Source: a virus. From it: a DNA stretch of 64,000 nt. The position numbers and the translations under genes are program-made. Location of the stretch: positions 1 to 64,000 of the IMG/VR virus record IMGVR_UViG_3300021479_000013; one strand, given 5' to 3'. Shown here one piece after another: positions 1-64,000 of the stretch. The stretch's first letter is position 1. The number at the start of each line of letters is the position of its first letter. Under the pieces are notes generated by a model. That model saw nothing but the letters and a program-made list of their open reading frames with translations, did not search any database and was not told where the DNA came from.

Positions 1-605
1 ATATCTCCGGCGGCGCGGGCGGAGGCGGCGTCGGCGGCACTGGCGGCGGCGTAGGCGGCGGCGCGGGCGGCGGCGGCGGCGTAGGCGGCGGCGTCGGCGG
101 AGGCGGCGGCGTGGGCGGAGGCGTAGGCGGCGGCGCGGGCGGCGTAGGCGGCGTCGGCGGCGGCGGCGCGGGCGGCGTCGGCGGCGTCGTCGTATTTCGA
201 GCCCTCTTCTTCGCATCTGGCTGCTGCTTCGAGACACGTTTTATTATTTTTGAAGACATCACGGAAGAGTTTAGGGATTAGGACGCGGACAGTCTTTTCT
301 GCAAGCCGTTTGGAAAATTCTACATCGTCCACCACGCCCAAGGAGCCGAGCTGGGCTATGCCAAGAGCGCGCAGTCCGTTAGCTCTAGCGGCTGGAGAGG
401 ACCATCTAGAATCATTAAGAGTAATTTTGAAAGATCGCACGGCAGCAGATACGCAACCGGGTTCATCACCGTGAGGGAGTCCGAGAGTCTCACAAATAGC
501 GGCCTCGATACAAACTTGGGAACCTTGCTGGCCGATTCCCGAACACAGTCCTCGGCCCAGAATCGAATCAAACTTTTGAACGTTGAACTCTTTAAGATTG
601 AACAT
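1..605 (-). CDS. Hypothetical protein with C-terminal Ala-rich (AAYAAARAA) repeat; 3' end runs off the window
   Basis: ATG at 605 with GGAG RBS; reads MFNLKEFNVQKFDSILGRGLC...; open to base 1; not in the ORF track because it has no stop codon in the window. Confidence 0.8.
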   Translation of the reverse strand, partial: MFNLKEFNVQKFDSILGRGLCSGIGQQGSQVCIEAAICETLGLPHGDEPGCVSAAVRSFKITLNDSRWSSPAARANGLRALGIAQLGSLGVVDDVEFSKRLAEKTVRVLIPKLFRDVFKNNKTCLEAAARCEEEGSKYDDAADAARAAAADAAYAARAAAYASAHAAASADAAAYAAAAARAAAYAAASAADAASARAAGD

Positions 606-631
606 ATTTTCTCCTATTCAGTAACGAAGTT

Positions 632-660
632 AACTTACCACAATACAGCTGGATTGTCAA
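632..660 (-). promoter_or_regulatory. sigma70-type promoter
   Basis: TTGACA-17-TAAGTT with TGTGG upstream of the -10. Confidence 0.65.
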
Positions 661-739
661 GAACAAAACTCCTGGGTCGCTACCGACCAGCAGCCGGAAA
701 AGGTTCGGGATGATACCGTGTTGAGGGCAGAGGAAGATT

Positions 740-880
740 TCAAACACGCTCTGCCTTTTTCAACGCGGCTTCCATCTCTCGCCTGTCTTCTTTGTACTGC
801 TGCCACTCGGCGTCGGATAAGGCGTTAACGTCCACTTTTTTGTGAACGCGTATCATGATTTCTATAAGTTTTTTGTTCAT
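740..880 (-). CDS. Small hypothetical protein (46 aa)
   Basis: ATG overlaps the upstream stop (TAATG); MNKKLIEIMIRVHKK... Confidence 0.55.
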   Translation of the reverse strand: MNKKLIEIMIRVHKKVDVNALSDAEWQQYKEDRREMEAALKKAERV

Positions 881-1218
881 TAGCGTGGGTACGAGTTCAG
901 CTTTCCGAAAGGATTCTCGGGAGTGTTGGTGTTCTCCAAGACAGTGAGGAGAATCGCGCCGAGCCCGACCGTGAGTCCGGCTTGGGCGACGGGCGGCTTG
1001 CCCGCGTACTCTTTCCGGATGACCTTCTTCAGCACCTTGACGAGCTGGCCGTGAGACAGCGAAGGCAACGTGCGACCGAACGCTTCCACCCTGTCACGCT
1101 CGATCTTGGCTTCCGCCTGGGCCTTCAGCTTCGCGGCCTGGAGGGCTGCAAACTCTTCTGGTGTCAGCGGTGTGGCTGGTTTCTGGGACTGCTTTTTGTA
1201 TGGCTTCTTATCGCTCAT
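880..1218 (-). CDS. Hypothetical protein
   Basis: GGAG RBS; tightly packed operon. Confidence 0.7.
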   Translation of the reverse strand: MSDKKPYKKQSQKPATPLTPEEFAALQAAKLKAQAEAKIERDRVEAFGRTLPSLSHGQLVKVLKKVIRKEYAGKPPVAQAGLTVGLGAILLTVLENTNTPENPFGKLNSYPR

Positions 1219-1396
1219 TTAATCTCCCGTCTAAGATAAGTTCTTCAAACTTCCCTGCCTTATTCTTCCACTTCCAGACTTCCTCTGAATCAAAAAAGAC
1301 CGCGCGATGCTTGCACACATAGCAGGTGTTGCAGCGGGAGCACAACCATATGTACTCCCCGCCGTTGCCTTGTTGGAGGCAGTTATGATTACGCAT
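1208..1396 (-). CDS. Small Cys-rich hypothetical protein
   Basis: CxxC motifs; overlaps both neighbours. Confidence 0.55.
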   Translation of the reverse strand: MRNHNCLQQGNGGEYIWLCSRCNTCYVCKHRAVFFDSEEVWKWKNKAGKFEELILDGRLNER

Positions 1397-1724
1397 TGTG
1401 ATTCGAGAACCAGGTCGCGGGCATCGTGTCGACCTCGATCTGGTACATGTCCATCCGCTCCAGCACGTTTATCAGCTTATCCGAAGGCGTGTCGTAAGAG
1501 GAGGCGAGTTTCAAACAGTGAGTCCACACCGGACGTCCCGACGGCTTAATCCCCGCCAGGTATACGGGCGACTCCGAGCGGGTGATTACGACCCGGTCAG
1601 AGATATCGGGCGTCAAACCTGTGCCCGGGAGCAGGAGGTCCGGCTGCTCTTCCTGGTAGAAAGAGACCTTGCCGCTTTGGATATCCTGGAGATACTTTTC
1701 CGCTATCGAGTGAACGTCGTGCAT
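1389..1724 (-). CDS. Hypothetical protein
   Basis: RBS and operon packing. Confidence 0.7.
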   Translation of the reverse strand: MHDVHSIAEKYLQDIQSGKVSFYQEEQPDLLLPGTGLTPDISDRVVITRSESPVYLAGIKPSGRPVWTHCLKLASSYDTPSDKLINVLERMDMYQIEVDTMPATWFSNHNA

Positions 1725-1725
1725 T

Positions 1726-3006
1726 TTATTCTCCGATCTCTATTTGAACCAGCAGCGTTGAGTTCTGCTCGTCCGCCAGCTTGAGGGTGATGCGGTCCAA
1801 GCTGATCTTGTGTTGTTTCAAGTACGAGATCACTCTACCAGATTCGATAGGACCTGTCAAGAGAATTCTTTCATTATTTTTAGCCGCGCCGATTGCCTCA
1901 TCCAAGACGATATAGCAGCCCGACTCCGGAGTCCCGTTGTGCAGCCTGCAGGTGCCAATGTTGGCGATCTTTACGCTGGCTTTGCAGACCCTCTGGTAGT
2001 GGACCGAGCTAGCGACCGTCCGCAGCTTACAATCGGGCTGCGGTGGCGCTACAACGGCCTGGGGGACGACTTGAGGCTGAAGTGCTGGTTGGGGGGCCTG
2101 GATGATGATAACCTGCGGTGGAGGGGCTGGGAGAGCCACGGGGGCCTCTCGTACGATGACCTGCTGGGTCGGTGCCACGATAGCTAGGCACTCGTCCACG
2201 GTCAGCTTGGCACGCTTGGCGGCGTCGGTGGAGCAGAGGATTCTAGCGGCTGCGGTCTTGTTGCCGAGCGCGAAGAAAATGACAGCGGCCTGGCGGGAGT
2301 CGCAGCCCTTGTCGGTCTTGCTGATGCCTAGGCTTCCTGCCAGTCCCGGCGACGATACGCCGCCCGAGAATCCCTTAACGCACGGTGATGTCGTGAACGC
2401 CGCGTCGGGCGCGTACGCCGGGGGAGTCTGTCGGACCTGGTTGTCGACCGACGAGAAGCTGGTCACGTTACCGGACGAATTATTGGAAGAGGAAGCCGTG
2501 CCGCCTGTTCCACCTTGAGCGGAGTTGCTGTTCGTATTTGAGGAGTTGCCTGAGTTCTTCAAAGTGCTCTGGCTGTTCCCCGACCCCGAGACGGACCCGC
2601 CAGTCGCGTTGCCGCCTTGCGAATTCGAGTTCGACGTGCTGCTCCCGCCTAACGCGTTCGAGCTGGCGATTGCTTTCGAATTCGATGAGGAAGTCGAGGT
2701 CGAATTTGAGACGGCTGAGGAGTTCTGCGTCTGTGATTGATTTTGCGTTTGTGTCTGTGAGTTCGACGAAGTAGGTGGCGGCGTCGGGGGTGTTACCGGT
2801 GGTTTCGGAACTTGACATTGGTATAGTTGTCCTTTTACGCCCTCGGTGCCTGTCCCGAGGAAGAGTTGTCCGTCCCCGTTCCCGAAGGAGCCGGAAGTGC
2901 CGGATGGTACCGGAACACGCGCCGCGAGCGAGTCGCTGCAGTTCCAACCGAACGCTGGAGCGCTACAAAATAGTAAAGCTAAGATGGCTGGGAGAAACTT
3001 TTTCAT
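1726..3006 (-). CDS. Secreted/envelope protein with Ser/Asn/Gly-rich linker and possible degenerate OmpA-like C-terminal domain
   Basis: Signal peptide MKKFLPAILALLFCSAPAFG; low-complexity S/T/N/G/Q middle; own promoter TTGACT-17-TAATGT at about 3043-3071. Confidence 0.7.
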   Translation of the reverse strand: MKKFLPAILALLFCSAPAFGWNCSDSLAARVPVPSGTSGSFGNGDGQLFLGTGTEGVKGQLYQCQVPKPPVTPPTPPPTSSNSQTQTQNQSQTQNSSAVSNSTSTSSSNSKAIASSNALGGSSTSNSNSQGGNATGGSVSGSGNSQSTLKNSGNSSNTNSNSAQGGTGGTASSSNNSSGNVTSFSSVDNQVRQTPPAYAPDAAFTTSPCVKGFSGGVSSPGLAGSLGISKTDKGCDSRQAAVIFFALGNKTAAARILCSTDAAKRAKLTVDECLAIVAPTQQVIVREAPVALPAPPPQVIIIQAPQPALQPQVVPQAVVAPPQPDCKLRTVASSVHYQRVCKASVKIANIGTCRLHNGTPESGCYIVLDEAIGAAKNNERILLTGPIESGRVISYLKQHKISLDRITLKLADEQNSTLLVQIEIGE

Positions 3007-3045
3007 TTATCCTCTTTTCAATTTGAAGTGACAGCTTCACGCACA

Positions 3046-3570
3046 TTAGCACACTTCATTAGAAAAGTCAAGGACTAATTTTTCATCCCATAAACAGGTC
3101 GGCGGCGATTGGAGTTCATAAAAATACACAGGGGCTCCGCAGATGATGCAAAGCGTATCAGGCGGCGGGGGAGGGACGTACTTCTTGGGGTTGGGGGGCA
3201 TCGGCGGGAGGTCGGACGCTTCGATATAGCCCTTCTCAGGCATCACGACAGCGTTAGAAATCTGGACTTCGATCTTGCGTTTCTTTTTCTGTGACTTGTT
3301 CTGCTGCGCGACCTCGGCCTTGATCTTCGCGTTCCTGGCCTCTAGCTCTGCCAGCGGCGCGTAGTTGGCCTTGGCGTCTGCGGTTATCGTTAAGCCGCTC
3401 GCGGGCCGCTTCTCTCTCAACTTCGCCAGGACCGACGCTTTCGCGGTCCACCAGACCCAGGTACCCGTGGACGTATCGGACTTGAATCCTGCGGCCTTAA
3501 CGGCAGCTAGGTCACCCTGAAAGTCAGAACTGAACTCTGCCTCGAAGCGACCGTTCCAACGGAGGTTCAC
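3046..3570 (-). CDS. Hypothetical protein
   Basis: GTGA overlap with the upstream gene; 174 aa. Confidence 0.65.
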   Translation of the reverse strand: MNLRWNGRFEAEFSSDFQGDLAAVKAAGFKSDTSTGTWVWWTAKASVLAKLREKRPASGLTITADAKANYAPLAELEARNAKIKAEVAQQNKSQKKKRKIEVQISNAVVMPEKGYIEASDLPPMPPNPKKYVPPPPPDTLCIICGAPVYFYELQSPPTCLWDEKLVLDFSNEVC

Positions 3571-3788
3571 AGTTCCAGCGCGTTTCTCGTGAGCTGCAGC
3601 TTGCGTCGGAGGTCGGTGTTCTCTTTCACAAGGTCATCGATGCCCTCGTCTATCAGACGCCATTGCTCCAAAACTTGTACAGCGATAGTGGTATCGCCGC
3701 CAGACTTTTCCACGTCAGAGGCCGCGTGTTCTAGTTCTGAGCCTAGCCAACCTTGGGCGAATACAATTAGTTTCAAGTCGTGTCTCAT
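3567..3788 (-). CDS. Hypothetical protein
   Basis: AGGAG RBS. Confidence 0.65.
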   Translation of the reverse strand: MRHDLKLIVFAQGWLGSELEHAASDVEKSGGDTTIAVQVLEQWRLIDEGIDDLVKENTDLRRKLQLTRNALEL

Positions 3789-3880
3789 ATTTCTCCTTTA
3801 TAAATCTCCGAAATCATGCCGTCCCCAAGCCAGGATGCCAATTACTAGTACGACCAGTAAAAACAGCGCTTTCAACAGAA

Positions 3881-4273
3881 TCATAGCCCCATCCTCTTTC
3901 GTTTCTCGGGGTCGTTGAATTCTTTCTTCTCCCGGTCGTCCATATCCTTGAAGTAGTTCCGGTACGCCATCCCGTAGTTCACGTAAAGCGCTTGAAACAT
4001 ATCGAAACAAAGCGTGCAAACAGGGTGACTAATCGCGCCGTATATCTTCTTGCAACCACAGTCGGTGTCCTTGCAGACGAAGACAAGTTCCCTCGCCAGC
4101 TCCGCGTCCCTGGATACGGTCGCGTCGCAGATTTTGCACCGAGCCTTCAAGACCATCCGGACTCGGTCGTACTCGTGACAGTTTTTAAACTGTGTCTTCG
4201 TGGTGGACGGGTGCTTCATCCCCGGTATCCAGGAGATTAGCGCGGCCATCCAGGCCTTGCCCATCGTTATCAC
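3881..4273 (-). CDS. Cys-rich hypothetical protein (possible Zn finger)
   Basis: CxxC pairs; overlaps the lysin stop. Confidence 0.6.
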   Translation of the reverse strand: MITMGKAWMAALISWIPGMKHPSTTKTQFKNCHEYDRVRMVLKARCKICDATVSRDAELARELVFVCKDTDCGCKKIYGAISHPVCTLCFDMFQALYVNYGMAYRNYFKDMDDREKKEFNDPEKRKRMGL

Positions 4274-4743
4274 GAATTAATCCGTTTCACCCACCCAGTA
4301 ACAAATACGCTCGACTCCGGTCGGTTGTTGATAATGCTCATGCAGTGGTTAATCAGAACGGTGCGATACGCGGGGAGGAGGTTAGCGTTCTGGTTCACCG
4401 CCGAAAGGGTGCTGGGACCAAACTGGCCGTCGGTAATAAGGCTGACCTTATTGACCAACGTGATCTGCAGAAGTTTCACGGCAGTTGCGACGCCGAAGAG
4501 CACGCCAGAATCGAATAATTTTTCTGCTATCGGTTGGTCAGTGATTTGGGAATAAAGTGGCTTCCAGTAATTTTCAGAATAATAGGCCACAGCTTGTTCA
4601 GAGGTGATAGTCCTCATATCGACACCAGGCATATCGGCTTGTGTGATACCGAAATTTGTTGCGCCTCCTGGGTCGTGAATATTATCGACGAAGCCGCCCT
4701 CGTGAATTAGCGTTTTTTCCACAGCTTGCTGAAAGTTTGCCAA
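4270..4743 (-). CDS. Glycoside hydrolase family 108 lysozyme (endolysin-like) with PG-binding region
   Basis: HEGGFVD-x3-DPGGATNFGITQ, DGQFGPST and GWVKR motifs; TTG start after GAGGAG. Confidence 0.9.
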   Translation of the reverse strand: MANFQQAVEKTLIHEGGFVDNIHDPGGATNFGITQADMPGVDMRTITSEQAVAYYSENYWKPLYSQITDQPIAEKLFDSGVLFGVATAVKLLQITLVNKVSLITDGQFGPSTLSAVNQNANLLPAYRTVLINHCMSIINNRPESSVFVTGWVKRINS

Positions 4744-5519
4744 AGTGATCTCCTCTCGATTTTGAATTCGGAAGTCGTACGGCCCTTCCAGTTGGTGCCC
4801 ATACCGGCGTCTTCCGACTCCAGATGGTAGCATACAATCTCAGGAACAAATCCGCGCTTGCCGCGAGGCCAGAGCTTGGAGAACAGCATATCGGTTCGGC
4901 CCGCGTCGCCGTGCGCCTTCGGGTAATGGTAAACGCTGCTGACCCAAGGGTGCCACAGCTGAAAGAATCCTATCGGTACCCAGCCGGTGTCGTGCGCCAT
5001 AACGCGCGTGGCGACGTCGAAGTCGTGGTTGTTAAGGTGGATATAAGCCTCGCACTCGTGCTGCAGCTTCGGTGAACGGAGGAACTCGCCCCACGCGCCC
5101 GCTCCCTTAACGTTGAAACGGTCTGCTCCGTAGATCATCGACTTATCGAGGCACGCGCGCTCCAAAAGTCGGCGGGTCTGAGGAGGCAGCCAGATGTCCG
5201 CGTCCAGGTGAAGGACCCACCCGTCTAGTTCCAGATGCTGGAGTCCTTGGTCGATAGCGTCGCCCTTGAACATCCCGGGGTCGCTCAGTTCCGGACATAC
5301 CACGCAGTGCACGTGGTAGAACTCGCACAGCTTCCGAGTCTTACGGTCTTCCTTGCTGGTCACCACGACCAGCTTGTCGAACATCTGCTTATTGTGGGGC
5401 AGCGTGTAAGCGAGAAAGTCCGAGTACTCCCTGCAGACGATAACGCACTCCAGCTTGAAACGGTCTTCTCTCTTCTCTTCCGCGCACTCTTGCTCGTGAT
5501 ACATCCAGCCCCCTAACAT
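4707..5519 (-). CDS. Glycosyltransferase (GT-A fold, GT2-like)
   Basis: WVLHLDADI DxD motif; GFFQLW; promoter TTGACA-17-TATGGT at about 5544-5572. Confidence 0.75.
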   Translation of the reverse strand: MLGGWMYHEQECAEEKREDRFKLECVIVCREYSDFLAYTLPHNKQMFDKLVVVTSKEDRKTRKLCEFYHVHCVVCPELSDPGMFKGDAIDQGLQHLELDGWVLHLDADIWLPPQTRRLLERACLDKSMIYGADRFNVKGAGAWGEFLRSPKLQHECEAYIHLNNHDFDVATRVMAHDTGWVPIGFFQLWHPWVSSVYHYPKAHGDAGRTDMLFSKLWPRGKRGFVPEIVCYHLESEDAGMGTNWKGRTTSEFKIERRSLWQTFSKLWKKR

Positions 5520-5568
5520 CTTAACGAATTCTTTAACTTCCTTACCATACCACAGTTCTACTGGAATG

Positions 5569-6510
5569 TCAAGACTTAAGTTCCGCGTCGACCATCAGCC
5601 GGACCAGTTCCTCAAATTTTACCTGCGGGGTCCATCGTAGTACACGCCTGGCCTTGCTTGCGTCCCCGATTAAAATGTTGACCTCGGTCGGACGGAATAA
5701 TCTCTCGTCTATCTCGACGTGCTTCGTCCAGTCGAGGTTGAGATACCCGAACGCGGCGTCAAGAAAATCTCGAACAGAGCGTGCCTCGCCTGTTGCGATC
5801 ACGTAGTCGTCCGGGACTGGCTGCTGCAGCATCAGATACATAGCCTCCACATAATCTTTGGCATATCCCCAATCCCTCTTAGCGTCCAGATTGCCTAAGA
5901 ACAGCTTGTCTTGGAGGCCTCGGGAGATACGAACGGCAGCCTTCGTTATCTTTCTCGTAACGAAAGTTTCGCCGCGCCTAGGTGACTCGTGATTAAACAG
6001 GATGCCGTTGCACGCGAACGTACCGTAAGCCTCCCGGTGGTTCACCGCAGACCAGTACGCGAACAGCTTGGCGATAGCGTAAGGCGAGCGGGGGTGGAAC
6101 GGAGTGTTTTCGTTAGTGGCTGCGGTATAAATTCCGCCGTACAGTTCAGAACTGCTGGCTTGGTAAAACTTGATGCCCTTTTCCTTGATAGCTTCCAAGA
6201 TGATAAGGGCCGCGATTCCTGTAGCCTCGGCGGTAACGACGGGGATGTCGAAGCTGGTGCGAACCTGGCTCTGCGCGGCCAGGTGGTAAATTTCATCTGG
6301 ACCGATTGTCTCGATTATGTTCGTGGTCGAGCTGGCGTCGGTGACGTCGCCGTAGTGCAGCTGCAGGTCATTAAAGATGTGATCTATTCGGCTGGTGTTG
6401 ATCGATGAGGAGCGGCGGACAATCCCGTGAACCTCGTAGCCTTTTTGGAGAAGTAGCTCCGCGAGGTATGAGCCGTCTTGTCCGGAAATTCCAGTGATGA
6501 GAGCCTTCAT
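5569..6510 (-). CDS. gmd: GDP-mannose 4,6-dehydratase
   Basis: [66 protein letters not shown]. Confidence 0.97.
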
Positions 6511-7313
6511 ATTGTTCCCTCCAGGTTGAGTTTTTCAATCAGCCACTTCGTTTTCAGTGTGTGGTACTCGGGCGAGCGATGATTCCAGTTCGACGCGCGT
6601 AGGTAGTGAATCCCGATAGGCTTGTCGTCTATAGAGATATTCTCGTACTCGGACGGATGAAAGTCGGTCGTCGGGTCGTCTGGGACGAAGTATTGCTGGA
6701 TAAGAGTCGGATTCAGTTCCGGGTGCGATTTCAGGTAGAAGAAGCTTTGCCCGCCGATGTCCGTGACTATTCCGTTCACGAAGCTGCCCCACCAGTTGAT
6801 TTGTTCAGGATTTGGAAGTCTAGACATATCGGCCAAGACCAGCGCGTCGTGCATGTGAATCCCACCCAGGTTCGGGCGAGACTGCGGCATAAAGCATAGC
6901 GGCGTCGTTACCAGGTAGTCTGTCAACTTGATAGGCCGGGTGAAGAACATGTCTGGGTGCAGGAGGCAGACGGCCCCCTTCTCTTTCATAATGTGGAACT
7001 CCCACGTATAAAAGCACCCGTAGCAGCCCGCGCAGTTGGGATTGCTCCAAGAGCCCTGGCGGTTGAATACCGTGCAAGACTTCTCGACCGCGTTGCACTT
7101 GTCTTCCAAAGACTGGACCCGCTCGACGTCGAAGACCGAGATTCCCAGCTTCCCGCACATCTCGTCGATCTTGACCTTCTCCGCTGGACGGTCAAACTTG
7201 GCGTTGTTTAATATCGTGAACGTGAAGTCCTCTTGGATGTACTTCTGGAAAGACTTCAGCTGCAGTTCGATCAAGTCCGACCGGTTGCTCGTGAACGCGA
7301 ATATGTTAATCAT
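6507..7313 (-). CDS. Putative glycosyltransferase (GT-A-like)
   Basis: CLLHPDMF at the DxD-like position; TDIGG; lies in the sugar cluster. Confidence 0.5.
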
Positions 7314-8242
7314 CTGCTCTCCTGGGCCAGCTTGGCTGCGGATAGTAGGCTGTCAATTTTGTTTAAGTAGGTATGCTTTTGGGCGACATCGTCCATCAGC
7401 GCGTGGAGCGTTTCCGACGCGATGCTAGCCAGATGATCTCGCGCGTCAAAAAAGAGTTCGTACGGGTCCGAGTTATAAATCAACCTGCCTCGGAAAGTTT
7501 GGTTAGCACAGAGATTGTTCGTCGCGCACATCTGGCCGTAGGACAAGGCCTTGAAGACCCGGCACGGCAGGTAGCCTACCGTGTTCTGATAAGCTAAGGA
7601 GATTGCTGGCGCGATGTATGAGTCTTGTACCAGCCTAACGTTCTCTTCGATAGATACAGGGGAGCCGCCGAAGCCCCCGATCAGATTGAAGTTGATTCCG
7701 CTCTCTTTGCACGCGGCAGCGAACGGAGCTTGCTCCGGTACCGATGTTCCCACGTAGTTGACGTCCCGGCTCCAGTCTCGGAAGACCTTACTCGGCTTGT
7801 TCGCCATGATCTCGTGAGGCAGAAGGTCTGTGGCCCAACGGAAGACTACAGCATCATACGAGTCCCAGGGCTGAGGGAAGAAGAACGTATCCCTGCTCAG
7901 CTCGATTGCGTTTGAGGGAATATCCATGCTGTCGACGTATAGCCCGTAGTTGATGGTTAAAAAGCCCTTCGTGTACTCCTTAGCGCGGGCTTCCATATTG
8001 TGGACCGCATAGAAGCAGTCCGAGCGGAGGGGCATACCTTTAATCGCGTACTCCATGCTGATGAAGAACGTGTTCGAGAAATCTACCCGGAAGGTGTCGT
8101 CGTGCGCGTCCAGCCAGCTGACCTGGCGCTCCGGGAATCGGGACTTTAGCGCGCGGTAAAAGGCCTCCAGAATGTGACGGAAGGAGTTGTACTGCCCGCT
8201 TTTAAATCCCCAAACGCAGAAGTTGCAGGTCTTTAAGTTCAT
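7310..8242 (-). CDS. Putative glycosyltransferase (GT-B C-terminal, CgeB-like)
   Basis: YLPCRVFKALSYG and QKHTYLNKI motifs. Confidence 0.6.
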   Translation of the reverse strand: MNLKTCNFCVWGFKSGQYNSFRHILEAFYRALKSRFPERQVSWLDAHDDTFRVDFSNTFFISMEYAIKGMPLRSDCFYAVHNMEARAKEYTKGFLTINYGLYVDSMDIPSNAIELSRDTFFFPQPWDSYDAVVFRWATDLLPHEIMANKPSKVFRDWSRDVNYVGTSVPEQAPFAAACKESGINFNLIGGFGGSPVSIEENVRLVQDSYIAPAISLAYQNTVGYLPCRVFKALSYGQMCATNNLCANQTFRGRLIYNSDPYELFFDARDHLASIASETLHALMDDVAQKHTYLNKIDSLLSAAKLAQESR

Positions 8243-9420
8243 TTGTACCCCAGAAAGTATCCGTGGATAAGTTCGCCTACGTAGTAGATGTCTTCGGCGG
8301 TTAAATTTTGATGAATGCCGATCATAAAACCGCTGCGGGCCAAATTTTGGGAGACAGGATACTGTTCCATCATCCGGGGGAAAAGTTTCCTATATGCAGG
8401 ACTTTCCAGGAGCGGAAACATGTGGCGTGTTTCTACTCCGTGCTCTTCTAAATACATGAGCAGCTTCTCCCTGTCTACGTAGGGCTTGCAGATAATCGGG
8501 AACATCATCCATGAGTGAGTCATGTCATACGGGACGTAGGGAAGTTGAATCTCGTCTATAGAAGAAAGAAGGCTCATCAGCCTGGTTGCGTTATCTCGGC
8601 GTGCTGCCGCGTTTTGCTCAAACCGCTCCAGTTCCGATAAAGCCAGTGCGGCTTCCAGTTCCGTTGCCCGGTAAGAGTATCCGACCCGGTCAAACTTAAA
8701 CCTTCTCTCGACGACGTTTTGAAGTCCAGAGCCTGTAAGACCGTTGGCCGCGTCGATGCTCGAATACACCGAGTCCCGACCGTGTGCCATCAGCGAGCGG
8801 CAGAGTTCGGCCAGCTTGTCGTCGTTCGTCGTGACCAGACCGCCCACGCCGCCGACTACCAGGTGGTTGACGTAAGTGCTGAAGCAGCCCATATCTCCGA
8901 AGCTGCCTACAGGCTTTCCGTCGACCGTGGAGCCGACCGCTTCGCAGCTGTCTTCGATGACTTGCAAGCAGTGCCTCTTAGCGATATACATGATCTCGGT
9001 CATATCAGCGCCCAATCCGAAGAGATGGACAGGAATAATGGCGCGAGTCTTGGCTGTGATCTTGTCTTCGATCTTCCTGTACTCCATATTGTAGGTTCTA
9101 GGATTGACGTCGACGAAGACAGGTACCATGTTATTTTGCAGGACGATGTTACTGGTTGCAATGAAGGTGGTCGAAGGGACAATCACTTCGTCCCCGTCTT
9201 TGTATCCGTGGGTTTCGCGGAGAGCGGCTAGCGCGACTTGGAGTGCGCTCGTTCCGCTGTTCATGAAGACGCCGTGCTTGCAGCCGTGCATACTGGCGAA
9301 CTTCTCTTCGAACTCTCGTGTGTACTTGCCGTATGAGAGTCGGTTCGAGTCGAGGCAGTCGTTAACGTACCGCTTGCCTTGGTCTGAGATTGAAAGTGTT
9401 CCGAGCGTAATTTTTCTCAT
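8239..9420 (-). CDS. DegT/DnrJ/EryC1/StrS family PLP/PMP enzyme, His-type (ColD/E1 3-dehydrase-like)
   Basis: NSGTSAL, IEDSCEA; STYVNHLVVGGVGG has His at the usual Schiff-base Lys position. Confidence 0.85.
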   Translation of the reverse strand: MRKITLGTLSISDQGKRYVNDCLDSNRLSYGKYTREFEEKFASMHGCKHGVFMNSGTSALQVALAALRETHGYKDGDEVIVPSTTFIATSNIVLQNNMVPVFVDVNPRTYNMEYRKIEDKITAKTRAIIPVHLFGLGADMTEIMYIAKRHCLQVIEDSCEAVGSTVDGKPVGSFGDMGCFSTYVNHLVVGGVGGLVTTNDDKLAELCRSLMAHGRDSVYSSIDAANGLTGSGLQNVVERRFKFDRVGYSYRATELEAALALSELERFEQNAAARRDNATRLMSLLSSIDEIQLPYVPYDMTHSWMMFPIICKPYVDREKLLMYLEEHGVETRHMFPLLESPAYRKLFPRMMEQYPVSQNLARSGFMIGIHQNLTAEDIYYVGELIHGYFLGYK

Positions 9421-9427
9421 ATGTCCT

Positions 9428-9970
9428 TTAGAACCTTTTAACGGTTGGAGCCACCTGATCGCGTGGTGAAATAAATAACGTAGCAAGACCGTTCACAGGC
9501 CACGGTATTCCGATGCTGGGGTCTTCCCAAAAGATAGCCCTGTCTTCTGCTGGGTTGTGGTACGCGTCGCATTTGTACTGGACTTCAGTATTGTCTTCCA
9601 GTGCCAGGAATCCCCTAGCGAAGTCGGACGAGGCCCACACTTGAATCTGATTCTCTTCGGTAGCGATCACCGAGTGGAATTTTAGAAATGTCGGAGAGTC
9701 CCTGTCGAAGTCCACCGAGACCATGTAAGCCGAGCCCCTGGTCACCCGCATAAGCTTGCTCATAGCAGGAGAGGGCTGGTAGTGTAGCCCTCGAACGGTA
9801 TTCCTCACGGAGCGGGAGTGAAGCTCCCTAACAAACTTCGGCAGGCCCAAAGATTCCATCTCGTTTTCAAGAAAGGTAACGGAGACGAACCCGCGCTCGT
9901 CCTTATAGACAGGCGGCGTGATGACTTTCACCCGGCCATCGAAATAGGTATCCATGTGAAAGAGGCTCAT
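9428..9970 (-). CDS. rmlC: NDP-4-keto-6-deoxyhexose 3,5-epimerase (RmlC cupin family)
   Basis: DERGF, VRGLHYQ, FARGF, YKCD, WEDPSIGIPWP, ISPRD; the FAHGF His appears as Arg. Confidence 0.85.
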   Translation of the reverse strand: MSLFHMDTYFDGRVKVITPPVYKDERGFVSVTFLENEMESLGLPKFVRELHSRSVRNTVRGLHYQPSPAMSKLMRVTRGSAYMVSVDFDRDSPTFLKFHSVIATEENQIQVWASSDFARGFLALEDNTEVQYKCDAYHNPAEDRAIFWEDPSIGIPWPVNGLATLFISPRDQVAPTVKRF

Positions 9971-10947
9971 ACGCCACCTCGGTGCCAGTCGATTGTATTT
10001 TTTAATCCTTCTTCCAGGCCCACAAAATGCGTCTTCTTAAACTCTTTCATGACCCGCCAAACATCCATCACGACATTGCCCGAAGCGCCGGACAGTTGAT
10101 TCTGCCCTGGAGCAAGCTTGGAGTCTGACATATAAGCAATCTCGGAAGCGATAAAATCTATTGTGTAAGTGTTTGGAGAGCCGACGTTGTACACGGGCTG
10201 TGTGCCATGCAGTAGGATATTCCACATCATCTCGATGGCGTCTCGTATATAGCAGAACGTGCGGTACTCACTGCCTGAGAATTTCATCTGTATCAGGCCC
10301 TCTCTTAAAGACTGATCGATAAACGAACTGATCGCCCTGGAGTCGCCTCGCCGCGCACCAGGTCCGTATACGAGAGATAGTCTAGCAGACCGTGCGTCGA
10401 CTCCCGATTCACGGAACGCGTTTACGATTGCCTCCCCGCACATCTTACCTTGGATATATCCCGCTCTGCGGTGGTACGGGCTTGTGGTTCCGATCTGAGA
10501 TTCGTCGGCGGTGCTCAGTCCGCTGTAAACTTCGGAAGAGCTGGCGAAGAGAAACTTTCCTCCAGGTTTCAAAGTGCTTAAGAGCTTGGCCGTCATCGCG
10601 GTATTGATTCGAATCGTCTCAAGCTGATTGACGGTAAATTTCGAAGGCTGCGCGTACCCGGCTAGGTGTAAAACCACGTCGGCGGGCGCGAATGGCTCGT
10701 CTATTAAAACAATCCGTCCGTGGCGCGCGATCTCTTTGGTGTAGTCTTCTGGGTCTGAGTGACAGACTCCGAAGACCTTCATATCGTAGCCCATGTTATT
10801 CAAAATAGACAGGCACGTTAAGACGTGCGTCCCGATCAGACCTGTTGCGCCTGTCACCAGAACGGTTTTGCCTTTCAGCCAATCGAAGTCGACCCTCTTC
10901 AATACCTCGGTCGCGTCTGACCATATGATGTCTAGCCTATTTCTCAC
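9967..10947 (-). CDS. NAD-dependent sugar epimerase/dehydratase/reductase (extended SDR)
   Basis: VTGATGLIG, SSSEVY, YIQGK (YxxxK), RTFCYIRD. Confidence 0.9.
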   Translation of the reverse strand: MRNRLDIIWSDATEVLKRVDFDWLKGKTVLVTGATGLIGTHVLTCLSILNNMGYDMKVFGVCHSDPEDYTKEIARHGRIVLIDEPFAPADVVLHLAGYAQPSKFTVNQLETIRINTAMTAKLLSTLKPGGKFLFASSSEVYSGLSTADESQIGTTSPYHRRAGYIQGKMCGEAIVNAFRESGVDARSARLSLVYGPGARRGDSRAISSFIDQSLREGLIQMKFSGSEYRTFCYIRDAIEMMWNILLHGTQPVYNVGSPNTYTIDFIASEIAYMSDSKLAPGQNQLSGASGNVVMDVWRVMKEFKKTHFVGLEEGLKNTIDWHRGGV

Positions 10948-11476
10948 TATAGTAATCTCCAAACTCAACGCACATAGTAGCACATCCGTCCGTTCTTGTC
11001 AAGGCCTTTTCGTAGGCCGGGAAGACGTCTTCTGGTTCGTCTAGACGGATGACTTCGACGGTGGTAAGCATGAGTTTAAATGCATCTGTGTAATCGTTGA
11101 CGTGCTGGTGAGAAGGGTGCAGCGGGCGTTCGGAGCCGATACCGGTGCGTATGATGACCTTGGGCTGATAACCGCCCTGGCTCATCGCTGAGAGCTTATC
11201 TAGATGCCCCACAAGCTGGTTAACGGCCAGGAGGAGGAAATTCCATCTAGGAAAAATTGTTACGGGCACGAAACCACCCAGTGCCAGTCCAATAGACGCC
11301 CCCATTTGTAACTCTTCTGCGACGGGGAATTCCGTGAGTTTATCTTTAGATACGTTAACGAGGGTCCCAGACATCGCAGTTCCCGGGAACCCGACGGCTT
11401 GTCCCAGAAAAATCGTACGCGGGTCGGCAGCCAAATAAGCCATCGCTCTGGTTAGTTCTTGTTGGTATTTTCCCAT
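10937..11476 (-). CDS. TPP-dependent enzyme, E1-beta/transketolase pyrimidine-binding domain only
   Basis: FLGQAV, EFPVAEELQMG, NQLVGHLDK; no C-terminal domain. Confidence 0.85.
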   Translation of the reverse strand: MGKYQQELTRAMAYLAADPRTIFLGQAVGFPGTAMSGTLVNVSKDKLTEFPVAEELQMGASIGLALGGFVPVTIFPRWNFLLLAVNQLVGHLDKLSAMSQGGYQPKVIIRTGIGSERPLHPSHQHVNDYTDAFKLMLTTVEVIRLDEPEDVFPAYEKALTRTDGCATMCVEFGDYYSEK

Positions 11477-12105
11477 CAGAAGTTTACTCTTTTCCCTGCC
11501 CCAGCGTGGGGCCACTTCTCGGCTTTGTACCTGAAGTGCGTTACTTTGTCTGAGAATGTTGCCTTGTGTTCTGCATCTGTTGTAAACTCGTCACCGAATT
11601 CATTCTTCAATCCCCACGCCTTGCGAGTGTCTGTGCATACAGAAAGATTATTGTCCTCGACATGAAAAAATACGGGTAGGTCAAAATTTTCTACATACTT
11701 AATGCTTTCGTAAGCTATCCCAGTTTCAGATGTCATGTCGCCTAGAAAAATGTGTACGCTCTCATTACCAAATCTGCGTTTGATAGCCATACCAAGTCCT
11801 ACACCAATGGGTAAAACACCACCAATGATGGCACTAGATAAAATGCGATACTCAGGAAAGCTGAGAGCAATTGAGTATCCAGCCATAATCTTGGCTTTCA
11901 ACTCTGCCGGGGGTACACCTTTTAAAAGGCAGGGGTAATGGCTTCTCCACGAGCAGAGCACCCAATCTTGGGGGCTTATACCTTTGAAGATTTCGATTAG
12001 TTCCTTCTCCCCGCCGCTGTACAAATGGACCGGGGCCTTGATCTTCCCAGCGTTGAACTCGGCTGCGATATCATCTTCGAACGCGATTAATTCTTCCGCA
12101 ATCAT
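11476..12105 (-). CDS. TPP-dependent enzyme, truncated E1-alpha subunit
   Basis: HLYSGGE, WRSHY, SAIIGG, and GDM...EDNN TPP-binding motif. Confidence 0.88.
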   Translation of the reverse strand: MIAEELIAFEDDIAAEFNAGKIKAPVHLYSGGEKELIEIFKGISPQDWVLCSWRSHYPCLLKGVPPAELKAKIMAGYSIALSFPEYRILSSAIIGGVLPIGVGLGMAIKRRFGNESVHIFLGDMTSETGIAYESIKYVENFDLPVFFHVEDNNLSVCTDTRKAWGLKNEFGDEFTTDAEHKATFSDKVTHFRYKAEKWPHAGAGKRVNF

Positions 12106-12106
12106 A

Positions 12107-12901
12107 TTATCTCCAGAGGTCCGGGTGCAGCAGGTGAATCAGTCTTACCAGTCCGCTGTGGGCTTTCGTGGCCTGGGTTATCATAGAAACGGGCTTCACT
12201 CGGTAGTGGAACAAGGGCTCGTTTACCACCCCAACGGTCCAACCACGCTTCAAAATGTCCAGCCACATGTTCCAATCCTCGTAGCCCAAAATCTTTGTGC
12301 TGCCAGCGACGTCTATGAATATAGTCTCGTAGCCGGGGGTCTGCTCAAATGCCGTCCTACGAATCAAAGAGCATACGGGAAGGTCATTGCTGACCATCTC
12401 GCTCGCTAGGGACAGCCCCTTCGGCGGGATGCGGTTGTGCAGCAGTCCCTCGTACTGCATATCCGTCGACACAATTCCGATGCCCTGGTTAACCATCAAC
12501 GGGACGGTGCGTTCCAGATAGTTGGGCTCGATCCAGTCGTCCGAGTCGAGAGGCAGGATAAACTCGCCGTCGCCTGCTCGTATGCCTTCGTTCCTAGATG
12601 TTGAAAGTCCTCGGTTCTCCCGGTCAATAATCTTCAACCTTCCGTTAAAGTTCCAGCACCCAGGGACAGGCTCCATCATCTCGGCTTCCGCGTAACGCTT
12701 GACCATCAGCTCCCGCATCTCTCTGTTCCATCGGTCGACCATCTCGCGCACGACCACCATAGAGTGGTCCGTGGAGCCGTCGTTGACCACGGTTATGTCG
12801 AAGTCCGGGTAAGTCTGCGCCATCGCAGAATTTAAGCACTGCTCGATAAACTCTTCCTGATTGAAGAGCGGTATTACGATATTCACTTTTCCGACTTTCA
12901 T
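12107..12901 (-). CDS. Glycosyltransferase family 2
   Basis: VIPLFNQE, VNDGSTD, NRGLSTSRN, LDSDD, EDWNMW. Confidence 0.92.
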   Translation of the reverse strand: MKVGKVNIVIPLFNQEEFIEQCLNSAMAQTYPDFDITVVNDGSTDHSMVVVREMVDRWNREMRELMVKRYAEAEMMEPVPGCWNFNGRLKIIDRENRGLSTSRNEGIRAGDGEFILPLDSDDWIEPNYLERTVPLMVNQGIGIVSTDMQYEGLLHNRIPPKGLSLASEMVSNDLPVCSLIRRTAFEQTPGYETIFIDVAGSTKILGYEDWNMWLDILKRGWTVGVVNEPLFHYRVKPVSMITQATKAHSGLVRLIHLLHPDLWR

Positions 12902-13617
12902 ATTCTCACCCACGCCTCTGGTACGATTCCCGAGCTATCCAACTCTTGCGTTACAAACCACTGCTTCGGAGCGACAACCAACTTCTGCGGTCCCAGATAA
13001 GCTCCCCACCAGCTATAGCTGCTGTTGGCAATCACGTGGTATTCGCACCTGGACATTGTGTTTAAATCCTCGTACTTGTTGTCGCCTTCCGCGATCTCGA
13101 AGTCCGGGAAGTTTTGCTTGCACCAATTTCGATCATCTGAGAATACCAGAACAGGCACAAGAGAGCCCACCTCTCTACGGATGTGCGCGATTGCCAGGCG
13201 GTAATAATCAAGTCCAGGCATCCCGTGAAAGTGCTCCAGTCCCACGTAGTCTTGGCGACGGACATGGGCCGCGATATAAGTCAACCTAGAGCTTACCGGG
13301 AACTTGAAGGCCTCTCGAATCTTGTATGAGATTCCTTCTAGATATTTGGGAGATTGCCAATAACCGACCAGAGTAGAAGGGTCTTCGGGGGATAGATAAG
13401 TAGGATTATAGGTTAGGCCGTTTTCGTAGACTTCTTTACCTACAGACTTTCCCTCGGCTTTAATTCCGAAGTATCCAAGAGAAAACTCCCGGTGTGTTCC
13501 TTCTATCAGATAAGACCTATCCAGTTGGACCTGATATCCTCTGTGCTGCAAGGACATAGCGAACGCCGACTGCCAGAGCTGATTTCCGAGGCCTCCAAGT
13601 AGTCGTACCGTAATCAT
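12898..13617 (-). CDS. Alpha-1,2-fucosyltransferase family (GT11)
   Basis: GGLGNQLW, GYWQS, HVRRQDY, FSDD, NSSYSWWGAYL. Confidence 0.93.
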   Translation of the reverse strand: MITVRLLGGLGNQLWQSAFAMSLQHRGYQVQLDRSYLIEGTHREFSLGYFGIKAEGKSVGKEVYENGLTYNPTYLSPEDPSTLVGYWQSPKYLEGISYKIREAFKFPVSSRLTYIAAHVRRQDYVGLEHFHGMPGLDYYRLAIAHIRREVGSLVPVLVFSDDRNWCKQNFPDFEIAEGDNKYEDLNTMSRCEYHVIANSSYSWWGAYLGPQKLVVAPKQWFVTQELDSSGIVPEAWVRI

Positions 13618-14309
13618 CGCTTCCCCTTGTCTAGTGCCAGAATCTTCGGCGTGACGTTCAGCCCCGCAGCCTTCCACTTGTTGGTATAATATTCGGATGC
13701 GTTTTCGGGGTAGCAGTAAGAGGGGTCAAGAACCGTACAAGGCGGGTGCTCGTGAAGATAGCGATTCAAGTGCGACTCGTCGTGCCATACTGCGAGCACG
13801 CCGCAAGATTCGTCCACACTGATGTGATAGGCTAGATCGGTAGCCATTCTCAAAAATGTCGAAGTTGCGCCGCCGTTGAATCCTCCACAAAAGTATTTAT
13901 TTACAGAGCCCGGGGTAATAGAGGCCGCTGAGTGTATTCTTCGTTCCGGAGTCCCGCAAGAGCCAACATAGCCTGGGTGTAGGGTGGCGGTTATGCCGTT
14001 GGAGAAGATTTCTTCTCCGACTGGGGCGACGAAGCGCATGTCGGAGTCGATGTAAAAAACTTGGTCGTACTTTTTCAATTGCCAATCTTGCTGCAGAATT
14101 GTGTGGTACCTGTATAGAGTTTCTTTAGGGAAGCCGAGAGCTTCCTTGATTAGTACAAATTTCGCATCGAAGGTGCTGGCCGCTTCCAGAGTATCCGTCC
14201 ACACAATCGCATCGTGTTCAACGAAAAATTCTTGAGCAGACTCCAAAAGCTGGGGAACGAACGCATGGTACTTTTCTCCTGTGGCGATAATTAAAAGCGC
14301 GGTCTTCAC
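13614..14309 (-). CDS. GT6 family alpha-1,3-Gal/GalNAc transferase (ABO-like)
   Basis: IATGEKY, DSD, LHPGY, GGFNGG, AVWHDESHLNRY. Confidence 0.9.
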   Translation of the reverse strand: MKTALLIIATGEKYHAFVPQLLESAQEFFVEHDAIVWTDTLEAASTFDAKFVLIKEALGFPKETLYRYHTILQQDWQLKKYDQVFYIDSDMRFVAPVGEEIFSNGITATLHPGYVGSCGTPERRIHSAASITPGSVNKYFCGGFNGGATSTFLRMATDLAYHISVDESCGVLAVWHDESHLNRYLHEHPPCTVLDPSYCYPENASEYYTNKWKAAGLNVTPKILALDKGKR

Positions 14310-14995
14310 GAGTTCACCGTCTTGTTAACCAGGTGAGCCGTTTCCATCCACTTGTACTCAAGTTTGTAGCCCGACTTGTACTTCGAGGACGGGAAGTGCT
14401 GAGAGTAGCTGCCCGCTGGCAGGTCGAGAGCGATCATATCGCCCTTACGCAGTTCCTGTCCAAGGACGGACCCGACCCAGAGGTCTTCTGCCCAACCTTG
14501 TGGGAACGTGTCCGCTATCAGCGCGACCGCGTTCCGAGATAGAAAGTACCCGTACCCGCCTGACGCCCACGGGTGACATTCCTGGATGCTGGTGACCAGC
14601 CCTTCCCGGCTAACCGCGTCGTAAGGAAAGGTCTCGCCTATCGGGCGGCTGATCTTGCCGACGTAGTCGTACCGCTGGTAGCCACAGGTCAGAAGCCTGC
14701 TCACGTTCACGTACGTGTCGGTGTCGCACAGGAAAACGTTATCGATATTCTTCCCGTAAGCCCACTGGCATATCGCCCTGGTCTTGGAAGGCAGGGAGTT
14801 GTAATCGTCCGCCGTATCGACCGCGACCTCGTCAGACTTGTAAACTCGGCTAGTCCGTCCGTCTCGCTCCGCGCCGACGAAGAATTTCAGGTGCGCCTTG
14901 CCCTTAAGTTCCTGGCCCCAGGTCGCGCGAATCACATCGTGGAAGCCGCGATCTAAGTCGGCCTTACAGCTTTTCACCGCTACGAGTAAGCTCAT
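14306..14995 (-). CDS. GT31-like (beta-1,3-galactosyltransferase/fringe-like) glycosyltransferase
   Basis: DDYNSLPSKT, CDTDTYV, SGGYGYFLS, AEDLWVG. Confidence 0.8.
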   Translation of the reverse strand: MSLLVAVKSCKADLDRGFHDVIRATWGQELKGKAHLKFFVGAERDGRTSRVYKSDEVAVDTADDYNSLPSKTRAICQWAYGKNIDNVFLCDTDTYVNVSRLLTCGYQRYDYVGKISRPIGETFPYDAVSREGLVTSIQECHPWASGGYGYFLSRNAVALIADTFPQGWAEDLWVGSVLGQELRKGDMIALDLPAGSYSQHFPSSKYKSGYKLEYKWMETAHLVNKTVNS

Positions 14996-15735
14996 TTTAC
15001 CTCTTCGTCGAATCCGTAATATTTCTTGATACCACGCTTCTTCATCATCAGCGCGTGCCCTGTTGTGAGAGCACGGCGGCGGAATGCTTTATATCTCGGG
15101 TCCTGCTTGCTCGCATCGTACTCCATTTGATTGACGTTAACGTTCGGCAGAAACATGACAACCACACCAGCTTCCTTCAAGTCAAGAAAGAAATCCACGT
15201 GTTCGCCGCCAACAGGCCTGATTGCCTCATCCCAAGGAAACGCCCGCAGAACGTAAGTACGAGCGAGAAAATAGTTGGCCGCTATATCTACTCGGACTAA
15301 ACTGCCATGTTGCATCTCCACGCGGTGTTCCTTAATATACTCGCCTGGTACGTATTCAAGGGTCCCTTCGTAAGGCCTGTCGTTGACCCGACCGGCTACT
15401 ACATCGATCTCGTATCCTATGTTTATCTCTGACGCTCCCAGAGCCTTCCTCATCTTGATAATTCCTTCCCTCGCTTCATCGGTTGAGAAGTCGAAATCAT
15501 CGCTGCCTATCAGCGTGTACCGCGTTTGAACTTGCGCGACACCCGCGTTACGCTTTGCTGTCAATCCCGAATCATAGGGCAGGTAAATCTCGTTCGCCGT
15601 TTGAGGAATCACGCCGTCATCCGACACAACTACAACGTCGCACTCGGGTAGGTTCTCCCTAATGCCCGCGAGACAGTCAAACAGATAGCCTCTGCGGTGG
15701 AACGTTGGGATGACAATTGTAATATCACTAAGCAC
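14992..15735 (-). CDS. Glycosyltransferase family 2
   Basis: IVIPTFHR, SDDG, GLTAKRN, SDDFDF, GEHVDFF. Confidence 0.85.
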   Translation of the reverse strand: MLSDITIVIPTFHRRGYLFDCLAGIRENLPECDVVVVSDDGVIPQTANEIYLPYDSGLTAKRNAGVAQVQTRYTLIGSDDFDFSTDEAREGIIKMRKALGASEINIGYEIDVVAGRVNDRPYEGTLEYVPGEYIKEHRVEMQHGSLVRVDIAANYFLARTYVLRAFPWDEAIRPVGGEHVDFFLDLKEAGVVVMFLPNVNVNQMEYDASKQDPRYKAFRRRALTTGHALMMKKRGIKKYYGFDEEVK

Positions 15736-15913
15736 GCTTCACCGTGATATCGTATTCGTTAGGGGTGTAATTAAACATCTGAAAATTGTAGCAGTCCCTG
15801 GGATTGTGGCGGATTTCCAGAAATTGCTCGACGCCGTCTGCCATGATGTCGCTGTACTCTTTAATCATGTCCGAGACGTGGAGGTCCTGGACTTTTTGGA
15901 ATTCCCAGTTCAT
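15728..15913 (-). CDS. Hypothetical protein
   Basis: ATGA overlap; MNWEFQKVQ... Confidence 0.6.
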   Translation of the reverse strand: MNWEFQKVQDLHVSDMIKEYSDIMADGVEQFLEIRHNPRDCYNFQMFNYTPNEYDITVKRA

Positions 15914-16458
15914 AGCAGTCCCTTGTTGATGCGCTTCGAAACGTCTGCGCGTCGACGGTATTCCCTGTCGCTCTCTTCCCGCTCTCGCCTGATATCGCGA
16001 GCCGCGAGGACTCTGCACCGTTGCAGGTTCTCTTGGAAGTCGGCAGCCTTGTCGTCCAGTGAAAATCCGAGGTAGCTGAAAATCGCCCTGGTCTTCTCGA
16101 TCAGTATCAGCTTGATTCTGGAAGGGTGCGGCTTCAGCCTTTTCTTGGCGAAGGACTGACGGCCCATTACCTGGCCGCGCGTCGCGCGCTCGTCGGGGCG
16201 CATGCACGTACGGTAGTCAGGGACCAGTTCGCCCTTGTCGTTCTCCCTAAAGTACTCGTAGTCGTGAATCGTGTACGTGAAGACCTGCTCGCACTTCTTC
16301 TCGTTCTCGCGATGGCGGGTCCCGCAGACGTAACACTTCTTCATGCGCCCCAGCTCCGGGTGTCTCTCTGAGTAAGACAAGTTTCCGATGCTGGCTAGAG
16401 CCTTGTCGACTGCGATCTGTAATTCTATCGATGCGATGAACGGGTCTTTAGTATCCAT
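15910..16458 (-). CDS. Hypothetical protein
   Basis: AAGGAG RBS; CxxC. Confidence 0.65.
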   Translation of the reverse strand: MDTKDPFIASIELQIAVDKALASIGNLSYSERHPELGRMKKCYVCGTRHRENEKKCEQVFTYTIHDYEYFRENDKGELVPDYRTCMRPDERATRGQVMGRQSFAKKRLKPHPSRIKLILIEKTRAIFSYLGFSLDDKAADFQENLQRCRVLAARDIRREREESDREYRRRADVSKRINKGLL

Positions 16459-17096
16459 TAGATGCTCCTTCCGTAATCGAAGTCTCGCCCTTCTCCGCGT
16501 GTCGCGCTGTTGTCCGGCTCCATCCTGATAGGCACGGGAGAATAAGGCGGATAGTCCGCGCTCTCGTACTCGGCCCACGCCGCGTCAAACTCTTCGTTGC
16601 TTAACCCCACTGCCAGCATGCGCAGCTGTTCTTTAACTATCAACATCCCGTACTCCTCTATTCTCATGGCAGCATCTTTGTTGCCGTTCAGATATGCGTT
16701 AGAAATGTGTTCAGACTCAATCGTAGCCACGCGCGGGGTCTTAGGGGCGAGCCACTTCCGCTTCTTCCTCTCGCTCTCGTCGACCGAGTCTGCGGAGGTG
16801 TAAACGATATCGGTGCCCGGGATGTCTTCGACGTAAGACTCTTCCTGCTTCCCCGTCCCGCCGCACTTCGCGCAGTTCTTGACCTCTGTGTCGCCCTTGC
16901 AGAGTCGGCAAGCGACGTCGCGCACGCCACGGTTGCGCTCCTTAACAATCCACTTCGCCTCGCCTCGTTTGACGATAGCGGTAGCCTCGGTGATATTGAT
17001 AATCAGTCGGCAGTTGCATTTCGGCGCTGGCGGTTCTTTCTCTTCTAAGACTACTGCCTCTTGCCCACGGCAGGAGTGTATTTTCGATACGTACAT
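16458..17096 (-). CDS. Hypothetical protein with DnaJ-type Zn-finger motifs
   Basis: CRLCKG...CAKCGGTG. Confidence 0.7.
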   Translation of the reverse strand: MYVSKIHSCRGQEAVVLEEKEPPAPKCNCRLIINITEATAIVKRGEAKWIVKERNRGVRDVACRLCKGDTEVKNCAKCGGTGKQEESYVEDIPGTDIVYTSADSVDESERKKRKWLAPKTPRVATIESEHISNAYLNGNKDAAMRIEEYGMLIVKEQLRMLAVGLSNEEFDAAWAEYESADYPPYSPVPIRMEPDNSATRGEGRDFDYGRSI

Positions 17097-17139
17097 AGGG
17101 TCTCCGATGTTGCCTCAGAAGACATAACGACGGGTGGCA

Positions 17140-17559
17140 TTAGTTCACGATATTTGGCCGTCCCGGGCCGCCCTTTCTCGGCGTGTTCGTATCCGAGCGG
17201 AGCCCCTTGGCCGCGCGGCGGATATTGCGGAGCAGAGACCGCAACGTGCCGACCTTGATGCCCAGCTCAGCCGCAGCGTGGTTGTAAGGCATTCCCATGC
17301 GGTACACGAGCATAATAGCGCGGTTCCACCTGGCAGCGGCCTGCCTCTCGCGGTAGTTCGTCTTCAATCTAGGGAACGTCGTCAGGAGCACACGGCGGAC
17401 CTCGACGTCGCTGGCTGACCACGGGGGCGTGTCCTTCTGGCCTATCAGCACGCGGACCTTTTTAATCTGGTGCGCGCTCATGAACCCGTCGTTGCCGTCC
17501 ATCCGTCCGCGCAGCCTCGTCATATCCCTCTTGCGGGTCAGTCTAATATCTCTTGCCAT
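17140..17559 (-). CDS. Sigma70 region-4-like HTH protein (putative transcription factor)
   Basis: YRMGMPYNHAAAELGIKVGTLRSLL resembles the sigma r4 HTH. Confidence 0.65.
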   Translation of the reverse strand: MARDIRLTRKRDMTRLRGRMDGNDGFMSAHQIKKVRVLIGQKDTPPWSASDVEVRRVLLTTFPRLKTNYRERQAAARWNRAIMLVYRMGMPYNHAAAELGIKVGTLRSLLRNIRRAAKGLRSDTNTPRKGGPGRPNIVN

Positions 17560-18250
17560 CGGCTTCCTCCCTCTTCCATTCCTTCCAGTTCTTTACTAAA
17601 ACAAAGTCATTTTTGCATTCAAGACAGGTCCAAGTTATGTCGCCCATCCAGACGTATTCGTGCTCGACTCGGGCGTCTTTAGAAATATCGTCCGCATAAT
17701 GCGGAGTCTTACTGCATATCTCGAACGGCACTATAAAATCTTCAAGTTCCTCGTGGTAAAACCACTTCATAGAGACGCCGTAGACTGCTAGTTCTTTTTT
17801 CTCCCTAGCTTCGTTTTCCTGATACTGGACACTAAACTTCTCTTGATTCTCATCTTTCGCTGTTTTCATCCAAGAAGGCGGGTCGATGAAGTAAATCCAC
17901 CTAGAAGGATACTGAGTAACAACCTCAACAAATTTCTTTGAGTTAAGAGGGTCTGTCTTCGAATACCTGTGGCCTTTCACTCCGGCGCTGGCTCCTTTTC
18001 CGTTCCACTCATTGAGAATCTCTAAAACTTTATCTCTAGGCATACCTTCGGGGTTATAAGGAATTCCATAAGATTCGAATAAGCACCTTTTAACGATGGA
18101 TTCCTTCTCGATAAAAGGCTTGCCTATTGGGCACTTACATTTGCTTTCGGCACCAAAGGCTATAGCTAAACCCATGTCCATATCACATCCGTGTAAGCAC
18201 TCATCGTAGTGGGTGACAACCCATATCTCTTTTATCAGTTCACTGGCCAT
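17543..18250 (-). CDS. Hypothetical protein (AT-richer)
   Basis: GGAGG RBS; 235 aa. Confidence 0.65.
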   Translation of the reverse strand: MASELIKEIWVVTHYDECLHGCDMDMGLAIAFGAESKCKCPIGKPFIEKESIVKRCLFESYGIPYNPEGMPRDKVLEILNEWNGKGASAGVKGHRYSKTDPLNSKKFVEVVTQYPSRWIYFIDPPSWMKTAKDENQEKFSVQYQENEAREKKELAVYGVSMKWFYHEELEDFIVPFEICSKTPHYADDISKDARVEHEYVWMGDITWTCLECKNDFVLVKNWKEWKREEADGKRY

Positions 18251-18395
18251 CGGCTTCCTCCAGTGTCCCGTTGTCGTTCGTTACAGGCTCTTCTTGCAGA
18301 CCGAGCTGGCGCTCTCCCAGCCCGTGACTCTTCAGCACCTCTTCCCAGTACGAACTTTGTTCGCACGTTAAATCCGGTTTCCGTATCACTTTCAT
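18240..18395 (-). CDS. Small hypothetical protein (51 aa)
   Basis: ATGA overlap; fills the gap between neighbours. Confidence 0.5.
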   Translation of the reverse strand: MKVIRKPDLTCEQSSYWEEVLKSHGLGERQLGLQEEPVTNDNGTLEEADGQ

Positions 18396-19591
18396 ATCGC
18401 CTCGTTATCCTCTTCCGCGAAGATGTCGATATCCTCGTCGGACTTTGTGAAGTTCGTTTCCTTGTATCCTTGCTCTTTCAACACGAACGCGCGGAAGTAA
18501 GGGTCGCTCCGGTCGTCGTGCGGGTATCGGACGCTAAACGTGTCCGGGTAGCTCTGAGACTTCCACGCGTTTACGATGCTGACGATCTGTCTTCCCGCGA
18601 CCTTGCCAGCGTCTTCCGCCGATTCTACGGTGACGAATCCTGCGTTGAACTGCAGCCGCTGCTTCGTGACCACGCTCTCATCGCAAAAGGTTCCGTTCTC
18701 GTTGAGCCAGACTTGCTTGCGTTCCTTTGCCACCTTGGTCTGCTCCGTCTTTCCGTTCTTCTGGCCCTGGACTCGCTCCATCTCTTCGACCAGGAAGTCG
18801 TTCGCTAACAGCCAGATTCCGTCGTCCTCTACCATCGCGACCACGGCCTCCTGGCCAGCCTTCATGAATCCGGCGTCTTCGAGGAGGGTGACCGAGTATC
18901 CCTTTTGAATCGTCAGTCCCTTCTTAACGAACCAACACATCGCGACATCGCGAATTCCGCTGACCCACGAATACAGTCGTAGCTGTATATCGTACGCCGC
19001 AATCCCGTACTGCTCCGGGAAGTCTGCTCCTGCTGTCTTGATGTCGACGATAATTGGTCGGAAGGCCCCGTACTCGGGCTTCCAGTCAAGCTTTGGCAGC
19101 ATGGGGTGCTGAGGCTCAACGAAGGCGACGACGTCGAGCCTTCCTTCGAATTCGATCTCTCCATAGTTGGCGTCTCCTGGGAATACTTCCTTCCCGTAGA
19201 TTCTTTGGAACACCGACTGCCCGCCGAGCGGGATAGGAAGACTCGGCTGGCGAATCGCGTACAGCTTCAGCCAGTCGGTACCGATGCGTAGACACTGAGC
19301 CCAATCTTTCTCCACGCGAGTATAGATGAGTTCTTTGTTTTCTCTGAATGCTCCCCACTGAGTTTCAAAATACTTCAACGAGCCTACGAGATCACCTCGA
19401 TTTTCGTGATAGTATTGAAAAGATGATTCAAATGCCTTTCCTAGCTCAAATCTAGCTAAGCAGTTCTTCTCACGCCATCCAAGGACTTTCTGAAGATAGT
19501 ATTTATAATTACAGTGGTCCCACGTACTTCCCGCGCTGTAAGAGTGCTTACGATGTGGTTTTCCAGAGGTTCCGATATATAAAAAAGCCAT
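18392..19591 (-). CDS. PD-(D/E)XK superfamily exonuclease (RecB/Cas4-like)
   Basis: HSYS, C-x-YKYY, GRLDVV, IVDIKT, QLRLY. Confidence 0.85.
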   Translation of the reverse strand: MAFLYIGTSGKPHRKHSYSAGSTWDHCNYKYYLQKVLGWREKNCLARFELGKAFESSFQYYHENRGDLVGSLKYFETQWGAFRENKELIYTRVEKDWAQCLRIGTDWLKLYAIRQPSLPIPLGGQSVFQRIYGKEVFPGDANYGEIEFEGRLDVVAFVEPQHPMLPKLDWKPEYGAFRPIIVDIKTAGADFPEQYGIAAYDIQLRLYSWVSGIRDVAMCWFVKKGLTIQKGYSVTLLEDAGFMKAGQEAVVAMVEDDGIWLLANDFLVEEMERVQGQKNGKTEQTKVAKERKQVWLNENGTFCDESVVTKQRLQFNAGFVTVESAEDAGKVAGRQIVSIVNAWKSQSYPDTFSVRYPHDDRSDPYFRAFVLKEQGYKETNFTKSDEDIDIFAEEDNEAI

Positions 19592-19592
19592 A

Positions 19593-20090
19593 TTATTTTT
19601 CTCCGAGAATAAATCTCATAAACTTTTTCTTTGCCTCTGGTGAAAGAGACTTCAAATGCCCCTCTGCTGCATTGCATGATGGGTGTAAAAAGCCAAACCC
19701 TTCTCCCGTTTCGTGGCTGTGGTGATAGTTTGCTTTTAAAAAATCAAGAAGACTGCCACACGCTGCGCACAAATTATTTTGTTTCTTCCATTGCTCGATC
19801 ATGCATTCTGGTGTTTCTCTTATAGGAGAGTGGTTAAATCTCTCACTATTATGCCTAGCGGAGGTAATCAATTTTCTCATTCTCCCGAGCATCCCTGATT
19901 TTGACCCGTCTCCTGCTCCCCATACTTTGGTACGAGCATAGGCGTATTGTCTTGGTGCCCAGCTTTTTCGGTATTTATTCCAAACAACCAAGTCATTGGT
20001 AACACCATAATCAGGCAAAATGACCTCGATATTTGCGAACTTTTTGGATTTGAAAGTATACAACTCATTAGCTATCTGCAGTCGCTTCAT
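19593..20090 (-). CDS. Endonuclease VII-like HNH homing endonuclease
   Basis: QNNLCAAC, HHSHETG..GFLHPSCN; AT-rich insert. Confidence 0.8.
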   Translation of the reverse strand: MKRLQIANELYTFKSKKFANIEVILPDYGVTNDLVVWNKYRKSWAPRQYAYARTKVWGAGDGSKSGMLGRMRKLITSARHNSERFNHSPIRETPECMIEQWKKQNNLCAACGSLLDFLKANYHHSHETGEGFGFLHPSCNAAEGHLKSLSPEAKKKFMRFILGEK

Positions 20091-21712
20091 TCAATTTCTC
20101 CAAAAATCTCGATATTGTCCAAAAATTCATTCAAAAATTGGCTGCGATTTTTCGAGAAGCTTATCTGTAGCTCATCAGCCGCTCTGCTCGCGGCCACGAA
20201 AAAGATGCGGCTCTCTTCCATCAGCTCGCCGTCTTTGTGTGGCATAGTTCCCTGGTTGCAGCCGACGATAAATACGTGCTTGAATTCCCTGCCCTTCGCC
20301 TGATGGACCGTACTGAGAGTAAGGATAGGCTCAGTCTTGCTGCGGCGCATGAAGGTGATCTTGCGGAGCCAGTCTAAGAACTGCGGGACGGTTAGCGGCA
20401 GGCCTGTTTCCTTGCTCTTCCTTCCACCCATCCGGACGATATCGTTCAAGTTTTCAACTGGGTCCTTGTCCATAGCTCCCTTGGTATTGGTGTAACGGTA
20501 GACCAGGTTGTGTTCCTTGATTAGAGCTGTCATTACCACGGCGGCTGGCCTCGGGTCGCCTGCCTTTTCCTTGGTCAGGTCGATCAGGTGCTTGACCTCG
20601 TTCTCCTGCCAGACGTTCTTCTTGCCGAGAATTTCGGCCTTGATGTTTCTAGACATCGCGCGCCGTTGGATGAGCTGCAGCTGGCGGTTGGTGCGGGCCA
20701 GGACGGCTGACTCGTCGGTAATTCCGCGCTCGTTTATCTCGCTTAATACCTCGTTGGCCTCTTCGTCCTCGGAGCCGTAGCTGATAAATCGTAGCTCGTC
20801 TCGGATGTCGGCGGCTGACGGGCGCATCGAGACCATGTGACTCGCTAGGCCGTTGTCGACCGGCAGAATCTTCTTCAAGAAGTCTACCAGTCTAATAGTT
20901 GAGCGATAATTTTGGCCAAGATAAAGCGTTCTTGCTCCCGGGAATGACTTTGCAAAGTTAGAGAGATTTCCAGACTGCGCTGATCGCCATTCGTAGATAA
21001 GCTGATTTTCATCTCCGACCACGAAGATGTTTCCTCCGTAGAGGAGATTGAGGAGCCGGAACTGGGTCGTATCAGTGTCTTGACACTCGTCGACGGCGAT
21101 ATACTTCCTAGTGTTTCTTGATCGAACTGCATCGTTATCCTCCAAAAGTTTTACGGTCTCTTTAATAAGCGAATCGAAGTCGAGCCAGCCTTGGAGCCGA
21201 CTTTTAATTTCATAGTCTCGGTAGGCCAGCGCGTAAAAGTAAGTTATCCCGCCGCTGAATTCCTGTTCCATAGCCTGCTCCGGACTGACGTTCCCGGCCT
21301 TCCACTCGCTGATGCGGTCAGAGAGCGCGCGGTACGAGGTGATAGGAGGGTAGACCTTTAAAAGTTCCTTAATTAATAAAAAAGATTCGCCTCTAACAGG
21401 TATGATACTTTGGCAGGTTGAGAACGGAAGAAACTGCCTCTCTCTCTTGAGCAAATCTAAACAGAAACTGTGGAAAGTTCTAAAAACGTCGGCGGAATTA
21501 AAAAGACCTACCCTATCGATCATCTCTTTTGCGGCTCCGCTAGTAAAAGTTAAATTCAGTATATCCTTATCGGGTATACCCCGATCTCGCATCCTTCTAT
21601 ACCGCTCTACCATGACACGCGTTTTTCCGCTCCCAGGCCCACTTATGACAACGAAGTCGCCGTCAATTGAGTCAACCGCTGTCCGTTGTTCTAAATTGAG
21701 AGTTAAGGTCAC
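20087..21712 (-). CDS. UvrD/PcrA superfamily 1 helicase
   Basis: GPGSGKT, VDECQD, VGDENQLIY, QNYRS, STVHQAKGREF, FVAASRA. Confidence 0.95.
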   Translation of the reverse strand: MTLTLNLEQRTAVDSIDGDFVVISGPGSGKTRVMVERYRRMRDRGIPDKDILNLTFTSGAAKEMIDRVGLFNSADVFRTFHSFCLDLLKRERQFLPFSTCQSIIPVRGESFLLIKELLKVYPPITSYRALSDRISEWKAGNVSPEQAMEQEFSGGITYFYALAYRDYEIKSRLQGWLDFDSLIKETVKLLEDNDAVRSRNTRKYIAVDECQDTDTTQFRLLNLLYGGNIFVVGDENQLIYEWRSAQSGNLSNFAKSFPGARTLYLGQNYRSTIRLVDFLKKILPVDNGLASHMVSMRPSAADIRDELRFISYGSEDEEANEVLSEINERGITDESAVLARTNRQLQLIQRRAMSRNIKAEILGKKNVWQENEVKHLIDLTKEKAGDPRPAAVVMTALIKEHNLVYRYTNTKGAMDKDPVENLNDIVRMGGRKSKETGLPLTVPQFLDWLRKITFMRRSKTEPILTLSTVHQAKGREFKHVFIVGCNQGTMPHKDGELMEESRIFFVAASRAADELQISFSKNRSQFLNEFLDNIEIFGEIE

Positions 21713-21719
21713 AGGTATT

Positions 21720-21968
21720 TTACATCCTCTCCCAGGCTAGCCTTCGGCTCGTCTGCGGGGTGAAGTTTTCCCGCCTCCCCGCCTCACGGTCTGTGTAGTA
21801 ATCCGCGTCTTCCACAGCGGTGACGATGATCTCGTCGGTGCACGGGTACTTCGGATGCGCGATGTCGCGCTTCACTAGAGTGCACCGAGTGAACTCGCAT
21901 TCTTCCTTGCGGTCCAGCTTAGAAATTAGAGAGAGCAGATTGCGTCTGGTTAGGTATACGTGTTGCAT
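21720..21968 (-). CDS. Hypothetical protein
   Basis: TAATG overlap. Confidence 0.65.
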   Translation of the reverse strand: MQHVYLTRRNLLSLISKLDRKEECEFTRCTLVKRDIAHPKYPCTDEIIVTAVEDADYYTDREAGRRENFTPQTSRRLAWERM

Positions 21969-23230
21969 TACTTCACCCCCAGGCTGTCATTGATGTACTT
22001 GACCAGGCCCTTAACTGTGTTCTGACTTACGAATCCGTCGAACCAGGAGAGAGTATCTTCCCACTGGTCTGTGGACATGAACTGAGGCGCTATGCCAGAT
22101 GTCTTGGTGATGAACGCGCGCATCTTTTGAACGCTTCCAAGATTCTCGCTAGAAGGAAGCTGCGAGGTAAACACCGAAACCCGCTTCCGGTAATCGGCCA
22201 TCTGTGCGTCGGTAGGCTTTCCTGGGAACTCTGTACCCATTAAGGCCGCTGGGGTAGCTACTGGCGGCACAGGGGCGGGCTGAGGCGCGACATCTGGGGC
22301 TTGTGGCGGTGCAGCAACAACCGCTTGCGTTGGCACGGTAGGAAAGAGAAACTTGTTGACGGCACCTTGGCGGACCTCTTGCGGGTCGGGTGTCGAGACA
22401 GTCTCGGGCTCCACGTCCATGCTCACGGTATTCTTTTGACGACGGGCGCGGCGGGGGCGCGTAGGTTCCTCTGGAGTGCTCTCAAATGCCTCTGGCTGCT
22501 CCACAGCGGCCTGTACAGCGCCTTCGTCCCTAGCGTTGAGGAAAGCGGCTGCATTCTTGCGAAGGGCCTCCTGCTGGGCTACAAATTCGTTCTGGGCGGC
22601 TTGTACAGACGTCACAGTCGCGAAATCTCTCAATTCTGGTGCGAACCTGTCCTCGTGCGTCACTTTGCCTGTCTCTACGAGTTTCCCCGGCGCATTATTT
22701 GCGACCGCAGGAGTCGGAGGGATGACCATCGGACTGCCAGAAAGTGTCGCCTGGGACGCGGGGTTCGAAAGGTCGCCCACTGTCGCGCGGACTTCGCTTT
22801 CATCCAAGATTCCGAGAGAGGTGAACTGCATGGTGAGTCGACGGGTCGACCGCGTGGAGGCAGTCATAATGCCGTCATCAAGTGATTTACCTGAAAGGTT
22901 ATCGATGAACTTGGAGCCTGTCGCGATCTCCTGACGCCCTTCTTTATTCTTGCCTGTGGCGGTGAAGACGATACTGCCCTTGACCATCTTGTCTGTTAGG
23001 GAGTCGACGTTAATGCCCAAATTTTTTCGAAGGATTTCGGCGGTGCCACGGCGCGCGTAAATGACCAGCGACTTGCCGGGTCCGGATTCGTTGTCCATCC
23101 AGATTGTGTCCAGCGCCGACAAGTCTGGGTCTAGGCCGATGAACTCGCTGACGTCGCGGAGGTACTGCGTGAGCTGTTCCGCGCTCATCTTGGAAAGGTC
23201 GTGCTGAATGACAAGTTTCTGTTTGCTCAT
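21968..23230 (-). CDS. Putative single-strand annealing recombinase (RecT/Bet-like) with Pro/Ala linker
   Basis: IMTASTRSTRRLT..LGILDESE resembles the phage SSAP motif MKAETKAKRR..GLG.LDE; next to helicase and exonuclease; promoter TTGACA-17-TATTAT at 23249-23277. Confidence 0.55.
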   Translation of the reverse strand: MSKQKLVIQHDLSKMSAEQLTQYLRDVSEFIGLDPDLSALDTIWMDNESGPGKSLVIYARRGTAEILRKNLGINVDSLTDKMVKGSIVFTATGKNKEGRQEIATGSKFIDNLSGKSLDDGIMTASTRSTRRLTMQFTSLGILDESEVRATVGDLSNPASQATLSGSPMVIPPTPAVANNAPGKLVETGKVTHEDRFAPELRDFATVTSVQAAQNEFVAQQEALRKNAAAFLNARDEGAVQAAVEQPEAFESTPEEPTRPRRARRQKNTVSMDVEPETVSTPDPQEVRQGAVNKFLFPTVPTQAVVAAPPQAPDVAPQPAPVPPVATPAALMGTEFPGKPTDAQMADYRKRVSVFTSQLPSSENLGSVQKMRAFITKTSGIAPQFMSTDQWEDTLSWFDGFVSQNTVKGLVKYINDSLGVK

Positions 23231-23273
23231 ATTTTCCTCACTTTCGAGATAATAGCACAATAATTCTAAATTG

Positions 23274-23522
23274 TCAAGGTATTTGTAACGTGTCTTCCAC
23301 GATCTCTACCAGAAGCTGGTCCAGAGACTTCGAGGACATCCTAATGTTAAGCTTGGCGCTCGCTTGGACCCTTCCGCCGATCTTTTGAAGACACGCGAAT
23401 CCTGACCGGTAGGCGAATTCGAGCGCGTCCTCTATCGTTTCCGCTTCCGATAGGAAGGTGAACTCGGTCGTGTAAACCATATCCTTCTTGCGACTCCAAC
23501 ACCTCAGCGTCCACCGTCTCAT
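23274..23522 (-). CDS. Hypothetical protein
   Basis: ATGA overlap. Confidence 0.55.
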   Translation of the reverse strand: MRRWTLRCWSRKKDMVYTTEFTFLSEAETIEDALEFAYRSGFACLQKIGGRVQASAKLNIRMSSKSLDQLLVEIVEDTLQIP

Positions 23523-23824
23523 TGCGGGGTGTCCAAGTGGTTGTGCGGCGCTGTGGTAACGCTGATATCTGAGTTATCGTTGCCGAGGCCGAGGAGGATG
23601 AGCACACGTGCGTCCGGCGCGCGGACTACCTGCCAGTCGTGCGTTCCGGCGATGTCTCGAAGAATAGACTGCGTTTCCGCCCAAGTCTTACCTGGCTGGT
23701 AGCCGTGGGACAAAAGTGCGGATTGAATCTGCTTGACGCGTTTGGCGTCCGGCTGCGTTTGGGCCGCGTGTAACATGCCCGTGATAATTAACACGGCCAA
23801 GGTAGCTAAAATTGCTCGTCTCAT
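23519..23824 (-). CDS. Secreted peptidoglycan-binding-domain-like protein
   Basis: Signal peptide; VKQIQSALLSHGY...PDARVLILLGLG. Confidence 0.6.
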   Translation of the reverse strand: MRRAILATLAVLIITGMLHAAQTQPDAKRVKQIQSALLSHGYQPGKTWAETQSILRDIAGTHDWQVVRAPDARVLILLGLGNDNSDISVTTAPHNHLDTPQ

Positions 23825-24366
23825 TGGTACCTCGCTGCCGTCAGAACTTTAGTCGAGTACGTATTGGTGTGATCTCCGAAACCGTTGTACGCGTGAAGGC
23901 CTTCTTCCACGCCGTACCGCTTGATATAGCCTTTCAAGATTCCGCATCCGACCGCCAGGTTCACAGCCGGGTCTAGAAGCTGTCGTTTGGAGTACCGCTT
24001 GTAAAGCGGGTAGTGTACCTGCATCAGTCCGATATCCTTCGTGCTGGACTCCGCGTCCGGCTTGCAGGACGATTCCACGAAGATGAGTGCGGCGAGAATC
24101 CTGGGAGAGATTCCCATCTCGACCGCAAACTTCCCCGTCAGAAGAGAGTAGTTGTCGCCGCACCCGTTGTAACGGTAGATGTCGCGCGCGATCACCGCCG
24201 CCCTGGCGTACCGCTTCTCTAACAGCTCTTGCTTAAAGGATTCCTTCGCCTGGTCAACCGTGAGCGGTCTTGCCAGGACAGGTTTAACGTCCGGAGTTCC
24301 GTACTTGTCGTAGAATAAACAACCGAACATGCCTGTTATAAACATCAGAGACAGTAGTTTGTTCAT
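23821..24366 (-). CDS. Lytic transglycosylase (SLT domain), membrane-anchored
   Basis: VESS, GLMQV, NLAVG, AYNG; hydrophobic N-terminus ending in FGC. Confidence 0.88.
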   Translation of the reverse strand: MNKLLSLMFITGMFGCLFYDKYGTPDVKPVLARPLTVDQAKESFKQELLEKRYARAAVIARDIYRYNGCGDNYSLLTGKFAVEMGISPRILAALIFVESSCKPDAESSTKDIGLMQVHYPLYKRYSKRQLLDPAVNLAVGCGILKGYIKRYGVEEGLHAYNGFGDHTNTYSTKVLTAARYQ

Positions 24367-24378
24367 GGTCAAATCGTA

Positions 24379-24576
24379 TCACATCCCGTCTTTGTTTGTC
24401 AAGTCCTTTTTACATCGGCATGTCTTGATAGGGACCCGGTCGCCCGCCTTTAAATTGCAGGGCATGCAGTCAGAAATACCGAAGGCGCTGTGCGTCAGTT
24501 TTTCTATTTCCCAGTTGTATTCTTTGCCGCATACGCAGACCCAGATGAACATCGGAACAAATTTAATTTCTTCCAT
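24379..24576 (-). CDS. Small Cys-rich hypothetical protein
   Basis: GAGG RBS; CxC and CxxC. Confidence 0.5.
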   Translation of the reverse strand: MEEIKFVPMFIWVCVCGKEYNWEIEKLTHSAFGISDCMPCNLKAGDRVPIKTCRCKKDLTNKDGM

Positions 24577-24662
24577 TATGTCCTCTCAGATAAAAATAAG
24601 CCCTTCGTATCAGTTTTATAGAATCCTTCAACAAGCCCAACGTGTTCGCTAATCATTTTTCC

Positions 24663-25808
24663 TCATTTGTGGTAATAGGGGTCGGAATAGCCATCTGCAC
24701 CCAGAAGAAGGCCATCTGCCCAAGATATTGGTTGACTCATTATAGAAATCATGGTCTCCACTGCCGGGCTTAGAATATCATTCTCAACTACACATATCTG
24801 CTCATCGTGGACATGACCTATCGTGCTACCCGGCTCAAGGGCCTCTATCTCGATTAATTTGCAGGCCAAAATATCTCTGGCGATTCCCTGGACCAAGTTC
24901 TCGAATAGTTTTCCGCCGTGTGTGCTTATGTGGGGGTGCCACTTCTTTGTCTTCTGATTCGTCCCCCCGTAGATTAGAGAGTCGCGATACACGTCAATCT
25001 CGTTACCGTCGTCGTCCTGAGTTTTCCACGGCATCAGCGTCGGCTCTAGTCTGGCGTCTAGATAGTGGAGCATCCGTCCGCTAGGAAGCCTCATACGCAT
25101 CATTGGCTCTCGTTCTTTATTGCCTTGTGCGTCTATGAAGTTCACGCGGTCGATTACGACGCACCCGTTCGGGCCTATCTTACGAATTGTGGCCGGGTGG
25201 TCTGGATGCATCACATCCGCTACCGCTAGCTCTAGCATCTTCCAGATACCATTTTTGGGGTCGCATATTTCTGGATAAGAGTTACGGAAGACATCGCTGG
25301 CTTCGCCTGCCTGCTCTTGGGACATCTCTACGTTCATCGCATCCCCGTATCCCCACAAACCGGTCTTGATGCGGTCGCGAATCTCTTCGCAGTGACAGTA
25401 CTTCTTACCGACCTTCTTTACCTTGCCGTTCTGCTGAGTGTAAGTGTCCTTTGCGTTGCAATCGTCCCCGTGGTTTTTGTATGAGTCTGGGGACTTTCCC
25501 CATCCGCCGCCTGCCATTCTATAAATAGAGGCCAGCACAGGAACCTTCGCAATTTGACGCCTACGCTTAGCTATGCCTTGGCGCTCTTTGCCGTTCTTGC
25601 CTTTATAGTCCGCGTAAATATTGTCGTATTCTAGGCCCCATATCTTGCATGAGAACGAGAGATACGGGCATCGTCCAACCGGATGATATTCTCCAAACTG
25701 ATCTGTGTACGGTTCGAAGACTTTCATCAGGTCTACGCAGTTTGCTAGCCATGCTCCGACCCTGGTTTCGATGGCATTTAGGTCTACCACTTGAAGGCGC
25801 TGGCTCAT
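24663..25808 (-). CDS. Family A DNA polymerase, C-terminal part (palm/fingers)
   Basis: Motif A DLNAIETR, motif B RQIAK...Y, HGGKLFENLVQGIARD, motif C HVHDE. Confidence 0.92.
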   Translation of the reverse strand: MSQRLQVVDLNAIETRVGAWLANCVDLMKVFEPYTDQFGEYHPVGRCPYLSFSCKIWGLEYDNIYADYKGKNGKERQGIAKRRRQIAKVPVLASIYRMAGGGWGKSPDSYKNHGDDCNAKDTYTQQNGKVKKVGKKYCHCEEIRDRIKTGLWGYGDAMNVEMSQEQAGEASDVFRNSYPEICDPKNGIWKMLELAVADVMHPDHPATIRKIGPNGCVVIDRVNFIDAQGNKEREPMMRMRLPSGRMLHYLDARLEPTLMPWKTQDDDGNEIDVYRDSLIYGGTNQKTKKWHPHISTHGGKLFENLVQGIARDILACKLIEIEALEPGSTIGHVHDEQICVVENDILSPAVETMISIMSQPISWADGLLLGADGYSDPYYHK

Positions 25809-27001
25809 ATAGAGAACACCGTTCGAATCAGAGATTTTATCGTAAGCAAAACGCTTCCATACTTCGACTTGATTCCCTCGTAATCTTCCGCGTAAATCAT
25901 CGCACGAGCCTCTTTCACGGTGCTCTGATCTTCGAAGTCGAACCCGTTTAATTTATCTGGAGGCAGCGGCCTGGCCATATTTTGAAGCTGAACCGAGCTA
26001 CCGCTCCAACGACCACAGCGACTAGCTCCCATAAATATAAACTGACCGCGCAATCTTCCGTCAGGCGATACGCACTCGATAATCTTGCCCAGCTTCTGAT
26101 AGCTAGTGCTGGCTGCCTCTGCGCGCATCTTCAAAGCCGTCCTGCAAGCGTCGGTCAGCTTGATGTCTGGGTCCTTCAAGACCGATGTGACTGTGTCCTT
26201 ACGCAAGGTGCCGTAAGGGTAGCCTTGGGTCTTGGCCCACTTCTTGACATGGTCCGGTGAGTTGGCGTTCAATACGCCTGTCATCTTCTCGAAGTTTAGC
26301 TTGGCCTCTTCCTTCGCGCGGACGGCCAGCTTGTACATCTTGCGTACGAATTCTACGTCGACGGGCATCCCTCTGTCGTTAATTTTCTGGTCCAGTATCC
26401 ACAGCTTCTGCTCAAACTCTGGCAGCGGGAGGGCCTTCAAGATTCGTATCCGACGGAGTAGCTCGCCTTCAGCGACAACGTCTTGCCTGCCGTAAGCGAG
26501 GAATTCTTCCCACTCCTTCGGGTGTGAATTCCAGTCGTTGTAATATTCCTTCGCGGGATTTTTCTTGGTGGCCTTGGTGATGACCTTGTCGCAGAACAGC
26601 TTAATCAGCGCGTCGCCGCGCGGGTCCTTAGATAGGTGCGGGGGGACTCCCAGGACTTCGCACTGCACGTCCAAGCTGGCGGGTAGAGACAGATAACGCC
26701 CGCCGACCTGGGGGTCGATGAACCGGCTGGCGGGGATGTCGTATCCCAGCTTTTTAAGACCGTACCTCTCGAACGCGGAATTGAATGCCACTAAATACAC
26801 GTCCGGATGATTGATAGCTTGCCATAGTTCGTTGTGAATTTGCTCGCCTTCCCAGATGCGCCAGCATTTATATTCGCCGCTTCCGATCTTGAACCACAGG
26901 AATAAAAGCTCCGTGTCCGGGTGAAAGATGTAATTGTGTAGCCCTCGGTCACTGGGACCGAAGGTGCTGCGGCTCTCGAAGTCGATGTGAAGTTCGATCA
27001 C
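25805..27001 (-). CDS. Family A DNA polymerase, N-terminal part (3'-5' exonuclease, thumb)
   Basis: ExoI DFESRS, ExoII AFNSAFER, ExoIII YGRQDV, INDRG, GRWSG..VQLQNMAR, LIRTVF. Confidence 0.92.
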   Translation of the reverse strand: MIELHIDFESRSTFGPSDRGLHNYIFHPDTELLFLWFKIGSGEYKCWRIWEGEQIHNELWQAINHPDVYLVAFNSAFERYGLKKLGYDIPASRFIDPQVGGRYLSLPASLDVQCEVLGVPPHLSKDPRGDALIKLFCDKVITKATKKNPAKEYYNDWNSHPKEWEEFLAYGRQDVVAEGELLRRIRILKALPLPEFEQKLWILDQKINDRGMPVDVEFVRKMYKLAVRAKEEAKLNFEKMTGVLNANSPDHVKKWAKTQGYPYGTLRKDTVTSVLKDPDIKLTDACRTALKMRAEAASTSYQKLGKIIECVSPDGRLRGQFIFMGASRCGRWSGSSVQLQNMARPLPPDKLNGFDFEDQSTVKEARAMIYAEDYEGIKSKYGSVLLTIKSLIRTVFSI

Positions 27002-29040
27002 TCATCACCTCCGAAGTTCATATCTCGGAGCATCCTAACCATCTTCGGGTCGCCCTTGCAGCCCCGGCCCTCTTCTACGATGTAGTGCTCTTGCACCAGT
27101 GAGTAAAAAGACTTCCGCCAAACCGTCAGACCGAATTTCCAGGCGTTCAGCGCGCGCTCCACGTCTCGTTTTTCCATCGTGCCGCCGTTCTTTCTGAGCA
27201 GCCGGATGACGCCTTGTTGAATAGCGGACTCGTCGTTCTTGGCCTCGAAGGTCATGAGGTAGTCTTTGACAGACTCCTCGTACTTGACCATCTCGATGCC
27301 GCGAGCTACACAGTCTTCGTCTATTTCTTCAAGACCCAAATCAATGCTAAAATACAAACTCCATTTTTCCGCTCGCGCTGCGGTACGGTTGCCGTAGACT
27401 TCCAAGATACGTTGTAGCGGGGTCTTGTCGAAGAACTGGTACGTGCCCTTCGTAACCGCCGCGTCGATCACCTTGCGGGTCGCCAGAGCTGCCTCTTGGT
27501 AGTTTACAGCGTGCTCCAGCTTCAGCGGCGGAAGTGTCTTCGGTTCCAGAACCCAGGTGAATCGGTCGTTCAGTCCTGTGTCTTCCCCGGCCAGCTGAGA
27601 CCACAGTTCCGAAAACTTCTTATCAGTGGTCGCTGTAATGAGAGACGCGCAGTAAGTATTCGGGTCGATATTGAACGTGTCCTTCTTGCTCTTGATGGAG
27701 TTTGCGAAGTTGCCCGAGTCGTACAGCTTCAGCAACGCGCTGCTCATCCCGCTGCCCTCGATGCGGGCCTTCCCGACCAGGGATGACAGCTCATCGTAAA
27801 AGAGGACCGCGTTCTTGCAGTTGGTCCGCATCATGTCCGTACCCAAACCTTCCGGACTGCCCGCCTCCCACACGAGAGACTTACCGTCCGCGTTCTTAAT
27901 GTTCTTGGAGTACATCGAGAGCACGCTGGCGTAATCGAGAAACTTCATCGCGTCCTTGATCGAAGACGACTTGTTCGCGCGGCCCTTCTTGCCGATCATT
28001 ACCAGATAGAAGCTGGGCTTCCAAGACGCGTAAGGGACGTTGACCTTGGTAGCAAGGTAGTTCATCATCATCACCGCTGTCGGCATCCACATAAAGTAGT
28101 CGATGCGCGAGTTGCTCTCGCAGTAAGGCTTCACAAAACCCTCATATATGCTTGTTCCAAAAAGAACGTGACGAGGGAAAACTGGATATTCAATCGGGTC
28201 GAAGTTTAACGTCTCCTCGGGCTCTACTACTTCCAGCGGTGCTTGTTCCTGATTCAGCACAAGGCTCTTGTCTTCACCTGGGGGGAAGCTGGTGCAGATA
28301 GACTTAGACATCTGAATAACTTTGCTGTCGTCAATCGGCTCTTCGCACTGCTCGTGAACTATGCGTAACAGCGCGACCTTGATCTCTTCTTGTGTTAAAC
28401 CTGCGTGCCGCAGCCGTCCGGCCTGGGATAGCATGAATCCGTGTATGCCGCCGTGCGCTACCTTGCCGCGCTCGTTGCGTGGTGCGTCTATTACCGTGGC
28501 CGTGCTCTGCTTTTGAATCTTCTGTGATATCAGCCACTGCACCAGCCACTCGGGGGCCTCAGCAATCGGCGTGTTCCAGTTCATCGCGGTGTAAGGCTGC
28601 CCGGTGTCCGGATGAATAGAGCCAGGGCCGACTACGTATTCTCTGTTTGTGCGGACAGACCAGTCCTGACCTATAACATACGTTTGAGAAAGATTGGGTA
28701 AATTCTTTGACGCATTGTTGTGTCTGAAATAATAATGACCCCGGCCAGGTCGGGAGCGCACACTGAAAGTTAGGGGCATTGTCTGCCCTGTATCTTTCTG
28801 CATTCGAGGGAGTACGTCCTTGGAGTCTGTTTCGAAGAACCAGATACCGTTCTCTTCTGCGCGCGCAACGCAAGCGACGTTGCAGTTGGGGTGTTGGTGG
28901 TCCCAGACGGCGATTTGATCTAAGTCGGTTGTTGCTGTGGTAGGAAAGTCTGGTAAGAATGCTGCCTTTGTTCCGGGGCGCACTGGTGTGACGGGTACAC
29001 CAAGCTTTGCAAGCGGTTCGGCTATCTCTCTAAAACCCAT
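26998..29040 (-). CDS. Bifunctional primase-polymerase with PriCT and DUF3987-like helicase domain
   Basis: PVRPGTK, GRGHYYF, YVVGPGSIH; C-terminal SPEGL, YDEL, GLNDRF. Confidence 0.82.
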   Translation of the reverse strand: MGFREIAEPLAKLGVPVTPVRPGTKAAFLPDFPTTATTDLDQIAVWDHQHPNCNVACVARAEENGIWFFETDSKDVLPRMQKDTGQTMPLTFSVRSRPGRGHYYFRHNNASKNLPNLSQTYVIGQDWSVRTNREYVVGPGSIHPDTGQPYTAMNWNTPIAEAPEWLVQWLISQKIQKQSTATVIDAPRNERGKVAHGGIHGFMLSQAGRLRHAGLTQEEIKVALLRIVHEQCEEPIDDSKVIQMSKSICTSFPPGEDKSLVLNQEQAPLEVVEPEETLNFDPIEYPVFPRHVLFGTSIYEGFVKPYCESNSRIDYFMWMPTAVMMMNYLATKVNVPYASWKPSFYLVMIGKKGRANKSSSIKDAMKFLDYASVLSMYSKNIKNADGKSLVWEAGSPEGLGTDMMRTNCKNAVLFYDELSSLVGKARIEGSGMSSALLKLYDSGNFANSIKSKKDTFNIDPNTYCASLITATTDKKFSELWSQLAGEDTGLNDRFTWVLEPKTLPPLKLEHAVNYQEAALATRKVIDAAVTKGTYQFFDKTPLQRILEVYGNRTAARAEKWSLYFSIDLGLEEIDEDCVARGIEMVKYEESVKDYLMTFEAKNDESAIQQGVIRLLRKNGGTMEKRDVERALNAWKFGLTVWRKSFYSLVQEHYIVEEGRGCKGDPKMVRMLRDMNFGGDE

Positions 29041-29131
29041 GTGCCCTCGATTCGAATATTATACCACGCGCTCTGGCGTGGGCGTCAAGCCTTATTTTCG
29101 GTTGGCTTTCACCGTTTCGAGGAGGAAACTC

Positions 29132-29761
29132 TTAGAACGCTTCGTTAGAAGCGGGCGGCTGGTTGAAAGACACGGTATTCGGCTGTCCAGGCTGTTGCTG
29201 CTGCTGAGGCTGGAACTGTTGGGGCTGTTGGGGAATCGCGTACGTCTGTACGGGGCGGCCCTGGGGTCCAGCTTGGGTCTTTACTCGGTCCTTGGCGCGA
29301 ACGAAGCCCTGAGGCGTTCCTGGCGCGATCTGGCCTGGTGCTAGCGGCATCAGCCCGACGACGTTAGAGAAGAAGTCGCCCGGTTTGGCTGGGTTCGGTT
29401 CTTTGGTGAGGAGCAGCCCGTTGGAGCGGCCCATCAGAAGCTTTTCCAAGTCCTGTGTGGACGAGATGAGCGGCGGTGCGCCGTTCAACACGCTGTATAC
29501 GATCTTGAACAGATTGCGAAAGAGAGGCTGAGAAGACTTCTCGCTCATCGATGCCGTCGGGAATACCGTGGCTTCGAGCTGCTTTCCTTCCGGGTCCAAC
29601 GCGGGCGCGCCGTTCGGGAGGTTGAGAGCCCAGACGATGCGAACCTTGTCCTTGGGACCGAATGAGGTTTGGACCTTCGGCATGTCAACGACGTCGATAA
29701 TCGTGCCGATGTACATACCCGGTTCCGGTTTGAAAAATACCCTGCCTTGCGTGATTTCCAT
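29132..29761 (-). CDS. Putative single-stranded DNA-binding protein
   Basis: PG-x-Y-x-G-x-I OB-like N-terminus; Q-rich tail ending in F; adjacent to the primase. Confidence 0.6.
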   Translation of the reverse strand: MEITQGRVFFKPEPGMYIGTIIDVVDMPKVQTSFGPKDKVRIVWALNLPNGAPALDPEGKQLEATVFPTASMSEKSSQPLFRNLFKIVYSVLNGAPPLISSTQDLEKLLMGRSNGLLLTKEPNPAKPGDFFSNVVGLMPLAPGQIAPGTPQGFVRAKDRVKTQAGPQGRPVQTYAIPQQPQQFQPQQQQQPGQPNTVSFNQPPASNEAF

Positions 29762-29792
29762 GTTCCATCCTTGTGCGCTGTGCGCGTCTATT

Positions 29793-30515
29793 TTACTGCT
29801 GGTCTTCCAGTTCCTCCGGTAGGAGGTCTAGAACTTGTAATGAAAACTCGTTGTTGACCTTGGTCGCCAGGTCGTTAAGGTCGATCTCTTTTACGGCCTT
29901 CCACCAGATGCGATGGTCGTTGTTCCAGCGAAACTTGTGCCTCTTAGCCGCCTTGTTATTGCTGAAGTCTTGTTTCGATTGTACAACAAGCATCGGGCTC
30001 TTCGCGCGCTCTAATACTACTTCGAAGGAAAACTTTGCCACCAGCCGAAGCATTGCGCCGACGTCCGCGCCTGCCTCGTGCGCGTCATAATAAATCCCGA
30101 GCTTTGCACACATCGTAATTAATTCTTGGCCTTTCATAGGCACGTCGGTGAAGGGATCGATAAGCAGCTTATCTGGAAAATCTTTCTTGACTCGTTTGGC
30201 CCAAGCCTGGCACATAGGCACGTCAAAACGGTGGCCGTTGAAGGCTACGATAGCCTCTGCCTTGTCCATGAAGTACATCATCTCGTCGAACGCTTCGCTG
30301 GGCTCGTATCCGAAGTTGTCGACCATGCTCTGGGTGATGCCTGTAATTTCTGTAATCTCATCTGTAACGGGGACGCCGTCGGACTTGATTAAGAGAGCGC
30401 GGGTATCTAGACTGCGGTTATATTTTGTCGTCCACAAGGCGATGCCGACTTCTATTGGGCGGTCTTGCACCTTGTCGAGTCCCGTGCTCTCTATGTCGAA
30501 ACCTGCTAGAATCAT
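29793..30515 (-). CDS. DEDDh 3'-5' exonuclease (DnaQ-like)
   Basis: FDIESTG, AFNGHRFD, AHEAGADV. Confidence 0.9.
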   Translation of the reverse strand: MILAGFDIESTGLDKVQDRPIEVGIALWTTKYNRSLDTRALLIKSDGVPVTDEITEITGITQSMVDNFGYEPSEAFDEMMYFMDKAEAIVAFNGHRFDVPMCQAWAKRVKKDFPDKLLIDPFTDVPMKGQELITMCAKLGIYYDAHEAGADVGAMLRLVAKFSFEVVLERAKSPMLVVQSKQDFSNNKAAKRHKFRWNNDHRIWWKAVKEIDLNDLATKVNNEFSLQVLDLLPEELEDQQ

Positions 30516-30550
30516 TTTGTCCCTTTCATTGGCTCACCGAGCAGTGGCAT

Positions 30551-30901
30551 CTATTGTTTCACCGGCTCGTCGCCGTTTTCCAAGCGCTCGACGCCGTCTG
30601 TGTCGGGCATGGTCATCTCGCCTGTCATCGGAAAAATCGAGACGTCCATCTTGACAATCCACTTCATCGGAACGATCATGCGGTCGGCTGGCATCTTCAT
30701 TATATCGATCAAAGCGCCCTGGTCCCGCTGGCATATCATCGCCTGCATTCTCACGAACGCGCCAGCTTGGGCCTCGATAGCCTCGTCGTACATCTTGGCG
30801 TCGTAGCCTTTCATTAAGAGGAAGGCGTAAATCACCGGGGGCAGGCCGTTCGCCTGCCCGTCCGTTGATATGTGTCCGTTGAACCTGATTGCGTGGTCCA
30901 T
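30551..30901 (-). CDS. Hypothetical protein
   Basis: TAATG overlap. Confidence 0.65.
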   Translation of the reverse strand: MDHAIRFNGHISTDGQANGLPPVIYAFLLMKGYDAKMYDEAIEAQAGAFVRMQAMICQRDQGALIDIMKMPADRMIVPMKWIVKMDVSIFPMTGEMTMPDTDGVERLENGDEPVKQ

Positions 30902-31251
30902 TAGCTCAGTTGGACTTTCGCGGGATGCCCGCTCTTGATTGCTTCGTTAGTCTGGCGCGCGTGCGCGGCTGCTTGTGCGGCCTGGGCGATAGCTGCCTGG
31001 TTGCCTGCTACGAGCTTGGGCTGTTCCAGAATGTTGTGAACGCCCGTGCTGATTGCCTTGACTTCGCATACGTCCGAGCAGTACACCAAATTTCGTCCGT
31101 CGGCAGTCTGTGTCACGCGGGTCGCGCGCAGCCAGACGTTCTCGGGTAGCTCAAACGTTTCCTTCTCTGCCTTACGGTCGTACATGATTCCTTTGGTGCA
31201 CTCGGGGCCGTCACAAGAGATTGCCCTGATCTGACTGTCTACGATTCCCAT
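30901..31251 (-). CDS. Hypothetical protein (Cys motifs)
   Basis: CDGPEC and YCSDVC; AGGAG RBS. Confidence 0.7.
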   Translation of the reverse strand: MGIVDSQIRAISCDGPECTKGIMYDRKAEKETFELPENVWLRATRVTQTADGRNLVYCSDVCEVKAISTGVHNILEQPKLVAGNQAAIAQAAQAAAHARQTNEAIKSGHPAKVQLS

Positions 31252-31264
31252 TTTTATTTCTCCT

Positions 31265-31816
31265 TTAAAGCTGCTGCCCGCCGTCGAAAAGTATGTCGTA
31301 GAATCTTTCTAGGAACAATTGCTTGTTCACCCGGAAGGATGTCTCCACGATATTTACGTCGGCTGCTAGCTTGTCCTTGCTCCACGAATTCTTCCACTCG
31401 GTCGTCGGCATGATCTGCGCTTTCTCAGCGTAAAGCATTTGATTGTCGATCTCGTGGATTATCTCCGGGTCCTTCTCGTCCAACCCGAATCTGTTATAAA
31501 TCATCCCTTGAATTGGGGCCTCGATCTTTCGGTACTCGACGCCTGCGGGGGTGAAGTGTTTCAAAGGCCTATTTACATCTCCTATGTATGTTTCGCTCGC
31601 GTCATGAAGGAGGAATCGGAGAGCGTACCACTTCGGCACGAGGTAGCTGCCGAGTCGGCTGTGCTGCGATACCGGGTACGGAAAGCGGCAGTGGCCTGTA
31701 AACCTGTTGCACTGGCTAGACGAGTGCGCGATATCCTCGATGCACACCATCTCCGGAGTCGGCTCCAGTATGTCGAAGTACAATCCGGTCGAGGTGACTA
31801 TCGTCGCTTGGCTCAA
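31265..31816 (-). CDS. HD-domain phosphohydrolase (YfdR/5'-deoxynucleotidase-like)
   Basis: IEDIAH, RFTGH, VSQHS, LLHDASETYIGD, D..ML..E. Confidence 0.88.
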   Translation of the reverse strand: MSQATIVTSTGLYFDILEPTPEMVCIEDIAHSSSQCNRFTGHCRFPYPVSQHSRLGSYLVPKWYALRFLLHDASETYIGDVNRPLKHFTPAGVEYRKIEAPIQGMIYNRFGLDEKDPEIIHEIDNQMLYAEKAQIMPTTEWKNSWSKDKLAADVNIVETSFRVNKQLFLERFYDILFDGGQQL

Positions 31817-32634
31817 CTTACCGTCCTCGTTCCTTTGCGTTTAATGGACGAAGTTCACCCGCGTAAAAGAACGGAGACAAAAACTCATCTCTCTTATTCT
31901 TGCCCGGCAAGTATCCGTCAGTGAAATAGTATTCTATGGTATGAATACGCCTTACGGCGCTGATGTACCGATAGTCTTTGTTGCCAGTTTTTCTAAGGGC
32001 TACAACTTGTCCTACCTTGAATGTCGTCATTATTTATCCTTTTAATTCTCTGAGTTTAACTTCCCTGCGTACTCCAAACTTACCAGGTCCCAGTAAAGAG
32101 ATAGCGTTTTAATTTTCAATTGCTCCAAAGTTCCATTGTTGTCGATAACGTAGTTCGCCATCTCTTTCGTTACAGAGCATGACGTTGAAGGCTCCGGTGA
32201 TACGTGCTTGCTGCGGTCGACCCATATGCTGTAGTCGAATAGGCGCTCGTCGCGCACTGCGTTTAGTTCCACCTCGCTGCGCATGCCGACGTAGATGTCG
32301 TTATCCGCGTAAATCTCCCTGGCGAGCCGAGCCGCGTCCGGCGTATTGAAGGCCTTGATCTGCTCGTACCAGTCTTGACGGTGGTTAACACGGTCGGCGT
32401 AGCACTCGTCCAGGCTCGCGTCGTGCAGGAGGAAGCGGAGAGCGTACTTCATCGGCACGAGAAAGCTTCCGAGTCGGCTGTGCTGCGATACAGGGTACGG
32501 AAAGCGGCAGTGGCCCGTAAATCTGTTGCACTGGCTAGACGAGTGCGCGATATCCTCGATGCACACCATCTCCGGAGTCGGCTCCAGTATGTCGAAGTAC
32601 AATCCGGTCGAGGTGACTATCGTCGCTTGGCTCA
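31595..32634. repeat. ~221-bp direct repeat (31595-31815 and 32414-32634)
   Basis: Manual alignment at offset 819; identical at the gene 5' end, with scattered substitutions toward the other end. Confidence 0.95.
31818..32030 (-). CDS. Hypothetical protein
   Basis: AAGGA RBS; lies between the two repeat copies. Confidence 0.6.
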   Translation of the reverse strand: MTTFKVGQVVALRKTGNKDYRYISAVRRIHTIEYYFTDGYLPGKNKRDEFLSPFFYAGELRPLNAKERGR

Positions 32635-32635
32635 C
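32042..32635 (-). CDS. Chimeric ORF: N-terminal copy of the HD hydrolase fused to a dNMP-kinase-like C-terminal half
   Basis: First ~74 aa nearly identical to 31265..31816, then ECYADRVNHR...YVGMRS...IDNNGT. Confidence 0.7.
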   Translation of the reverse strand: MSQATIVTSTGLYFDILEPTPEMVCIEDIAHSSSQCNRFTGHCRFPYPVSQHSRLGSFLVPMKYALRFLLHDASLDECYADRVNHRQDWYEQIKAFNTPDAARLAREIYADNDIYVGMRSEVELNAVRDERLFDYSIWVDRSKHVSPEPSTSCSVTKEMANYVIDNNGTLEQLKIKTLSLYWDLVSLEYAGKLNSEN

Positions 32636-33201
32636 TTGGTTCCCATAGTTTTCAGGTAGTGGACCAACGTAATCGCTTGCTCTTCGAAGAGCGCTACGTG
32701 CCCGTGCATGTTGCAGAGGATGGAGTCGAACGCGTAACTGTCTAGCTCGATCTCGCTTTGATGATTGCTAGGACGGTCTGACGCTATAAGCCGTCTGCCG
32801 AGTTCGTCGTATCTTTTAATGTCCACGATGTGCGCGCCTAGTTTCTTCAGTCCGTCAGCCTCGTTGAGGTAGCGAACGTCGGAGAATATTACAACGCCTG
32901 CAGTTGGGTCGATCTTTTTAATGCCCTGGTCGAACCAAAAGTTTTCGCCGTTCTGATACCGCTTGGTAGCGCCGACGTCCTGCAGAAGAGGCGCGTCCTT
33001 CCCTATCATGCCATATTCCTTCCTGCACACATCATACAGAGAGTCCGCGAAGCCTATGCCTTGCACTGTAGGCGAAGCGGTCTTGAGACCGTGTTTACGC
33101 TGCATCTCTCTCATCGCGTCGTAGTAGTTCTTAACCGCGTCGACGAACGTTCCCTTGCCCTGACGTGCCTTGTGGCCGAGTCCGATTATGATCTGTGTCA
33201 T
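32632..33201 (-). CDS. Deoxynucleotide monophosphate kinase
   Basis: P-loop GHKARQGKGT, FADSL, LLQDVG, DVRYLNE, HQSE. Confidence 0.85.
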   Translation of the reverse strand: MTQIIIGLGHKARQGKGTFVDAVKNYYDAMREMQRKHGLKTASPTVQGIGFADSLYDVCRKEYGMIGKDAPLLQDVGATKRYQNGENFWFDQGIKKIDPTAGVVIFSDVRYLNEADGLKKLGAHIVDIKRYDELGRRLIASDRPSNHQSEIELDSYAFDSILCNMHGHVALFEEQAITLVHYLKTMGTK

Positions 33202-33202
33202 G

Positions 33203-33460
33203 TTATTCTCCCGATTCCATTTCCTGCCGACGTTTCAGTCTGGCGTGGTAGAACAAGTCTAACATATGTGTGCCGACTTCGATAGCCTTATTTTCTTTCA
33301 TCTGGTGCTGCTTCGCTAGGTGCCCGATCAGCGAGAGCGCGAAGCCTGTGCCTAAATACTTGTGGCAGTCCTTGCAATCGATCACGCCGTACTCGGGCAG
33401 CTCGATCTGAATAGGCTGGACCTTGGGTCCGAATATCCAGCGGTGAACCATTGATAGCAT
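33203..33460 (-). CDS. Hypothetical protein (C2H2-like)
   Basis: CxxC...HxxxxH. Confidence 0.6.
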   Translation of the reverse strand: MLSMVHRWIFGPKVQPIQIELPEYGVIDCKDCHKYLGTGFALSLIGHLAKQHQMKENKAIEVGTHMLDLFYHARLKRRQEMESGE

Positions 33461-33648
33461 TAAAGCGCCTCCACTGCCTGGTAGATTACAACGTACCGTT
33501 CCGATATCCAGTTGCCTTGTGCCATTACTGCCATCTGTACAGTCACATTTATTACTTCAAAATGCTGTTCGCTGCCGTGTTGATAAACAAACGCGTTCAC
33601 CTGCTCCGCGCTGTTAAAAACCTTGGCGTAAGTTGCTGGGTTCTTCAT
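33460..33648 (-). CDS. Hypothetical protein
   Basis: GGGAG RBS; ATGA overlap. Confidence 0.55.
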   Translation of the reverse strand: MKNPATYAKVFNSAEQVNAFVYQHGSEQHFEVINVTVQMAVMAQGNWISERYVVIYQAVEAL

Positions 33649-33833
33649 GCTCCCCTCTTTGTTGCTTCCCTGATATCGTTCGGCTCCGAGCAGATGGAGC
33701 ACGGTACTACCTTGCGCTCCGGGTTCAGGTCTGTGACCATCCAGAAGCCTGAGCACCGTTGACATCCCAGCTTGCCGTTGAAGTAGATCACGTTCTTCGG
33801 CTTCATATCTCGTTTCGGTTTACGTTCTTCCAT
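33645..33833 (-). CDS. Small Zn-ribbon protein
   Basis: CQRC...CSIC. Confidence 0.6.
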   Translation of the reverse strand: MEERKPKRDMKPKNVIYFNGKLGCQRCSGFWMVTDLNPERKVVPCSICSEPNDIREATKRGA

Positions 33834-34699
33834 TACAGCCTCTTTCCACGCGCGTGCACGTTGACATCAATACGCCCGTCTTCTTGCAAGATTGCTACGC
33901 TGATTCCACGGTTGCCTGGTCCCATGCGCATCTTCGCCGCGTATCCGCCGAAGTACCTCAAGTACGAGGGGCTGATAATGGCTACGGTGTTGCGCTCGTA
34001 TGCGGAGCCGTCCGGCGCATACTCGATCTGATAGATGATGTCGACCATAGGCTGGTGAAGGTGCCCGGTCCAGAGGAGGTCTGCGCGCGCCCAGGTCAGT
34101 TCTTTCCTGGCGCTGTTACGCTGCGCGCCCGGTGTCTGCGCGCCGCCTGCGCCGTGGTGCGCGACCAAGCGAAACCGATTGCCGCGCCACTTAAGCTGAG
34201 CGAAGCAGTAGTCGGAGAAGTACGGCACTTGCAGATTATCTGCTAGCCGGTGGCCGCTGGAAACGCCGCACGCCTTGCTGCTTCGGTCTTCGTGATTACC
34301 CGGAAGGGAGAAAAGCATCTTGTGCTGGATTGGCGCGAGCATCTTCGTTGCGGAGAGAATCTGCTCCTCATTCGACATAGGCGTGTGGCCCATCTTCGGG
34401 TCTGTCACGTTCTCGATCATGTCGCCGCCGTTCCACGTTAGAACGTTCGGAGTCTTGGCAATCCAATCTCGGTGCTTCAAGAAGAGCTTCTCGTCGAATT
34501 CCCTGCTACCGATATGGACGTCGTAGAGGGGCGCGAGCTGAACGCAGTCCCAGCTATCCGGGATGTTGACAACCAATTCGGGAAACTCGCTTTCCGGTCG
34601 GACGATTCGGAAGGGGCGCTTGCCGAAGGTCTCTTGAATCTCCTCAATCTCGGTGAGGTAGTCCTTCTCGATAATCTCAACTGTCTTGGTTGCCTTCAT
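33833..34699 (-). CDS. Calcineurin-like metallophosphoesterase
   Basis: DVHIG, GDMIE, GNHE, HHG, GHLH. Confidence 0.9.
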   Translation of the reverse strand: MKATKTVEIIEKDYLTEIEEIQETFGKRPFRIVRPESEFPELVVNIPDSWDCVQLAPLYDVHIGSREFDEKLFLKHRDWIAKTPNVLTWNGGDMIENVTDPKMGHTPMSNEEQILSATKMLAPIQHKMLFSLPGNHEDRSSKACGVSSGHRLADNLQVPYFSDYCFAQLKWRGNRFRLVAHHGAGGAQTPGAQRNSARKELTWARADLLWTGHLHQPMVDIIYQIEYAPDGSAYERNTVAIISPSYLRYFGGYAAKMRMGPGNRGISVAILQEDGRIDVNVHARGKRL

Positions 34700-34707
34700 C
34701 TTTTCTC

Positions 34708-35124
34708 CTATCTGATTCCAAGTCTCATTCTTAAAATTTCTGAAATGCTCTTTCGTCGGGTCGGGTTCTTGGCGTAACGGGCCATTCTCTTCCTATCCCT
34801 GACTTTTTCTCCGTATTTATGATAACTTCTTCTGGTCGACGGACTTACGGCTCCATCGGACCTTCTATTACAGCAAGAAGAGCATTTCTTAGCGCCACCG
34901 TATACATAAGCGCTGCGGTTACACCGACGACCAGGGTGGAAAGTACAACAAATAATTTCTTTGTCCCATCTTAGTGATCTTCTCTTTTTTGATTTTGGGC
35001 CCTTGTGATACCCAGTACAACATGTGGAGCACATAGTTGTACGATTTCCTGCCCGCCACCTGCTTGGCACAATAGGCTTCCCGTGAATTCTGCAAGGCCT
35101 TTTTTCTGGTGGTGGAATATCCAT
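34708..35124 (-). CDS. Basic Cys-rich hypothetical protein (AT-rich, own promoter)
   Basis: Repeated CxxH/CxxC; TTGACA-17-TAGGCT at about 35151-35179. Confidence 0.6.
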   Translation of the reverse strand: MDIPPPEKRPCRIHGKPIVPSRWRAGNRTTMCSTCCTGYHKGPKSKKRRSLRWDKEIICCTFHPGRRCNRSAYVYGGAKKCSSCCNRRSDGAVSPSTRRSYHKYGEKVRDRKRMARYAKNPTRRKSISEILRMRLGIR

Positions 35125-35187
35125 TAACTTCCTTTCCTGAATTCTTAAGAAGCCTACCATGTTCGCCTTGTTTTGTCAAGACTTATT

Positions 35188-35880
35188 TTACGGCTTCAAA
35201 AGTGTGCGACCGATAAACCCTACGACCACGCCCGCGCCAAACCATTTAAGCTTGCTCTTGCGGCACTCGTCCTTCGCTGCCTTCAGTACCTCGCCGTCTG
35301 TCTTGATTTGTCCCGCGAGTACGACCGCGTCTTGCTTAATGATTCCAGCCTGGTCCGCGATAGTTCCGGCCTGGTTCTTAATCACTCCAGCTTGCTGAAC
35401 AACCGTCTGCGAATCCGCGAGGCCTTGGTCCAATTTTGCAACGATCTCTTGCCCGAGCGGCAGAGGTACAATCAAATCCTGCGACGCGTCGAGGGTGATA
35501 GCGCCTTGCTTGAATCCTGTCAGCGTCTCGATGCGGTGGCCCAGGTCAGGTGCTGGCAGAGCCTGGTCGTGGACGATCTGAACCTTAGTCTGTGATTGAA
35601 TCTGCGCGATGGACGCGAGGAATGTCGCGTTCTCTTTCTGGCGCTCGATCTCGTTTGCGGCATAAGCTGCTGCCAGCTGTGACGAGTGGTCTTTCTCGAC
35701 CGCGAGCGCTTGCTCAGCTGCCGTGGCCCGCGCCTCTTGGATAGACGCGACCTTTCCTTCGATCTCGTAGATACCGAAACCGAGAGCGCACGCCAGAGCT
35801 ACGTAGAGCACGATATGATGTGCCGTCAAAAAGACAACCGCGTTAGACTCGAAAGATTTAATTTCACCTGGAACTGTCAT
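35188..35880 (-). CDS. Membrane-anchored coiled-coil protein (possibly spanin-like)
   Basis: N-terminal TM segment, coiled coil, hydrophobic C-terminus. Confidence 0.6.
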   Translation of the reverse strand: MTVPGEIKSFESNAVVFLTAHHIVLYVALACALGFGIYEIEGKVASIQEARATAAEQALAVEKDHSSQLAAAYAANEIERQKENATFLASIAQIQSQTKVQIVHDQALPAPDLGHRIETLTGFKQGAITLDASQDLIVPLPLGQEIVAKLDQGLADSQTVVQQAGVIKNQAGTIADQAGIIKQDAVVLAGQIKTDGEVLKAAKDECRKSKLKWFGAGVVVGFIGRTLLKP

Positions 35881-36325
35881 TTTCCCTCGCTTCCTTCTTC
35901 AATCTCTTCCTGTGCGCCTTCGTTCCTGTCCTGCCTGGGTATCCGATGTGTGTGAAACCTAAGGCTAGCCAGGCTGGTGATAAATTCAAGTACTGCCCTA
36001 TTCTGCACACGAACTTCGCCACAGTCAGCGTTGTAACCTTGCCGAGCCCGTAACGCTTATACGCGTTCTCGATCTTCCCGAGTAACGGGTTGCAACGACT
36101 GCACAGAAGGCCACGAATTTCTCCCGTGGTGTGGTCGTGGTCTACGGATAGCCGACGACCTTTCACAGGTTCTGGCTGACCGCACGCGTAACAAACGCCG
36201 TCTTGAAAAGCCCAGATAATGTCGTACATCTCGGGCGTCAGCTTGTAACAATCCATCAGCCGCTTGGCCCTAGCTTTCGCCTTTGTTTTATCTTCCACAA
36301 AGGCAATACCACGGGTGGCATCCAA
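35864..36325 (-). CDS. Endonuclease VII family protein (possible resolvase)
   Basis: QDGVCYAC, SVDHDHTTGEIRGLLCSRCN. Confidence 0.9.
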   Translation of the reverse strand: MDATRGIAFVEDKTKAKARAKRLMDCYKLTPEMYDIIWAFQDGVCYACGQPEPVKGRRLSVDHDHTTGEIRGLLCSRCNPLLGKIENAYKRYGLGKVTTLTVAKFVCRIGQYLNLSPAWLALGFTHIGYPGRTGTKAHRKRLKKEARENDSSR

Positions 36326-36380
36326 TTACCCAATACTCCCTCCCCCGATTGTCCTGCCTCGTTGAAAATTAGTAAAACTT

Positions 36381-36689
36381 TTACAAATCCTGTAAGATTT
36401 CCGGCCTGATCTCTGCGCCGGTGACGTCGCTGTAAAACTGGCTGACAGAACGGGTCGGGTCTTGCTCTACGAGTTTGGCAGAGCATTCCGCGCAATAAGG
36501 CGGGGTGTCAATCTGCAGCATGATTGCCTCGATATTCATGGACGGTACCAGCTCGTGGTACCAGCATTCTGGCGCGCGCGTCTCGCCTGTCGACGCTACC
36601 GTGTAATCTTCTGTGCCTCCCGCGCCAGTGTGTCCGCATCCTGTGCATGTCAAAGTTAGGGCGGGGCCGACAATAAGTGTCATTTTCAC
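36381..36689 (-). CDS. Hypothetical protein
   Basis: CxxC pairs; GTGA overlap. Confidence 0.6.
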   Translation of the reverse strand: MKMTLIVGPALTLTCTGCGHTGAGGTEDYTVASTGETRAPECWYHELVPSMNIEAIMLQIDTPPYCAECSAKLVEQDPTRSVSQFYSDVTGAEIRPEILQDL

Positions 36690-36967
36690 AGTGCTGCCTC
36701 CGAGTACGCGTAATCTTCGTTATTTCCGAAGTCAATACGGTCCAGGGGGTCATCGTCTGTTCTCTCGTATGACAGAAGACAGATGGAGTGAAATACGGAA
36801 ATAGTTCTAATTATGCCCGATTCGGGACCGTCGTCTGTCGGGTCGTAAAACGAGTTAGGGCGTTCGCAGTAGTCGAAGTGTACGCTTGTTCCCGTCTCAG
36901 CGGCATCAAGCTCGAGGTTGATCAGCGTAATGTACCTGTCCAAGTCTTGTCTCTGTCTAGCGTCCAC
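36686..36967 (-). CDS. Hypothetical protein
   Basis: AGGAGG RBS. Confidence 0.6.
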   Translation of the reverse strand: MDARQRQDLDRYITLINLELDAAETGTSVHFDYCERPNSFYDPTDDGPESGIIRTISVFHSICLLSYERTDDDPLDRIDFGNNEDYAYSEAAL

Positions 36968-37247
36968 TTGTGGCCTCCTGGGGGGCTGTCAGGGCTTCGC
37001 GAATCTCGTGCTTAGCCTCGGACATCCGGATGCGGTTTAACGCGTCCTGGGGCGTCCTGTCTTCTCTCTTGGGCTGCTCTTTCCATGTCTTGCTCATGAT
37101 ACGATATCCTCCCTGTTGATTACCATCTGCTGGCCGTCGATCTCGACTAAAACCTCTCCGTTGCCCAGGATGCCGAGCACGATAGCGTTAGCGTACGTGT
37201 TGCGCTCTCTTACAATTCGAATGACTTGATACTTTTTGAATTCGTCT

Positions 37248-37443
37248 CTAAACATCGGCTTCCTCTTTCTTGAAGACTACTTCCTTGGCACACTTCTCGC
37301 ACGCGTCGAAAACTTGCCCTCGCTCGATGCGCCCGAATCCTGCAACATTGCGAGAGTCTTGTGTAGGGTGAGTCTTCTCACTCTTGCCGCAGAATCCGCA
37401 CTTATCGCGGTCGTACGGGCCGACAAACTGTAGTTCGCTCATT
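37248..37443 (-). CDS. Small Zn-finger protein
   Basis: MSELQF...CGFC...CEKC. Confidence 0.55.
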
Positions 37444-37546
37444 CGTTCCTGTCTCTCTTTCGGCCCATGTCGATCATGTTTATGGCTATAAGGCCGATGA
37501 TAATGTAAACTACAATCCAACCGCCCATGTATCCTCCTGATGTGCC

Positions 37547-37719
37547 TAGCAGAAGGGCCTTGGACCTTTGGCCGTTCCCGGGTGTAGCCTAGTTACGATA
37601 CCCGTCTTGATGGGTCGGGGTGTCCCCTTACATCGACGGACGTAGCATTGGTCGTGCCCTTCTGCGAGAAACATCTAACCTGGGTGAGGCGGGTTTCTCA
37701 GGTCCGCCTCTCTCTCACT
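37547..37719 (-). ncRNA. Candidate structured RNA transcribed from an early promoter
   Basis: 10-bp stem 37549-58/37656-65, 7-bp stem 37686-92/37704-10, and cross-pairings; no RBS after the predicted +1. Confidence 0.5.
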
Positions 37720-37725
37720 GAAAAC

Positions 37726-37783
37726 ATCTTACCACCGATCCAGTTTTCTGTCCATAGTACGGAAGTACTTTTCTGACTAGTAC
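37726..37783 (-). promoter_or_regulatory. GTAC-boxed promoter P1
   Basis: GTAC-N4-GTAC-TA-TGGACA-17-TAAGAT. Confidence 0.8.
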
Positions 37784-38232
37784 TACCGCGCGACCGAAGC
37801 GCCGTAACGTCCGACCTGGGCCCGCACGAAGTGCAAATGTTTGCAGTTCAGTTTCTTGGCGAACTTGCTGAGGAGGAAGTTTTCGCAGGAGCAAATCCAG
37901 CCGCGAAAGTTAGGACGGCGGAAGTACGCGAACTTGTAAACCTTTCCCGACTCGCCCAAGACTTCGCCGTACACCTTCAAACTCGTGTCGGCGTTCTTGG
38001 GACGGGTCACTTTCAAAATTTCCATCACGCTGTCGGTGACGGTGGAGTGTTGAACCTCGTCGAGGGTAAAAGCGCCTTGATGGCCTTTCGCAGCGCCTGT
38101 TAGCATTTTCACGCTTACGGCTTCTCCGAAGTTCTCGTCAGCTTCAAAAACTTGGTCAACTGTCCCAGTGCCAGTCCAGTAGCTATTCGCAGAAGCAGGG
38201 ATAAAAACCTTCTCTCCAATTGTATATGCCAT
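37783..38232 (-). CDS. SWIM zinc-finger protein
   Basis: WICSCENF...CKHL. Confidence 0.75.
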   Translation of the reverse strand: MAYTIGEKVFIPASANSYWTGTGTVDQVFEADENFGEAVSVKMLTGAAKGHQGAFTLDEVQHSTVTDSVMEILKVTRPKNADTSLKVYGEVLGESGKVYKFAYFRRPNFRGWICSCENFLLSKFAKKLNCKHLHFVRAQVGRYGASVAR

Positions 38233-38308
38233 ATTAACTTCCTCCTTCGACCTAGAGTCGAACTAGAGAGGCAAGCCCTCGCTTGCCCCCTTGATTCGCT
38301 TCTAAGAG

Positions 38309-38503
38309 TCACGATCTTGTAATTTCAAAATCTCGTACAAGATAAACACCATCAGGTGTAACAGTGGAATCGTCCAGGTGAACGGTGATAAGTAATTCGT
38401 TGCGGTCATCGTATGTAATGCTCCGAATGCATCCGATATAATTTCCGAGAATTATTCGAACACGATCTCCGACCACCCAAAATTTATCATCCCAGATTGA
38501 CAT
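38309..38503 (-). CDS. Small KOW/SH3-like protein
   Basis: VGDRVRIILG; GAGGAGG RBS. Confidence 0.6.
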   Translation of the reverse strand: MSIWDDKFWVVGDRVRIILGNYIGCIRSITYDDRNELLITVHLDDSTVTPDGVYLVRDFEITRS

Positions 38504-38530
38504 GTTACCTCCTCTAGAAAGATTCTCGTC

Positions 38531-38809
38531 TTACTCGTAATACGTGCCGCCGAGAGCACCTTTAACTCGAACCAGCCCGCAGTCCAACATCATCCGGTGA
38601 CGTTCACGGCGTGATGAATTAACTTTTTCGAGTTTCTTAGCCTGGTAAAAAACGGAAACTGCGTTGTTGTAACCGACCGAATAAGGATTGCCCTCGGAAA
38701 AGTGTACAAAGTTTTCTCCAACGGGAACACCGTCGAAGGCGCACATCAGGGACCAAAGAAGCTTGACTTCCTTCCGGGCTGCTATAACTGCCTGCTGGCT
38801 CTTTGTCAT
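38531..38809 (-). CDS. Hypothetical early protein
   Basis: GGAGG RBS after P2; ends RVKGALGGTYYE. Confidence 0.7.
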   Translation of the reverse strand: MTKSQQAVIAARKEVKLLWSLMCAFDGVPVGENFVHFSEGNPYSVGYNNAVSVFYQAKKLEKVNSSRRERHRMMLDCGLVRVKGALGGTYYE

Positions 38810-38831
38810 CGGTGTTTCCTCCACTGAATGA

Positions 38832-38874
38832 AGTGTCTCATACTTCTCGAAATACGTCAATGGTACCAAAGTAC
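38832..38874 (-). promoter_or_regulatory. GTAC-boxed promoter P2
   Basis: GTAC-N4-GTAC-CA-TTGACG-17-GACACT. Confidence 0.8.
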
Positions 38875-39086
38875 TACTTTAATCTGTTTCGATAGCGTCG
38901 CCTTAGACGAACTGGTAACACCGAAGTGGACTCTGAATTACCACCGATGCATTCTGCGATGGCATCTGCGATTGTTGAATCGTCGTCGAGAATTAGAGCG
39001 TGCCCAGATAGAGCATGCTGGTTGCCTTCGTTGTAAAAATTGTTGATCGCTTCCAGGATTTCAATCGCCCTTGCGAGTTTGCTCAT
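38874..39086 (-). CDS. Hypothetical protein
   Basis: GGAGG RBS. Confidence 0.6.
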   Translation of the reverse strand: MSKLARAIEILEAINNFYNEGNQHALSGHALILDDDSTIADAIAECIGGNSESTSVLPVRLRRRYRNRLK

Positions 39087-39600
39087 TTTCTGCCTCCGTC
39101 TTCCTAATCTGTGTGTACGTGATATCGAGAATTCGTTTTAAGGTCCCGTTGCCGCGAGCGCGAGCCCGCCTGTCGGGCTTTGTAGAGCAGTGTCCAGTGC
39201 AATATTTCTGGCCGCACGGTAATCGTGGAGTGCAAAAGTCGCTCATGGTCTCCTCCAGGTGTAAGTGTGTGATGGCAGAGAGAGCAACATACTGCCGAGA
39301 TAACTTTGCTTGCAGTATCCCCACAAAGTGACATGTCCTGTCCTGATGGCTTCTAGCGTTTGATATCTCCTGAGGCCGAGCCCGAATAGATACCACGCGT
39401 TGCCTGCAGCTTGCGTTGGGTTGGCGCTGGCAATCTCCCTGACTTCGAACGGCGCTTTAATTTTCATTCTCTCCACCCGTGTTCTTTCATTCGCTCGATA
39501 CACTGGTCGTATCTGGCCATCCTCGCGGCGTGCTTGCGGTCGGTGTGCTGTTGCCTTACGATGTAGGCCAGGAGGGCTACAATCGCGGTGAGTAAGTATA

Positions 39601-39786
39601 TCACGACTGCCTCCTGGTTGCTTTCCAGGTGTAGAAAATTTTTGCGTGGGACTCGTATCCGTCCGGGTAGTTATCGGCGTACCAGACGGCGTACAACGTG
39701 GCGTTGCCTTCTGACAGCCCCTGCCTATCCACCGCGTATGCCGCCGCGTGCCGTAGAATAAATTCGCGAAGGTCTCTCTTACTCAC
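39601..39786 (-). CDS. Hypothetical protein
   Basis: GGAG RBS; GTGA overlap. Confidence 0.6.
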   Translation of the reverse strand: MSKRDLREFILRHAAAYAVDRQGLSEGNATLYAVWYADNYPDGYESHAKIFYTWKATRRQS

Positions 39787-39950
39787 GACTTCTCCAATAT
39801 AGCGTTTGTGTTAATCGGCGTTGTGGGCGGCAAAAGAATAAGGCCTTTGTTTATAGAGAACGCGATAGCATAGCGCTGCTCTTGAGTTAATCCCGCATCC
39901 CCTAAGTTGAGAAGTTCGTCCAGGATTCTAATTGCTTTCTCTTTGTACAT
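39783..39950 (-). CDS. Small hypothetical early protein
   Basis: GGAGG RBS after P3; MYKEKAIRILDE... Confidence 0.6.
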   Translation of the reverse strand: MYKEKAIRILDELLNLGDAGLTQEQRYAIAFSINKGLILLPPTTPINTNAILEKS

Positions 39951-39969
39951 GTCTTCCTCCACTGTTAGA

Positions 39970-40028
39970 AGTGTACCGCGAACCCGAGTTTAATGCAATA
40001 GTACGGAAGTACCGATCTTTGATAGTAC
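39970..40028 (-). promoter_or_regulatory. GTAC-boxed promoter P3
   Basis: GTAC-N4-GTAC-TA-TTGCAT-17-TACACT. Confidence 0.8.
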
Positions 40029-40576
40029 TAAAGCTGCGCCAGCTTGGCTGCGACCGCGCGCCTCTGGTATTCCTCCGCGTCAAACCTAGGACGGGTCTCG
40101 GCTGGCGCGACTACAGGTGTCCACACGTTGGGCGGCGGCATCAAGGACGCGGCTGGGACCTGTTTAGACGTCATCTTGACCTGGATAGCCACCCGCATCC
40201 TGGCGCGCGTCTTACTGCCTTGTACGTTGTCGTACACCACACCGTCAGTTAAGGCAAACGCGTGAGTCGTGCAGCAGAGGAAGAAACGGCCTTCCTTAGG
40301 TAGTCTATACATAAAGTGTTGGACCGTGGGACGCATATGCGAGTTTGTGAAAACCGATTTGTATTCTGAGACGATGCCCTCGGCCTTCAGGTCAGAGAGA
40401 ACCTGGTCGATCAGGATTATCTTAGTACCCTTACGGGAACGACGGCCTTTCGCCTTAAGTCTGGAGTGAATGTCCGCATAAGGCAGGCCGGTGGTATTGG
40501 CCAGTGCGATGACCGCGCAGTCGTTCGTCTCGCCTAGTATGCGGTCCTTGGTGACGCCGAGAGATGTCTTGAACAC
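40028..40576 (-). CDS. Hypothetical protein with putative Cys-His-Asp (papain-like) motifs
   Basis: NDCAVIALA...HAFALTDGVVYD; GTG start after GGAGG. Confidence 0.65.
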   Translation of the reverse strand: MFKTSLGVTKDRILGETNDCAVIALANTTGLPYADIHSRLKAKGRRSRKGTKIILIDQVLSDLKAEGIVSEYKSVFTNSHMRPTVQHFMYRLPKEGRFFLCCTTHAFALTDGVVYDNVQGSKTRARMRVAIQVKMTSKQVPAASLMPPPNVWTPVVAPAETRPRFDAEEYQRRAVAAKLAQL

Positions 40577-40598
40577 TTGGTGTTCCTCCACTGGATAC

Positions 40599-40640
40599 AT
40601 GGTCTCATGGAACCGAAATTGGTGCAATGGTACTAGTAGA
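40599..40640 (-). promoter_or_regulatory. GTAC-boxed promoter P4 (single half-site)
   Basis: GTAC-CA-TTGCAC-17-GACCAT. Confidence 0.7.
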
Positions 40641-40662
40641 CAATTCTTTGGCGACCGAATTG

Positions 40663-40854
40663 CTAGCGCCCTCGTGCCAGTGTAATCAGTCCGGCCTGGT
40701 CTAACATCTTGGCCGCGAAGTGCGGGTTAGCGCCCTGGGGATTCTCGACGCCGTCTATCTCGCCGTTCTCGCACGCGTCTGAGAACCAGCCTAGAATATT
40801 GTCGGCTGAGACCACGCGGTTATCGGGGTACAGGATGTGGAATGTCTCGGACAT
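40663..40854 (-). CDS. Hypothetical protein
   Basis: AGGAGG RBS. Confidence 0.65.
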   Translation of the reverse strand: MSETFHILYPDNRVVSADNILGWFSDACENGEIDGVENPQGANPHFAAKMLDQAGLITLARGR

Positions 40855-41159
40855 TACCGACCTCCTGCTAGCTTAGCCATCGCGTTGTTGTAGTCTACGG
40901 TCCAAGGATTCGAGTCGGAGAAGACCACGAAATTACTCCTGGGGTCTATCTTGTCGTGGGCGCACATCTTGTTCCAGAGATTCTTTACCACGAATTTCTG
41001 GGGGTTGGCCAATTCTGCCTTGCCAGTCTCAGGGTTAACGGGGAGAATTGATGTCTCGCCGTTTGACGCGCGCAAGACTCGAAACTCAACGCCCACGTAT
41101 GTCTTGGCCATATTGTTTAGGTGCCGCCTGATTACCTGCTGCGATGCTCGTGCTCCCAT
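40854..41159 (-). CDS. Hypothetical early protein; C-terminus similar to 38531..38809
   Basis: LWNKMCAHD..FVVFSDSNPW..DYNNA versus LWSLMCAFD..FVHFSEGNPY..GYNNA. Confidence 0.7.
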   Translation of the reverse strand: MGARASQQVIRRHLNNMAKTYVGVEFRVLRASNGETSILPVNPETGKAELANPQKFVVKNLWNKMCAHDKIDPRSNFVVFSDSNPWTVDYNNAMAKLAGGR

Positions 41160-41181
41160 TGTCGTTTCCTCCACTGGATGC

Positions 41182-41240
41182 ATTCTCTCACAACCCCGGA
41201 AAGCGTGCAATAGTACTTTGGTACCTATTTTCGGTAGTAC
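41182..41240 (-). promoter_or_regulatory. GTAC-boxed promoter P5
   Basis: GTAC-N4-GTAC-TA-TTGCAC-17-GAGAAT. Confidence 0.8.
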
Positions 41241-41406
41241 TACTTGCGCTCTTCCTCGACCTGCATTATGCAGCAAGGTCCGTACGTGTATCTTGTGACC
41301 GTGAAGACTTCCTGGCCTTCGATAGGCCTGGTGCAGCGAGCGCAACACTTCGCGAGGACACCTCTCAGGCCTTGGATGGTCTCGTGAACTAGCTTCGTTA
41401 GAGGTT

Positions 41407-41631
41407 TCACAGTCCCAACCCCGCGTTCAAGATTACTATCTCGGGGTCTGATAGGACGCGCGATGTGGGGATGCGGTCGGTTAACTTTTTGATTGCTCGA
41501 CGTGTGCGAATGTCGTGGAACAGCATATTTGATTCTGTGCGCAGCTGGTCGTTCTCGTGCATCCTGCTGAATGCCGCGTGAATCAAATTAACTTCAGCTT
41601 GAGATAGTTCTACGATGAATACGTCATTCAT
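41407..41631 (-). CDS. Hypothetical protein
   Basis: Operon packing. Confidence 0.55.
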   Translation of the reverse strand: MNDVFIVELSQAEVNLIHAAFSRMHENDQLRTESNMLFHDIRTRRAIKKLTDRIPTSRVLSDPEIVILNAGLGL

Positions 41632-41833
41632 ATGTCACCGCCGACAGTTCAACATTGTACACCTTGCTGCCGTCGGACAGTGTCTCCTCTACAAGGTTAA
41701 GGCGGACGCTGTCAGAATTAATTGTGACGTAAGTCAAGTACTCGTTAACGGGGTGGTCCCGAAACTCTTTTAACATTCTGATAAGTTCATTAAGATTCAC
41801 AGCTGTTTCGGTATCGAGAATTTTCTTGCTCAT
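41624..41833 (-). CDS. Hypothetical protein
   Basis: MSKKILDT...; AGGGA RBS. Confidence 0.55.
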   Translation of the reverse strand: MSKKILDTETAVNLNELIRMLKEFRDHPVNEYLTYVTINSDSVRLNLVEETLSDGSKVYNVELSAVTYE

Positions 41834-41896
41834 CTGGTTATCCCTTTCCATATAACGATTGTCGCGAACTTGACCGCGAGTAATACGCACACCAGC

Positions 41897-42193
41897 TTAG
41901 CCGTTGACATAAGCCACCACTTCCCAGCGTCCGGACTCCATGCGGTAGAATGATGCGGACAGCCAGAGACCCTCGCCAATCTCCTCGTGCAGGCGAGAAG
42001 TGTGATAATCGACGTAGTGAGTAAAGTGATTCTCGCCGACCTCGAAGCCGTGGTCGTGTAAAATCAGTTCTATGGTGAGCATAGGAACTGCCTGGTGGTA
42101 GATGAGACCGAGCTTGTGCAGGTCGGCGTTGACCGCTTGCTTCCTGGCTCGCAGGCTTGGAATCTTTGACTGGCAGTTGGTGCAGAGTGTCAT
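41897..42193 (-). CDS. Hypothetical early protein
   Basis: GAGG RBS after P6; YRMESGRWEVVAYV. Confidence 0.7.
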   Translation of the reverse strand: MTLCTNCQSKIPSLRARKQAVNADLHKLGLIYHQAVPMLTIELILHDHGFEVGENHFTHYVDYHTSRLHEEIGEGLWLSASFYRMESGRWEVVAYVNG

Positions 42194-42215
42194 GTTCGTG
42201 TCCTCACTGTTTTGG

Positions 42216-42250
42216 ATTCTCTCACAACCTAGGAATATAGTCAATGGTAC
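42216..42250 (-). promoter_or_regulatory. GTAC-boxed promoter P6 (single half-site)
   Basis: GTAC-CA-TTGACT-17-GAGAAT. Confidence 0.75.
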
Positions 42251-42256
42251 TTTAGT

Positions 42257-42718
42257 TTAGCCCCACGCTATCGTCTTGTACCAGGCTGGTTCCGCTCCAG
42301 ACTTGGTCAGGATGCTCTGGTATGAGAGAGCGATATCAAGGACGGAGCGCTTCACGTCTACCGTGTAAGCGAATCGTACCTGGGACCTGGAGTCCATTCC
42401 GGCGAAGGTGCACTTGTCTGTAATGACCTGGGTGCTGCCGTCTTCATTCACGTGGATCGATTGAACTTTGAGCCACGAGTATCCGAAGTTTCCGCCGTTT
42501 GTCATAAGCAGGTCTTTGAACTTGTCACCGACCGCCAGCTGGCTAACTGACTTGCTCAGAAGACGTGTGAATAAACTTTGTGCTGCGGTGCCTCGCTTGG
42601 TTAGCGTTTCCTTCTGGCCGCGACACCGGAAACAGGTAGTGCCGTAAGACTGGCAGTATGAGTACTGGCCGGAACCGTCGCAACGTGAGCAGGTCTCGGA
42701 TTCGAATAGCAGGGACAT
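42257..42718 (-). CDS. Hypothetical protein with DnaJ-type Zn finger
   Basis: CSRCDGSG...CFRCRG. Confidence 0.7.
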   Translation of the reverse strand: MSLLFESETCSRCDGSGQYSYCQSYGTTCFRCRGQKETLTKRGTAAQSLFTRLLSKSVSQLAVGDKFKDLLMTNGGNFGYSWLKVQSIHVNEDGSTQVITDKCTFAGMDSRSQVRFAYTVDVKRSVLDIALSYQSILTKSGAEPAWYKTIAWG

Positions 42719-42930
42719 TACTTGCCTCCATATAAGGATACCAACCCGATTGCAACCATATCGCTGAATACCTGGGTCATCACGTTGACCTTAAGATCTT
42801 GGACGGCCAGGTCCAGCTGGCGCTGCATTTCGTGGATGGACGCGGGGTGGGCGAGGGTACGAATATCCTTCGCGAGTAACTCCGCGTAAAGTGCGACTCG
42901 GACGACGCTGCTGATCTTTGTGTTTTCCAT
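42718..42930 (-). CDS. Hypothetical protein (probably leaderless mRNA)
   Basis: ATG lies 7 nt downstream of the P7 -10 element. Confidence 0.6.
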   Translation of the reverse strand: MENTKISSVVRVALYAELLAKDIRTLAHPASIHEMQRQLDLAVQDLKVNVMTQVFSDMVAIGLVSLYGGK

Positions 42931-42936
42931 GTTTGT

Positions 42937-42995
42937 ATTCTCTCACCGATCTAGATTTGTGTCCATAGTACTTCGGTACCGAATTTGTCTAGTAC
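42937..42995 (-). promoter_or_regulatory. GTAC-boxed promoter P7
   Basis: GTAC-N4-GTAC-TA-TGGACA-17-GAGAAT. Confidence 0.8.
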
Positions 42996-43237
42996 TTCGT
43001 TGCCTTCATGAATTCCTCGGCTGAGAGCATCCACGCCTCGCTGCCTGTGTCGTACCGTACGCTGATCGCTGGGACTGTGAAACGGCCCGATGTGACCGTG
43101 CCGGTTTGAAAGCATACGCCTAGGTCTTGGGTGACACGGTGTCGGACGCGGTCGTTTACCTTAATCTTGGTCGAGAGCGTTTGGTTGAACTGCGCGCCCT
43201 GGTTTGGTTCACCGAATAAAAGTGTGAATAGACTCAT
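42989..43237 (-). CDS. Hypothetical protein
   Basis: GAGG RBS; ATGA overlap. Confidence 0.6.
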   Translation of the reverse strand: MSLFTLLFGEPNQGAQFNQTLSTKIKVNDRVRHRVTQDLGVCFQTGTVTSGRFTVPAISVRYDTGSEAWMLSAEEFMKATKY

Positions 43238-43446
43238 GACTTCCTCGCTTTCATATCTTGTGCTATCTTGCCTTCGTCGAGTCGCTTGCTCACTTCGAGC
43301 CTTAATACCGTTGTGACCAGTTTGCCGTCTTGCCAGCTCTCCTCGAATTCGCGGCAGGTGCGGCCTTGTTTGATCGCGTGTGTGACCAGCTGGGCTCGCA
43401 GTTCGTGGCCTCTAGGGCTGTTGGGGAATGTGAATGAGTCTGTCAT
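43234..43446 (-). CDS. Hypothetical protein
   Basis: GGAG RBS; ATGA overlap. Confidence 0.6.
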   Translation of the reverse strand: MTDSFTFPNSPRGHELRAQLVTHAIKQGRTCREFEESWQDGKLVTTVLRLEVSKRLDEGKIAQDMKARKS

Positions 43447-43658
43447 TCTATCTCTCCTAGATTTACTGGCGTAAAGCTCTTATCGACCTTATAAAATTTC
43501 TCTCCGTTGCAAACCATGTCACGACGGCCTAGAAAACCGAGGTGCTGCCATGTCTTGCGATCACAGCAGGAACATTCAAATAGGCCCTTATAGCTCTTTC
43601 CTACGTAATGGGTCATTCGAACGTTTCGATTGCAGACCGTTGGTTCATGTGGTGTCAT
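43443..43658 (-). CDS. Hypothetical Cys-containing early protein
   Basis: GAGG RBS after P8. Confidence 0.6.
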   Translation of the reverse strand: MTPHEPTVCNRNVRMTHYVGKSYKGLFECSCCDRKTWQHLGFLGRRDMVCNGEKFYKVDKSFTPVNLGEIE

Positions 43659-43677
43659 GGTGTTCCTCACTGGTTGC

Positions 43678-43720
43678 ATCGTCTCATGCCTTGGGATTGG
43701 AGTCAATAGTACGAAAGTAC
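43678..43720 (-). promoter_or_regulatory. GTAC-boxed promoter P8
   Basis: GTAC-N4-GTAC-TA-TTGACT-17-GACGAT. Confidence 0.8.
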
Positions 43721-43830
43721 TGTTCTATGATCGAGCGGACGATACAGGCAAGGGAGACCTGGCGCTGGGTTGCTAAGGACTGGAGTCTGACCAGCATGTC
43801 GGGCTTGAATTGGAGAAGGACTCGTTTCAT
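43684..43830 (-). CDS. Ribbon-helix-helix (CopG/Arc-like) regulator
   Basis: MKRVLLQF..LQSLATQRQVSLACIVRSII; GAGGTG RBS. Confidence 0.75.
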   Translation of the reverse strand: MKRVLLQFKPDMLVRLQSLATQRQVSLACIVRSIIEQYFRTIDSNPKA

Positions 43831-43861
43831 AGTTCTCACCTCGGGGAGGAGCTTAGCACAG

Positions 43862-44271
43862 AGTGATATCACTTGTCAAGAGCTAATTTGAAGTGATATC
43901 AGTCCGTTTGACCAAGTGATATCACTTGTCAGGCCAAGTACGCGATAGGATTGTGTCATAGGTGTCATAAAACAGCCTTTTTCCTCTTAACTTGTTTACT
44001 ATGAACATATTAGAAGCATTTTTAGGCTAAAATCGCAATGCCCTACCTCTGCATCGAGAAATTGAAGTGATATCACTCTCGTGTGGGTCAGGCTTCTAGT
44101 ATCTTATTAGACACAAAAAATGGTTCATAGATAGATACAAGAGCAAGTGATATCACTCTGTTTTCGCGAGCCTGAGGCCGCCCCGCATTTTCGTATGACA
44201 CCATTCTGTTAAGAGCTTTGTTATCTAAGGCCCCAAGCCAAAAAAAGGTGTCATACAGGTAAAATGACACC
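43862..44271. repeat. Five AGTGATATCACT palindromes plus five (G)GTGTCAT(A) motifs
   Basis: Palindromes at 43862, 43892 (1 mismatch), 43915, 44066 and 44146; GTGTCAT at 43953, 43961, 44194 (rc), 44247 and 44264 (rc). Confidence 0.9.
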
Positions 44272-44742
44272 ACCGCGTGACAGCGCTTCGACCAAAGTGT
44301 CCGAAATATACGACACTCTTCGGACATAGACAATAAGTGTCAACTCACTGATGTCCTCGGGCTCGCAATTAGGCCGATGCCACCGCTTGTACATCCAATG
44401 ACCCAAAGTTCGTGACCTCGCCTGGTGACAGTTCAATAAGAACTAACCCAAAACAAACGCCTGGCAGCACCTTCAAGGTCAACAAAGCAAATGATTTACA
44501 AGCACTGCCAACATATGGGCAGTAAGCCGAGATTGTCAGAAAATTCCTTTAAGCTCGATTTTCGCGCGATAAGCGCAATGTTTTCAACGATTTTCAGGTT
44601 CGGCCACACAAAAGCTTGCCCCAGCAAGCAAATGGCCAACATAAAAGGCTGTATTATCAACGAGTTAGCGATTCAAGCGCCACAATAGCGGTTTGGCGGA
44701 TAATAAACTATTAATGGCCACGTTGCAACGAAAGGACTTACA

Positions 44743-45015
44743 ATGTTCAAATGGTGGAATTTGTATTTCGTGCAGGAAGCCTCGACTGGCAACATAAAGA
44801 TCGGCATAGCGCGCAACCTGAAGCAACGATTGTACGAGCTTCAGACAGACAACTCTAACAAACTAAACCTGTTAGGGTCTGCAAGATTCAGCAGCGAGGT
44901 CGCCGTCCGCAAGACCGAGAAGCGATTGCACGCAACGTTTGCAACGCAACGAGTCAGAGGCGAATGGTTCAAGACCAGCGAGAGCCTGACGCTCATCGCG
45001 TGCTCAGCTTGCTAA
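44743..45015 (+). CDS. GIY-YIG T5orf172/MUG113-like nuclease domain protein
   Basis: YFVQ..IKIG..RL..LQT..E..LH..F..RGEWF. Confidence 0.85.
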   Translation: MFKWWNLYFVQEASTGNIKIGIARNLKQRLYELQTDNSNKLNLLGSARFSSEVAVRKTEKRLHATFATQRVRGEWFKTSESLTLIACSAC

Positions 45016-45245
45016 CTCGAAGAAAATAAAAGACTTAGGTATTTTCTGTGTGCTGAGCATTTGTAGGACCCCCCGGGGACCTGGCATGCCGCAGTCGCCC
45101 CTAAGCCCCCTCGACTCACCGAATACGTATTCGTGGCAATACCCCGCGTACCATACGGATGTCACATGTTCTTTATACTCAATCACTTACGCCTACCGGG
45201 GGAGTCCGCCAGGGGGCTATCACCAGACCCACCCGTCGATTCTAC

Positions 45246-45274
45246 TTGACATGTGACATGGTATGTGATATGAT
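45246..45274 (+). promoter_or_regulatory. sigma70-type promoter
   Basis: TTGACA-17-TATGAT. Confidence 0.7.
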
Positions 45275-45374
45275 CTTTGAAGTTTCATAAGTCTAGGAAC
45301 ACTCTGGCCTGATCTCCGGAGTGCGTTGGGCGGTACTCGTAATACCGCCCGACCCCTTTTACGAGGAGGAAGTC

Positions 45375-45692
45375 ATGAGCATTCAAAAAGCAGGGGCCCC
45401 CGTCAATCCGTTCGACGTGCTGCTCCCAGGCGATATCGGTTACGTGGACCCCACAAAAAGCAGGGGCCCCCTAGTTGATGAAGAGGAGCCCGGCACTAAG
45501 GGGCCCCTTAGTCCAGAACACAAGCGGCGGCACAACGCCCGAGTCAAGATTGAACTAGGGGGCCCCCGTCGAGCCCGACTAGAGAAGCTGGCGAATTACA
45601 AGGGATGCACCCTGACGGCGCTTATACGACTTTGCATCGACGAGCAGATTTCAGTAATGGAGTCTCTCTGGTTTAAAACACAATCCCCGTAG
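45375..45692 (+). CDS. Protein with C-terminal ribbon-helix-helix-like domain
   Basis: GAGGAGG RBS; RVKIEL..RLEKLANYKGCTLTALIRLCI. Confidence 0.65.
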   Translation: MSIQKAGAPVNPFDVLLPGDIGYVDPTKSRGPLVDEEEPGTKGPLSPEHKRRHNARVKIELGGPRRARLEKLANYKGCTLTALIRLCIDEQISVMESLWFKTQSP

Positions 45693-45717
45693 AAAGTACG
45701 GGACAAGGACACACCCA

Positions 45718-46431
45718 ATGGAAGTCAAACCACAATCGGTCGAGCAGTTCCTCGTCGAGCAGCTAGAGAAGGTCGCTCCGGGGAAGTATTCGTTCGCGAG
45801 CGCATTACAGTTTTTCAAGACTAGGCTCCGGTTTCCTTGTAACCACATCAAGGGCGGCGGTAGGCGCTCCTCCCTCATATCCGGAGGGAAAGACTACAAC
45901 ATCAGCATCTTCACGTTCCCCACGGGCGTCACCGAGGTGAAGTGCCTTTACAACTGTGGTTTGAAGATTCGCACAGACGAGCCCTTGCTGGTCCACGCGT
46001 ACAACGAGCTATACGACCTCCCGAGCACCAATAGCAAGGCGTCGGCAGAAGTAATTAAGCACACTAAGAACGGAAAAGTTATTCCTGTTGACCCAGGACC
46101 AACGCCTGTGTACACAGATGAGTATCGTAAACGTATAAGGGAATCGAACGACCGTTTCTTAGATTACCTCGACCGAAGCAGACTGCGAGGGCGTATCAAG
46201 CCTGATGAAAAGATTCTCGGAGGAACATTTCCTCATCCGGACCCGGTTGAAGCACCTGACTCGATTATTAAACGAACCGTGCTTCAAGCGTTTAAGAAGG
46301 CGAAAAGAAATCCGCCGATACACACCGCTCTGGCCGTTTTCCAAGACAGCATCCCGGCGCTAGAGCCAGTTAAAGTGAAAACCAAGATTCGCAAGGCCCG
46401 TAAGACCCAATCCCGCAAACGCGGAAAGTAA
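45718..46431 (+). CDS. Hypothetical protein
   Basis: 237 aa; CxH and CxxxC. Confidence 0.7.
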   Translation: MEVKPQSVEQFLVEQLEKVAPGKYSFASALQFFKTRLRFPCNHIKGGGRRSSLISGGKDYNISIFTFPTGVTEVKCLYNCGLKIRTDEPLLVHAYNELYDLPSTNSKASAEVIKHTKNGKVIPVDPGPTPVYTDEYRKRIRESNDRFLDYLDRSRLRGRIKPDEKILGGTFPHPDPVEAPDSIIKRTVLQAFKKAKRNPPIHTALAVFQDSIPALEPVKVKTKIRKARKTQSRKRGK

Positions 46432-46442
46432 AGGACTACCCA

Positions 46443-47219
46443 ATGAAAACGAAAAAGCACACAGATAACATGCCAGGACTGACATCCTCCGAGCAGGCCG
46501 ACTTGAACAGCGACCTCCTGCGCCGTACCGAGAAGTCCTTAGACCTCCTGGCGAATCTCCAAGACAGAATCAGCCTGGTCTCATCCGAAACAGCTGACCT
46601 CGTCGAGAACTCTCGCCTCGAAGCATACGCTAACGTCTCGAACCTCCAAGAGATGACGCAGCAAGCGTTCGCCGCCGTCTCGAAAGACGTCGACACCATT
46701 TCAGAGCGTCTCACCGCATTAGAGAACGCGCCTGTCGCGACCAGCCCGGCCCCCGAGTTCGACCACACATGGGTCAACCGTAAGCTGTCCGGCGTCTACG
46801 AGTACATCGAAGAGTTGGAAGAGAAGATCGCAAGGCTCACCGACCACGTTAACCGCGAAATCGGCGTGGCCCAAGAAGTTCCTTTGTGCCAACGCATAGA
46901 CTTCGATTACGGAATCCAAGACCCTAAGGTTGACAAGGAATTTAAATTTAAATTTCTGAGTGAGCCATCACGGCCTAAGAATCCGCCGACCACCAGCTAC
47001 ATGGGATTCAACGTCCGCTTCAAAGACAACCGCCTGCTGCTAGAGAACGCTGACGAGTTCGAGTTCTTCGTGATCGGAGACCCTTATACCCGTATCACCG
47101 AGCTGGAGAACAAGTGCTTCGGCCTGGTGATATACACGGAAAACAAAGACCAGTACGTCTTGTGCGGCGGCCCCCAGCTTGTCACCATGTTCGTTCAGTT
47201 CTTGGGACCCTGCTCGTGA
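46443..47219 (+). CDS. Coiled-coil hypothetical protein
   Basis: AAGGA RBS; heptad-rich N-terminal half. Confidence 0.7.
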   Translation: MKTKKHTDNMPGLTSSEQADLNSDLLRRTEKSLDLLANLQDRISLVSSETADLVENSRLEAYANVSNLQEMTQQAFAAVSKDVDTISERLTALENAPVATSPAPEFDHTWVNRKLSGVYEYIEELEEKIARLTDHVNREIGVAQEVPLCQRIDFDYGIQDPKVDKEFKFKFLSEPSRPKNPPTTSYMGFNVRFKDNRLLLENADEFEFFVIGDPYTRITELENKCFGLVIYTENKDQYVLCGGPQLVTMFVQFLGPCS

Positions 47220-47536
47220 GCCGCAAGTCCGTCACGATTCTCGGCGTCAAGATTCCTTTGGCCAATATCATCTCGACACCAAAGTTGACAGAAGCTTGGA
47301 TAGGGTCGCCCTTTCTTCGCCGTCGCAACGACTGGGTGGCGGTCGCCCCATCCACCCCTTCGAAAGAGTACGGGTCATCGTCTGGCACTTATCTAGGCGG
47401 CTATTATGATTATTGCACCTTCTCCACGTTCGCAGTCGATAACAAGTTCGACGACAGGATTTTAACGGCAGCAAAAGAACAAGCCGATGAATACGTTCGA
47501 CGACTCAACAAGTTAGTTCAGGGCGAGTATGTCTAA
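47216..47536 (+). CDS. Hypothetical protein
   Basis: GTGA overlap. Confidence 0.6.
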   Translation: MSRKSVTILGVKIPLANIISTPKLTEAWIGSPFLRRRNDWVAVAPSTPSKEYGSSSGTYLGGYYDYCTFSTFAVDNKFDDRILTAAKEQADEYVRRLNKLVQGEYV

Positions 47537-47711
47537 GAAAAATATTACGTCGAAAGAGAAAATCGATAACAACACGATTCACGTGACATTCGAGAACCCA
47601 GACGGCACACGCAAGTATGAATTTCGTGGAGCCTCAATGCGCGCCATCCAGCGCGGCAAAGACCCGGCCACTCTAAGTGGTGGTAGATTAGTGGAGCACA
47701 AAAAGTCATGA
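47529..47711 (+). CDS. Hypothetical protein
   Basis: Operon packing. Confidence 0.6.
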   Translation: MSKKNITSKEKIDNNTIHVTFENPDGTRKYEFRGASMRAIQRGKDPATLSGGRLVEHKKS

Positions 47712-48064
47712 GCAAAAGCATAGCCCCAGGCGGCAGCGACACGTTCGAGCACGGTGCGGACGGAGACCCGGAAGACTACACCCCCACGTATTACGGCAAA
47801 AAGAAACTGGAGAAGCACAGCCCCTCGTACTCGGTTTATTACAAGCCAGCGACAGAGGCCGCAGCAGGCGGCTCCGGTGAGAACCAGAACGAAGTAGGCG
47901 GACAGAGCTACCCCGGGCGCAAGACCCCTCAGGCCCAAGCGGTTACTACGGCCACAGAACAGTCCGGCTCCACGGTGCGCCAAGGCCAGAAACAGACCGG
48001 CCTGAACCGTTACCCGATAAACGAACACGAAGAGAAAGCGAAACACACAGGTCCGAACAACTAG
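47708..48064 (+). CDS. Hydrophilic hypothetical protein
   Basis: ATGA overlap. Confidence 0.6.
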   Translation: MSKSIAPGGSDTFEHGADGDPEDYTPTYYGKKKLEKHSPSYSVYYKPATEAAAGGSGENQNEVGGQSYPGRKTPQAQAVTTATEQSGSTVRQGQKQTGLNRYPINEHEEKAKHTGPNN

Positions 48065-48079
48065 TTCAAAGGAATAACA

Positions 48080-48265
48080 ATGTTCACATTCTCCGCAATC
48101 ACAATCGTAGTCTCCGCTCTGCTAGGCTTTGCAGGCGGGCGAGTTCATCACCCAGCAAATTTGAAGGTCGCGGCCATCAAGGCCGAGATCGCAAAGATCG
48201 AAACAGAAGTTAAGGCATACGTGATCGCCAGCGCGATTGTCGTTCGCCTTAAAAAACTCCTTTAA
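48080..48265 (+). CDS. Small membrane protein
   Basis: N-terminal TM segment; AAGGA RBS. Confidence 0.65.
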   Translation: MFTFSAITIVVSALLGFAGGRVHHPANLKVAAIKAEIAKIETEVKAYVIASAIVVRLKKLL

Positions 48266-48282
48266 TTCACGAGGTAACTTTC

Positions 48283-48570
48283 ATGTCGTCAGCAAACACC
48301 ACAGCAGCATCTAGCGCGCACGCGCCAGAGAAGTGCATGTCCAGCGAACAGCCGCACGCCCACAAGTACCCGGGCCGCGCGACACCGAAGGCCGAGAAGG
48401 TCACCGACGCGTCTCACGACGCAGCGGCGCTTAAGACAGGTCGGTCCTTATCGATGGGCGTCTCGGCAGACGGCTCACACAAGGGCATCCCGACGAGCAT
48501 GGAAGAGGTTGGCCGTCACACGACGCAGCCCGCCACGCCCAAGTTCGCGCACAAGTACCCCGGAGTCTAG
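48283..48570 (+). CDS. Hypothetical protein with repeated AHKYPG motif
   Basis: GAGG RBS; HAHKYPG and FAHKYPG. Confidence 0.65.
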   Translation: MSSANTTAASSAHAPEKCMSSEQPHAHKYPGRATPKAEKVTDASHDAAALKTGRSLSMGVSADGSHKGIPTSMEEVGRHTTQPATPKFAHKYPGV

Positions 48571-48634
48571 GGCTTAAAAGAGTTTAAAGATTTCCCTTGA
48601 CAACAAGGGGAAACTGTGGTAGGATGGTATCACG

Positions 48635-48820
48635 ATGAAGACATACGAAAGAGAGATGTGGATTCCGTCTAAAAACGGCGTCGGTATCCCTCCGAAGTTT
48701 TTATCATGTCCAGAGTGCGGGGGCACTATGCGACCACGCCCAGGCCACAGATATGTTTGCCAAGAATGTGAAACAGAAACAACGTTAGACATGACACCGC
48801 TCGATCACAAAAAGAGGTGA
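48635..48820 (+). CDS. Zn-ribbon protein with own promoter
   Basis: CPEC..CQEC; TTGACA-17-TAGGAT at 48597-48625. Confidence 0.65.
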   Translation: MKTYEREMWIPSKNGVGIPPKFLSCPECGGTMRPRPGHRYVCQECETETTLDMTPLDHKKR

Positions 48821-48822
48821 CT

Positions 48823-49197
48823 ATGACCACGTATCAGCAATCTAACTTGCCTTTTGTCGGTAACGCAGCACAGAGATACCCCATTAAAGACCTCTCGCAG
48901 TTCGTTTGCAGGGGGCTGTACTTCAACGATGACAACATCGAGTTCTTCATGCAAGGCGCTGGCAAGGTTCTGTTTTCACAAAGCACCCCGGCGCTGGTAG
49001 CTCCCGGAACACTGACTGTCACAGGCTTCACCCTGCCACAGCAGTCGACTCCCGGAACGTTCGCGTTCGACTGGTCTGTTAAGGACTCAGACGGCGTAGT
49101 GCTGGCCACCGGTTCGTGTGCAGGCACCTGGATGCAGTTCGCCTTCGGCGGATACTATCATCCTAAGCTGTTGACGAACTCTTTGACCGTCAACTAA
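48823..49197 (+). CDS. Hypothetical beta-rich protein
   Basis: GAGGT RBS. Confidence 0.65.
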   Translation: MTTYQQSNLPFVGNAAQRYPIKDLSQFVCRGLYFNDDNIEFFMQGAGKVLFSQSTPALVAPGTLTVTGFTLPQQSTPGTFAFDWSVKDSDGVVLATGSCAGTWMQFAFGGYYHPKLLTNSLTVN

Positions 49198-49438
49198 ATC
49201 AATCCCGCCTGTCAGGGCAGTCGTCTAGGACGCAGTACTGACCATCTGCCCCGTATGGCCGTGAGGCGACGGGCGCAAATTTACAGGGCGGCAGGAGCAT
49301 CACTGTGCCGTCCTCAATTTTCTAACCGAGCCGACTTGTCTGTCGGATAAGACACTCGGGGCAGAGCACCCACGGGCCTAGTCGCCGCAAGGCGGGTAAA
49401 GGTTGCTCTTCGAAAGGCCCAAACTTTCTGCCCATCGC

Positions 49439-49523
49439 TGGGCTGTGGCTCAACTGGTACAGCAGGTGACTGTTAATCACCCAGTGCGAAAGCACATTAC
49501 AGGTTCGAATCCTGTTGGCCCAG
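49439..49523 (+). tRNA. tRNA-Asn(GTT) with long variable arm
   Basis: Acceptor TGGGCTG/TGGCCCA; anticodon arm GGTGA-CTGTTAA-TCACC; V-arm GTGC-GAAA-GCAC; T-arm ACAGG-TTCGAAT-CCTGT; G73; no encoded CCA. Confidence 0.88.
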
Positions 49524-49939
49524 CAATGAGCAGAACAATTTTAGAGACTGGTGCTGCCGGACTAGAAGGACGTTATCCGGGCGAGTCTCTGAAGGCGTTG
49601 TACAACAGAGAGAACAAAAAATCCCAGGGTAGCTCCCGTGGGCCTGTATCCTCGCTAGGATAAGTTCTCTCGCTCATCAAAAATGAGCCAAGCGCGTAGG
49701 GACCGCGCGCTGATTAAATAGTCCCTCAATTTTGTAGTTTGGGAAGTAGGCGTCAGGTATAAAGGCATAACCCGAGCGCCCTCGACAACCCAAACGTGTC
49801 TACGATTTCGGGGCCAGTGTGCAGCGTAAGCTGGCAGCGTGAGCCGATTAGCGACTCGTAGCCCCGACCTCTTTACCCTTATAGTACCCGTTAACCAGCT
49901 TAACGACCACTATAAGGGTACATAAGTTCAGGAGCAACG

Positions 49940-50026
49940 ATGTCAATCATATTTGAATTGATCGGAGGCGTGCTGTTTTTTATCTTGCTCGCCTCGTGGC
50001 TCTTCAAGTCGCCTAAGGGCGAATAA
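49940..50026 (+). CDS. 28-aa single-TM peptide
   Basis: AGGAG RBS; MSIIFELIGGVLFFILLASWLFKSPKGE. Confidence 0.6.
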   Translation: MSIIFELIGGVLFFILLASWLFKSPKGE

Positions 50027-50209
50027 ATTTTTCACTCCCGGTAAATCTATAAGTCGGAACTGAGAAGCCGAGCCGGGACAATTTTTACCGTTCTCTGGAT
50101 AGTCCCGACTTCACAGTCTGCTGGAATACCAGTCATGAGGGAGAACAATTGAACACCCACGGCGGGTCTAGAAAACCTGTTTAACGTGGTGGAGTTCTTT
50201 AAAATTTCT

Positions 50210-50283
50210 GGGCTGTTAGTTAAGCGGGATAACGGTTGCCTTGCACGCATCAGTCAGGAGTTCGATTCTCCTACGGTCCACCA
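50210..50283 (+). tRNA. tRNA-Ala(TGC)
   Basis: G3:U70 pair; anticodon loop CT-TGC-AC; TTCGATT T-loop; A73-CCA. Confidence 0.9.
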
Positions 50284-50300
50284 ATTTGACTCGGTGACAT

Positions 50301-50543
50301 ATGACGATATCAGACGCAGCCTCAATCGCAGCACTGGTAGTCGATCTAGTCGCCTTGTATTTTCTAATCGGCATTTGGAAGGACGACAGGGCTATGCGGG
50401 TCGCAGCAGAGGAATCCCTGCAAGTACAAAAAGATTATCTAGGAATGCGGCGTAAGTGGTATGAAGGCCGCACAAAGAAAAAGGACGAAAAGAATGTCGC
50501 TCAGCTTAGACCAACGGATGGCGTTGACGCGGACAATCTGTAA
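50301..50543 (+). CDS. Small membrane protein
   Basis: N-terminal TM segment. Confidence 0.55.
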   Translation: MTISDAASIAALVVDLVALYFLIGIWKDDRAMRVAAEESLQVQKDYLGMRRKWYEGRTKKKDEKNVAQLRPTDGVDADNL

Positions 50544-50633
50544 TATCGTCGGGGTCATCATCTCAATCGTGTACGTGATATGGGTGATGAGCAAGTAAAA
50601 TTTAAACGACTTTAAACGAGTTTAGGAGAACAA

Positions 50634-50981
50634 ATGTTTACACCTCCAGCAGGCACATGGACCACGGGACAGACGGCTATCCTGGCAGCACTAGTTCTCA
50701 CCACGCTCGTAGCAGTGTTAGGCGACGCGTATACCACGATGGCAGGATTGGCTAAAGGCCTCGCGGAAGGTAACCCGGTCATGAAGTTTTTCTTCTCTAA
50801 GATCGGTCAGTCGCTGACGGCATTCCTCTCAGCGGTCGCGGTACTGGCATTCGGAACTGTCGTCGCGGCGCACAGCCTCGGCGCGGCTTACGTGTTCTTC
50901 GGCGGCGTCACAATCGCAGAAGGCATCGTAACCCTTCGCAACTATTTGAAGCTGAAGGCAGCAAAGATTTCTTTGAAATAA
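50634..50981 (+). CDS. Membrane protein (DUF5658-like)
   Basis: DAYTT...EGNPVM motif; 3 TM segments. Confidence 0.7.
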   Translation: MFTPPAGTWTTGQTAILAALVLTTLVAVLGDAYTTMAGLAKGLAEGNPVMKFFFSKIGQSLTAFLSAVAVLAFGTVVAAHSLGAAYVFFGGVTIAEGIVTLRNYLKLKAAKISLK

Positions 50982-50990
50982 ATTTTCTAA

Positions 50991-51065
50991 GCCTTGATGA
51001 TCTAGCGGTCATGATGTCGCACTTGTAATGCGAACGCCGAGGTTCGACTCCTCGTCGAGGCCCCA
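50991..51065 (+). tRNA. tRNA-Thr(TGT)
   Basis: GCCTTGA/TCGAGGC acceptor; TCGCA-CTTGTAA-TGCGA anticodon arm; TTCGACT; CCA. Confidence 0.92.
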
Positions 51066-51099
51066 AATATTATACGCACCTTAGATTCACGGAGATTTC

Positions 51100-51495
51100 A
51101 TGTCAGCACCAACACCTACAGCAATGTATTCGACGAACAGTTCGCAGTCCGGTCTAACCGTCGCGGCTGCGTTCCCCCAGAACACGACACAAGGCGTCGG
51201 CGGGCAGAACCTCGACCTCATCCAGATCGTCGGCCTCGGCGGCAGCATCCTCTTGAACGTAGACTTCAACGGCACCGTGCACAACCCGGCTGTCGCAGCT
51301 ACCACTTCTGCAGGCGGAATCGGCCAGACGCGCGTCGGGCAGTTCCAGACCAATCTTTCCAGCACCGCGACGACAGCTCAGCTGTTCGCGAGCGCCTTTG
51401 CTAACCCGTCATTGCTTGACGTACTCCAGATCGTCAATGAAGGTGGTAATATACATTACAACCTGAATTACCTCGGAGTCGCGTCCGGGTCCTAA
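51100..51495 (+). CDS. Putative virion structural protein with internal repeat
   Basis: LDLIQIVGLGG and LDVLQIVNEGG repeats; T/A/S/N-rich. Confidence 0.6.
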   Translation: MSAPTPTAMYSTNSSQSGLTVAAAFPQNTTQGVGGQNLDLIQIVGLGGSILLNVDFNGTVHNPAVAATTSAGGIGQTRVGQFQTNLSSTATTAQLFASAFANPSLLDVLQIVNEGGNIHYNLNYLGVASGS

Positions 51496-51619
51496 TTTTT
51501 ATCGGAGGCTTCATGTGGCAGCGTCTATGTTTTGGATGCCGCCGACTTCTTGAAAAGAAGAAGCCAGACGACATCGTAGTTTGCACCTGTGGTTGGATTT
51601 GGCATCTAGGAGATAGTAT

Positions 51620-51916
51620 ATGGCAGGTTCTACCATAAATGGGAATGTTGGGGGAGCAGCAGCATCAGGTGCGCAAGTACAGTGCCTGAACATCCTGACC
51701 AACGTAACCGTATTCGGCGCTGGCGACGGCTCCGGTAACTACACGATTCCCAGTCTCGCTGCGGGCACTTACGTCATCCGCGCGTTCCTCAATGCCAACG
51801 TTTACTACCACCCGGTCCAAGTGATCGTCGACGGCGCGGCAACATTCGCGGCTATCAACTTGAATCCTGTAGCGTTGACCGCATCGAACGTTCCCGCGTG
51901 GACTAGCAACTTCTAA
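51620..51916 (+). CDS. Carboxypeptidase regulatory-like (prealbumin-fold) domain protein
   Basis: INGNV...GAQV...DGSGNYTIPSLAAGTYVI. Confidence 0.7.
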   Translation: MAGSTINGNVGGAAASGAQVQCLNILTNVTVFGAGDGSGNYTIPSLAAGTYVIRAFLNANVYYHPVQVIVDGAATFAAINLNPVALTASNVPAWTSNF

Positions 51917-52005
51917 ATTTAACAACATCCCGAGGCTTAGCGGCCTCGGTCTAGACTGGGGAAGAGCCGATACTCTTCCCTGGTCGATCTTTATCGGAGG
52001 ATAAG

Positions 52006-52614
52006 ATGGCAAACGGAAAGTGCAAGTGCGGTGTCGACTATACGTTAGAGAATTCGACTTCAACTGTTTTCAAAAGACAGCAAGGATTCTGTCGCTCGTG
52101 TGACGAGACCTATCAGAAGCAGTATTATTTAGACAGGTCTGAAAGAATTAAAGAAAGGTCTTGCAAATGGGCACGAAAGAATAAAAAGAAGCGACTAGTG
52201 ATTGCCATGAAATACTGGGACACTCAGTCAGTTGAGACGCGGGCATCACACAACAAAAAGGTCGTTGCTCAGTATCGCTTAAAGAAATTTGGTATCTCTC
52301 AAGAAGAGTTTGATGCCAAGTTTGAAAGTCAGAAAGGTCTTTGTAGCATATGTGAACAACCTATGCTAGCTGGCGTTCGTAAAAAGATTCCGTGCCAAGA
52401 CCACAATCATGACACTGGTGAACTTCGAGATTTGTTATGCAGCAGTTGTAACCTATTGATAGGTAATTGCTGTGAAGATGAAAAAATTTTGGTAGGTGCT
52501 ATTAAGTACTTACGAAAGCACAAAAGCGGTAGTTCGATCAAAACTGCTCTGTGCGGATTGACAGAACTTAATTCTGTACTCTCCGAAAGCGTTTTGTCAG
52601 CGGCTTCCCGTTGA
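52006..52614 (+). CDS. Endonuclease VII-like HNH homing endonuclease
   Basis: FGISQEEF..QKGLCSIC..DHNHDTGELRDLLCSSCN; AT-rich. Confidence 0.88.
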   Translation: MANGKCKCGVDYTLENSTSTVFKRQQGFCRSCDETYQKQYYLDRSERIKERSCKWARKNKKKRLVIAMKYWDTQSVETRASHNKKVVAQYRLKKFGISQEEFDAKFESQKGLCSICEQPMLAGVRKKIPCQDHNHDTGELRDLLCSSCNLLIGNCCEDEKILVGAIKYLRKHKSGSSIKTALCGLTELNSVLSESVLSAASR

Positions 52615-52642
52615 TAAGGCGTATATTAAGAGGTATAATTCC

Positions 52643-53248
52643 TTGAGCAATGTCTTAGACTTTCAAGTTTCAGGCGCGTTTCCGTCTAAAGTTGGCGGAA
52701 CGGGCACCCTTGTCAAGTACTTTCCCCGTCCTATCGGCCCGTCAATCGGCGTAGCACCATCCACGCCGTCTTCGACGAGCGCAGTGGGCGCACTATTCCT
52801 CCCCGCTCAGAACACTCTGAACGGCCAACAGATTTCTGTTCTCGCAACCGGCTCTTTCGGTTCAGACACAGGCGACCCGTCAGGAACAGTAACCGTGAAA
52901 TTGTACGCGGTAACTGGTACCTTGGTTGCTCCGATTTACACCGCACTGGCTTCCACGACCGCATTCGCGCCGACGTTCAACGCTGCTGAGTCTTGGGCTC
53001 TCGCGGGTAACTTCTACGGAGACACCAACTCTGGTGTGTTCGGCGGCGAGTATTCCGCTTATATCCAGGGCGCACTGAACAACACCACCCCGAAGACCTC
53101 GGATAACATCATCTCCGGTTTGAACTTCAACACCGGCAACCCGGCTTTGTCACAGGGCGCAGTTCTGGGCCTCGTGGTCGGCGTGACGTTCGGAACGAGC
53201 GATTCGAGCAACACCGCATCCATGTTCCAATTCACAATCGAAAGCTAG
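52643..53248 (+). CDS. Putative virion structural protein
   Basis: G/S/T/A-rich beta composition; TTG start with GAGG RBS. Confidence 0.6.
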   Translation: MSNVLDFQVSGAFPSKVGGTGTLVKYFPRPIGPSIGVAPSTPSSTSAVGALFLPAQNTLNGQQISVLATGSFGSDTGDPSGTVTVKLYAVTGTLVAPIYTALASTTAFAPTFNAAESWALAGNFYGDTNSGVFGGEYSAYIQGALNNTTPKTSDNIISGLNFNTGNPALSQGAVLGLVVGVTFGTSDSSNTASMFQFTIES

Positions 53249-53255
53249 AAACATC

Positions 53256-53283
53256 GGGGCGACTAAATATCGCCCCACTTTTT
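53256..53283 (+). terminator. Rho-independent terminator
   Basis: GGGGCGA-loop-TCGCCCC followed by ACTTTTT. Confidence 0.7.
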
Positions 53284-53446
53284 CCCTGTTGGCTGGGACG
53301 CAAACAAAAGAGCGACCACCACGGGCAATGTGTGGAAATCACGGCACAGGTAGTATAGCCTACCTTTATTTCTTGATATACGAGTAATGTTTGATTGCGA
53401 CCCCCAGCTTCCCCTCCCGTATATCAGATGTTTCCAAAGGTGAAAC

Positions 53447-53713
53447 ATGTTTGACCCAGCGAGTTTAACACTGGGACAGATTTCTTCTGTCGCCAGAGAT
53501 TTTACGATTGTCGGAGTACTTCTCACGAGCGCTTGGAAAATTAGAGGCGTGTATGAGAACGTCAAGAGTTTCTTTTCAAGATTGACGGCCCACATGGATA
53601 TTATGGAAAATGGGATGAGGACGTTGCTCTCTAATCACCTCCATCATATTGAGAAAGACCTGAAGATACTTTCAGGCCGCAGAGATAACGACGAAACAAA
53701 CTCCACAGAATAA
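53447..53713 (+). CDS. Membrane protein (possibly holin-like)
   Basis: One TM segment; NHLHHIE. Confidence 0.55.
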   Translation: MFDPASLTLGQISSVARDFTIVGVLLTSAWKIRGVYENVKSFFSRLTAHMDIMENGMRTLLSNHLHHIEKDLKILSGRRDNDETNSTE

Positions 53714-53724
53714 GAAGGTGTATC

Positions 53725-53910
53725 ATTTCAGCTGTGTCGAAAGCGCAAAGAATTGCTATGGCAATCGCTGAGCATCATCCTGAGGACCTGAACAAGAAGA
53801 ACAAAGGCCTGGCTGATATGACGCACAAGCAACTGCACGAGTTCGCTTCGACTCCTGAGAAAGGCCTACCCTCATATAAGCACGCTCGTAAGGCGCGCAG
53901 AGATGAGTAA
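53725..53910 (+). CDS. DUF3008-like small protein
   Basis: (M)SAVSKAQRIAM...MTHKQLHEFASTPEKGLP; start is ATT (53725) or GTG (53734). Confidence 0.65.
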   Translation: MSAVSKAQRIAMAIAEHHPEDLNKKNKGLADMTHKQLHEFASTPEKGLPSYKHARKARRDE

Positions 53911-54808
53911 GAACTGGCCCGTAATCATAGATGGACTCAACAGCCTAATCTCCCGGGTCGGCCCTATCTGGCCCAAGAGCACCAAGCTGGCCGGGTTCGC
54001 TTCCGACGGCCCGTATCACTGTGCGGACTGTGAGTATCTGAATGAAGCTGGCAATAGGTGCAAACAAGAAGTTATGATGGCCGACCCCGAAGTCCAGCAC
54101 GATGAGAAAGGCCTGGCAATCATCACCGACGCGGCACACCAGTGCTGTGAGTTCGTAGAGCCCGAAGGCGAGACGGAGCATGAACCGCAGGGCGACAAGC
54201 TGGTCGCGATGTTCATGCGCCACGGTCAAACAGAGTTCAACAAAGAGAAGAGATTTCGCGGGCAGATGGAAATTCCCCTTGACCGCACAGGCGTGCAGCA
54301 GGCATTAGACGCGCGCCGATTCCTGGCAGGCTTCTTAGGCGACAAGCCGTTAGGCAAGTCATACCGAAGCAGCAAGGACCGCACCAGGCAAACCGCCGAG
54401 CTAGTCTTAGGCGACCATACTCAGGTCATTAAAAATTTTGACGCGCTTAACGTCGGCAAGTTCTCAGGTCAGTTGAAGAACGACGAGAACATGAAAGAGA
54501 TCATGCACTACCAGAAGTACCCCGACCAGAAGATTCCAGGTGGGGAGCGCATCAATGACTTTCGCTCCCGAGTGAATCCGGAACTCAAAAAAGTTATCGA
54601 GGAAGGCGAGAAGTCGGGCCATCCCACAATTTCATTTGTTCACAGCTCTACAATTCATCAACTGAGTCACTTGCTCCACGGAGACCATAACTTAATTAAG
54701 GTCCAACCGGGCGGCATCGTCGGGGTGTACAAGCGTCCTAGCGGAAGCTATTACGTGAGGCCACTTCTCAGCGAGAGCACAGGCAAGCAAGACAATTTGA
54801 TGAGTTAA
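53903..54808 (+). CDS. Histidine phosphatase family protein with N-terminal Cys-cluster domain
   Basis: MRHGQT, RTRQTA, PGGE, VHSS; N-terminal CADC..C..CC. Confidence 0.85.
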   Translation: MSKNWPVIIDGLNSLISRVGPIWPKSTKLAGFASDGPYHCADCEYLNEAGNRCKQEVMMADPEVQHDEKGLAIITDAAHQCCEFVEPEGETEHEPQGDKLVAMFMRHGQTEFNKEKRFRGQMEIPLDRTGVQQALDARRFLAGFLGDKPLGKSYRSSKDRTRQTAELVLGDHTQVIKNFDALNVGKFSGQLKNDENMKEIMHYQKYPDQKIPGGERINDFRSRVNPELKKVIEEGEKSGHPTISFVHSSTIHQLSHLLHGDHNLIKVQPGGIVGVYKRPSGSYYVRPLLSESTGKQDNLMS

Positions 54809-54817
54809 GGATTAGTC

Positions 54818-55081
54818 ATGAAAAAACATCACAAATTTACCCATACCCACGTTGAGCACCACGCAGACGGTTCTCACACAGTTCATCACGTTCACGTCGA
54901 AGGCCCGCACAAAGATGTTAAAGGTGCGACAGCCGATCACGACGGCATGATGGACCACATGATGGACCACACATCTGCCCCCAATCCAGGAGAAGGCATG
55001 GATGAAGCCAACGCTCCGATGGCAGCACCAGCAGGCGCAGCAGCACCGGGAATCCCGGGCGGCGCACCTCAGGCGGCTTAA
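54818..55081 (+). CDS. His-rich protein
   Basis: HTHVEHHADGSHTVHHVH; DHDGMMDHMMDH. Confidence 0.7.
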   Translation: MKKHHKFTHTHVEHHADGSHTVHHVHVEGPHKDVKGATADHDGMMDHMMDHTSAPNPGEGMDEANAPMAAPAGAAAPGIPGGAPQAA

Positions 55082-55082
55082 G

Positions 55083-55268
55083 ATGGCGGCCAAGACTTCA
55101 TTCTATCGCTCGATGCACAAACTCAGAAAGGGTGGCCTGCACGAGGCATTGAACATTCCTAAGGACCAAAAAATTCCAGCAGACCGTCTAGCGGCTGCTA
55201 AGAACTCTCCCAACGCTCATGTGAAGAAGATGGCCGTGATGGCTGATAACATGAAGCACTGGGGCTAA
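55083..55268 (+). CDS. Small basic hypothetical protein
   Basis: KGGLHEALNIPKDQKIP. Confidence 0.65.
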   Translation: MAAKTSFYRSMHKLRKGGLHEALNIPKDQKIPADRLAAAKNSPNAHVKKMAVMADNMKHWG

Positions 55269-55269
55269 G

Positions 55270-55548
55270 ATGAACTTTCGTCCAGCCCTCGGTTATCTCA
55301 AGGCCGCTTTCAGTGACAACGGCACGCCAAGTTCGTCTCGGTTGTTGACGCTGCTTCACAGCAGTGTCGCCACGGGCGTACTGATTTTCTACGTCGCGAA
55401 GACTCACCTGATTCCTGACGGGACAGTACTCGCAGGCCTCGGGGCATTCACGACCGCTCACTATCTCGTCAACCGCGCCACCACAGCGTTCGGTAAAGAC
55501 CAGACCACACCAGCACCGGACCCTGCAGTACCAGACGCAAAAATTTAG
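55270..55548 (+). CDS. Holin-like two-TM protein
   Basis: SSSRL motif followed by two hydrophobic segments. Confidence 0.55.
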   Translation: MNFRPALGYLKAAFSDNGTPSSSRLLTLLHSSVATGVLIFYVAKTHLIPDGTVLAGLGAFTTAHYLVNRATTAFGKDQTTPAPDPAVPDAKI

Positions 55549-55609
55549 TAGTCGGCAACAGGGGACAAACAAGGCTCCATTCCTCTCGCCGGATTCCCAG
55601 GTAGCACCC

Positions 55610-56020
55610 ATGAAAATTCTCCAAAAGCTCCCGTACTGGTATCTTCTCGTCGTACCCGTCCTGCTGTTCTGCTTGGGCGTCGTATCAAACCAGGCCGTCT
55701 TGATCGCCAACCACGGGAAGTTCCCCGTGATGTTGAATGCGATTCAGTACGAAAGACACTGCTCCTTGCAGGGGCTAGAGCCAGATGATATCGCTCTTAT
55801 GCCAGCTGACGCGTGTGCGAAGGGCGGTCAGATGATAGACCCAGTTCACAGCGTCATGGGGCCTAATTCGAACCTGAAACTTCTCTCGGACATCTTCCCA
55901 ATCGGGCGCAATATTTATAGCCTCGGAGACGGTCTCCTTTATCTGGGTGATTGGCTGCTCTCTTTCACTCCGTACATGTGGCTGGCACTGGTTATCAGAA
56001 AATTATACGCAACCGAATAA
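55610..56020 (+). CDS. DUF5317-like membrane protein
   Basis: SNQAVLIANHGKFPV...LSDIF...SLGD. Confidence 0.7.
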   Translation: MKILQKLPYWYLLVVPVLLFCLGVVSNQAVLIANHGKFPVMLNAIQYERHCSLQGLEPDDIALMPADACAKGGQMIDPVHSVMGPNSNLKLLSDIFPIGRNIYSLGDGLLYLGDWLLSFTPYMWLALVIRKLYATE

Positions 56021-56027
56021 GGACAAT

Positions 56028-56315
56028 ATGGCAACGACACCTAACGGAATCACGATGGCAAACGACGCGCTCGCTAGCGCGAAGAAGGCTCTGGCAGACG
56101 CAGGCAGTTCGAGCGTCGGAACGAGGTCGGGACACTCCGGTCTTACACCGTCGAAGCCCGCGACACCCGCAGCATCACCCAGCGATTACTCTCACGCGAG
56201 AGAAGCTAGAAAGTCAGACGACCGCGAGTTCATGGGCGTCAAGGCCGACTCTGGCGCAGAACTAAAGGCAGCTCAAGAGAACCGGGAAGCAGCCAAAAAA
56301 GTACTCAACCAATAA
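56028..56315 (+). CDS. Hypothetical protein
   Basis: AAGGA RBS. Confidence 0.6.
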   Translation: MATTPNGITMANDALASAKKALADAGSSSVGTRSGHSGLTPSKPATPAASPSDYSHAREARKSDDREFMGVKADSGAELKAAQENREAAKKVLNQ

Positions 56316-56338
56316 AAACAAAATTTTCGGAGCACCCA

Positions 56339-58564
56339 ATGTCAGAGGAATTTGAACTAGATAAAAAGCCGAAGTCCACCAGCACCGAACGAATGAGAGC
56401 CTTACGCGCCCGCGAAAAGGCGGCAAAGGTCTCAGAGATCGACAAGGCTGATAGGGAGTCGGCGGTCCAAAGGCTCCTCGACGAAGTTGCATCCCTCGAC
56501 AAAGAGGGCAAGAGATTCAAAAGCGAGGCCCGCAGCTACACTCAACTTGTGCGTCTGTATTTCGGCCAGCCCGAAACAGGAGACGCAGATGATGAGGCAG
56601 GCGAGAGCACGGACAAAAAGGGTAAGAAGGACAAACGTCCCAACCCTTCCGAAACTAGGATTCGCATACAGGATTCCAACGTTGACCCCACTAACCGTGG
56701 CAAGGGAAGACGCCGTCGTTCAATCGAAGATATAACCTTCGAGGTCGATGACGTTGTCAGCTTCTGGCGTTGGCTAGACCTCCGAGATCGGTCTCGTAAA
56801 GATTTGTTCTGGCTAGGTCGACTGCTTGGCAAGGGACTATATCGCTCCGTCCACCAGATTACCTGCGACCAGTTCGTAACGAAAAATTTCGGTGGACCGT
56901 GGCTTAACTTAGACGGCACCGTTGACAAGTCTCGTGAGCCTATCGAGTCGATGTATTTTGACGGGTATACACTCGATGACTTTCATGACATGATCGAAGA
57001 CCATCACGCTCACAGAGATCGCGAGATGATGCTTCTTGATAGTCGTGGATTCTACAAGTCAACGATTGACGGGATTGATTCGGTGCAGTGGATGCTCAAC
57101 TGCCCCGACGTTCGCATCCTCATTATCACGGGTGAGTACAAACTCGCCGTAGCGTTCGCACTAGAAATTAAAGGCTACTTCAACCTTTCAGAAGGCCAGG
57201 AGCCAACCGCTTTTCATTTACTGTTTCCAGAATACGTCCTCAGAGGCGTAGACGGAACCTCAAAGGAACCTCTGTTCTGTCCCGCCCGACTTCTAGATCA
57301 GAAGGAGGGTTCGGTCTGGGTTAACTCGATTGTCGCTAACCTCTCAGGTTGGCACTGCGATGTCAAGAAGGGTGATGATATCGTCACCGACGAGAACTCG
57401 AACAGCGAAGAGGCCCGCGAAAAGATTAAGGTCAAGTACGACGGTACCGATGACCTGTTAGACCCTCACGGGTTTATGGACCACATCGGCACCCGGTACT
57501 TCACAGACGATTGGTATGGCACCCGGCTAGCTCCTAACGCGGAGACAGGCGAGGTTGCACCGATAAAGTATCACAAGCGCGGTTGCTGGACTGTTAAGCC
57601 AGAATATGCCGAGGTACCCATCCTCCTATTGAAGGAAGAGATGGTCACCCTGAATTTCCCCCAACGTTGGGGATTCAATAAACTACGCTCACTGCTTCTC
57701 AAAAAGGGCGAACGATTTTTCCGAAACCAGCAGCTCAACGAGCCATCCGATGCCGCAGAAGACAGCGGCTTCAAGATCAGCTTCACCGAGGCCGACCTTC
57801 GCGCGCACATGTACCAGCGCGAGGCAGCGCCAAAGTCAGGCGACATCTATATCGTTTGGGACTGGGCTCTTTCGGACAAGAAGACATCAGACTATTCAGT
57901 AGGAGTAGTAGCACGACTTTACAAGAACGACGCGAACGAGTGGGCCTTCGTTATCCTAGAGATCGTCTACGATAAGTGGAAGTACACAGAACTCGCATTT
58001 CAAATCGTCGCACTATCAAAGCGTTACGGCCCGAAAGTTACGATGATCGAGGCATCAAACGCATACGACCAACTAAGAGATGAGATCACCCGAGTCGGTC
58101 AACGACAGGGCTATCAACCTTACATCTACTGGAAACAGCCGTCGCGAGAAGAGAACGCGAAGCGCAACCGAATCAAGAGCATTGAAATTCTGCTGGCACA
58201 ACACCGCTTGCACTTTATACTTGGCTCTTGGATAGACGAAACCTTTAAGCAGTTCACGCAGTACACAGGCGAGAAAAAGAACAAAGGCCGAAAGGATGAT
58301 ATCCCTGACAGCATTTCTTACCTACTGTACATCCTTCCTTCAGAGGCACGACCGCTAATCGATAAGGTCGACCCAGAAGAAGAAAAGAGATTGGCAGAAG
58401 AGCAGCTGAAACATCAGCGCAAGTCGCAGCAATACGACAGATACTTCGGCCAGCAACTACAGACAAAGACAGAAGCGGGACCGACTATAGTTGAGGTCGC
58501 TCCTCCCAAGCCGCAAGACCCGAGGATGCGAATCTTCGGCAATAAGGGACCGTGGAGATTATGA
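56339..58564 (+). CDS. terL: Terminase large subunit
   Basis: RGFYKST (Walker A-like), GWHCD..GDD (Walker B), IGTRY..DDWYG; nuclease motifs WDWA, DYS, IE, DDIPD; directly upstream of the portal. Confidence 0.88.
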   Translation: MSEEFELDKKPKSTSTERMRALRAREKAAKVSEIDKADRESAVQRLLDEVASLDKEGKRFKSEARSYTQLVRLYFGQPETGDADDEAGESTDKKGKKDKRPNPSETRIRIQDSNVDPTNRGKGRRRRSIEDITFEVDDVVSFWRWLDLRDRSRKDLFWLGRLLGKGLYRSVHQITCDQFVTKNFGGPWLNLDGTVDKSREPIESMYFDGYTLDDFHDMIEDHHAHRDREMMLLDSRGFYKSTIDGIDSVQWMLNCPDVRILIITGEYKLAVAFALEIKGYFNLSEGQEPTAFHLLFPEYVLRGVDGTSKEPLFCPARLLDQKEGSVWVNSIVANLSGWHCDVKKGDDIVTDENSNSEEAREKIKVKYDGTDDLLDPHGFMDHIGTRYFTDDWYGTRLAPNAETGEVAPIKYHKRGCWTVKPEYAEVPILLLKEEMVTLNFPQRWGFNKLRSLLLKKGERFFRNQQLNEPSDAAEDSGFKISFTEADLRAHMYQREAAPKSGDIYIVWDWALSDKKTSDYSVGVVARLYKNDANEWAFVILEIVYDKWKYTELAFQIVALSKRYGPKVTMIEASNAYDQLRDEITRVGQRQGYQPYIYWKQPSREENAKRNRIKSIEILLAQHRLHFILGSWIDETFKQFTQYTGEKKNKGRKDDIPDSISYLLYILPSEARPLIDKVDPEEEKRLAEEQLKHQRKSQQYDRYFGQQLQTKTEAGPTIVEVAPPKPQDPRMRIFGNKGPWRL

Positions 58565-60666
58565 GCGATATCGATCAGCAGATAGCGGGATTAGAAACGG
58601 AAAAGGCCAACGAGATCACTACGGAAAATACGTACATCGACTCGCAGACTGGGACCGTTCAGTTTAACGACACTGCTGCGATTAACCTCGTTCTCAGTAA
58701 TACGGAACTGGCAGACAATTTCATCAACATCAACCAGTGGGCGAGCGGTTGGACCATGTCCGACCTGTTGTATCAATCGCCCATCTCGACCAGCAACTAC
58801 GACACCGGAACCGACGTAGCAAATTCGGCGGTACCGAAGTTCATGGTCTCAAATCACATCAGCTCCATCGTCCCGAAGCTGATGGGCGGAATCTTCTACG
58901 AAGACCCGTGCTTCCTCCTTCGCGGAAGTCCAGGCACCACGCCTGAGGTCATCCAAGCTAAGACCGCGATGTTCACGTTCCAACTCAAGGCCATGCGCTT
59001 CGAGGAAGAGATCGAACGCGGGCTAGAGCAGATGGCCCTCCTCGGAACGGCTATCTGGAAGTGGGGATACACCGAGTACAATACGAAAGAAAAGAAGTAC
59101 AAGCGTTACGCGCCGAAGGTACCAGCACCGGACGGAATCGAGACGACCCCGATTGACACGCCGGACTCAGACGACTTCGAGATCGAGTTCTACCCCAAGA
59201 CCGTATCACACCCTTGGATTAAGTTTTGCGATATCCGCACGGTCCTTGTGGACCCAGGCTGTCGCTTCGGAGACATCCGTACAGCGAAGTGGGTTGTCTA
59301 TCGCGACTACGCGACCTACCAAGATTTGAACCGTCTTCGAGGCATCGAAGGCTACAACATCCCGAGCGAAGAAGTCCTCCGCAGGATGTTCGAGAAGGCA
59401 ACGTCACCAGGGCCTGACAACATTTCTATGACCATCCCGGAAGGGATGATGGGCTACCTGCAGCACGCGAAGCCCCGTAGCTACAAGACTTCGGCGGACC
59501 CGAACAGGGCACCCCTGGAACTCTTGGAGCATTGGGATGACGAGAAGGTTATCGTTGTCCTGATTTACAACGGCCACAACATTCTAATTCGCAACGAAGC
59601 CAACCCTTACTCGAAGATTCCTTTCTACTCGGCTAACTGGCGCAATATCCCTGACAGCTTTTACGGACAGGGCCTCGGCATGCTAATCGGCAGCGAGCAA
59701 ATCGTGGAGCAGGGTGTAACCAACCTCGCGCTAGATTTGCTGGCTTACTGCTTGCAACCAGTGGCACTACGCAAGAAGGGCTTCAACGCGCTCACACAAA
59801 ATACGCGGTGGGAACAAGGCGGCATCATCGACGTCGAAGAAGACGTTGATAAGGCCTTCAAGTTCCTCCAGATGCCTCCAGTTCCAGCGGAAGCGTTCTC
59901 GTTCATCCAGCAGTCACAGTCCGCTGGCGCGGCAACATCAGGCGCTAACGAGCAGGTGGTTCAGGGCGCGGGTCACGCGGGCATCAGCACAACGGGCATG
60001 AGATCGGGCACGGGCGCGGCGGCGGTTGTCCAAGCCAACGCGAGCCGTCTCGACGGACCAACCGGAAGATTCGTACGCCAAGTATTCGAACCCTGGATGC
60101 ACCAGATGGACGAACTCGACAACGATTTGTTGCCGACGTCGGTCATCAAGGAAGTCCTGGGCGAGAAGATCGGCAACGACTTCAAGATGGACCACATCCT
60201 TTACCGCAACGCGAAGATGGAGTACGAAGTTCTCGCGGGAGCAAATCTAGGCGCTAAGAAAGAAATGGCCCAGGCCCTCCCAATCATGATTCAACTTTTG
60301 AACAACCCCACGTTCGTGGCAAACGCCAACGACGCGGGATATCAGTTCGACGCCGTTGCTATCTTCCAAGCGTTCACCGACGCGGCAGGCTGGAAATTCT
60401 CCCAAGCCTTCCTCCGTATTATGACGCCGGAACAGAAACAGAAGCACGACGCGAACAGCCCTGCAGCAATGCAAGCAGCGCAGCAGAAGAACGCGACTGT
60501 AATGCAGCAGCAGAAGTTCGAACAAGAACAGACGATGGAAAACCAGAAGCAACTCGGCAAGGCTGGCAATGAGGCCTTCCGTTCGTCCATAGAAAAATCA
60601 ACATCGCCTGAACTATCAGGCGGGCCCGAACAGACACAAGGTTTCGGAGCCACAACCGCATTATAA
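58561..60666 (+). CDS. Portal protein (P22-like)
   Basis: LGTAIWKWG, VDPG, PDSFYGQG, TSGA, Q-rich C-terminus; position after terL. Confidence 0.88.
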   Translation: MSDIDQQIAGLETEKANEITTENTYIDSQTGTVQFNDTAAINLVLSNTELADNFININQWASGWTMSDLLYQSPISTSNYDTGTDVANSAVPKFMVSNHISSIVPKLMGGIFYEDPCFLLRGSPGTTPEVIQAKTAMFTFQLKAMRFEEEIERGLEQMALLGTAIWKWGYTEYNTKEKKYKRYAPKVPAPDGIETTPIDTPDSDDFEIEFYPKTVSHPWIKFCDIRTVLVDPGCRFGDIRTAKWVVYRDYATYQDLNRLRGIEGYNIPSEEVLRRMFEKATSPGPDNISMTIPEGMMGYLQHAKPRSYKTSADPNRAPLELLEHWDDEKVIVVLIYNGHNILIRNEANPYSKIPFYSANWRNIPDSFYGQGLGMLIGSEQIVEQGVTNLALDLLAYCLQPVALRKKGFNALTQNTRWEQGGIIDVEEDVDKAFKFLQMPPVPAEAFSFIQQSQSAGAATSGANEQVVQGAGHAGISTTGMRSGTGAAAVVQANASRLDGPTGRFVRQVFEPWMHQMDELDNDLLPTSVIKEVLGEKIGNDFKMDHILYRNAKMEYEVLAGANLGAKKEMAQALPIMIQLLNNPTFVANANDAGYQFDAVAIFQAFTDAAGWKFSQAFLRIMTPEQKQKHDANSPAAMQAAQQKNATVMQQQKFEQEQTMENQKQLGKAGNEAFRSSIEKSTSPELSGGPEQTQGFGATTAL

Positions 60667-60710
60667 CAATACGGGGCCGGGGAAACTCGGCCACCGACTA
60701 GGATGGCCCA

Positions 60711-61076
60711 ATGTCAGAAGAATCTAGGAAAGTGTTAGGGGAAACCCTGACGTTCGAAGAGCGCTTGTCGCTCGCGCAGCTCGTGAATCAACCCGGATGG
60801 AAAATCTTGGTACGTCTGATGGCAGAGTCTTGTCGAAAGGCGACCGAGGAAGTCATCAGGTTGAACCCGAGCGTTGAACGCTACCCGGAACAACTAGCCG
60901 GGCTGCAGACAACGGCGCGCGCTATGAACAAGTTCTCCGCAGAGGTGCTTGACTCGGTCAAGCTACACCAGCGCACGGCAGTAGCAGAAGCACAGCAAAG
61001 AGAGACGCCGGAACTGTCTATACAGCAGAAGCCGCGATTTCAAATGCCGAAATCTCCCGTAGAGGGAACGAAGTAA
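60711..61076 (+). CDS. Hypothetical head-module protein
   Basis: PGWKIL motif; lies between portal and scaffold. Confidence 0.7.
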   Translation: MSEESRKVLGETLTFEERLSLAQLVNQPGWKILVRLMAESCRKATEEVIRLNPSVERYPEQLAGLQTTARAMNKFSAEVLDSVKLHQRTAVAEAQQRETPELSIQQKPRFQMPKSPVEGTK

Positions 61077-61097
61077 AATCAATATAAGGAACTCCCA

Positions 61098-62393
61098 ATG
61101 AGTCTTACTAAAGAACAAGTCCTTCTAATGGACTGGAAGTCCGTTCAGGTCGCAGTGAAAGACCCCGCAACCAAAGCAGAGATGCAGCATCTTCTCAGAG
61201 ATCGTCAGGTAGTATCGTACGTCTCTAAACTGATGTTGGAAGCTCAAGAGCGAGAGGTCGCGGTCGACGCGCAGTTGAGCGTTACCGTTCCTCCATCTAC
61301 GGAGCAACTCGCAGCAGAAGCTACCGCGATGGCAGCAGAAGTGCCCGTGGTGCCAGACGTGGTTGTGGCCGAAGTTCCTGTCGTAACAGCACCAGTTATC
61401 TCCCCCTTCGAAGCAGATGACGCGGCGTGGAAGGCAGCAGGCGTGACAGTTGTTCGCGATGCGAACGGCAAAGCAACACGCTACATCGAAGAGTATCAGG
61501 TCAGCAACGAAGACGGAACGACTATCGGTCGCCCGACTCACTTGGAAGCCAGCACGCTACAAGAACTCACCGCCAAGAAGCGGGAAGTTCACACCCAAGC
61601 AACCAGAGCATTTCACCGTTTGAAACAGCAGAAGCTGACGTTCAAAAACGAAAGAACAATCTTATCTCCAGAGGCAATCGCGGAAGCCGCGCGCCAGGCC
61701 CTGGAGTCTAAGGACTCAGCCAAGATCACGGACGTGATCGAAGAAGTTATCGAGTCCAAGTACCAGAAGCGCGAAAATGATTTGAAGCAGAAGGAAGCCT
61801 ACGAAGCGGGCCGCTCGATCTCAAATGAGTTCATGCGCCGCCACCTCCACGACTACAACCCGTGCGAGGCCAACCAGAAAGCAATAGGCGAATACTTCTC
61901 GCAACACAAACTTGAATTTACCCTGGACAACCTCGAAGTCGCTTTTCAAGACCTCTTGGAACAGGGTGACAAAATTGCCAAGGTAGAAACCTCGGCAACA
62001 AGACAAGCCGCTGTAGTCGCTAATCCGACGCCAGAGGCTACTGTGGTAACGCCCGCTCCCCCGGCAATCCCGGTCGCGGAAACGCCAGCCGCAGTAACCG
62101 TACCAGTAGCAGTAGCCCAACCCGTGTCTAGTCAGCCCGCGGTTGAAGCAACGGTAACGATGCCTGCCGCCGCACCCAATGTGCAACCAGCGGCCCGTCG
62201 TCCGGGAGTGAATGGAGGCTTGCCTCCGGGTTCGTTGAGCGCACAACGTCCTGGAACGCCAGACCCAGCACTCGCGAGGAAGGAATTCCTATTGACTGTG
62301 AAGAACATGAAGCCGGAAGTAATGAAGAACAAGTTGAAAACCGACCCTCAGTTCGTTAAGCAGCTTGAGTCTTACGGTATTCGCGTTCGATAA
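61098..62393 (+). CDS. Putative scaffolding protein
   Basis: Helical, Ala/Pro-rich; immediately upstream of the capsid gene. Confidence 0.65.
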   Translation: MSLTKEQVLLMDWKSVQVAVKDPATKAEMQHLLRDRQVVSYVSKLMLEAQEREVAVDAQLSVTVPPSTEQLAAEATAMAAEVPVVPDVVVAEVPVVTAPVISPFEADDAAWKAAGVTVVRDANGKATRYIEEYQVSNEDGTTIGRPTHLEASTLQELTAKKREVHTQATRAFHRLKQQKLTFKNERTILSPEAIAEAARQALESKDSAKITDVIEEVIESKYQKRENDLKQKEAYEAGRSISNEFMRRHLHDYNPCEANQKAIGEYFSQHKLEFTLDNLEVAFQDLLEQGDKIAKVETSATRQAAVVANPTPEATVVTPAPPAIPVAETPAAVTVPVAVAQPVSSQPAVEATVTMPAAAPNVQPAARRPGVNGGLPPGSLSAQRPGTPDPALARKEFLLTVKNMKPEVMKNKLKTDPQFVKQLESYGIRVR

Positions 62394-62433
62394 CGGTCAC
62401 CCCGTTTACGGGAGTCCAGACCAGAAGTGATAT

Positions 62434-63459
62434 ATGAGTGGACCAAACCCCTCAGCATCAAACGTAGCAAACGTCCTGACGGCACAAGCGATCATTTTCG
62501 ATAAGGAACTGATTCCTAACCTCAAGGGCAACACCAATGCATTCGTCGGCGCAGCAGAACGGCGCGTGCAGGGTCTTCACATGGGCGTCAACCGTACGTT
62601 TTTCCAGTACAACACGCTCAGCGGCGACATCGTCCAAAATTCGGACGGCACCGTTGGAAACCCGGAAGTCATCAGCCAGTTGTCCTCACCCGCACAAATC
62701 GGGGAATGGAACAACTACAGCAACTTCTCTTCGTTCGCCATCGCGGCAGCGATTGATGAGTTGGTTGGCAACTCCGCAGTCGAACTCGGCTATCAAGCCG
62801 GGCAGTCGATCAGCGAACTGTATTCCGCAGTGGCAGACAGCGCAAACGGCGTTGACTCTAACGTCAACCAGTCGGCGTTGCTTGCTTCGCCCTACACCCT
62901 CGACCTCGGCACAATCCGTGAACTGAAACAGCAGCTTGTTTCGAAGAACGTGTTGCCTTGCAAGCGCGGGATGTTCCTCGGCGCAATCAGCCCCAACGTG
63001 TTGGGCGACATCTACAACGCAACGACGGTCAACAACTCCATCGCTGACTTGTGGAAGTACGAGAACATGGACAAGTTCGACGCTATGGCAGGCTCCGACC
63101 AGAACAAGGTCATCGTCCTCCCCGGCACGAACATTGGTTTCATGCAGACTCCGTTCGTCACCACCACCGCGAACTACAACGCATCCGGCAAAATCGGATA
63201 CAGAACGTACGTGTTCGGTAACTACGCAATGATCGGCGTTTGGCTCCAAGTTCCTGGAGACACAGACCTCGACGACGGCGATTGGAAGACGATTGACTGC
63301 CGCGTTGTGACTGACGCCCCGGCATCGAGCTTCGATCCAGTTTCGACAATCGGTGGATGGTGCTCTTACAAATTCCACCAGACTGTGACCCTTCCGCCAG
63401 CCACGGGTTTGAATACCCAGCGTGTGCGGTTCATCGACAGCGTCCCGGCAATTCAGTAG
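62434..63459 (+). CDS. Major capsid protein
   Basis: 341 aa after the scaffold; ELGYQAG.SI, YRTYVFG, DP..TIGGW.SYKF motifs typical of N4-gp56/P22-like coat proteins. Confidence 0.8.
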   Translation: MSGPNPSASNVANVLTAQAIIFDKELIPNLKGNTNAFVGAAERRVQGLHMGVNRTFFQYNTLSGDIVQNSDGTVGNPEVISQLSSPAQIGEWNNYSNFSSFAIAAAIDELVGNSAVELGYQAGQSISELYSAVADSANGVDSNVNQSALLASPYTLDLGTIRELKQQLVSKNVLPCKRGMFLGAISPNVLGDIYNATTVNNSIADLWKYENMDKFDAMAGSDQNKVIVLPGTNIGFMQTPFVTTTANYNASGKIGYRTYVFGNYAMIGVWLQVPGDTDLDDGDWKTIDCRVVTDAPASSFDPVSTIGGWCSYKFHQTVTLPPATGLNTQRVRFIDSVPAIQ

Positions 63460-63555
63460 AATTGTTAAACAATATTCCCACGGACTAATTACCTGTGGTA
63501 TACTAATCAGGGGAGTGCCAAGAACATTCCCCAGATTATCTTTCTTGGAGATTAC

Positions 63556-63951
63556 ATGACACAGGCAGAAAGCAACAAAAAGTACTACGATACCAACAGA
63601 TTGAAACTTCTAGAAGAGTTGAAAAAGAAAAGAGCAACCTTCAGCAAAAAGAAGTGGGCGCGCATAAAAGAATTGGGGCGCTTAGCAAATAGAAAAAGGC
63701 TCTATAATTTGAGTGAAGAGCAGTATCAAAAGAAGCTGTCTAATCAGGGAAACAAGTGTGCCATCTGCAGAATTAAGATGAGCAAACCAGGGGTTGACCA
63801 CAACCGAGCTTGTTGCAATAGGGAAGGAAGTTGTGGCAAATGTGTACGCGGCATTCTTTGCTCGAACTGCAATTCAATTCTAGGTTTTGCCAAAGACAGT
63901 ATTAAAAATCTTCGTAATGCAATCGAATATCTCAAAGGATACAAACAATGA
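63556..63951 (+). CDS. Endonuclease VII-like HNH homing endonuclease
   Basis: YNLSEEQY..QGNKCAIC..VDHN..CVRGILCSNCN; AT-rich; own TGTGGTATACT -10. Confidence 0.88.
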   Translation: MTQAESNKKYYDTNRLKLLEELKKKRATFSKKKWARIKELGRLANRKRLYNLSEEQYQKKLSNQGNKCAICRIKMSKPGVDHNRACCNREGSCGKCVRGILCSNCNSILGFAKDSIKNLRNAIEYLKGYKQ

Positions 63952-64000
63952 GCATCATCACACAGCCAGACCAGCCCTTCATCAAGGGGCCAGACGTTGA

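Follow-up and report, generated by a model that had tools for sequence, protein, structure and literature searches.

A putative phage nucleotide-sugar operon with a candidate ColD-like dehydratase and a miniature E1-type ThDP enzyme pair

The GDP-L-colitose pathway of E. coli O55/O111 and relatives is formed by Gmd, ColD and ColC. PMC8987622 distinguishes the Fe-S-free ColD type from Fe-S-dependent dehydratases and lists the characterised His-type members of this enzyme family (the dehydratase E1, ColD and SpnQ) as 3-dehydratases throughout. In the same source, 2-oxoglutarate arises from glutamate during ColD-type turnover. Yersiniose A is made by E1/DdhC, YerE and YerF through 4,6-dehydration, PMP-dependent 3-deoxygenation, ThDP-dependent C2 addition at the 4-ketone, and reduction. 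YerE is a single-chain acetolactate-synthase-type flavoprotein that acts on a CDP-sugar, and the dehydratase of this pathway depends on an Fe-S cluster as well as a reductase. E1-type ThDP enzymes also add C2 branches from pyruvate to keto-sugars, as shown in vitro for KbDH-alpha/beta and by feeding and knockout for the aldgamycin enzymes. PMC12247030 places these branches at C3 or C4 and describes the enzymes (alpha-KADH2) as apparently specialised for pyruvate-derived C2 units. For EvdS6 and an E1-like pair it has been proposed that a UDP-4-keto-pentose is supplied and then acetylated, following eurekanate-type logic (PMC10338323).

We analysed a window of 64,000 nucleotides inside a soil phage record of 82,399 bases that is estimated to be 81% complete. 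Profile searches found the phage hallmarks terminase, portal, DNA polymerase, primase and endolysin. Five coupled genes lie on the minus strand at 8239-12105; a Gmd gene follows closely downstream, and the set is surrounded by some eight glycosyltransferase-like genes:

12107..15735: five glycosyltransferase genes, namely GT2, GT11-like, GT6-like, GT31-like and GT2-like (PF00535, PF01531, PF03414, PF01762, weak PF00535)
11476..12105, minus strand: mini E1-alpha (ThDP PP-domain subunit), 209 aa; PF00676, 50.3 bits
10937..11476, minus strand: mini E1-beta (PYR-domain subunit), 179 aa; PF02779, 29.2 bits
9967..10947, minus strand: extended SDR ('SDR338'), about 326 aa from a GTG at 10947, ORF open to 10983; PF01370, 117.5 bits
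9428..9970, minus strand: RmlC-like cupin 3,5-epimerase, 180 aa; PF00908, 162.9 bits
8239..9420, minus strand: His-type DegT protein, 393 aa from an ATG at 9420, ORF open to 9486; PF01041, 333.7 bits
6507..8242, minus strand: two coupled genes (268 aa and 310 aa) that separate Gmd from the DegT gene, with ATGA overlaps on both sides
5569..6510, minus strand: GDP-mannose 4,6-dehydratase (Gmd), 313 aa; TIGR01472, 480.3 bits; PF16363, 426.8 bits
4707..5519, minus strand: GT2_4-like gene downstream of Gmd; PF13704, 23.2 bits, below the cut-off of 27.5
4270-4833: GH108 endolysin, after the GT2_4-like gene; PF05838, phrog_315

From E1-alpha through Gmd, start and stop codons overlap by 1-4 bases, apart from one 11-base overlap and one 8-base gap. 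The block of five glycosyltransferase genes is upstream of E1-alpha in the same direction, and a match within it to the NCBIfam 'family 6 glucosyltransferase' scored 150.1 bits, below the cut-off of 250. The 268-aa and 310-aa proteins had no Pfam, NCBIfam or PHROG matches. Their language-model look-alikes, which serve as leads only, are viral clusters in which a minority of members carry PF13524 (20%) or PF00535 (13%); the two proteins are possibly glycosyltransferases.

A preliminary description of this DNA had reported adjacent, stripped-down E1 genes of 209 and 179 aa, the second without its C-terminal domain, with no E2 or E3. Both sizes and the missing domain were confirmed. E1-alpha covers positions 7-172 of the 300 in PF00676, scores 68.6 against TIGR03182 (cut-off 393.85), contains the GDM...EDNN ThDP motif and keeps the family invariants (alignment A1); among PDB entries it comes closest to human PDH E1-alpha (E=8.5e-6). 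The ORF listing gives E1-beta 192 aa from a GTG, and the ATG at 11476, which overlaps the E1-alpha stop codon (TGATG), gives 179 aa. PF02779 (Transket_pyr) was the sole Pfam match to E1-beta, and the C-terminal transketolase domain is missing. The glutamate motif PV.EE.QMG and the stretch RPLHP.HQH are conserved in 95% or more of a set of 45 sequences with a median length of 181 aa, and the best PDB match is 1um9_B (E=8e-9). E2 catalytic, lipoyl and E3 dimerisation domains were absent from all 82,399 bases of the 81% complete record, in a search whose positive controls were detected in 10-14 of 14 reference genomes. The pair does not directly adjoin the DegT gene: the SDR (9967-10947/10983) and RmlC-like (9428-9970) genes intervene, and overlaps of 1-11 bases or a gap of 8 bases join all of them. 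The reading of the pair as a ThDP enzyme that stands alone, with neither E2 nor E3, is supported.

Like AviB1/AviB2, Pau11/Pau12 and KbDH-alpha/beta of actinomycetes, the window pair is a two-subunit E1-type ThDP enzyme without E2 or E3 inside a keto-deoxysugar cluster. Set against the actinomycete enzymes by description, it is much reduced (209 and 179 aa versus 325 and 345 aa for Pau11/12 in PMC4425429, which also describes AviB1/B2), and unlike in them, both the C-terminal domain of beta and the last third of alpha are missing. The literature that we searched yielded no biochemical data on any mini-E1 family member.

The DegT protein is a full-length member of the DegT/DnrJ/EryC1 family. 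The preliminary description had noted His in place of its catalytic Lys, and the motif GCFSTYVNHLVVGGVGGLVTT is indeed present in the ORF at 8239-9486 on the minus strand. In a phmmer alignment with Caulobacter GDP-perosamine synthase, this His is opposite the K of 3DR7 and 3BN1 and the A of 3DR4, which is the catalytic-lysine position. It is retained in 121 of 121 homologues at 61% identity or more, with the motif FSTYV[AN]H..VGG[VI]GG. Only one Cys is invariant in the DegT alignment (A2) and the four-Cys [2Fe-2S] motif is therefore absent, which fits the Fe-S-free ColD type. The Gmd score against TIGR01472 exceeds the equivalog cut-off of 415. The proposal that a ColD-like enzyme acts after a true Gmd gained support, and the DegT protein is a candidate, and probable, Fe-S-free GDP-4-keto-6-deoxy-D-mannose 3-dehydratase acting downstream of Gmd. 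Unlike ColD, it belongs to a separate subfamily (FSTYVxH..VGGVGG) closer to perosamine synthase (211.7 bits to its closest solved relative, versus 153.5 for ColD).

The locus also departs from the colitose pathway in that a distinct RmlC-like epimerase and an unrelated SDR take the place of ColC, and in that the set has a ThDP enzyme inserted and is wholly phage-encoded. The RmlC-like protein scores 150.8 against TIGR01221 (cut-off 155.75), and its best PDB matches are dTDP-4-dehydrorhamnose 3,5-epimerases. The best PDB matches of the SDR are human UDP-glucuronate decarboxylase (UXS1) entries at 91.8-91.9 bits. Its alignment shows the stretch SSSEVYS as well as a YxxxK motif, which we take to resemble UXS motifs. 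The same SDR type accompanies Gmd, His-type DegT and RmlC in sister phages that have no E1 pair, and it is probably a terminal ketoreductase.

The E1 pair is an optional two-gene insert in this phage lineage. Of 20 distinct sister loci that carry the DegT subfamily of the window, 16 lack it; the gene order is Gmd-E1a-E1b-SDR-RmlC-DegT at locus L103 and Gmd-SDR-RmlC-DegT at L096 and L120. One sister genome that is 100% complete retains Gmd, His-type DegT, RmlC and SDR and has no E1 pair. The pathway is therefore complete without E1 and the SDR there must reduce C4; with a branch at C4, this SDR type would need a different substrate. Within this lineage the pair co-occurs only with the SDR338-type reductase and never with ColC-like ones. 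Seven of 20 distinct phage DegT loci have a gene 47-100% identical to a GDP-L-fucose-synthase-like SDR, and four such SDRs of sister phages score 278-289 bits to NF047922. The combination of Gmd, His-type DegT and a GDP-fucose-synthase/ColC-like gene in these phages is classical colitose triad logic (Gmd/ColD/ColC). GT11-like genes are present at 14 of the 20 distinct loci, and some colitosyl- and fucosyltransferases are GT11 members.

The family of the mini E1 pair is large, with matches in 258 bacterial genome stretches and 296 viral stretches. Among the best 80 of 258 bacterial E1-alpha relatives, 38 loci flanked by 6 kb or more on each side had E1-beta in 38 and a DegT homologue in 37; among the best 80 of 296 viral relatives, 49 fully flanked loci had E1-beta in 49 and a His-type DegT in 39, these being loci chosen by E1-alpha similarity whose counts may include duplicates, and related sequences among them share context through descent. 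His was found in 45 of 45 ORF-called DegT neighbours of the best 80 bacterial loci. The best solved relative of these neighbours is ColD (2gms, 173.7 bits), and they have His where the variant ColD entries 3b8x, 2r0t and 3gr9 have N or K; position 188 of 3B8X is the mutated H188 according to PMC8987622. The E1 family thus has partners from two His-type DegT lineages, of which the one in the window is nearest perosamine synthase and the bacterial one nearest ColD. The near-constant presence of a His-type dehydratase beside the pair fits an E1 role on the 4-keto-3-deoxy product. DegT was absent within about 9 kb at the other 10 of the 49 phage loci (best 80), and at L007 and L008 the pair is beside heptose-activation genes without DegT, so a 3-deoxy acceptor is not obligatory. 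Unlike the actinomycete pairs, this family occurs in phages and in Gram-negative or uncultured bacteria and is tied to GDP- or heptose-type sugars, usually with a B12-radical-SAM gene (42 of 49 phage and 32 of 38 bacterial fully flanked loci, best 80 each). The window has no B12-radical-SAM gene, so the usual chemistry of the family may include a partner that is absent here.

We propose that Gmd would convert host GDP-mannose to GDP-4-keto-6-deoxy-mannose, from which the ColD-like PMP enzyme, recharged by glutamate, would strip the 3-OH to give GDP-4-keto-3,6-dideoxy-mannose, as the Lys-to-His exchange and the gene context suggest. The RmlC-like cupin may then epimerise beside the keto group, probably at C5. 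By analogy to YerE and full-size AviB1/B2-type enzymes, a mini E1-alpha/beta heteromer could decarboxylate pyruvate on ThDP; the hydroxyethyl carbanion would then attack the C4 ketone and yield a tertiary alcohol with a 4-C-acetyl group. The SDR would reduce the unbranched 4-ketone to a colitose-like sugar, as in the E1-less sister phages, or the new side-chain ketone to a yersiniose-like sugar. This order of steps resembles that of yersiniose A, whereas the set here has an E1/transketolase-type ThDP enzyme, a ColD-like dehydratase and a sugar that is predicted to be GDP-linked. The operon very likely makes a GDP-mannose-derived 3,6-dideoxy sugar, and the E1 pair probably acts on a keto-sugar of that pathway. 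Our best reading of the E1 reaction, by analogy, is that it places a C2 branch on C4 of the 4-keto-3,6-dideoxy intermediate, at close to an even chance. The full explanation, which takes the region as the core of a nucleotide-sugar operon encoded by the phage, with all five steps including this branching, is tentative and we place it slightly short of evens.

The four-gene set that stands alone in sister phages, one of them a complete genome, and the frequency of GT11-like genes would both fit a pathway in which Gmd, His-type DegT, RmlC-like protein and SDR make an unbranched colitose-like 3,6-dideoxyhexose and no other special sugar arises. The E1 pair would then carry out non-branching chemistry, such as small acyloin or aldehyde synthesis, or act on a non-nucleotide substrate. 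We consider this unlikely, given the translational coupling of the pair within the sugar operon, the strong conservation of both subunits, and the occurrence of the family in nucleotide-sugar clusters at 37 of 38 bacterial loci and no fewer than 39 of 49 phage loci (best 80 each). It is quite unlikely that the pair branches or extends the keto-sugar with another donor (2-oxoglutarate or hydroxypyruvate) or beside C4. The release of 2-oxoglutarate in ColD-type turnover (PMC8987622) and an L-2-hydroxyglutarate-oxidase equivalog (496.9 bits, cut-off 299) in 13 of the 38 fully flanked bacterial loci (best 80 of 258) are consistent with another donor, and the C3 or C4 branching by known E1-type enzymes with another position. 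The apparent pyruvate-C2 specialisation of alpha-KADH2 enzymes (both points from PMC12247030) argues against another donor, and a Pfam search of the window found no LhgO-like gene.

The resemblance of the SDR to UXS1, in score and in motifs, and the proposal for EvdS6 raise the prospect that the SDR is a UDP-glucuronate-decarboxylase-like source of a UDP-4-keto-pentose that the E1 pair acetylates independently of the GDP-mannose branch. This is improbable: the SDR type always has Gmd or the E1 pair on one side and the RmlC/His-DegT genes on the other, it occurs in E1-less phages and in just 2 of 80 bacterial E1 loci (best 80 of 258), and UDP-glucose dehydrogenase was not seen among the cluster Pfam matches. 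We regard as very improbable an aminotransferase-like DegT protein or an inactive perosamine-synthase relative with no dehydratase activity. Its closest solved relative is a Lys-type GDP-perosamine synthase, and an Asn precedes its His as an Asn precedes the Lys of that enzyme. Against this are the fixed His, the 3-dehydratase activity of all characterised His-type members (E1, ColD and SpnQ; PMC8987622), and the combination of this DegT with Gmd and a ColC/GFS-like gene in sister phages.

The preliminary description had led from GDP-mannose to a 4-keto-3,6-dideoxy sugar and then to either colitose or a branched sugar. The part assigned to Gmd and the His-type DegT protein is supported. Because the E1 pair is optional in an otherwise complete pathway, a colitose-like and a branched sugar may both be made. 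The operon may thus yield two donor sugars, from which the nearby GT2, GT11, GT6 and GT31-like enzymes would build a glycan.

The record that contains the window is 82,399 bases long and 81% complete, and the window covers its first 64 kb. Profile searches of the window identified phage genes for a large terminase, portal, DNA polymerase, primase, exonucleases, and a GH108 endolysin. The DNA polymerase (24663-27001, minus strand) is spread over two abutting ORFs (381 aa and 398 aa) whose matches follow one another along a single PHROG polymerase profile; gene splitting, a frameshift, or an intein or intron remnant may be the cause. Pfam and NCBIfam matches delimit a glycan island containing the following features:

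~4.7-15.7 kb, minus strand: glycan island
12107-15735, minus strand: row of glycosyltransferase genes, namely GT2, GT11-like (fucosyl/colitosyl-type), GT6-like (blood-group A/B-type), GT31-like, and GT2-like
11476-12105, minus strand: E1-alpha
10937-11476, minus strand: E1-beta
9967-10947, minus strand: SDR
9428-9970, minus strand: RmlC-like protein
8239-9420, minus strand: DegT-family protein
5569-6510, minus strand: Gmd

The order of transcription is GT2-like, GT31-like, GT6-like, GT11-like, GT2, E1-alpha, E1-beta, SDR, RmlC-like, DegT-family, two unknown genes, Gmd, GT2_4-like, and endolysin, so that an SDR and an RmlC-like gene lie between the E1 pair and the DegT gene. Every junction from E1-alpha through Gmd is an overlap of 1-11 bases or a gap of 8 bases, and the genes are therefore coupled in translation as a single unit. 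As called, the endolysin ORF shares 127 bases with the end of the GT2_4-like gene (4707-4833, minus strand). Because the Pfam match of the endolysin begins at residue 39, its translation probably starts at a more downstream position. The Pfam matches of the 26 ORFs scanned included no Wzx, Wzy, or initiating transferase. When compared at the DNA level with 50,697 deposited phage records, the cassette had no relative, and only short matches to Gmd of 60-80% identity were found. Gmd scored above the TIGR01472 equivalog cut-off (480.3 versus 415 bits), and the RmlC-like protein narrowly missed that of TIGR01221 (150.8 versus 155.75 bits) and matched the fold family PF00908 (162.9 bits). The two unknown genes had no match in a PHROGs search, and their language-model look-alikes gave weak glycosyltransferase leads only.

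The preliminary description had reported miniature E1-alpha and E1-beta proteins without E2 or E3 partners. The lengths of 209 aa and 179 aa were upheld, the start codon of E1-beta overlapping the stop codon of E1-alpha (TGATG). No lipoyl domain, E2, or E3 was found in the whole 82.4-kb record, which is 81% complete (PF00198, PF00364, and PF02852 were absent). The E1-alpha match is limited to positions 7-172 of the 300-position E1_dh profile, and E1-beta has only the pyrimidine-binding domain, with no Transketolase_C match. In an alignment of E1-alpha homologues (A1), residues G122, E150, D151, and N152 of the ThDP motif GDM...EDNN are invariant and D123 occurs in at least 90%. The PVAEE of E1-beta, which aligns to PLSEA of 1um9_B, contains the activating Glu of the PYR domain, and at least 95% of 45 sequences retain this residue. 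The best 120 homologues of E1-alpha have lengths of 190-243 aa and identities of 57-92%, and the homologues share, besides the ThDP motif, a conserved C-terminal motif, K-[YW]-P-H-A-G-[AS]-G-x-R-[VI]-x-F. Thus, the pair has the ThDP motif and activating Glu of 2-oxoacid dehydrogenase E1 alpha/beta but is without the beta C-terminal domain, the alpha C-terminal third, and the E2/E3 partners; it also missed the curated E1 scores (TIGR03182, 68.6 versus 393.85; NF006667, 35.4 versus 321). It differs too from YerE, a single chain with TPP_enzyme N, M, and C domains, whereas here E1_dh and Transket_pyr reside on two separate small proteins. By gene setting it is like the AviB1/B2-type alpha-KADH2, which also sits inside a keto-sugar pathway without E2/E3. 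In the open-access literature on this module we found YerE-type and full-size E1-type enzymes only; none of the papers found described a miniature E1 pair from a GDP-sugar or phage setting.

The DegT protein was listed by the ORF tool with a TTG start and 415 aa. From the ATG at 9420, which is preceded by AAAGGA, it is 393 aa long, as is the identical database protein P0124. The His-bearing motif claimed for this protein was found in the ORF, and alignment placed the His opposite the catalytic Lys position of Caulobacter GDP-perosamine synthase (Lys in 3DR7 and 3BN1, Ala in 3DR4). According to a review (PMC8987622), the substitution of Lys by His is the main difference of 3-dehydratases from aminotransferases, and ColD works without an Fe-S cluster, with glutamate recharging PMP. 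Using MAFFT, we found the window His in the same column as the His of 45 ColD-like proteins; in one of these 45, the His aligns with the ColD position occupied by N or K in variant PDB entries. The position in 3B8X that matches the His of the bacterial DegT proteins is the mutated H188, according to the same review (PMC8987622). The His is kept in 121 of 121 sequences (the query and its best 120 homologues, at least 61% identical) within the motif FSTYV[AN]H..VGG[VI]GG. C159 alone among the cysteines is invariant in a 15-sequence alignment of DegT homologues (A2), indicating that the four-Cys [2Fe-2S] motif of the dehydrases E1/SpnQ is absent, and the cluster's Pfam matches include no dedicated reductase-like gene. 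The protein missed the RfbH equivalog (NCBIfam NF011936; 245.5 bits versus a cut-off of 423), and no ColD-specific NCBIfam model was among the best 25 of 26 matches. Among solved structures, the Lys-type perosamine synthase is closest (211.7 bits), followed by the dehydrase E1 (177.9) and ColD (153.5), so the protein represents a separate His-type lineage. Judged by these sequence features, the protein is a candidate 3-dehydratase of the ColD type, with His for Lys and without the four-Cys motif. We set aside the idea that the E1 pair is an E3 surrogate supplying electrons to the dehydratase because the dehydratases are without a conserved Fe-S motif.

Relatives of E1-alpha are encoded in 296 viral stretches, and the best 80 of these include 49 fully flanked loci (duplicates retained). 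E1-beta is a neighbor in 49/49 and a His-type DegT gene in 39/49 (36 ColD-like, 3 window-like); the remaining 10/49 have no DegT within ~9 kb. Two further phage loci, L007 and L008, carry the E1 pair beside HldE-like and GmhA-like heptose genes and without DegT. A radical-SAM gene is a neighbor in 42/49. This B12-binding radical-SAM gene, present in most E1 loci (for example, L004:6460-7992 and L022:5306-6862), is HpnJ-like by NCBIfam, far below the cut-off, and is absent from the window. The window version is a minority variant with GDP-mannose entry, a perosamine-synthase-like dehydratase, and no radical SAM.

Another 258 bacterial genome stretches encode an E1-alpha relative; the taxa represented in the best 80 include Verrucomicrobiota, Planctomycetota, Burkholderiales, and Nitrospira. 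Neighbors were counted in 38 loci flanked on each side by at least 6 kb, chosen by E1-alpha similarity with duplicates retained. E1-beta was present in 38/38, a DegT homologue in 37/38, an HddA-like GHMP kinase in 36/38, an HddC-like nucleotidyltransferase in 34/38, and a B12-radical-SAM protein in 32/38. The His occurs in 45/45 ORF-called DegT neighbors of bacterial E1 loci (motif FSFYYAHH..EGG), for which ColD is the best solved relative. One SDR or none was counted in 22 of the 38 loci and two or more in 16; a missing second SDR would argue that branching uses up C4. Thirteen of the 38 also contain an L-2-hydroxyglutarate-oxidase equivalog inside the mini-E1/ColD-like module (loci within L010-L089; for example, L077:3651-4895, 496.9 bits versus a cut-off of 299), a gene that may hint at 2-oxoglutarate as a pathway substrate or by-product.

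Sister phages allowed the cassette to be compared with and without the E1 pair. Scanning viral contigs with the single DegT protein gave 3 loci only; an alignment-based scan gave 35, of which 28 contain the window's DegT subfamily (at least 44% identity), all with the His, and 20 are distinct after merging near-identical copies. In 7 of the 20, DegT lies beside an SDR 47-100% identical to a GDP-L-fucose-synthase-like (GFS-like) protein, and three more have weak (24-32%) GFS-like matches. Four GFS-like SDRs scored 278-289 bits to NF047922, under the equivalog cut-off of 500, as expected of a ColC-like paralogue. The window-type SDR is found in 7 other loci, 6 of which have the RmlC-like gene. 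The E1 pair accompanies 4 of these 7 versus 0 of the 10 GFS-like loci (one-sided Fisher ~0.015, computed by hand and ignoring shared ancestry). The gene order is Gmd-E1a-E1b-SDR-RmlC-DegT in phage locus L103 and Gmd-SDR-RmlC-DegT in L096 and L120, which shows a clean insertion of two genes. The 109-kb, 100%-complete record of L120 has no E1-alpha anywhere, and the same query found the gene of the window record. The four-gene pathway is thus complete alone, and the E1 pair is an add-on. Another phage whose E1-alpha is 78% identical (L003:7057-9171) has Gmd directly followed by E1-alpha and E1-beta at the contig end, the order seen in L103. Homing-endonuclease-like genes (NUMOD3, endonuclease VII, HNH-AP2) are inserted beside the His-DegT gene in the sugar cassettes of some sister phages (L095:8336-9004, L100:10179-10706, L109:8532-8999).

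In actinomycete antibiotic pathways, E1-type ThDP enzymes add a pyruvate-derived C2 unit to keto-sugars, as described in PMC12247030, PMC4425429, and PMC10338323, and KbDH-alpha/beta couples pyruvate to ketones in vitro (PMC12247030). For yersiniose, the YerE route relies on a different enzyme, of the acetolactate-synthase type (PMC9306805). A review assigns E1-type branching to secondary metabolites and YerE-type branching to LPS (PMC12247030). Because the mini-E1 family is almost always paired with makers of 4-keto-3-deoxy sugars, we infer that this ketone is the most economical acceptor for the mini-E1 ThDP enzyme. A bifunctional ColC-like enzyme would keep the 4-keto intermediate after epimerisation, whereas with epimerase and reductase on separate proteins it would be released, presumably leaving a substrate for the ThDP enzyme to intercept. 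In E1-less phages the SDR would have to finish the sugar by reducing C4; its substrate in the window may be the unbranched ketone, the new acetyl group, or both. The best solved relatives of this SDR are UDP-glucuronate decarboxylases, which allows a minor alternative in which it supplies a 4-keto-pentose. We rejected the window SDR as an orthologue of the SDRs of heptose/radical-SAM type cassettes, to which it is 20-21% identical only.

A bolder reading, to which we give somewhat less than an even chance, is that the mini E1-alpha/beta pair represents a so far undescribed, widespread class of ThDP-dependent enzymes that C-acylate nucleotide sugars and would supply phages and many uncultured bacteria with carbon-branched 3-deoxy sugars for their surfaces. 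In this phage lineage, the pair would be a two-gene plug-in that draws the free 4-keto intermediate from a colitose-type pathway into a branched GDP-sugar. Such a diversion would explain why the E1 pair is confined to loci in which the bifunctional ColC-like enzyme has given way to an epimerase and a reductase on separate proteins. In its logic, the operon would combine the colitose pathway with the branching seen for yersiniose/eurekanate. The observation in the preliminary description was confirmed and its interpretation, a route to colitose or a C4-branched, yersiniose-like sugar, was supported in part.

The operon is a further case of large, self-contained glycan-building islands on phages. 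Phages with and without the two-gene insert provide a natural comparison for assigning the reaction and make the chemistry directly testable. If the chemistry holds, the maker would be a minimal PP+PYR ThDP enzyme of fewer than 400 residues in total, an attractive biocatalyst for tertiary alcohols, and C2-branched deoxysugars would extend beyond a few Yersinia-type O-antigens and actinomycete antibiotics and be common in environmental bacteria and phages.

What the first reader, a model, noticed from the sequence alone, without database searches (positions are those of the whole stretch)
49204..50185. Dense array of non-tRNA structured RNA modules punctuated like a tRNA operon
Seen: about 1 kb that is nearly devoid of credible ORFs and almost continuously base-paired. 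Helices include AGGGCGGCA/TGCCGTCCT (49285-49314), TAGAGACT/AGTCTCTG (49542-91), a GAGAGAAC/GTTCTCTC three-way junction (49608-71), GCTCAT/ATGAGC, GTTTGGG/CCCAAAC (49737-95), TCGGGGC/GCCCCGA (49808-67), a perfect 12-bp TACCCTTATAGT/ACTATAAGGGTA rod (49874-920), TCCCGG/CCGGGA (about 50035-79) and a GTTCTC/GAGAAC multibranch (about 50090-146), plus GNRA loops and pseudoknots. Modules are separated by the same AATTT-type spacers that flank tRNA-Ala and tRNA-Thr. Inference: a polycistronic precursor processed into many distinct small RNAs, possibly decoys for host defence nucleases or toxins, or pieces of one large RNA (GOLLD and ROOL are known near phage tRNAs). This is my best candidate for an undescribed system.
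Basis: partly seen in the sequence, partly recalled or inferred. Interest (0 to 1): 0.78.

Follow-up and report, generated by a model that had tools for sequence, protein, structure and literature searches.

The report
Folded small RNAs in phage tRNA island
A soil phage's shrunken tRNA gene cluster holds a row of folded non-tRNA RNA modules, and one 140-base module belongs to a conserved, uncatalogued RNA family whose relatives carry loops that seem built to pair with a second copy of the RNA; its job is unknown.

Summary
The helices and AATTT-type spacers are real. The stretch is the remodelled tRNA island of an uncultured soil phage. Relatives carry up to about 30 tRNAs in this slot; this phage keeps three.

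Folding energy alone is not significant (blind z-scores, p=0.17). The evidence is comparative.

Module 49596-49735 ("M5") belongs to an RNA family with no Rfam match:
- 34 hits, 25 distinct sequences, always inside tRNA arrays.
- A three-way junction, a hairpin and an H-type pseudoknot, all covarying (19 of 30 pairs; 0 of 500 shuffles).
- 21 of 21 relatives with the UGGU loop carry a perfect 6-nt palindrome (six kinds), which suggests RNA-RNA pairing. The window's copy lacks that loop.

Other modules show single compensatory changes or an invariant loop, and they move as cassettes. 50084-50209 has no support.

The spacer is the clade's tRNA trailer (CCA-AUUUU), so co-processing with tRNAs is likely. 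One large RNA, GOLLD/ROOL and HDV-like ribozymes are not supported. Function is unknown.

The scan has seen other non-tRNA RNAs in phage tRNA arrays, but found no look-alike of this family.

The parts
49206..49275 (+). M1: multi-helix module (outer stem CGCCTGTC/GACGGGCG, inner GGGCAG/CTGCCC, GNRA hairpin GCC-GTGA-GGC), followed by CA-AATTT.
   Evidence: Folds (z -1.66). In L087 (93% identical region) the GNRA hairpin changes to ACC-GCAA-GGT, a compensatory change, but the outer stems lose 1-2 pairs. Absent from L003 together with ORF 48817-49197.
49285..49314 (+). M2: 9-bp G+C-rich hairpin followed by CAATTTT.
   Evidence: z -2.59. 33 of 34 bases identical in L003 and L087, the one change lying in the loop, while the flanking coding DNA is 77-79% identical to L003.
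49319..49438 (+). M3: about 117-nt two-unit RNA directly 5' of the tRNA. Unit 1 is CCGAG[CCGAC-loop-GTCGG]...CTCGG. Unit 2 has crossing helices AGAGCA/TGCTCT and GGGCCT/AGGCCC around a CGCC-GCAA-GGCG hairpin.
   Evidence: 94.8% identical to L003 and 98.3% to L087. The pair A:T in CCGAC/GTCGG becomes C:G in both, and C:G becomes T:G in L003. GNRA loop GCAA becomes GTAA in L003. Model R2 finds it only in this lineage. The pseudoknot pairings never vary, so they are untested.
49439..49524 (+). tRNA-Asn(GUU) with a class II-like long variable arm (GUGC-GAAA-GCAC), U1:A72, G73, no encoded CCA.
   Evidence: ARAGORN and Rfam tRNA, 51.7 bits. Compensatory changes in the acceptor, anticodon, extra and T stems against L003. 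6 distinct long forms and 16 normal-length Asn(GUU) tRNAs in the family.
49541..49592 (+). M4: hairpin with an invariant 14-nt loop CTAGAAGGACGTTA (49562-49575) and a 7-8-bp outer stem.
   Evidence: The loop is identical while the outer stem is wholly different in L007 (ATCGCGT/ACGCGAT, in the tRNA array) and in L011/L012 (GAGTAACG/CGTTACTC, between ORFs downstream of the terminase gene). Absent from L003 and L087. Z -2.64.
49596..49735 (+). M5: member of a conserved, uncatalogued RNA family of about 140 nt. Elements: 5' palindrome GTTGTACAAC (49597-49606); P1 49608-49615 with 49664-49671, closing a junction with P2 (loop TAGCT) and P3; P4 49672-49688; P5 49692-49696 with 49704-49708; pseudoknot 49698-49703 with 49721-49726 across the linker TGATTAAAT; then CAATTT.
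   Evidence: Model R1: 34 hits, 25 distinct sequences. Always inside tRNA arrays. Covariation on a MAFFT alignment: 19 of 30 pairs change on both sides, 0 of 500 shuffles reach this. No Rfam hit here or in relatives.
49735..49801 (+). M6: GTTTGGG/CCCAAAC stem enclosing a long irregular hairpin.
   Evidence: z -1.48. C49754:G49774 becomes T:A in L074, a double change that keeps the pair. C>T at 49754 is also seen in DNA runs X2 and X3. No homologue beyond L074.
49807..49868 (+). M7: 7-bp stem TCGGGGC/GCCCCGA closing two hairpins, one CAGC-GTAA-GCTG.
   Evidence: z -1.28. In L074 the second hairpin is replaced by a different, GAAA-capped hairpin inside the same GAG/CTC closing pairs.
49874..49920 (+). 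M8: perfect 12-bp rod plus a 6-bp apical stem across a 3x3 internal loop, 19 nt upstream of the small ORF's start.
   Evidence: Z -6.8 and -4.7. An equally stable hairpin forms on the minus strand (z -7.5). Replaced by unrelated sequence in L074. L003 has an unrelated rod of like design after its M5 (z -7.65). RNase III-type site is inference only.
49940..50026 (+). Conserved 28-aa hydrophobic small ORF (MSIIFELIGGVLFFILLASWLFKSPKGE) with ribosome-binding site AGGAG.
   Evidence: 27 of 28 residues identical in L074; 19 of 28 in L007 and in L082 (L003 type), with KxPKGE kept. It lies inside the tRNA array in L007.
50033..50080 (+). M9: movable hairpin cassette of about 47 nt (TCCCGG...CCGGGA, inner TCGG/CCGA) bounded by AATTTTT on both sides.
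   Evidence: A 90-92% identical copy sits between M1 and M2 in L087. A DNA-run variant skips exactly 50028-50081 with 5 shared letters at the joint, and another shows the L087-type insertion after 49274. All differences lie in loops. Z -2.59.
50088..50205 (+). M10 and M11: predicted multibranch (GTTCTC/GAGAAC) and hairpin, without comparative support.
   Evidence: Z -0.80 and -2.44. Absent from L003. Replaced in L074 by an HNH endonuclease ORF and another tRNA-Ala. No homologue in 880 kb of relatives' loci.
50210..50283 (+). tRNA-Ala(UGC) with encoded CCA followed by ATTT; this is the 3' boundary of the stretch.

Best explanation
The 1-kb stretch is the remodelled core of a phage tRNA island.

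How it is made (inferred). It is transcribed rightward with the flanking small genes and tRNAs. Host tRNA-maturation enzymes cut it into discrete small RNAs. The cuts fall at the AU-rich trailer (C)CA-AUUUU, which in this phage clade follows almost every tRNA and here also follows the non-tRNA modules, and at tRNA 5' ends (RNase P).

What the products are:
- A long-armed tRNA-Asn(GUU).
- M5 (49596-49735), a conserved RNA of about 140 nt. It occurs once per array in most related phages searched, and is kept even where nearly all tRNAs have been lost. Its fold is a three-way junction, a hairpin and a 3' H-type pseudoknot with an A-rich linker. I read the pseudoknot as a block against 3' exonucleases.
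- Lineage-specific structured modules (M1-M4, M6, M7, M9).
- A rod hairpin in front of a conserved 28-aa ORF.

M5 as a self-pairing RNA (inferred). M5 carries self-complementary single-stranded elements: a 5' palindrome of 8-10 nt in all copies, and a 6-nt palindrome in the P3 loop of most relatives. I therefore think it acts as a dimer or higher assembly. My guess is that it binds or titrates a factor of tRNA or translation metabolism during infection.

Cassette turnover. The modules behave as cassettes. They are exchanged at the shared AAUUU linkers, probably helped by homing endonucleases.

Shown: the structures, their conservation and covariation, the array context, the shared trailer, the cassette turnover, and presence in RNA libraries.
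Inferred: the processing enzymes, the stability of the products, the dimerisation and the function.
For: Context.
- The terminase large subunit and portal genes lie 6-9 kb downstream.
- 18 of 49 loci related through the terminase gene hold 3-27 tRNAs in the same upstream slot.
- The window keeps Asn(GUU), M5, ORF28, Ala and Thr(UGU) in the order seen in full arrays.

Trailer.
- Over 374 distinct tRNAs the consensus is CCA, A (80%), U/G, U (82%), U (89%), U (73%).
- 5 CAATTT copies lie within 1 kb here, all on the + strand.

M5.
- Seven matches with E of 1e-10 or better, plus one weak match that I reject, in 10 full relatives' records.
- All 24 metagenome loci are hit at E of 3.3e-8 or better.
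- It always lies between the Pro/Asn/Asp tRNAs and tRNA-Leu(UAG), in several loci within 0-12 nt of a neighbouring tRNA.
- On MAFFT alignment A11, 92.7% of cells pair against 80.1% in shuffles. 19 of 30 pairs change on both sides (shuffles 8.8 +/- 1.7; 0 of 500 reach it). Slid controls score 0.085 or less against 0.322. The pseudoknot helix has 4 of 5 covarying pairs.
- U:G pairs fix the strand as +.
- 21 of 21 distinct sequences with the UGGU loop have a perfect palindromic hexamer, of six kinds. At 17 other offsets the count is 0-2 of 21.
- The 5' element is a palindrome in all 25 distinct sequences, in three forms.

Other modules.
- Compensatory changes in M1, M3 and M6, and a structure-preserving hairpin swap in M7.
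- M4 has an invariant loop with fully covarying stems.
- M2, M3 and M5 are 95-99% identical to L003 where coding flanks are 77-79%.

Cassettes.

RNA libraries: contigs identical to the window cover 48609-49360, 49406-49591 and 49606-49895 in run X4. A run from another study covers 48609-49370.
Against: - Blind folding z-scores do not separate the region from coding DNA (p = 0.17).
- The RNA-library evidence is from contigs. These show neither strand, ends nor level, and DNA may be present in such libraries.
- No discrete small RNA has been observed.
- M1's outer stems lose pairs in L087.
- M3, M6, M7 and M9 rest on one to three relatives each. M10 and M11 have no support at all.
- The window's own M5 lacks the palindromic P3 loop (loop CGCU; 4 of 25 distinct sequences). 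For this copy, dimerisation rests on the 5' palindrome alone.
- The metagenome hits were selected with a pattern holding three conserved blocks, so conservation of those blocks is partly by construction.
- The host, and therefore its nucleases, are unknown.
Confidence: 0.7

Rival explanations
1. Decay products. The modules are relics of the roughly 30 tRNA genes (and other array genes) that this lineage lost. They are scrambled by deletions and no longer functional.
For: Relatives hold up to 27-31 tRNAs in the same slot where the window holds 3. Most modules are lineage-specific. Blind z-scores are not significant. M10 and M11 have no comparative support, and M1's outer stems are partly broken in L087.
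Against: No module scores as tRNA even at E up to 10. M2, M3 and M5 are better conserved than neighbouring coding DNA. There are compensatory changes in M1, M3, M5 and M6. M5 coexists with full arrays in relatives, so it is not a relic of them.
Confidence: 0.1
2. Cis-acting processing or control hairpins only. The smaller modules (M2, M4, M8, M9 and perhaps M1) are RNase III/E sites, stabilisers, leaky terminators or protein-binding operators within a long mRNA/tRNA transcript. They are not free small RNAs.
For: M8 is a rod of about 18 bp with an internal loop, just upstream of the ORF28 ribosome-binding site. An unrelated rod of like design occurs in L003. M4's copy in L011/L012 lies between protein genes outside the tRNA array. 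M2 is a G+C-rich hairpin followed by a short T run. M9 is a simple movable hairpin.
Against: This does not explain M5 or M3, which are multi-domain and pseudoknotted and occupy tRNA-like gene slots. The terminator scan did not flag M2 or M8. Nothing shows cleavage.
Confidence: 0.3
3. Self-cleaving ribozymes that mature the neighbouring tRNAs, such as the HDV-like theta ribozymes described next to phage tRNAs (PMC10879173).
For: M3 unit 2 has two crossing helices with a hairpin between them and a C in the short joiner before the last strand. M5 abuts tRNAs in relatives. Theta ribozymes are reported adjacent to phage tRNAs (PMC10879173; abstract and passages read).
Against: No Rfam ribozyme family matches at E up to 10. 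In M3 the hairpin loop is a GNRA tetraloop that cannot form the small extra helix, and 9 nt separate the hairpin from the returning strand. L003 has T at the C position, the change that the paper says inactivates such ribozymes. My own loose descriptor gave 33 distinct hits in the region against 4-53 per 1.2 kb elsewhere.
Confidence: 0.04
4. DNA-level elements. The palindromes and AATTT linkers are recombination, homing-endonuclease or regulator-binding sites, and the 'RNA structures' are by-products of inverted repeats.
For: Cassettes are exchanged at the linkers: a joint with 5 shared letters, and M9 at two sites. An HNH endonuclease gene sits in this slot in L074. M8 folds as well on the minus strand.
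Against: Conserved U:G pairs would be C:A mismatches on the other strand. Six different palindromes at one loop position argue for pairing and against a sequence-specific protein site. The pseudoknot covaries. All CAATTT copies are on one strand.
Confidence: 0.08
5. One large multi-domain RNA of about 1 kb, in the manner of GOLLD or ROOL.
For: Both classes occur near phage tRNA islands (PMC12286853, passages read). The MFE fold of the whole stretch pairs distant parts.
Against: There is no Rfam hit. A tRNA and a conserved ORF lie inside the stretch. Modules are independently present, absent, replaced or moved in L003, L087, L074 and the DNA runs. In relatives M5 is flanked directly by tRNAs.
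Confidence: 0.02

Closest known systems
Phage T4 species 1 and 2 stable RNAs (rnaC 139 nt, rnaD 119 nt) in the T4 tRNA cluster
   Same: They are non-tRNA structured RNAs of similar size, encoded flush with tRNA genes on the same strand (annotation of NC_000866). That they are co-processed with the tRNAs and that their function is unknown is my recollection.
   Different: There is no homology: models R1 and R2 score nothing on rnaC or rnaD with filters off. T4 rnaC ends in a tRNA-like T arm. M5 has no tRNA-like arm, ends in a pseudoknot and carries palindromic elements.
GOLLD and ROOL (and OLE) large ornate RNAs
   Same: They are phage or prophage RNAs often found near tRNA islands. They self-assemble through kissing loops, and palindrome-preserving covariation in loops was used as evidence for intermolecular pairing (PMC12286853, passages read). 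M5's relatives show the same kind of covariation.
   Different: They are described as large (many GOLLD members exceed 800 nt) against about 140 nt here. No Rfam match. The fold is different. Assembly of M5 is untested.
HDV-like theta ribozymes beside phage tRNAs (PMC10879173)
   Same: They are small pseudoknotted RNAs adjacent to phage tRNA genes, proposed to act in tRNA end maturation.
   Different: The fold requirements are not met, and the would-be catalytic C is T in a relative. No ribozyme family is hit.
phi29-type packaging RNA (pRNA) and retroviral dimerisation-site kissing loops (both recalled, not tested beyond the Rfam scan)
   Same: pRNA is a phage-encoded RNA built on a three-way junction that multimerises by loop-loop pairing. 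The retroviral sites are self-complementary 6-nt hairpin loops that drive dimer formation.
   Different: No Rfam family matches M5. M5 lies in a tRNA array and not at a genome end. Nothing links it to the packaging motor.
tRNA-shaped non-decoding RNAs and Y-RNA-like genes of phage tRNA arrays, noted by earlier reports of this scan
   Same: The genomic niche is the same, and L003 has such a tRNA-shaped RNA (5390-5492, with a 17-nt 'anticodon' loop) where the window has M6-M8.
   Different: The window's modules are not cloverleaves: the Rfam tRNA model gives no hit at E up to 10. No look-alike of M5 was found among earlier findings.

Membership tests
tRNA (Rfam RF00005 / ARAGORN) | Cloverleaf scoring above threshold with the tRNA covariance model | tested here: not met
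   Only 49439-49524, 50210-50283 and 50991-51065 score. No other tRNA match at E up to 10 in 48800-51400. M5 homologues in five relatives are not hit either.
GOLLD / ROOL | Match to the Rfam covariance models; one large RNA with conserved long-range architecture | tested here: not met
   No hit at the gathering score or at E up to 10. Modules vary independently.
HDV-like / theta ribozyme | Nested double pseudoknot with the hairpin directly abutting the returning first helix, a small extra helix from the hairpin loop, and a cytosine at the start of the last joiner | tested here: not met
   In M3 unit 2 the loop is a GNRA tetraloop, there is a 9-nt spacer, and C is T in L003. The descriptor scan shows no enrichment. 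That descriptor was written from memory because the paper's own is in a closed supplement.
HDV-like / theta ribozyme | Self-cleavage at the ribozyme's 5' end | not testable with these tools
   Needs in vitro transcription.
T4 rnaC / rnaD kind (stable non-tRNA RNAs of a phage tRNA cluster) | Encoded within the tRNA cluster, same strand, flush with tRNAs | tested here: met
T4 rnaC / rnaD kind (stable non-tRNA RNAs of a phage tRNA cluster) | Sequence or structure homology to rnaC or rnaD | tested here: not met
   R1 and R2 with filters off on the T4 region: no hit on rnaC or rnaD beyond noise.
T4 rnaC / rnaD kind (stable non-tRNA RNAs of a phage tRNA cluster) | Accumulates as a discrete stable RNA processed from the tRNA precursor | not testable with these tools
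   Only contigs from RNA libraries are available. They show no ends.
M5 RNA family (defined here) | P1-P2-P3 junction, P4, and P5 with pseudoknot, with conserved ACAGAG, the UAGCU loop and the UGAYAAAU-type linker | tested here: met
   Window 49596-49735 scores 176 bits; it is a seed of the model. Independent members score 34-57 bits with E 1e-7 to 1e-14, and the helices covary.
Self-complementary kissing-loop dimer RNAs | Palindromic hexamer in a hairpin loop, kept palindromic through substitutions | tested here: inconclusive
   Met in 21 of 21 relatives that have the UGGU loop. Not met in the window's own copy (loop CGCU; 4 of 25 distinct sequences), which keeps only the 10-nt 5' palindrome. 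Physical dimerisation is untested.
Bacterial RNase P RNA class A (RF00010) | Match to the covariance model | tested here: not met
   No match in the window's genome or in 48800-51400 at E up to 10. Relatives do have one.

The most novel reading that the evidence does not exclude
M5 is a new class of small self-assembling phage RNA. It would be a 140-nt, three-way-junction-plus-pseudoknot molecule that uses two or three self-complementary elements (the 5' palindrome, the P3-loop hexamer, the AGCU in the P2 loop) to form dimers or closed or chain multimers. That would make it a miniature counterpart of the ROOL/GOLLD assemblies that also live in phage tRNA islands. The assembly would serve a core infection function, because it is kept even in phages that have discarded nearly all their tRNAs and their own RNase P RNA.
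Probability: 0.3. Interest if true: 0.8.

Novelty: new variant of a known kind. Interest (0 to 1): 0.62.

Why it matters
Non-tRNA RNAs in phage tRNA clusters have been known since the T4 species 1 and 2 RNAs, and as far as I recall their role is still unexplained.

This case offers a compact, well-supported new family: 25 distinct sequences, with all six helices showing compensatory changes. It has a built-in, testable hint of RNA-RNA self-association. That is small enough for direct biochemistry and structure work.

It also shows that such islands are built from cassettes sharing one processing trailer. That gives a simple rule for finding more hidden RNA genes in phage genomes.

The relatives' reduced RNase P RNA gene, if confirmed and truly undescribed, would mean that some phages bring their own tRNA-processing ribozyme.

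Tried and rejected
- blastn of 49150-50300 against 50,697 GenBank phage records found no match.
- Relatives of ORF 48817-49197 in IMG/VR: none.
- An exact IMG/VR scan for the M4 loop found only the three known lineages plus two AT-rich chance matches without a hairpin.
- An exact IMG/VR scan for two M5 blocks found only three known contigs.
- Model R2 (M3) finds nothing outside the window/L003 lineage, in 728 kb, in 55 kb, and in five full records. An empty answer there proves little.
- A partner for the M4 loop in the window: its complement occurs only as the site itself, and near-matches are at the chance level (20 against 16.9 expected).
- T4 rnaC and rnaD are not homologous.
- HDV-like fold: no enrichment. 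I considered hammerhead-like and pistol-like readings of M5 by eye and dropped them, because the order of junction strands does not fit and no Rfam ribozyme family scores.
- tRNA-shaped reading of M5: no acceptor pairing between the 5' end and the 3' tail, and no tRNA-model hit.
A smaller one ran.
- RNA runs gave no contig over 49896-50630 in X4. That is no evidence of silence.
- The common start of the RNA contigs at 48609 in two studies lies in the 3' arm of an inverted repeat. It may be an assembly break and not an RNA end, so I do not use it as a start site.
- The sigma-70-like promoter at 48597-48625 is only a consensus match.
- L068 (R1 hit, E 0.004-0.008, no tRNA nearby) was dropped as a probable false positive before all counts. 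L087 was left out of A11 because its M5 is cut by the contig end.
- Literature: I found no paper describing this RNA, with the searches. Of 149, 483 and 173 papers holding the terms, I saw only the 12-15 listed each time. The 8,495 unnamed IMG/VR candidates of PMC10690425 are in supplements that I could not open, so M5 may be among them.
- No paper holds the phrases searched for a phage RNase P RNA.
Full report
**What is there.** The window is part of an 82.4-kb IMG/VR virus record. A terminase large subunit gene and a portal gene lie 6-9 kb to the right.

- A tRNA with anticodon GTT and a long variable arm at 49439-49524 (ARAGORN; Rfam tRNA 51.7 bits).
- A 28-aa ORF with a ribosome-binding site at 49940-50026.

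No other Rfam family matches at the gathering score over the whole window, or at E up to 10 over 48800-51400.

**Is it more than chance?** Not by folding energy alone.
- Modules whose ends I chose give z from -0.8 to -6.8 on the + strand.
- In blind 100-nt windows the region averages -1.08 (19 windows) against -0.36 (220 windows elsewhere in 45-58 kb). Mann-Whitney p = 0.17. Only the M5 junction (-4.4) and the rod M8 (-9.85) stand out.
- The spacer motif is enriched. 5 of the window's 28 CAATTT copies lie in 49315-50287, all on the + strand.
The case therefore rests on comparison with relatives.

**Context: a shrunken tRNA island.**
- A terminase search in IMG/VR gave 49 loci. 18 of them hold 3 to 27 tRNA genes in the same slot upstream of the terminase gene. 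Metagenome contigs show up to 31.
- The usual order is His, Pro, Asn, Asp, Pro, [M5], Leu(UAG), Arg, Arg, Leu, Leu, Cys, [an RNase P RNA-like gene], Lys, Lys, Val, Ile, Glu, Glu, Ala, Ile, Met, Gly, Thr ... Gln.
- The window keeps Asn(GUU), M5, the small ORF (which lies in front of tRNA-Glu(UUC) and tRNA-Ala in L007), Ala and Thr(UGU) in that order. It has lost the rest.

**The punctuation.** Over 374 distinct tRNAs of these phages, the 3' end reads CCA (98%), then A (80%), U or G, U (82%), U (89%), U (73%). Leaders read roughly AAUUUC(U/A)G(U). In the window the non-tRNA modules end the same way but with CA in place of CCA: M1 ...GCG-CA-AATTT, M2 ...CCT-CA-ATTTT, M5 ...CCCT-CA-ATTTT, M9 ...GGGA-CA-ATTTTT. 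It means the modules share the tRNAs' trailer. That the trailer is an endonuclease site of the RNase E type is my inference from general knowledge of bacterial tRNA operons.

**M5 (49596-49735) is a member of a conserved RNA family.**
- Search. A covariance model built from the window and L003 (R1) found diverged copies in L039 and L042 (E 6.5e-7). In 10 full records of relatives it found eight matches. Seven have E of 1e-10 or better. The eighth (L068; E 0.004, no tRNAs nearby) I reject.
- More members. A pattern scan of metagenome contigs gave 24 loci. All are hit by R1 at E of 3.3e-8 or better. In total there are 34 hits and 25 distinct sequences.
- Position. Every copy lies inside a tRNA array, between the Pro/Asn/Asp tRNAs and tRNA-Leu(UAG), in several loci within 0-12 nt of a neighbouring tRNA.
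- Architecture: a 5' palindrome; P1 closing a three-way junction with P2 (loop UAGCU) and P3; hairpin P4; then P5, whose loop pairs with the 3' tail across a conserved A-rich linker, giving an H-type pseudoknot.
- Covariation. I used a structure-blind MAFFT alignment of 24 distinct sequences (A11; the copy in L087, cut by the contig end, was left out). 92.7% of cells pair, against 80.1% in shuffles. 19 of 30 pairs change on both sides (shuffles 8.8 +/- 1.7; 0 of 500 reach this). The covariation score is 0.322 against 0.103. Structures slid by 1-3 columns score 0.085 or less. All six helices, the pseudoknot included, have pairs with compensatory changes.
- Strand. Conserved U:G pairs place the RNA on the + strand.
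- Caveat. The 24 metagenome sequences were chosen with a pattern holding three conserved blocks. The helices and palindromes were not in the pattern.

**Self-complementary elements.**
- In all 21 distinct sequences whose P3 loop has the UGGU motif, the six bases before it are a perfect palindrome: GUCGAC 8, GUGCAC 8, GCGCGC 2, GCUAGC 1, CCUAGG 1, GCAUGC 1. At 17 other offsets the count is 0 to 2 of 21.
- The 5' element is a palindrome in all 25 distinct sequences: GUUGCAAC, GUUGUACAAC or GUCGCGAC.
- Adjacent bases cannot pair within one loop. Palindrome-preserving switches therefore point to pairing between two copies. This is the argument used for OLE and GOLLD in PMC12286853 (passages read).
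- The window's copy, like L074, L003 and L087, has a short P3 with loop CGCU and no hexamer. It has the 10-nt 5' palindrome.
- Dimerisation is inference. Nothing here tests it.

**The other modules.** Three comparators were informative:
- L003 and its metagenome twins: coding flanks 77-79% identical.
- L087: 93% identical over 47364-49716.
- L074: 88% identical over 49597-50031.

Module by module:
- M2: 33 of 34 bases identical in both L003 and L087, the one change in the loop.
- M3: 94.8% and 98.3% identical. One pair changes A:U to C:G in both relatives, one changes C:G to U:G in L003, and a GNRA loop changes GCAA to GUAA. Its proposed pseudoknot pairings never vary, so they are neither supported nor refuted.
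- M1: the GNRA hairpin changes GCC-GUGA-GGC to ACC-GCAA-GGU in L087, but the outer stems lose pairs.
- M4: an invariant 14-nt loop with a completely different outer stem in L007 (in the tRNA array) and in L011/L012 (between ORFs beyond the terminase gene). This looks like a specific binding or docking hairpin.
- M6: C49754:G49774 becomes U:A in L074.
- M7: one hairpin is replaced in L074 by another, GAAA-capped, within the same closing pairs.
- M8: replaced by unrelated sequence in L074. L003 has an unrelated rod of like design (z -7.65).
- M10 and M11: no support.

**Cassette behaviour.**
- M1 together with ORF 48817-49197 is absent from L003, which has an extra hairpin between M2 and M3.
- M4 is absent from L003 and L087.
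- M9 sits between M1 and M2 in L087. A DNA-run variant skips exactly 50028-50081 with five shared letters at the joint.
- M6-M8 are replaced in L003 by a rod and a tRNA-shaped RNA with a 17-nt 'anticodon' loop.
- M9-M11 are replaced in L074 by an HNH endonuclease ORF (Pfam PF01844, E 1.1e-5) and another tRNA-Ala.
This excludes one large RNA. It fits exchange at the shared linkers.

**Expression.** A soil metatranscriptome run (X4) has contigs identical to the window over 48609-49360, 49406-49591 and 49606-49895. A second study's run (X9) covers 48609-49370. Contigs show neither strand, ends nor level, and DNA can be present in such libraries. This is consistent with transcription and nothing more.

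**What it is not.**
- Not tRNAs, GOLLD, ROOL, tmRNA, or any Rfam ribozyme.
- Not homologous to T4 rnaC or rnaD, which are nevertheless the closest known analogues by position and size.
- Not convincingly HDV-like or theta.

**How it most likely works.**
- Shown: structure, conservation, context, trailer, cassettes.
- Inferred: co-transcription with the tRNAs, cutting at the AU-rich trailers and by RNase P at tRNA 5' ends, protection of M5's 3' end by its pseudoknot, and release of discrete small RNAs.
- For M5 I commit to a self-associating stable RNA that binds or titrates a factor of tRNA or translation metabolism. I put about 0.3 on self-association being real and functionally central. The specific target is unknown.
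- The window and L003 lineages keep M5 while lacking most tRNAs and the RNase P RNA-like gene of their relatives. This argues that M5's role does not depend on the size of the tRNA set.

**Novelty.** The kind, non-tRNA RNAs in phage tRNA clusters, is old, and this scan has met other examples. The M5 family has no Rfam match and no look-alike among earlier findings. I found no paper on it. It may be hidden among unnamed candidates in the closed supplements of PMC10690425.

Noticed in passing
L061 2418-2683; L063 2324-2650; L075 1674-1954 (-); L064 1-257 (-, cut); full records G001 7128-7454, G002 96408-96721, G003 97496-97804, G006 30757-31074: Relatives carry a reduced RNase P RNA-like gene (about 265-330 nt) inside the tRNA array, between tRNA-Cys and tRNA-Lys. 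Uncut matches to Rfam RF00010 score 85-98 bits, just under the 100-bit cut-off, with E 1e-27 to 1e-30 (the cut copy in L064 scores 49.6 bits). The conserved core blocks are kept. It is found in 4 of 4 records that are at least 90% complete among the five records searched. It is absent from the window's genome and from L003's genome. No paper held the phrases I searched for a phage RNase P RNA.
   Followed up: partly
window 49439-49524; also L003 5078-5164, L061 1173-1260, L066 1327-1414, L077 6956-7043: tRNA-Asn(GUU) with a class II-like extra arm. There are 6 distinct long forms (86-88 nt) beside 16 normal-length forms in the family. All have U1, A72 and G73. The extra arm covaries (GUGC/GCAC, GUCC/GGAC, GAGC/GCUC, GCGC/GCGC). 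L003 and L087 have C at position 33, and the window and L003 types lack an encoded CCA. ARAGORN also calls tRNA-Met(CAU) of 87-90 nt and tRNA-Ile(UAU) of 89-91 nt in relatives.
   Followed up: partly
L003 5390-5492 and 5329-5392: Where the window has M6-M8, L003 has two things. One is a cloverleaf-shaped RNA with an acceptor stem, a D arm, a T arm with an 8-nt loop and a 17-nt 'anticodon' loop; ARAGORN does not call it. The other is a 12-bp rod hairpin (z -7.65).
   Followed up: partly
L074 590-1180: An HNH endonuclease ORF (PF01844, E 1.1e-5) sits between the small ORF and tRNA-Ala. Its open frame runs on across the tRNA-Ala gene (1090-1166).
   Followed up: partly
L007 1190-1280 and 4153-4240: By eye there are two probable tRNAs that ARAGORN missed: a Glu(CUC)-like one and a long-arm Ser(UGA)-like one. 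Gaps in these arrays are therefore not all non-tRNA.
   Followed up: no
window 48593-48615: An inverted repeat CCCTTG-ACAA-CAAGGG overlaps the -35 hexamer of the sigma-70-like promoter 48597-48625. RNA-library contigs from two studies both begin at 48609, inside its 3' arm.
   Followed up: no
window 49455-49596: A DNA-run contig (X2) replaces 49455-49596 (most of the tRNA plus M4) with 100 other letters. The window's tRNA differs from those of L087 and L003 by many compensatory changes although the flanks are 93-98% identical to L087. The tRNA gene itself seems to be exchanged as a cassette.
   Followed up: partly
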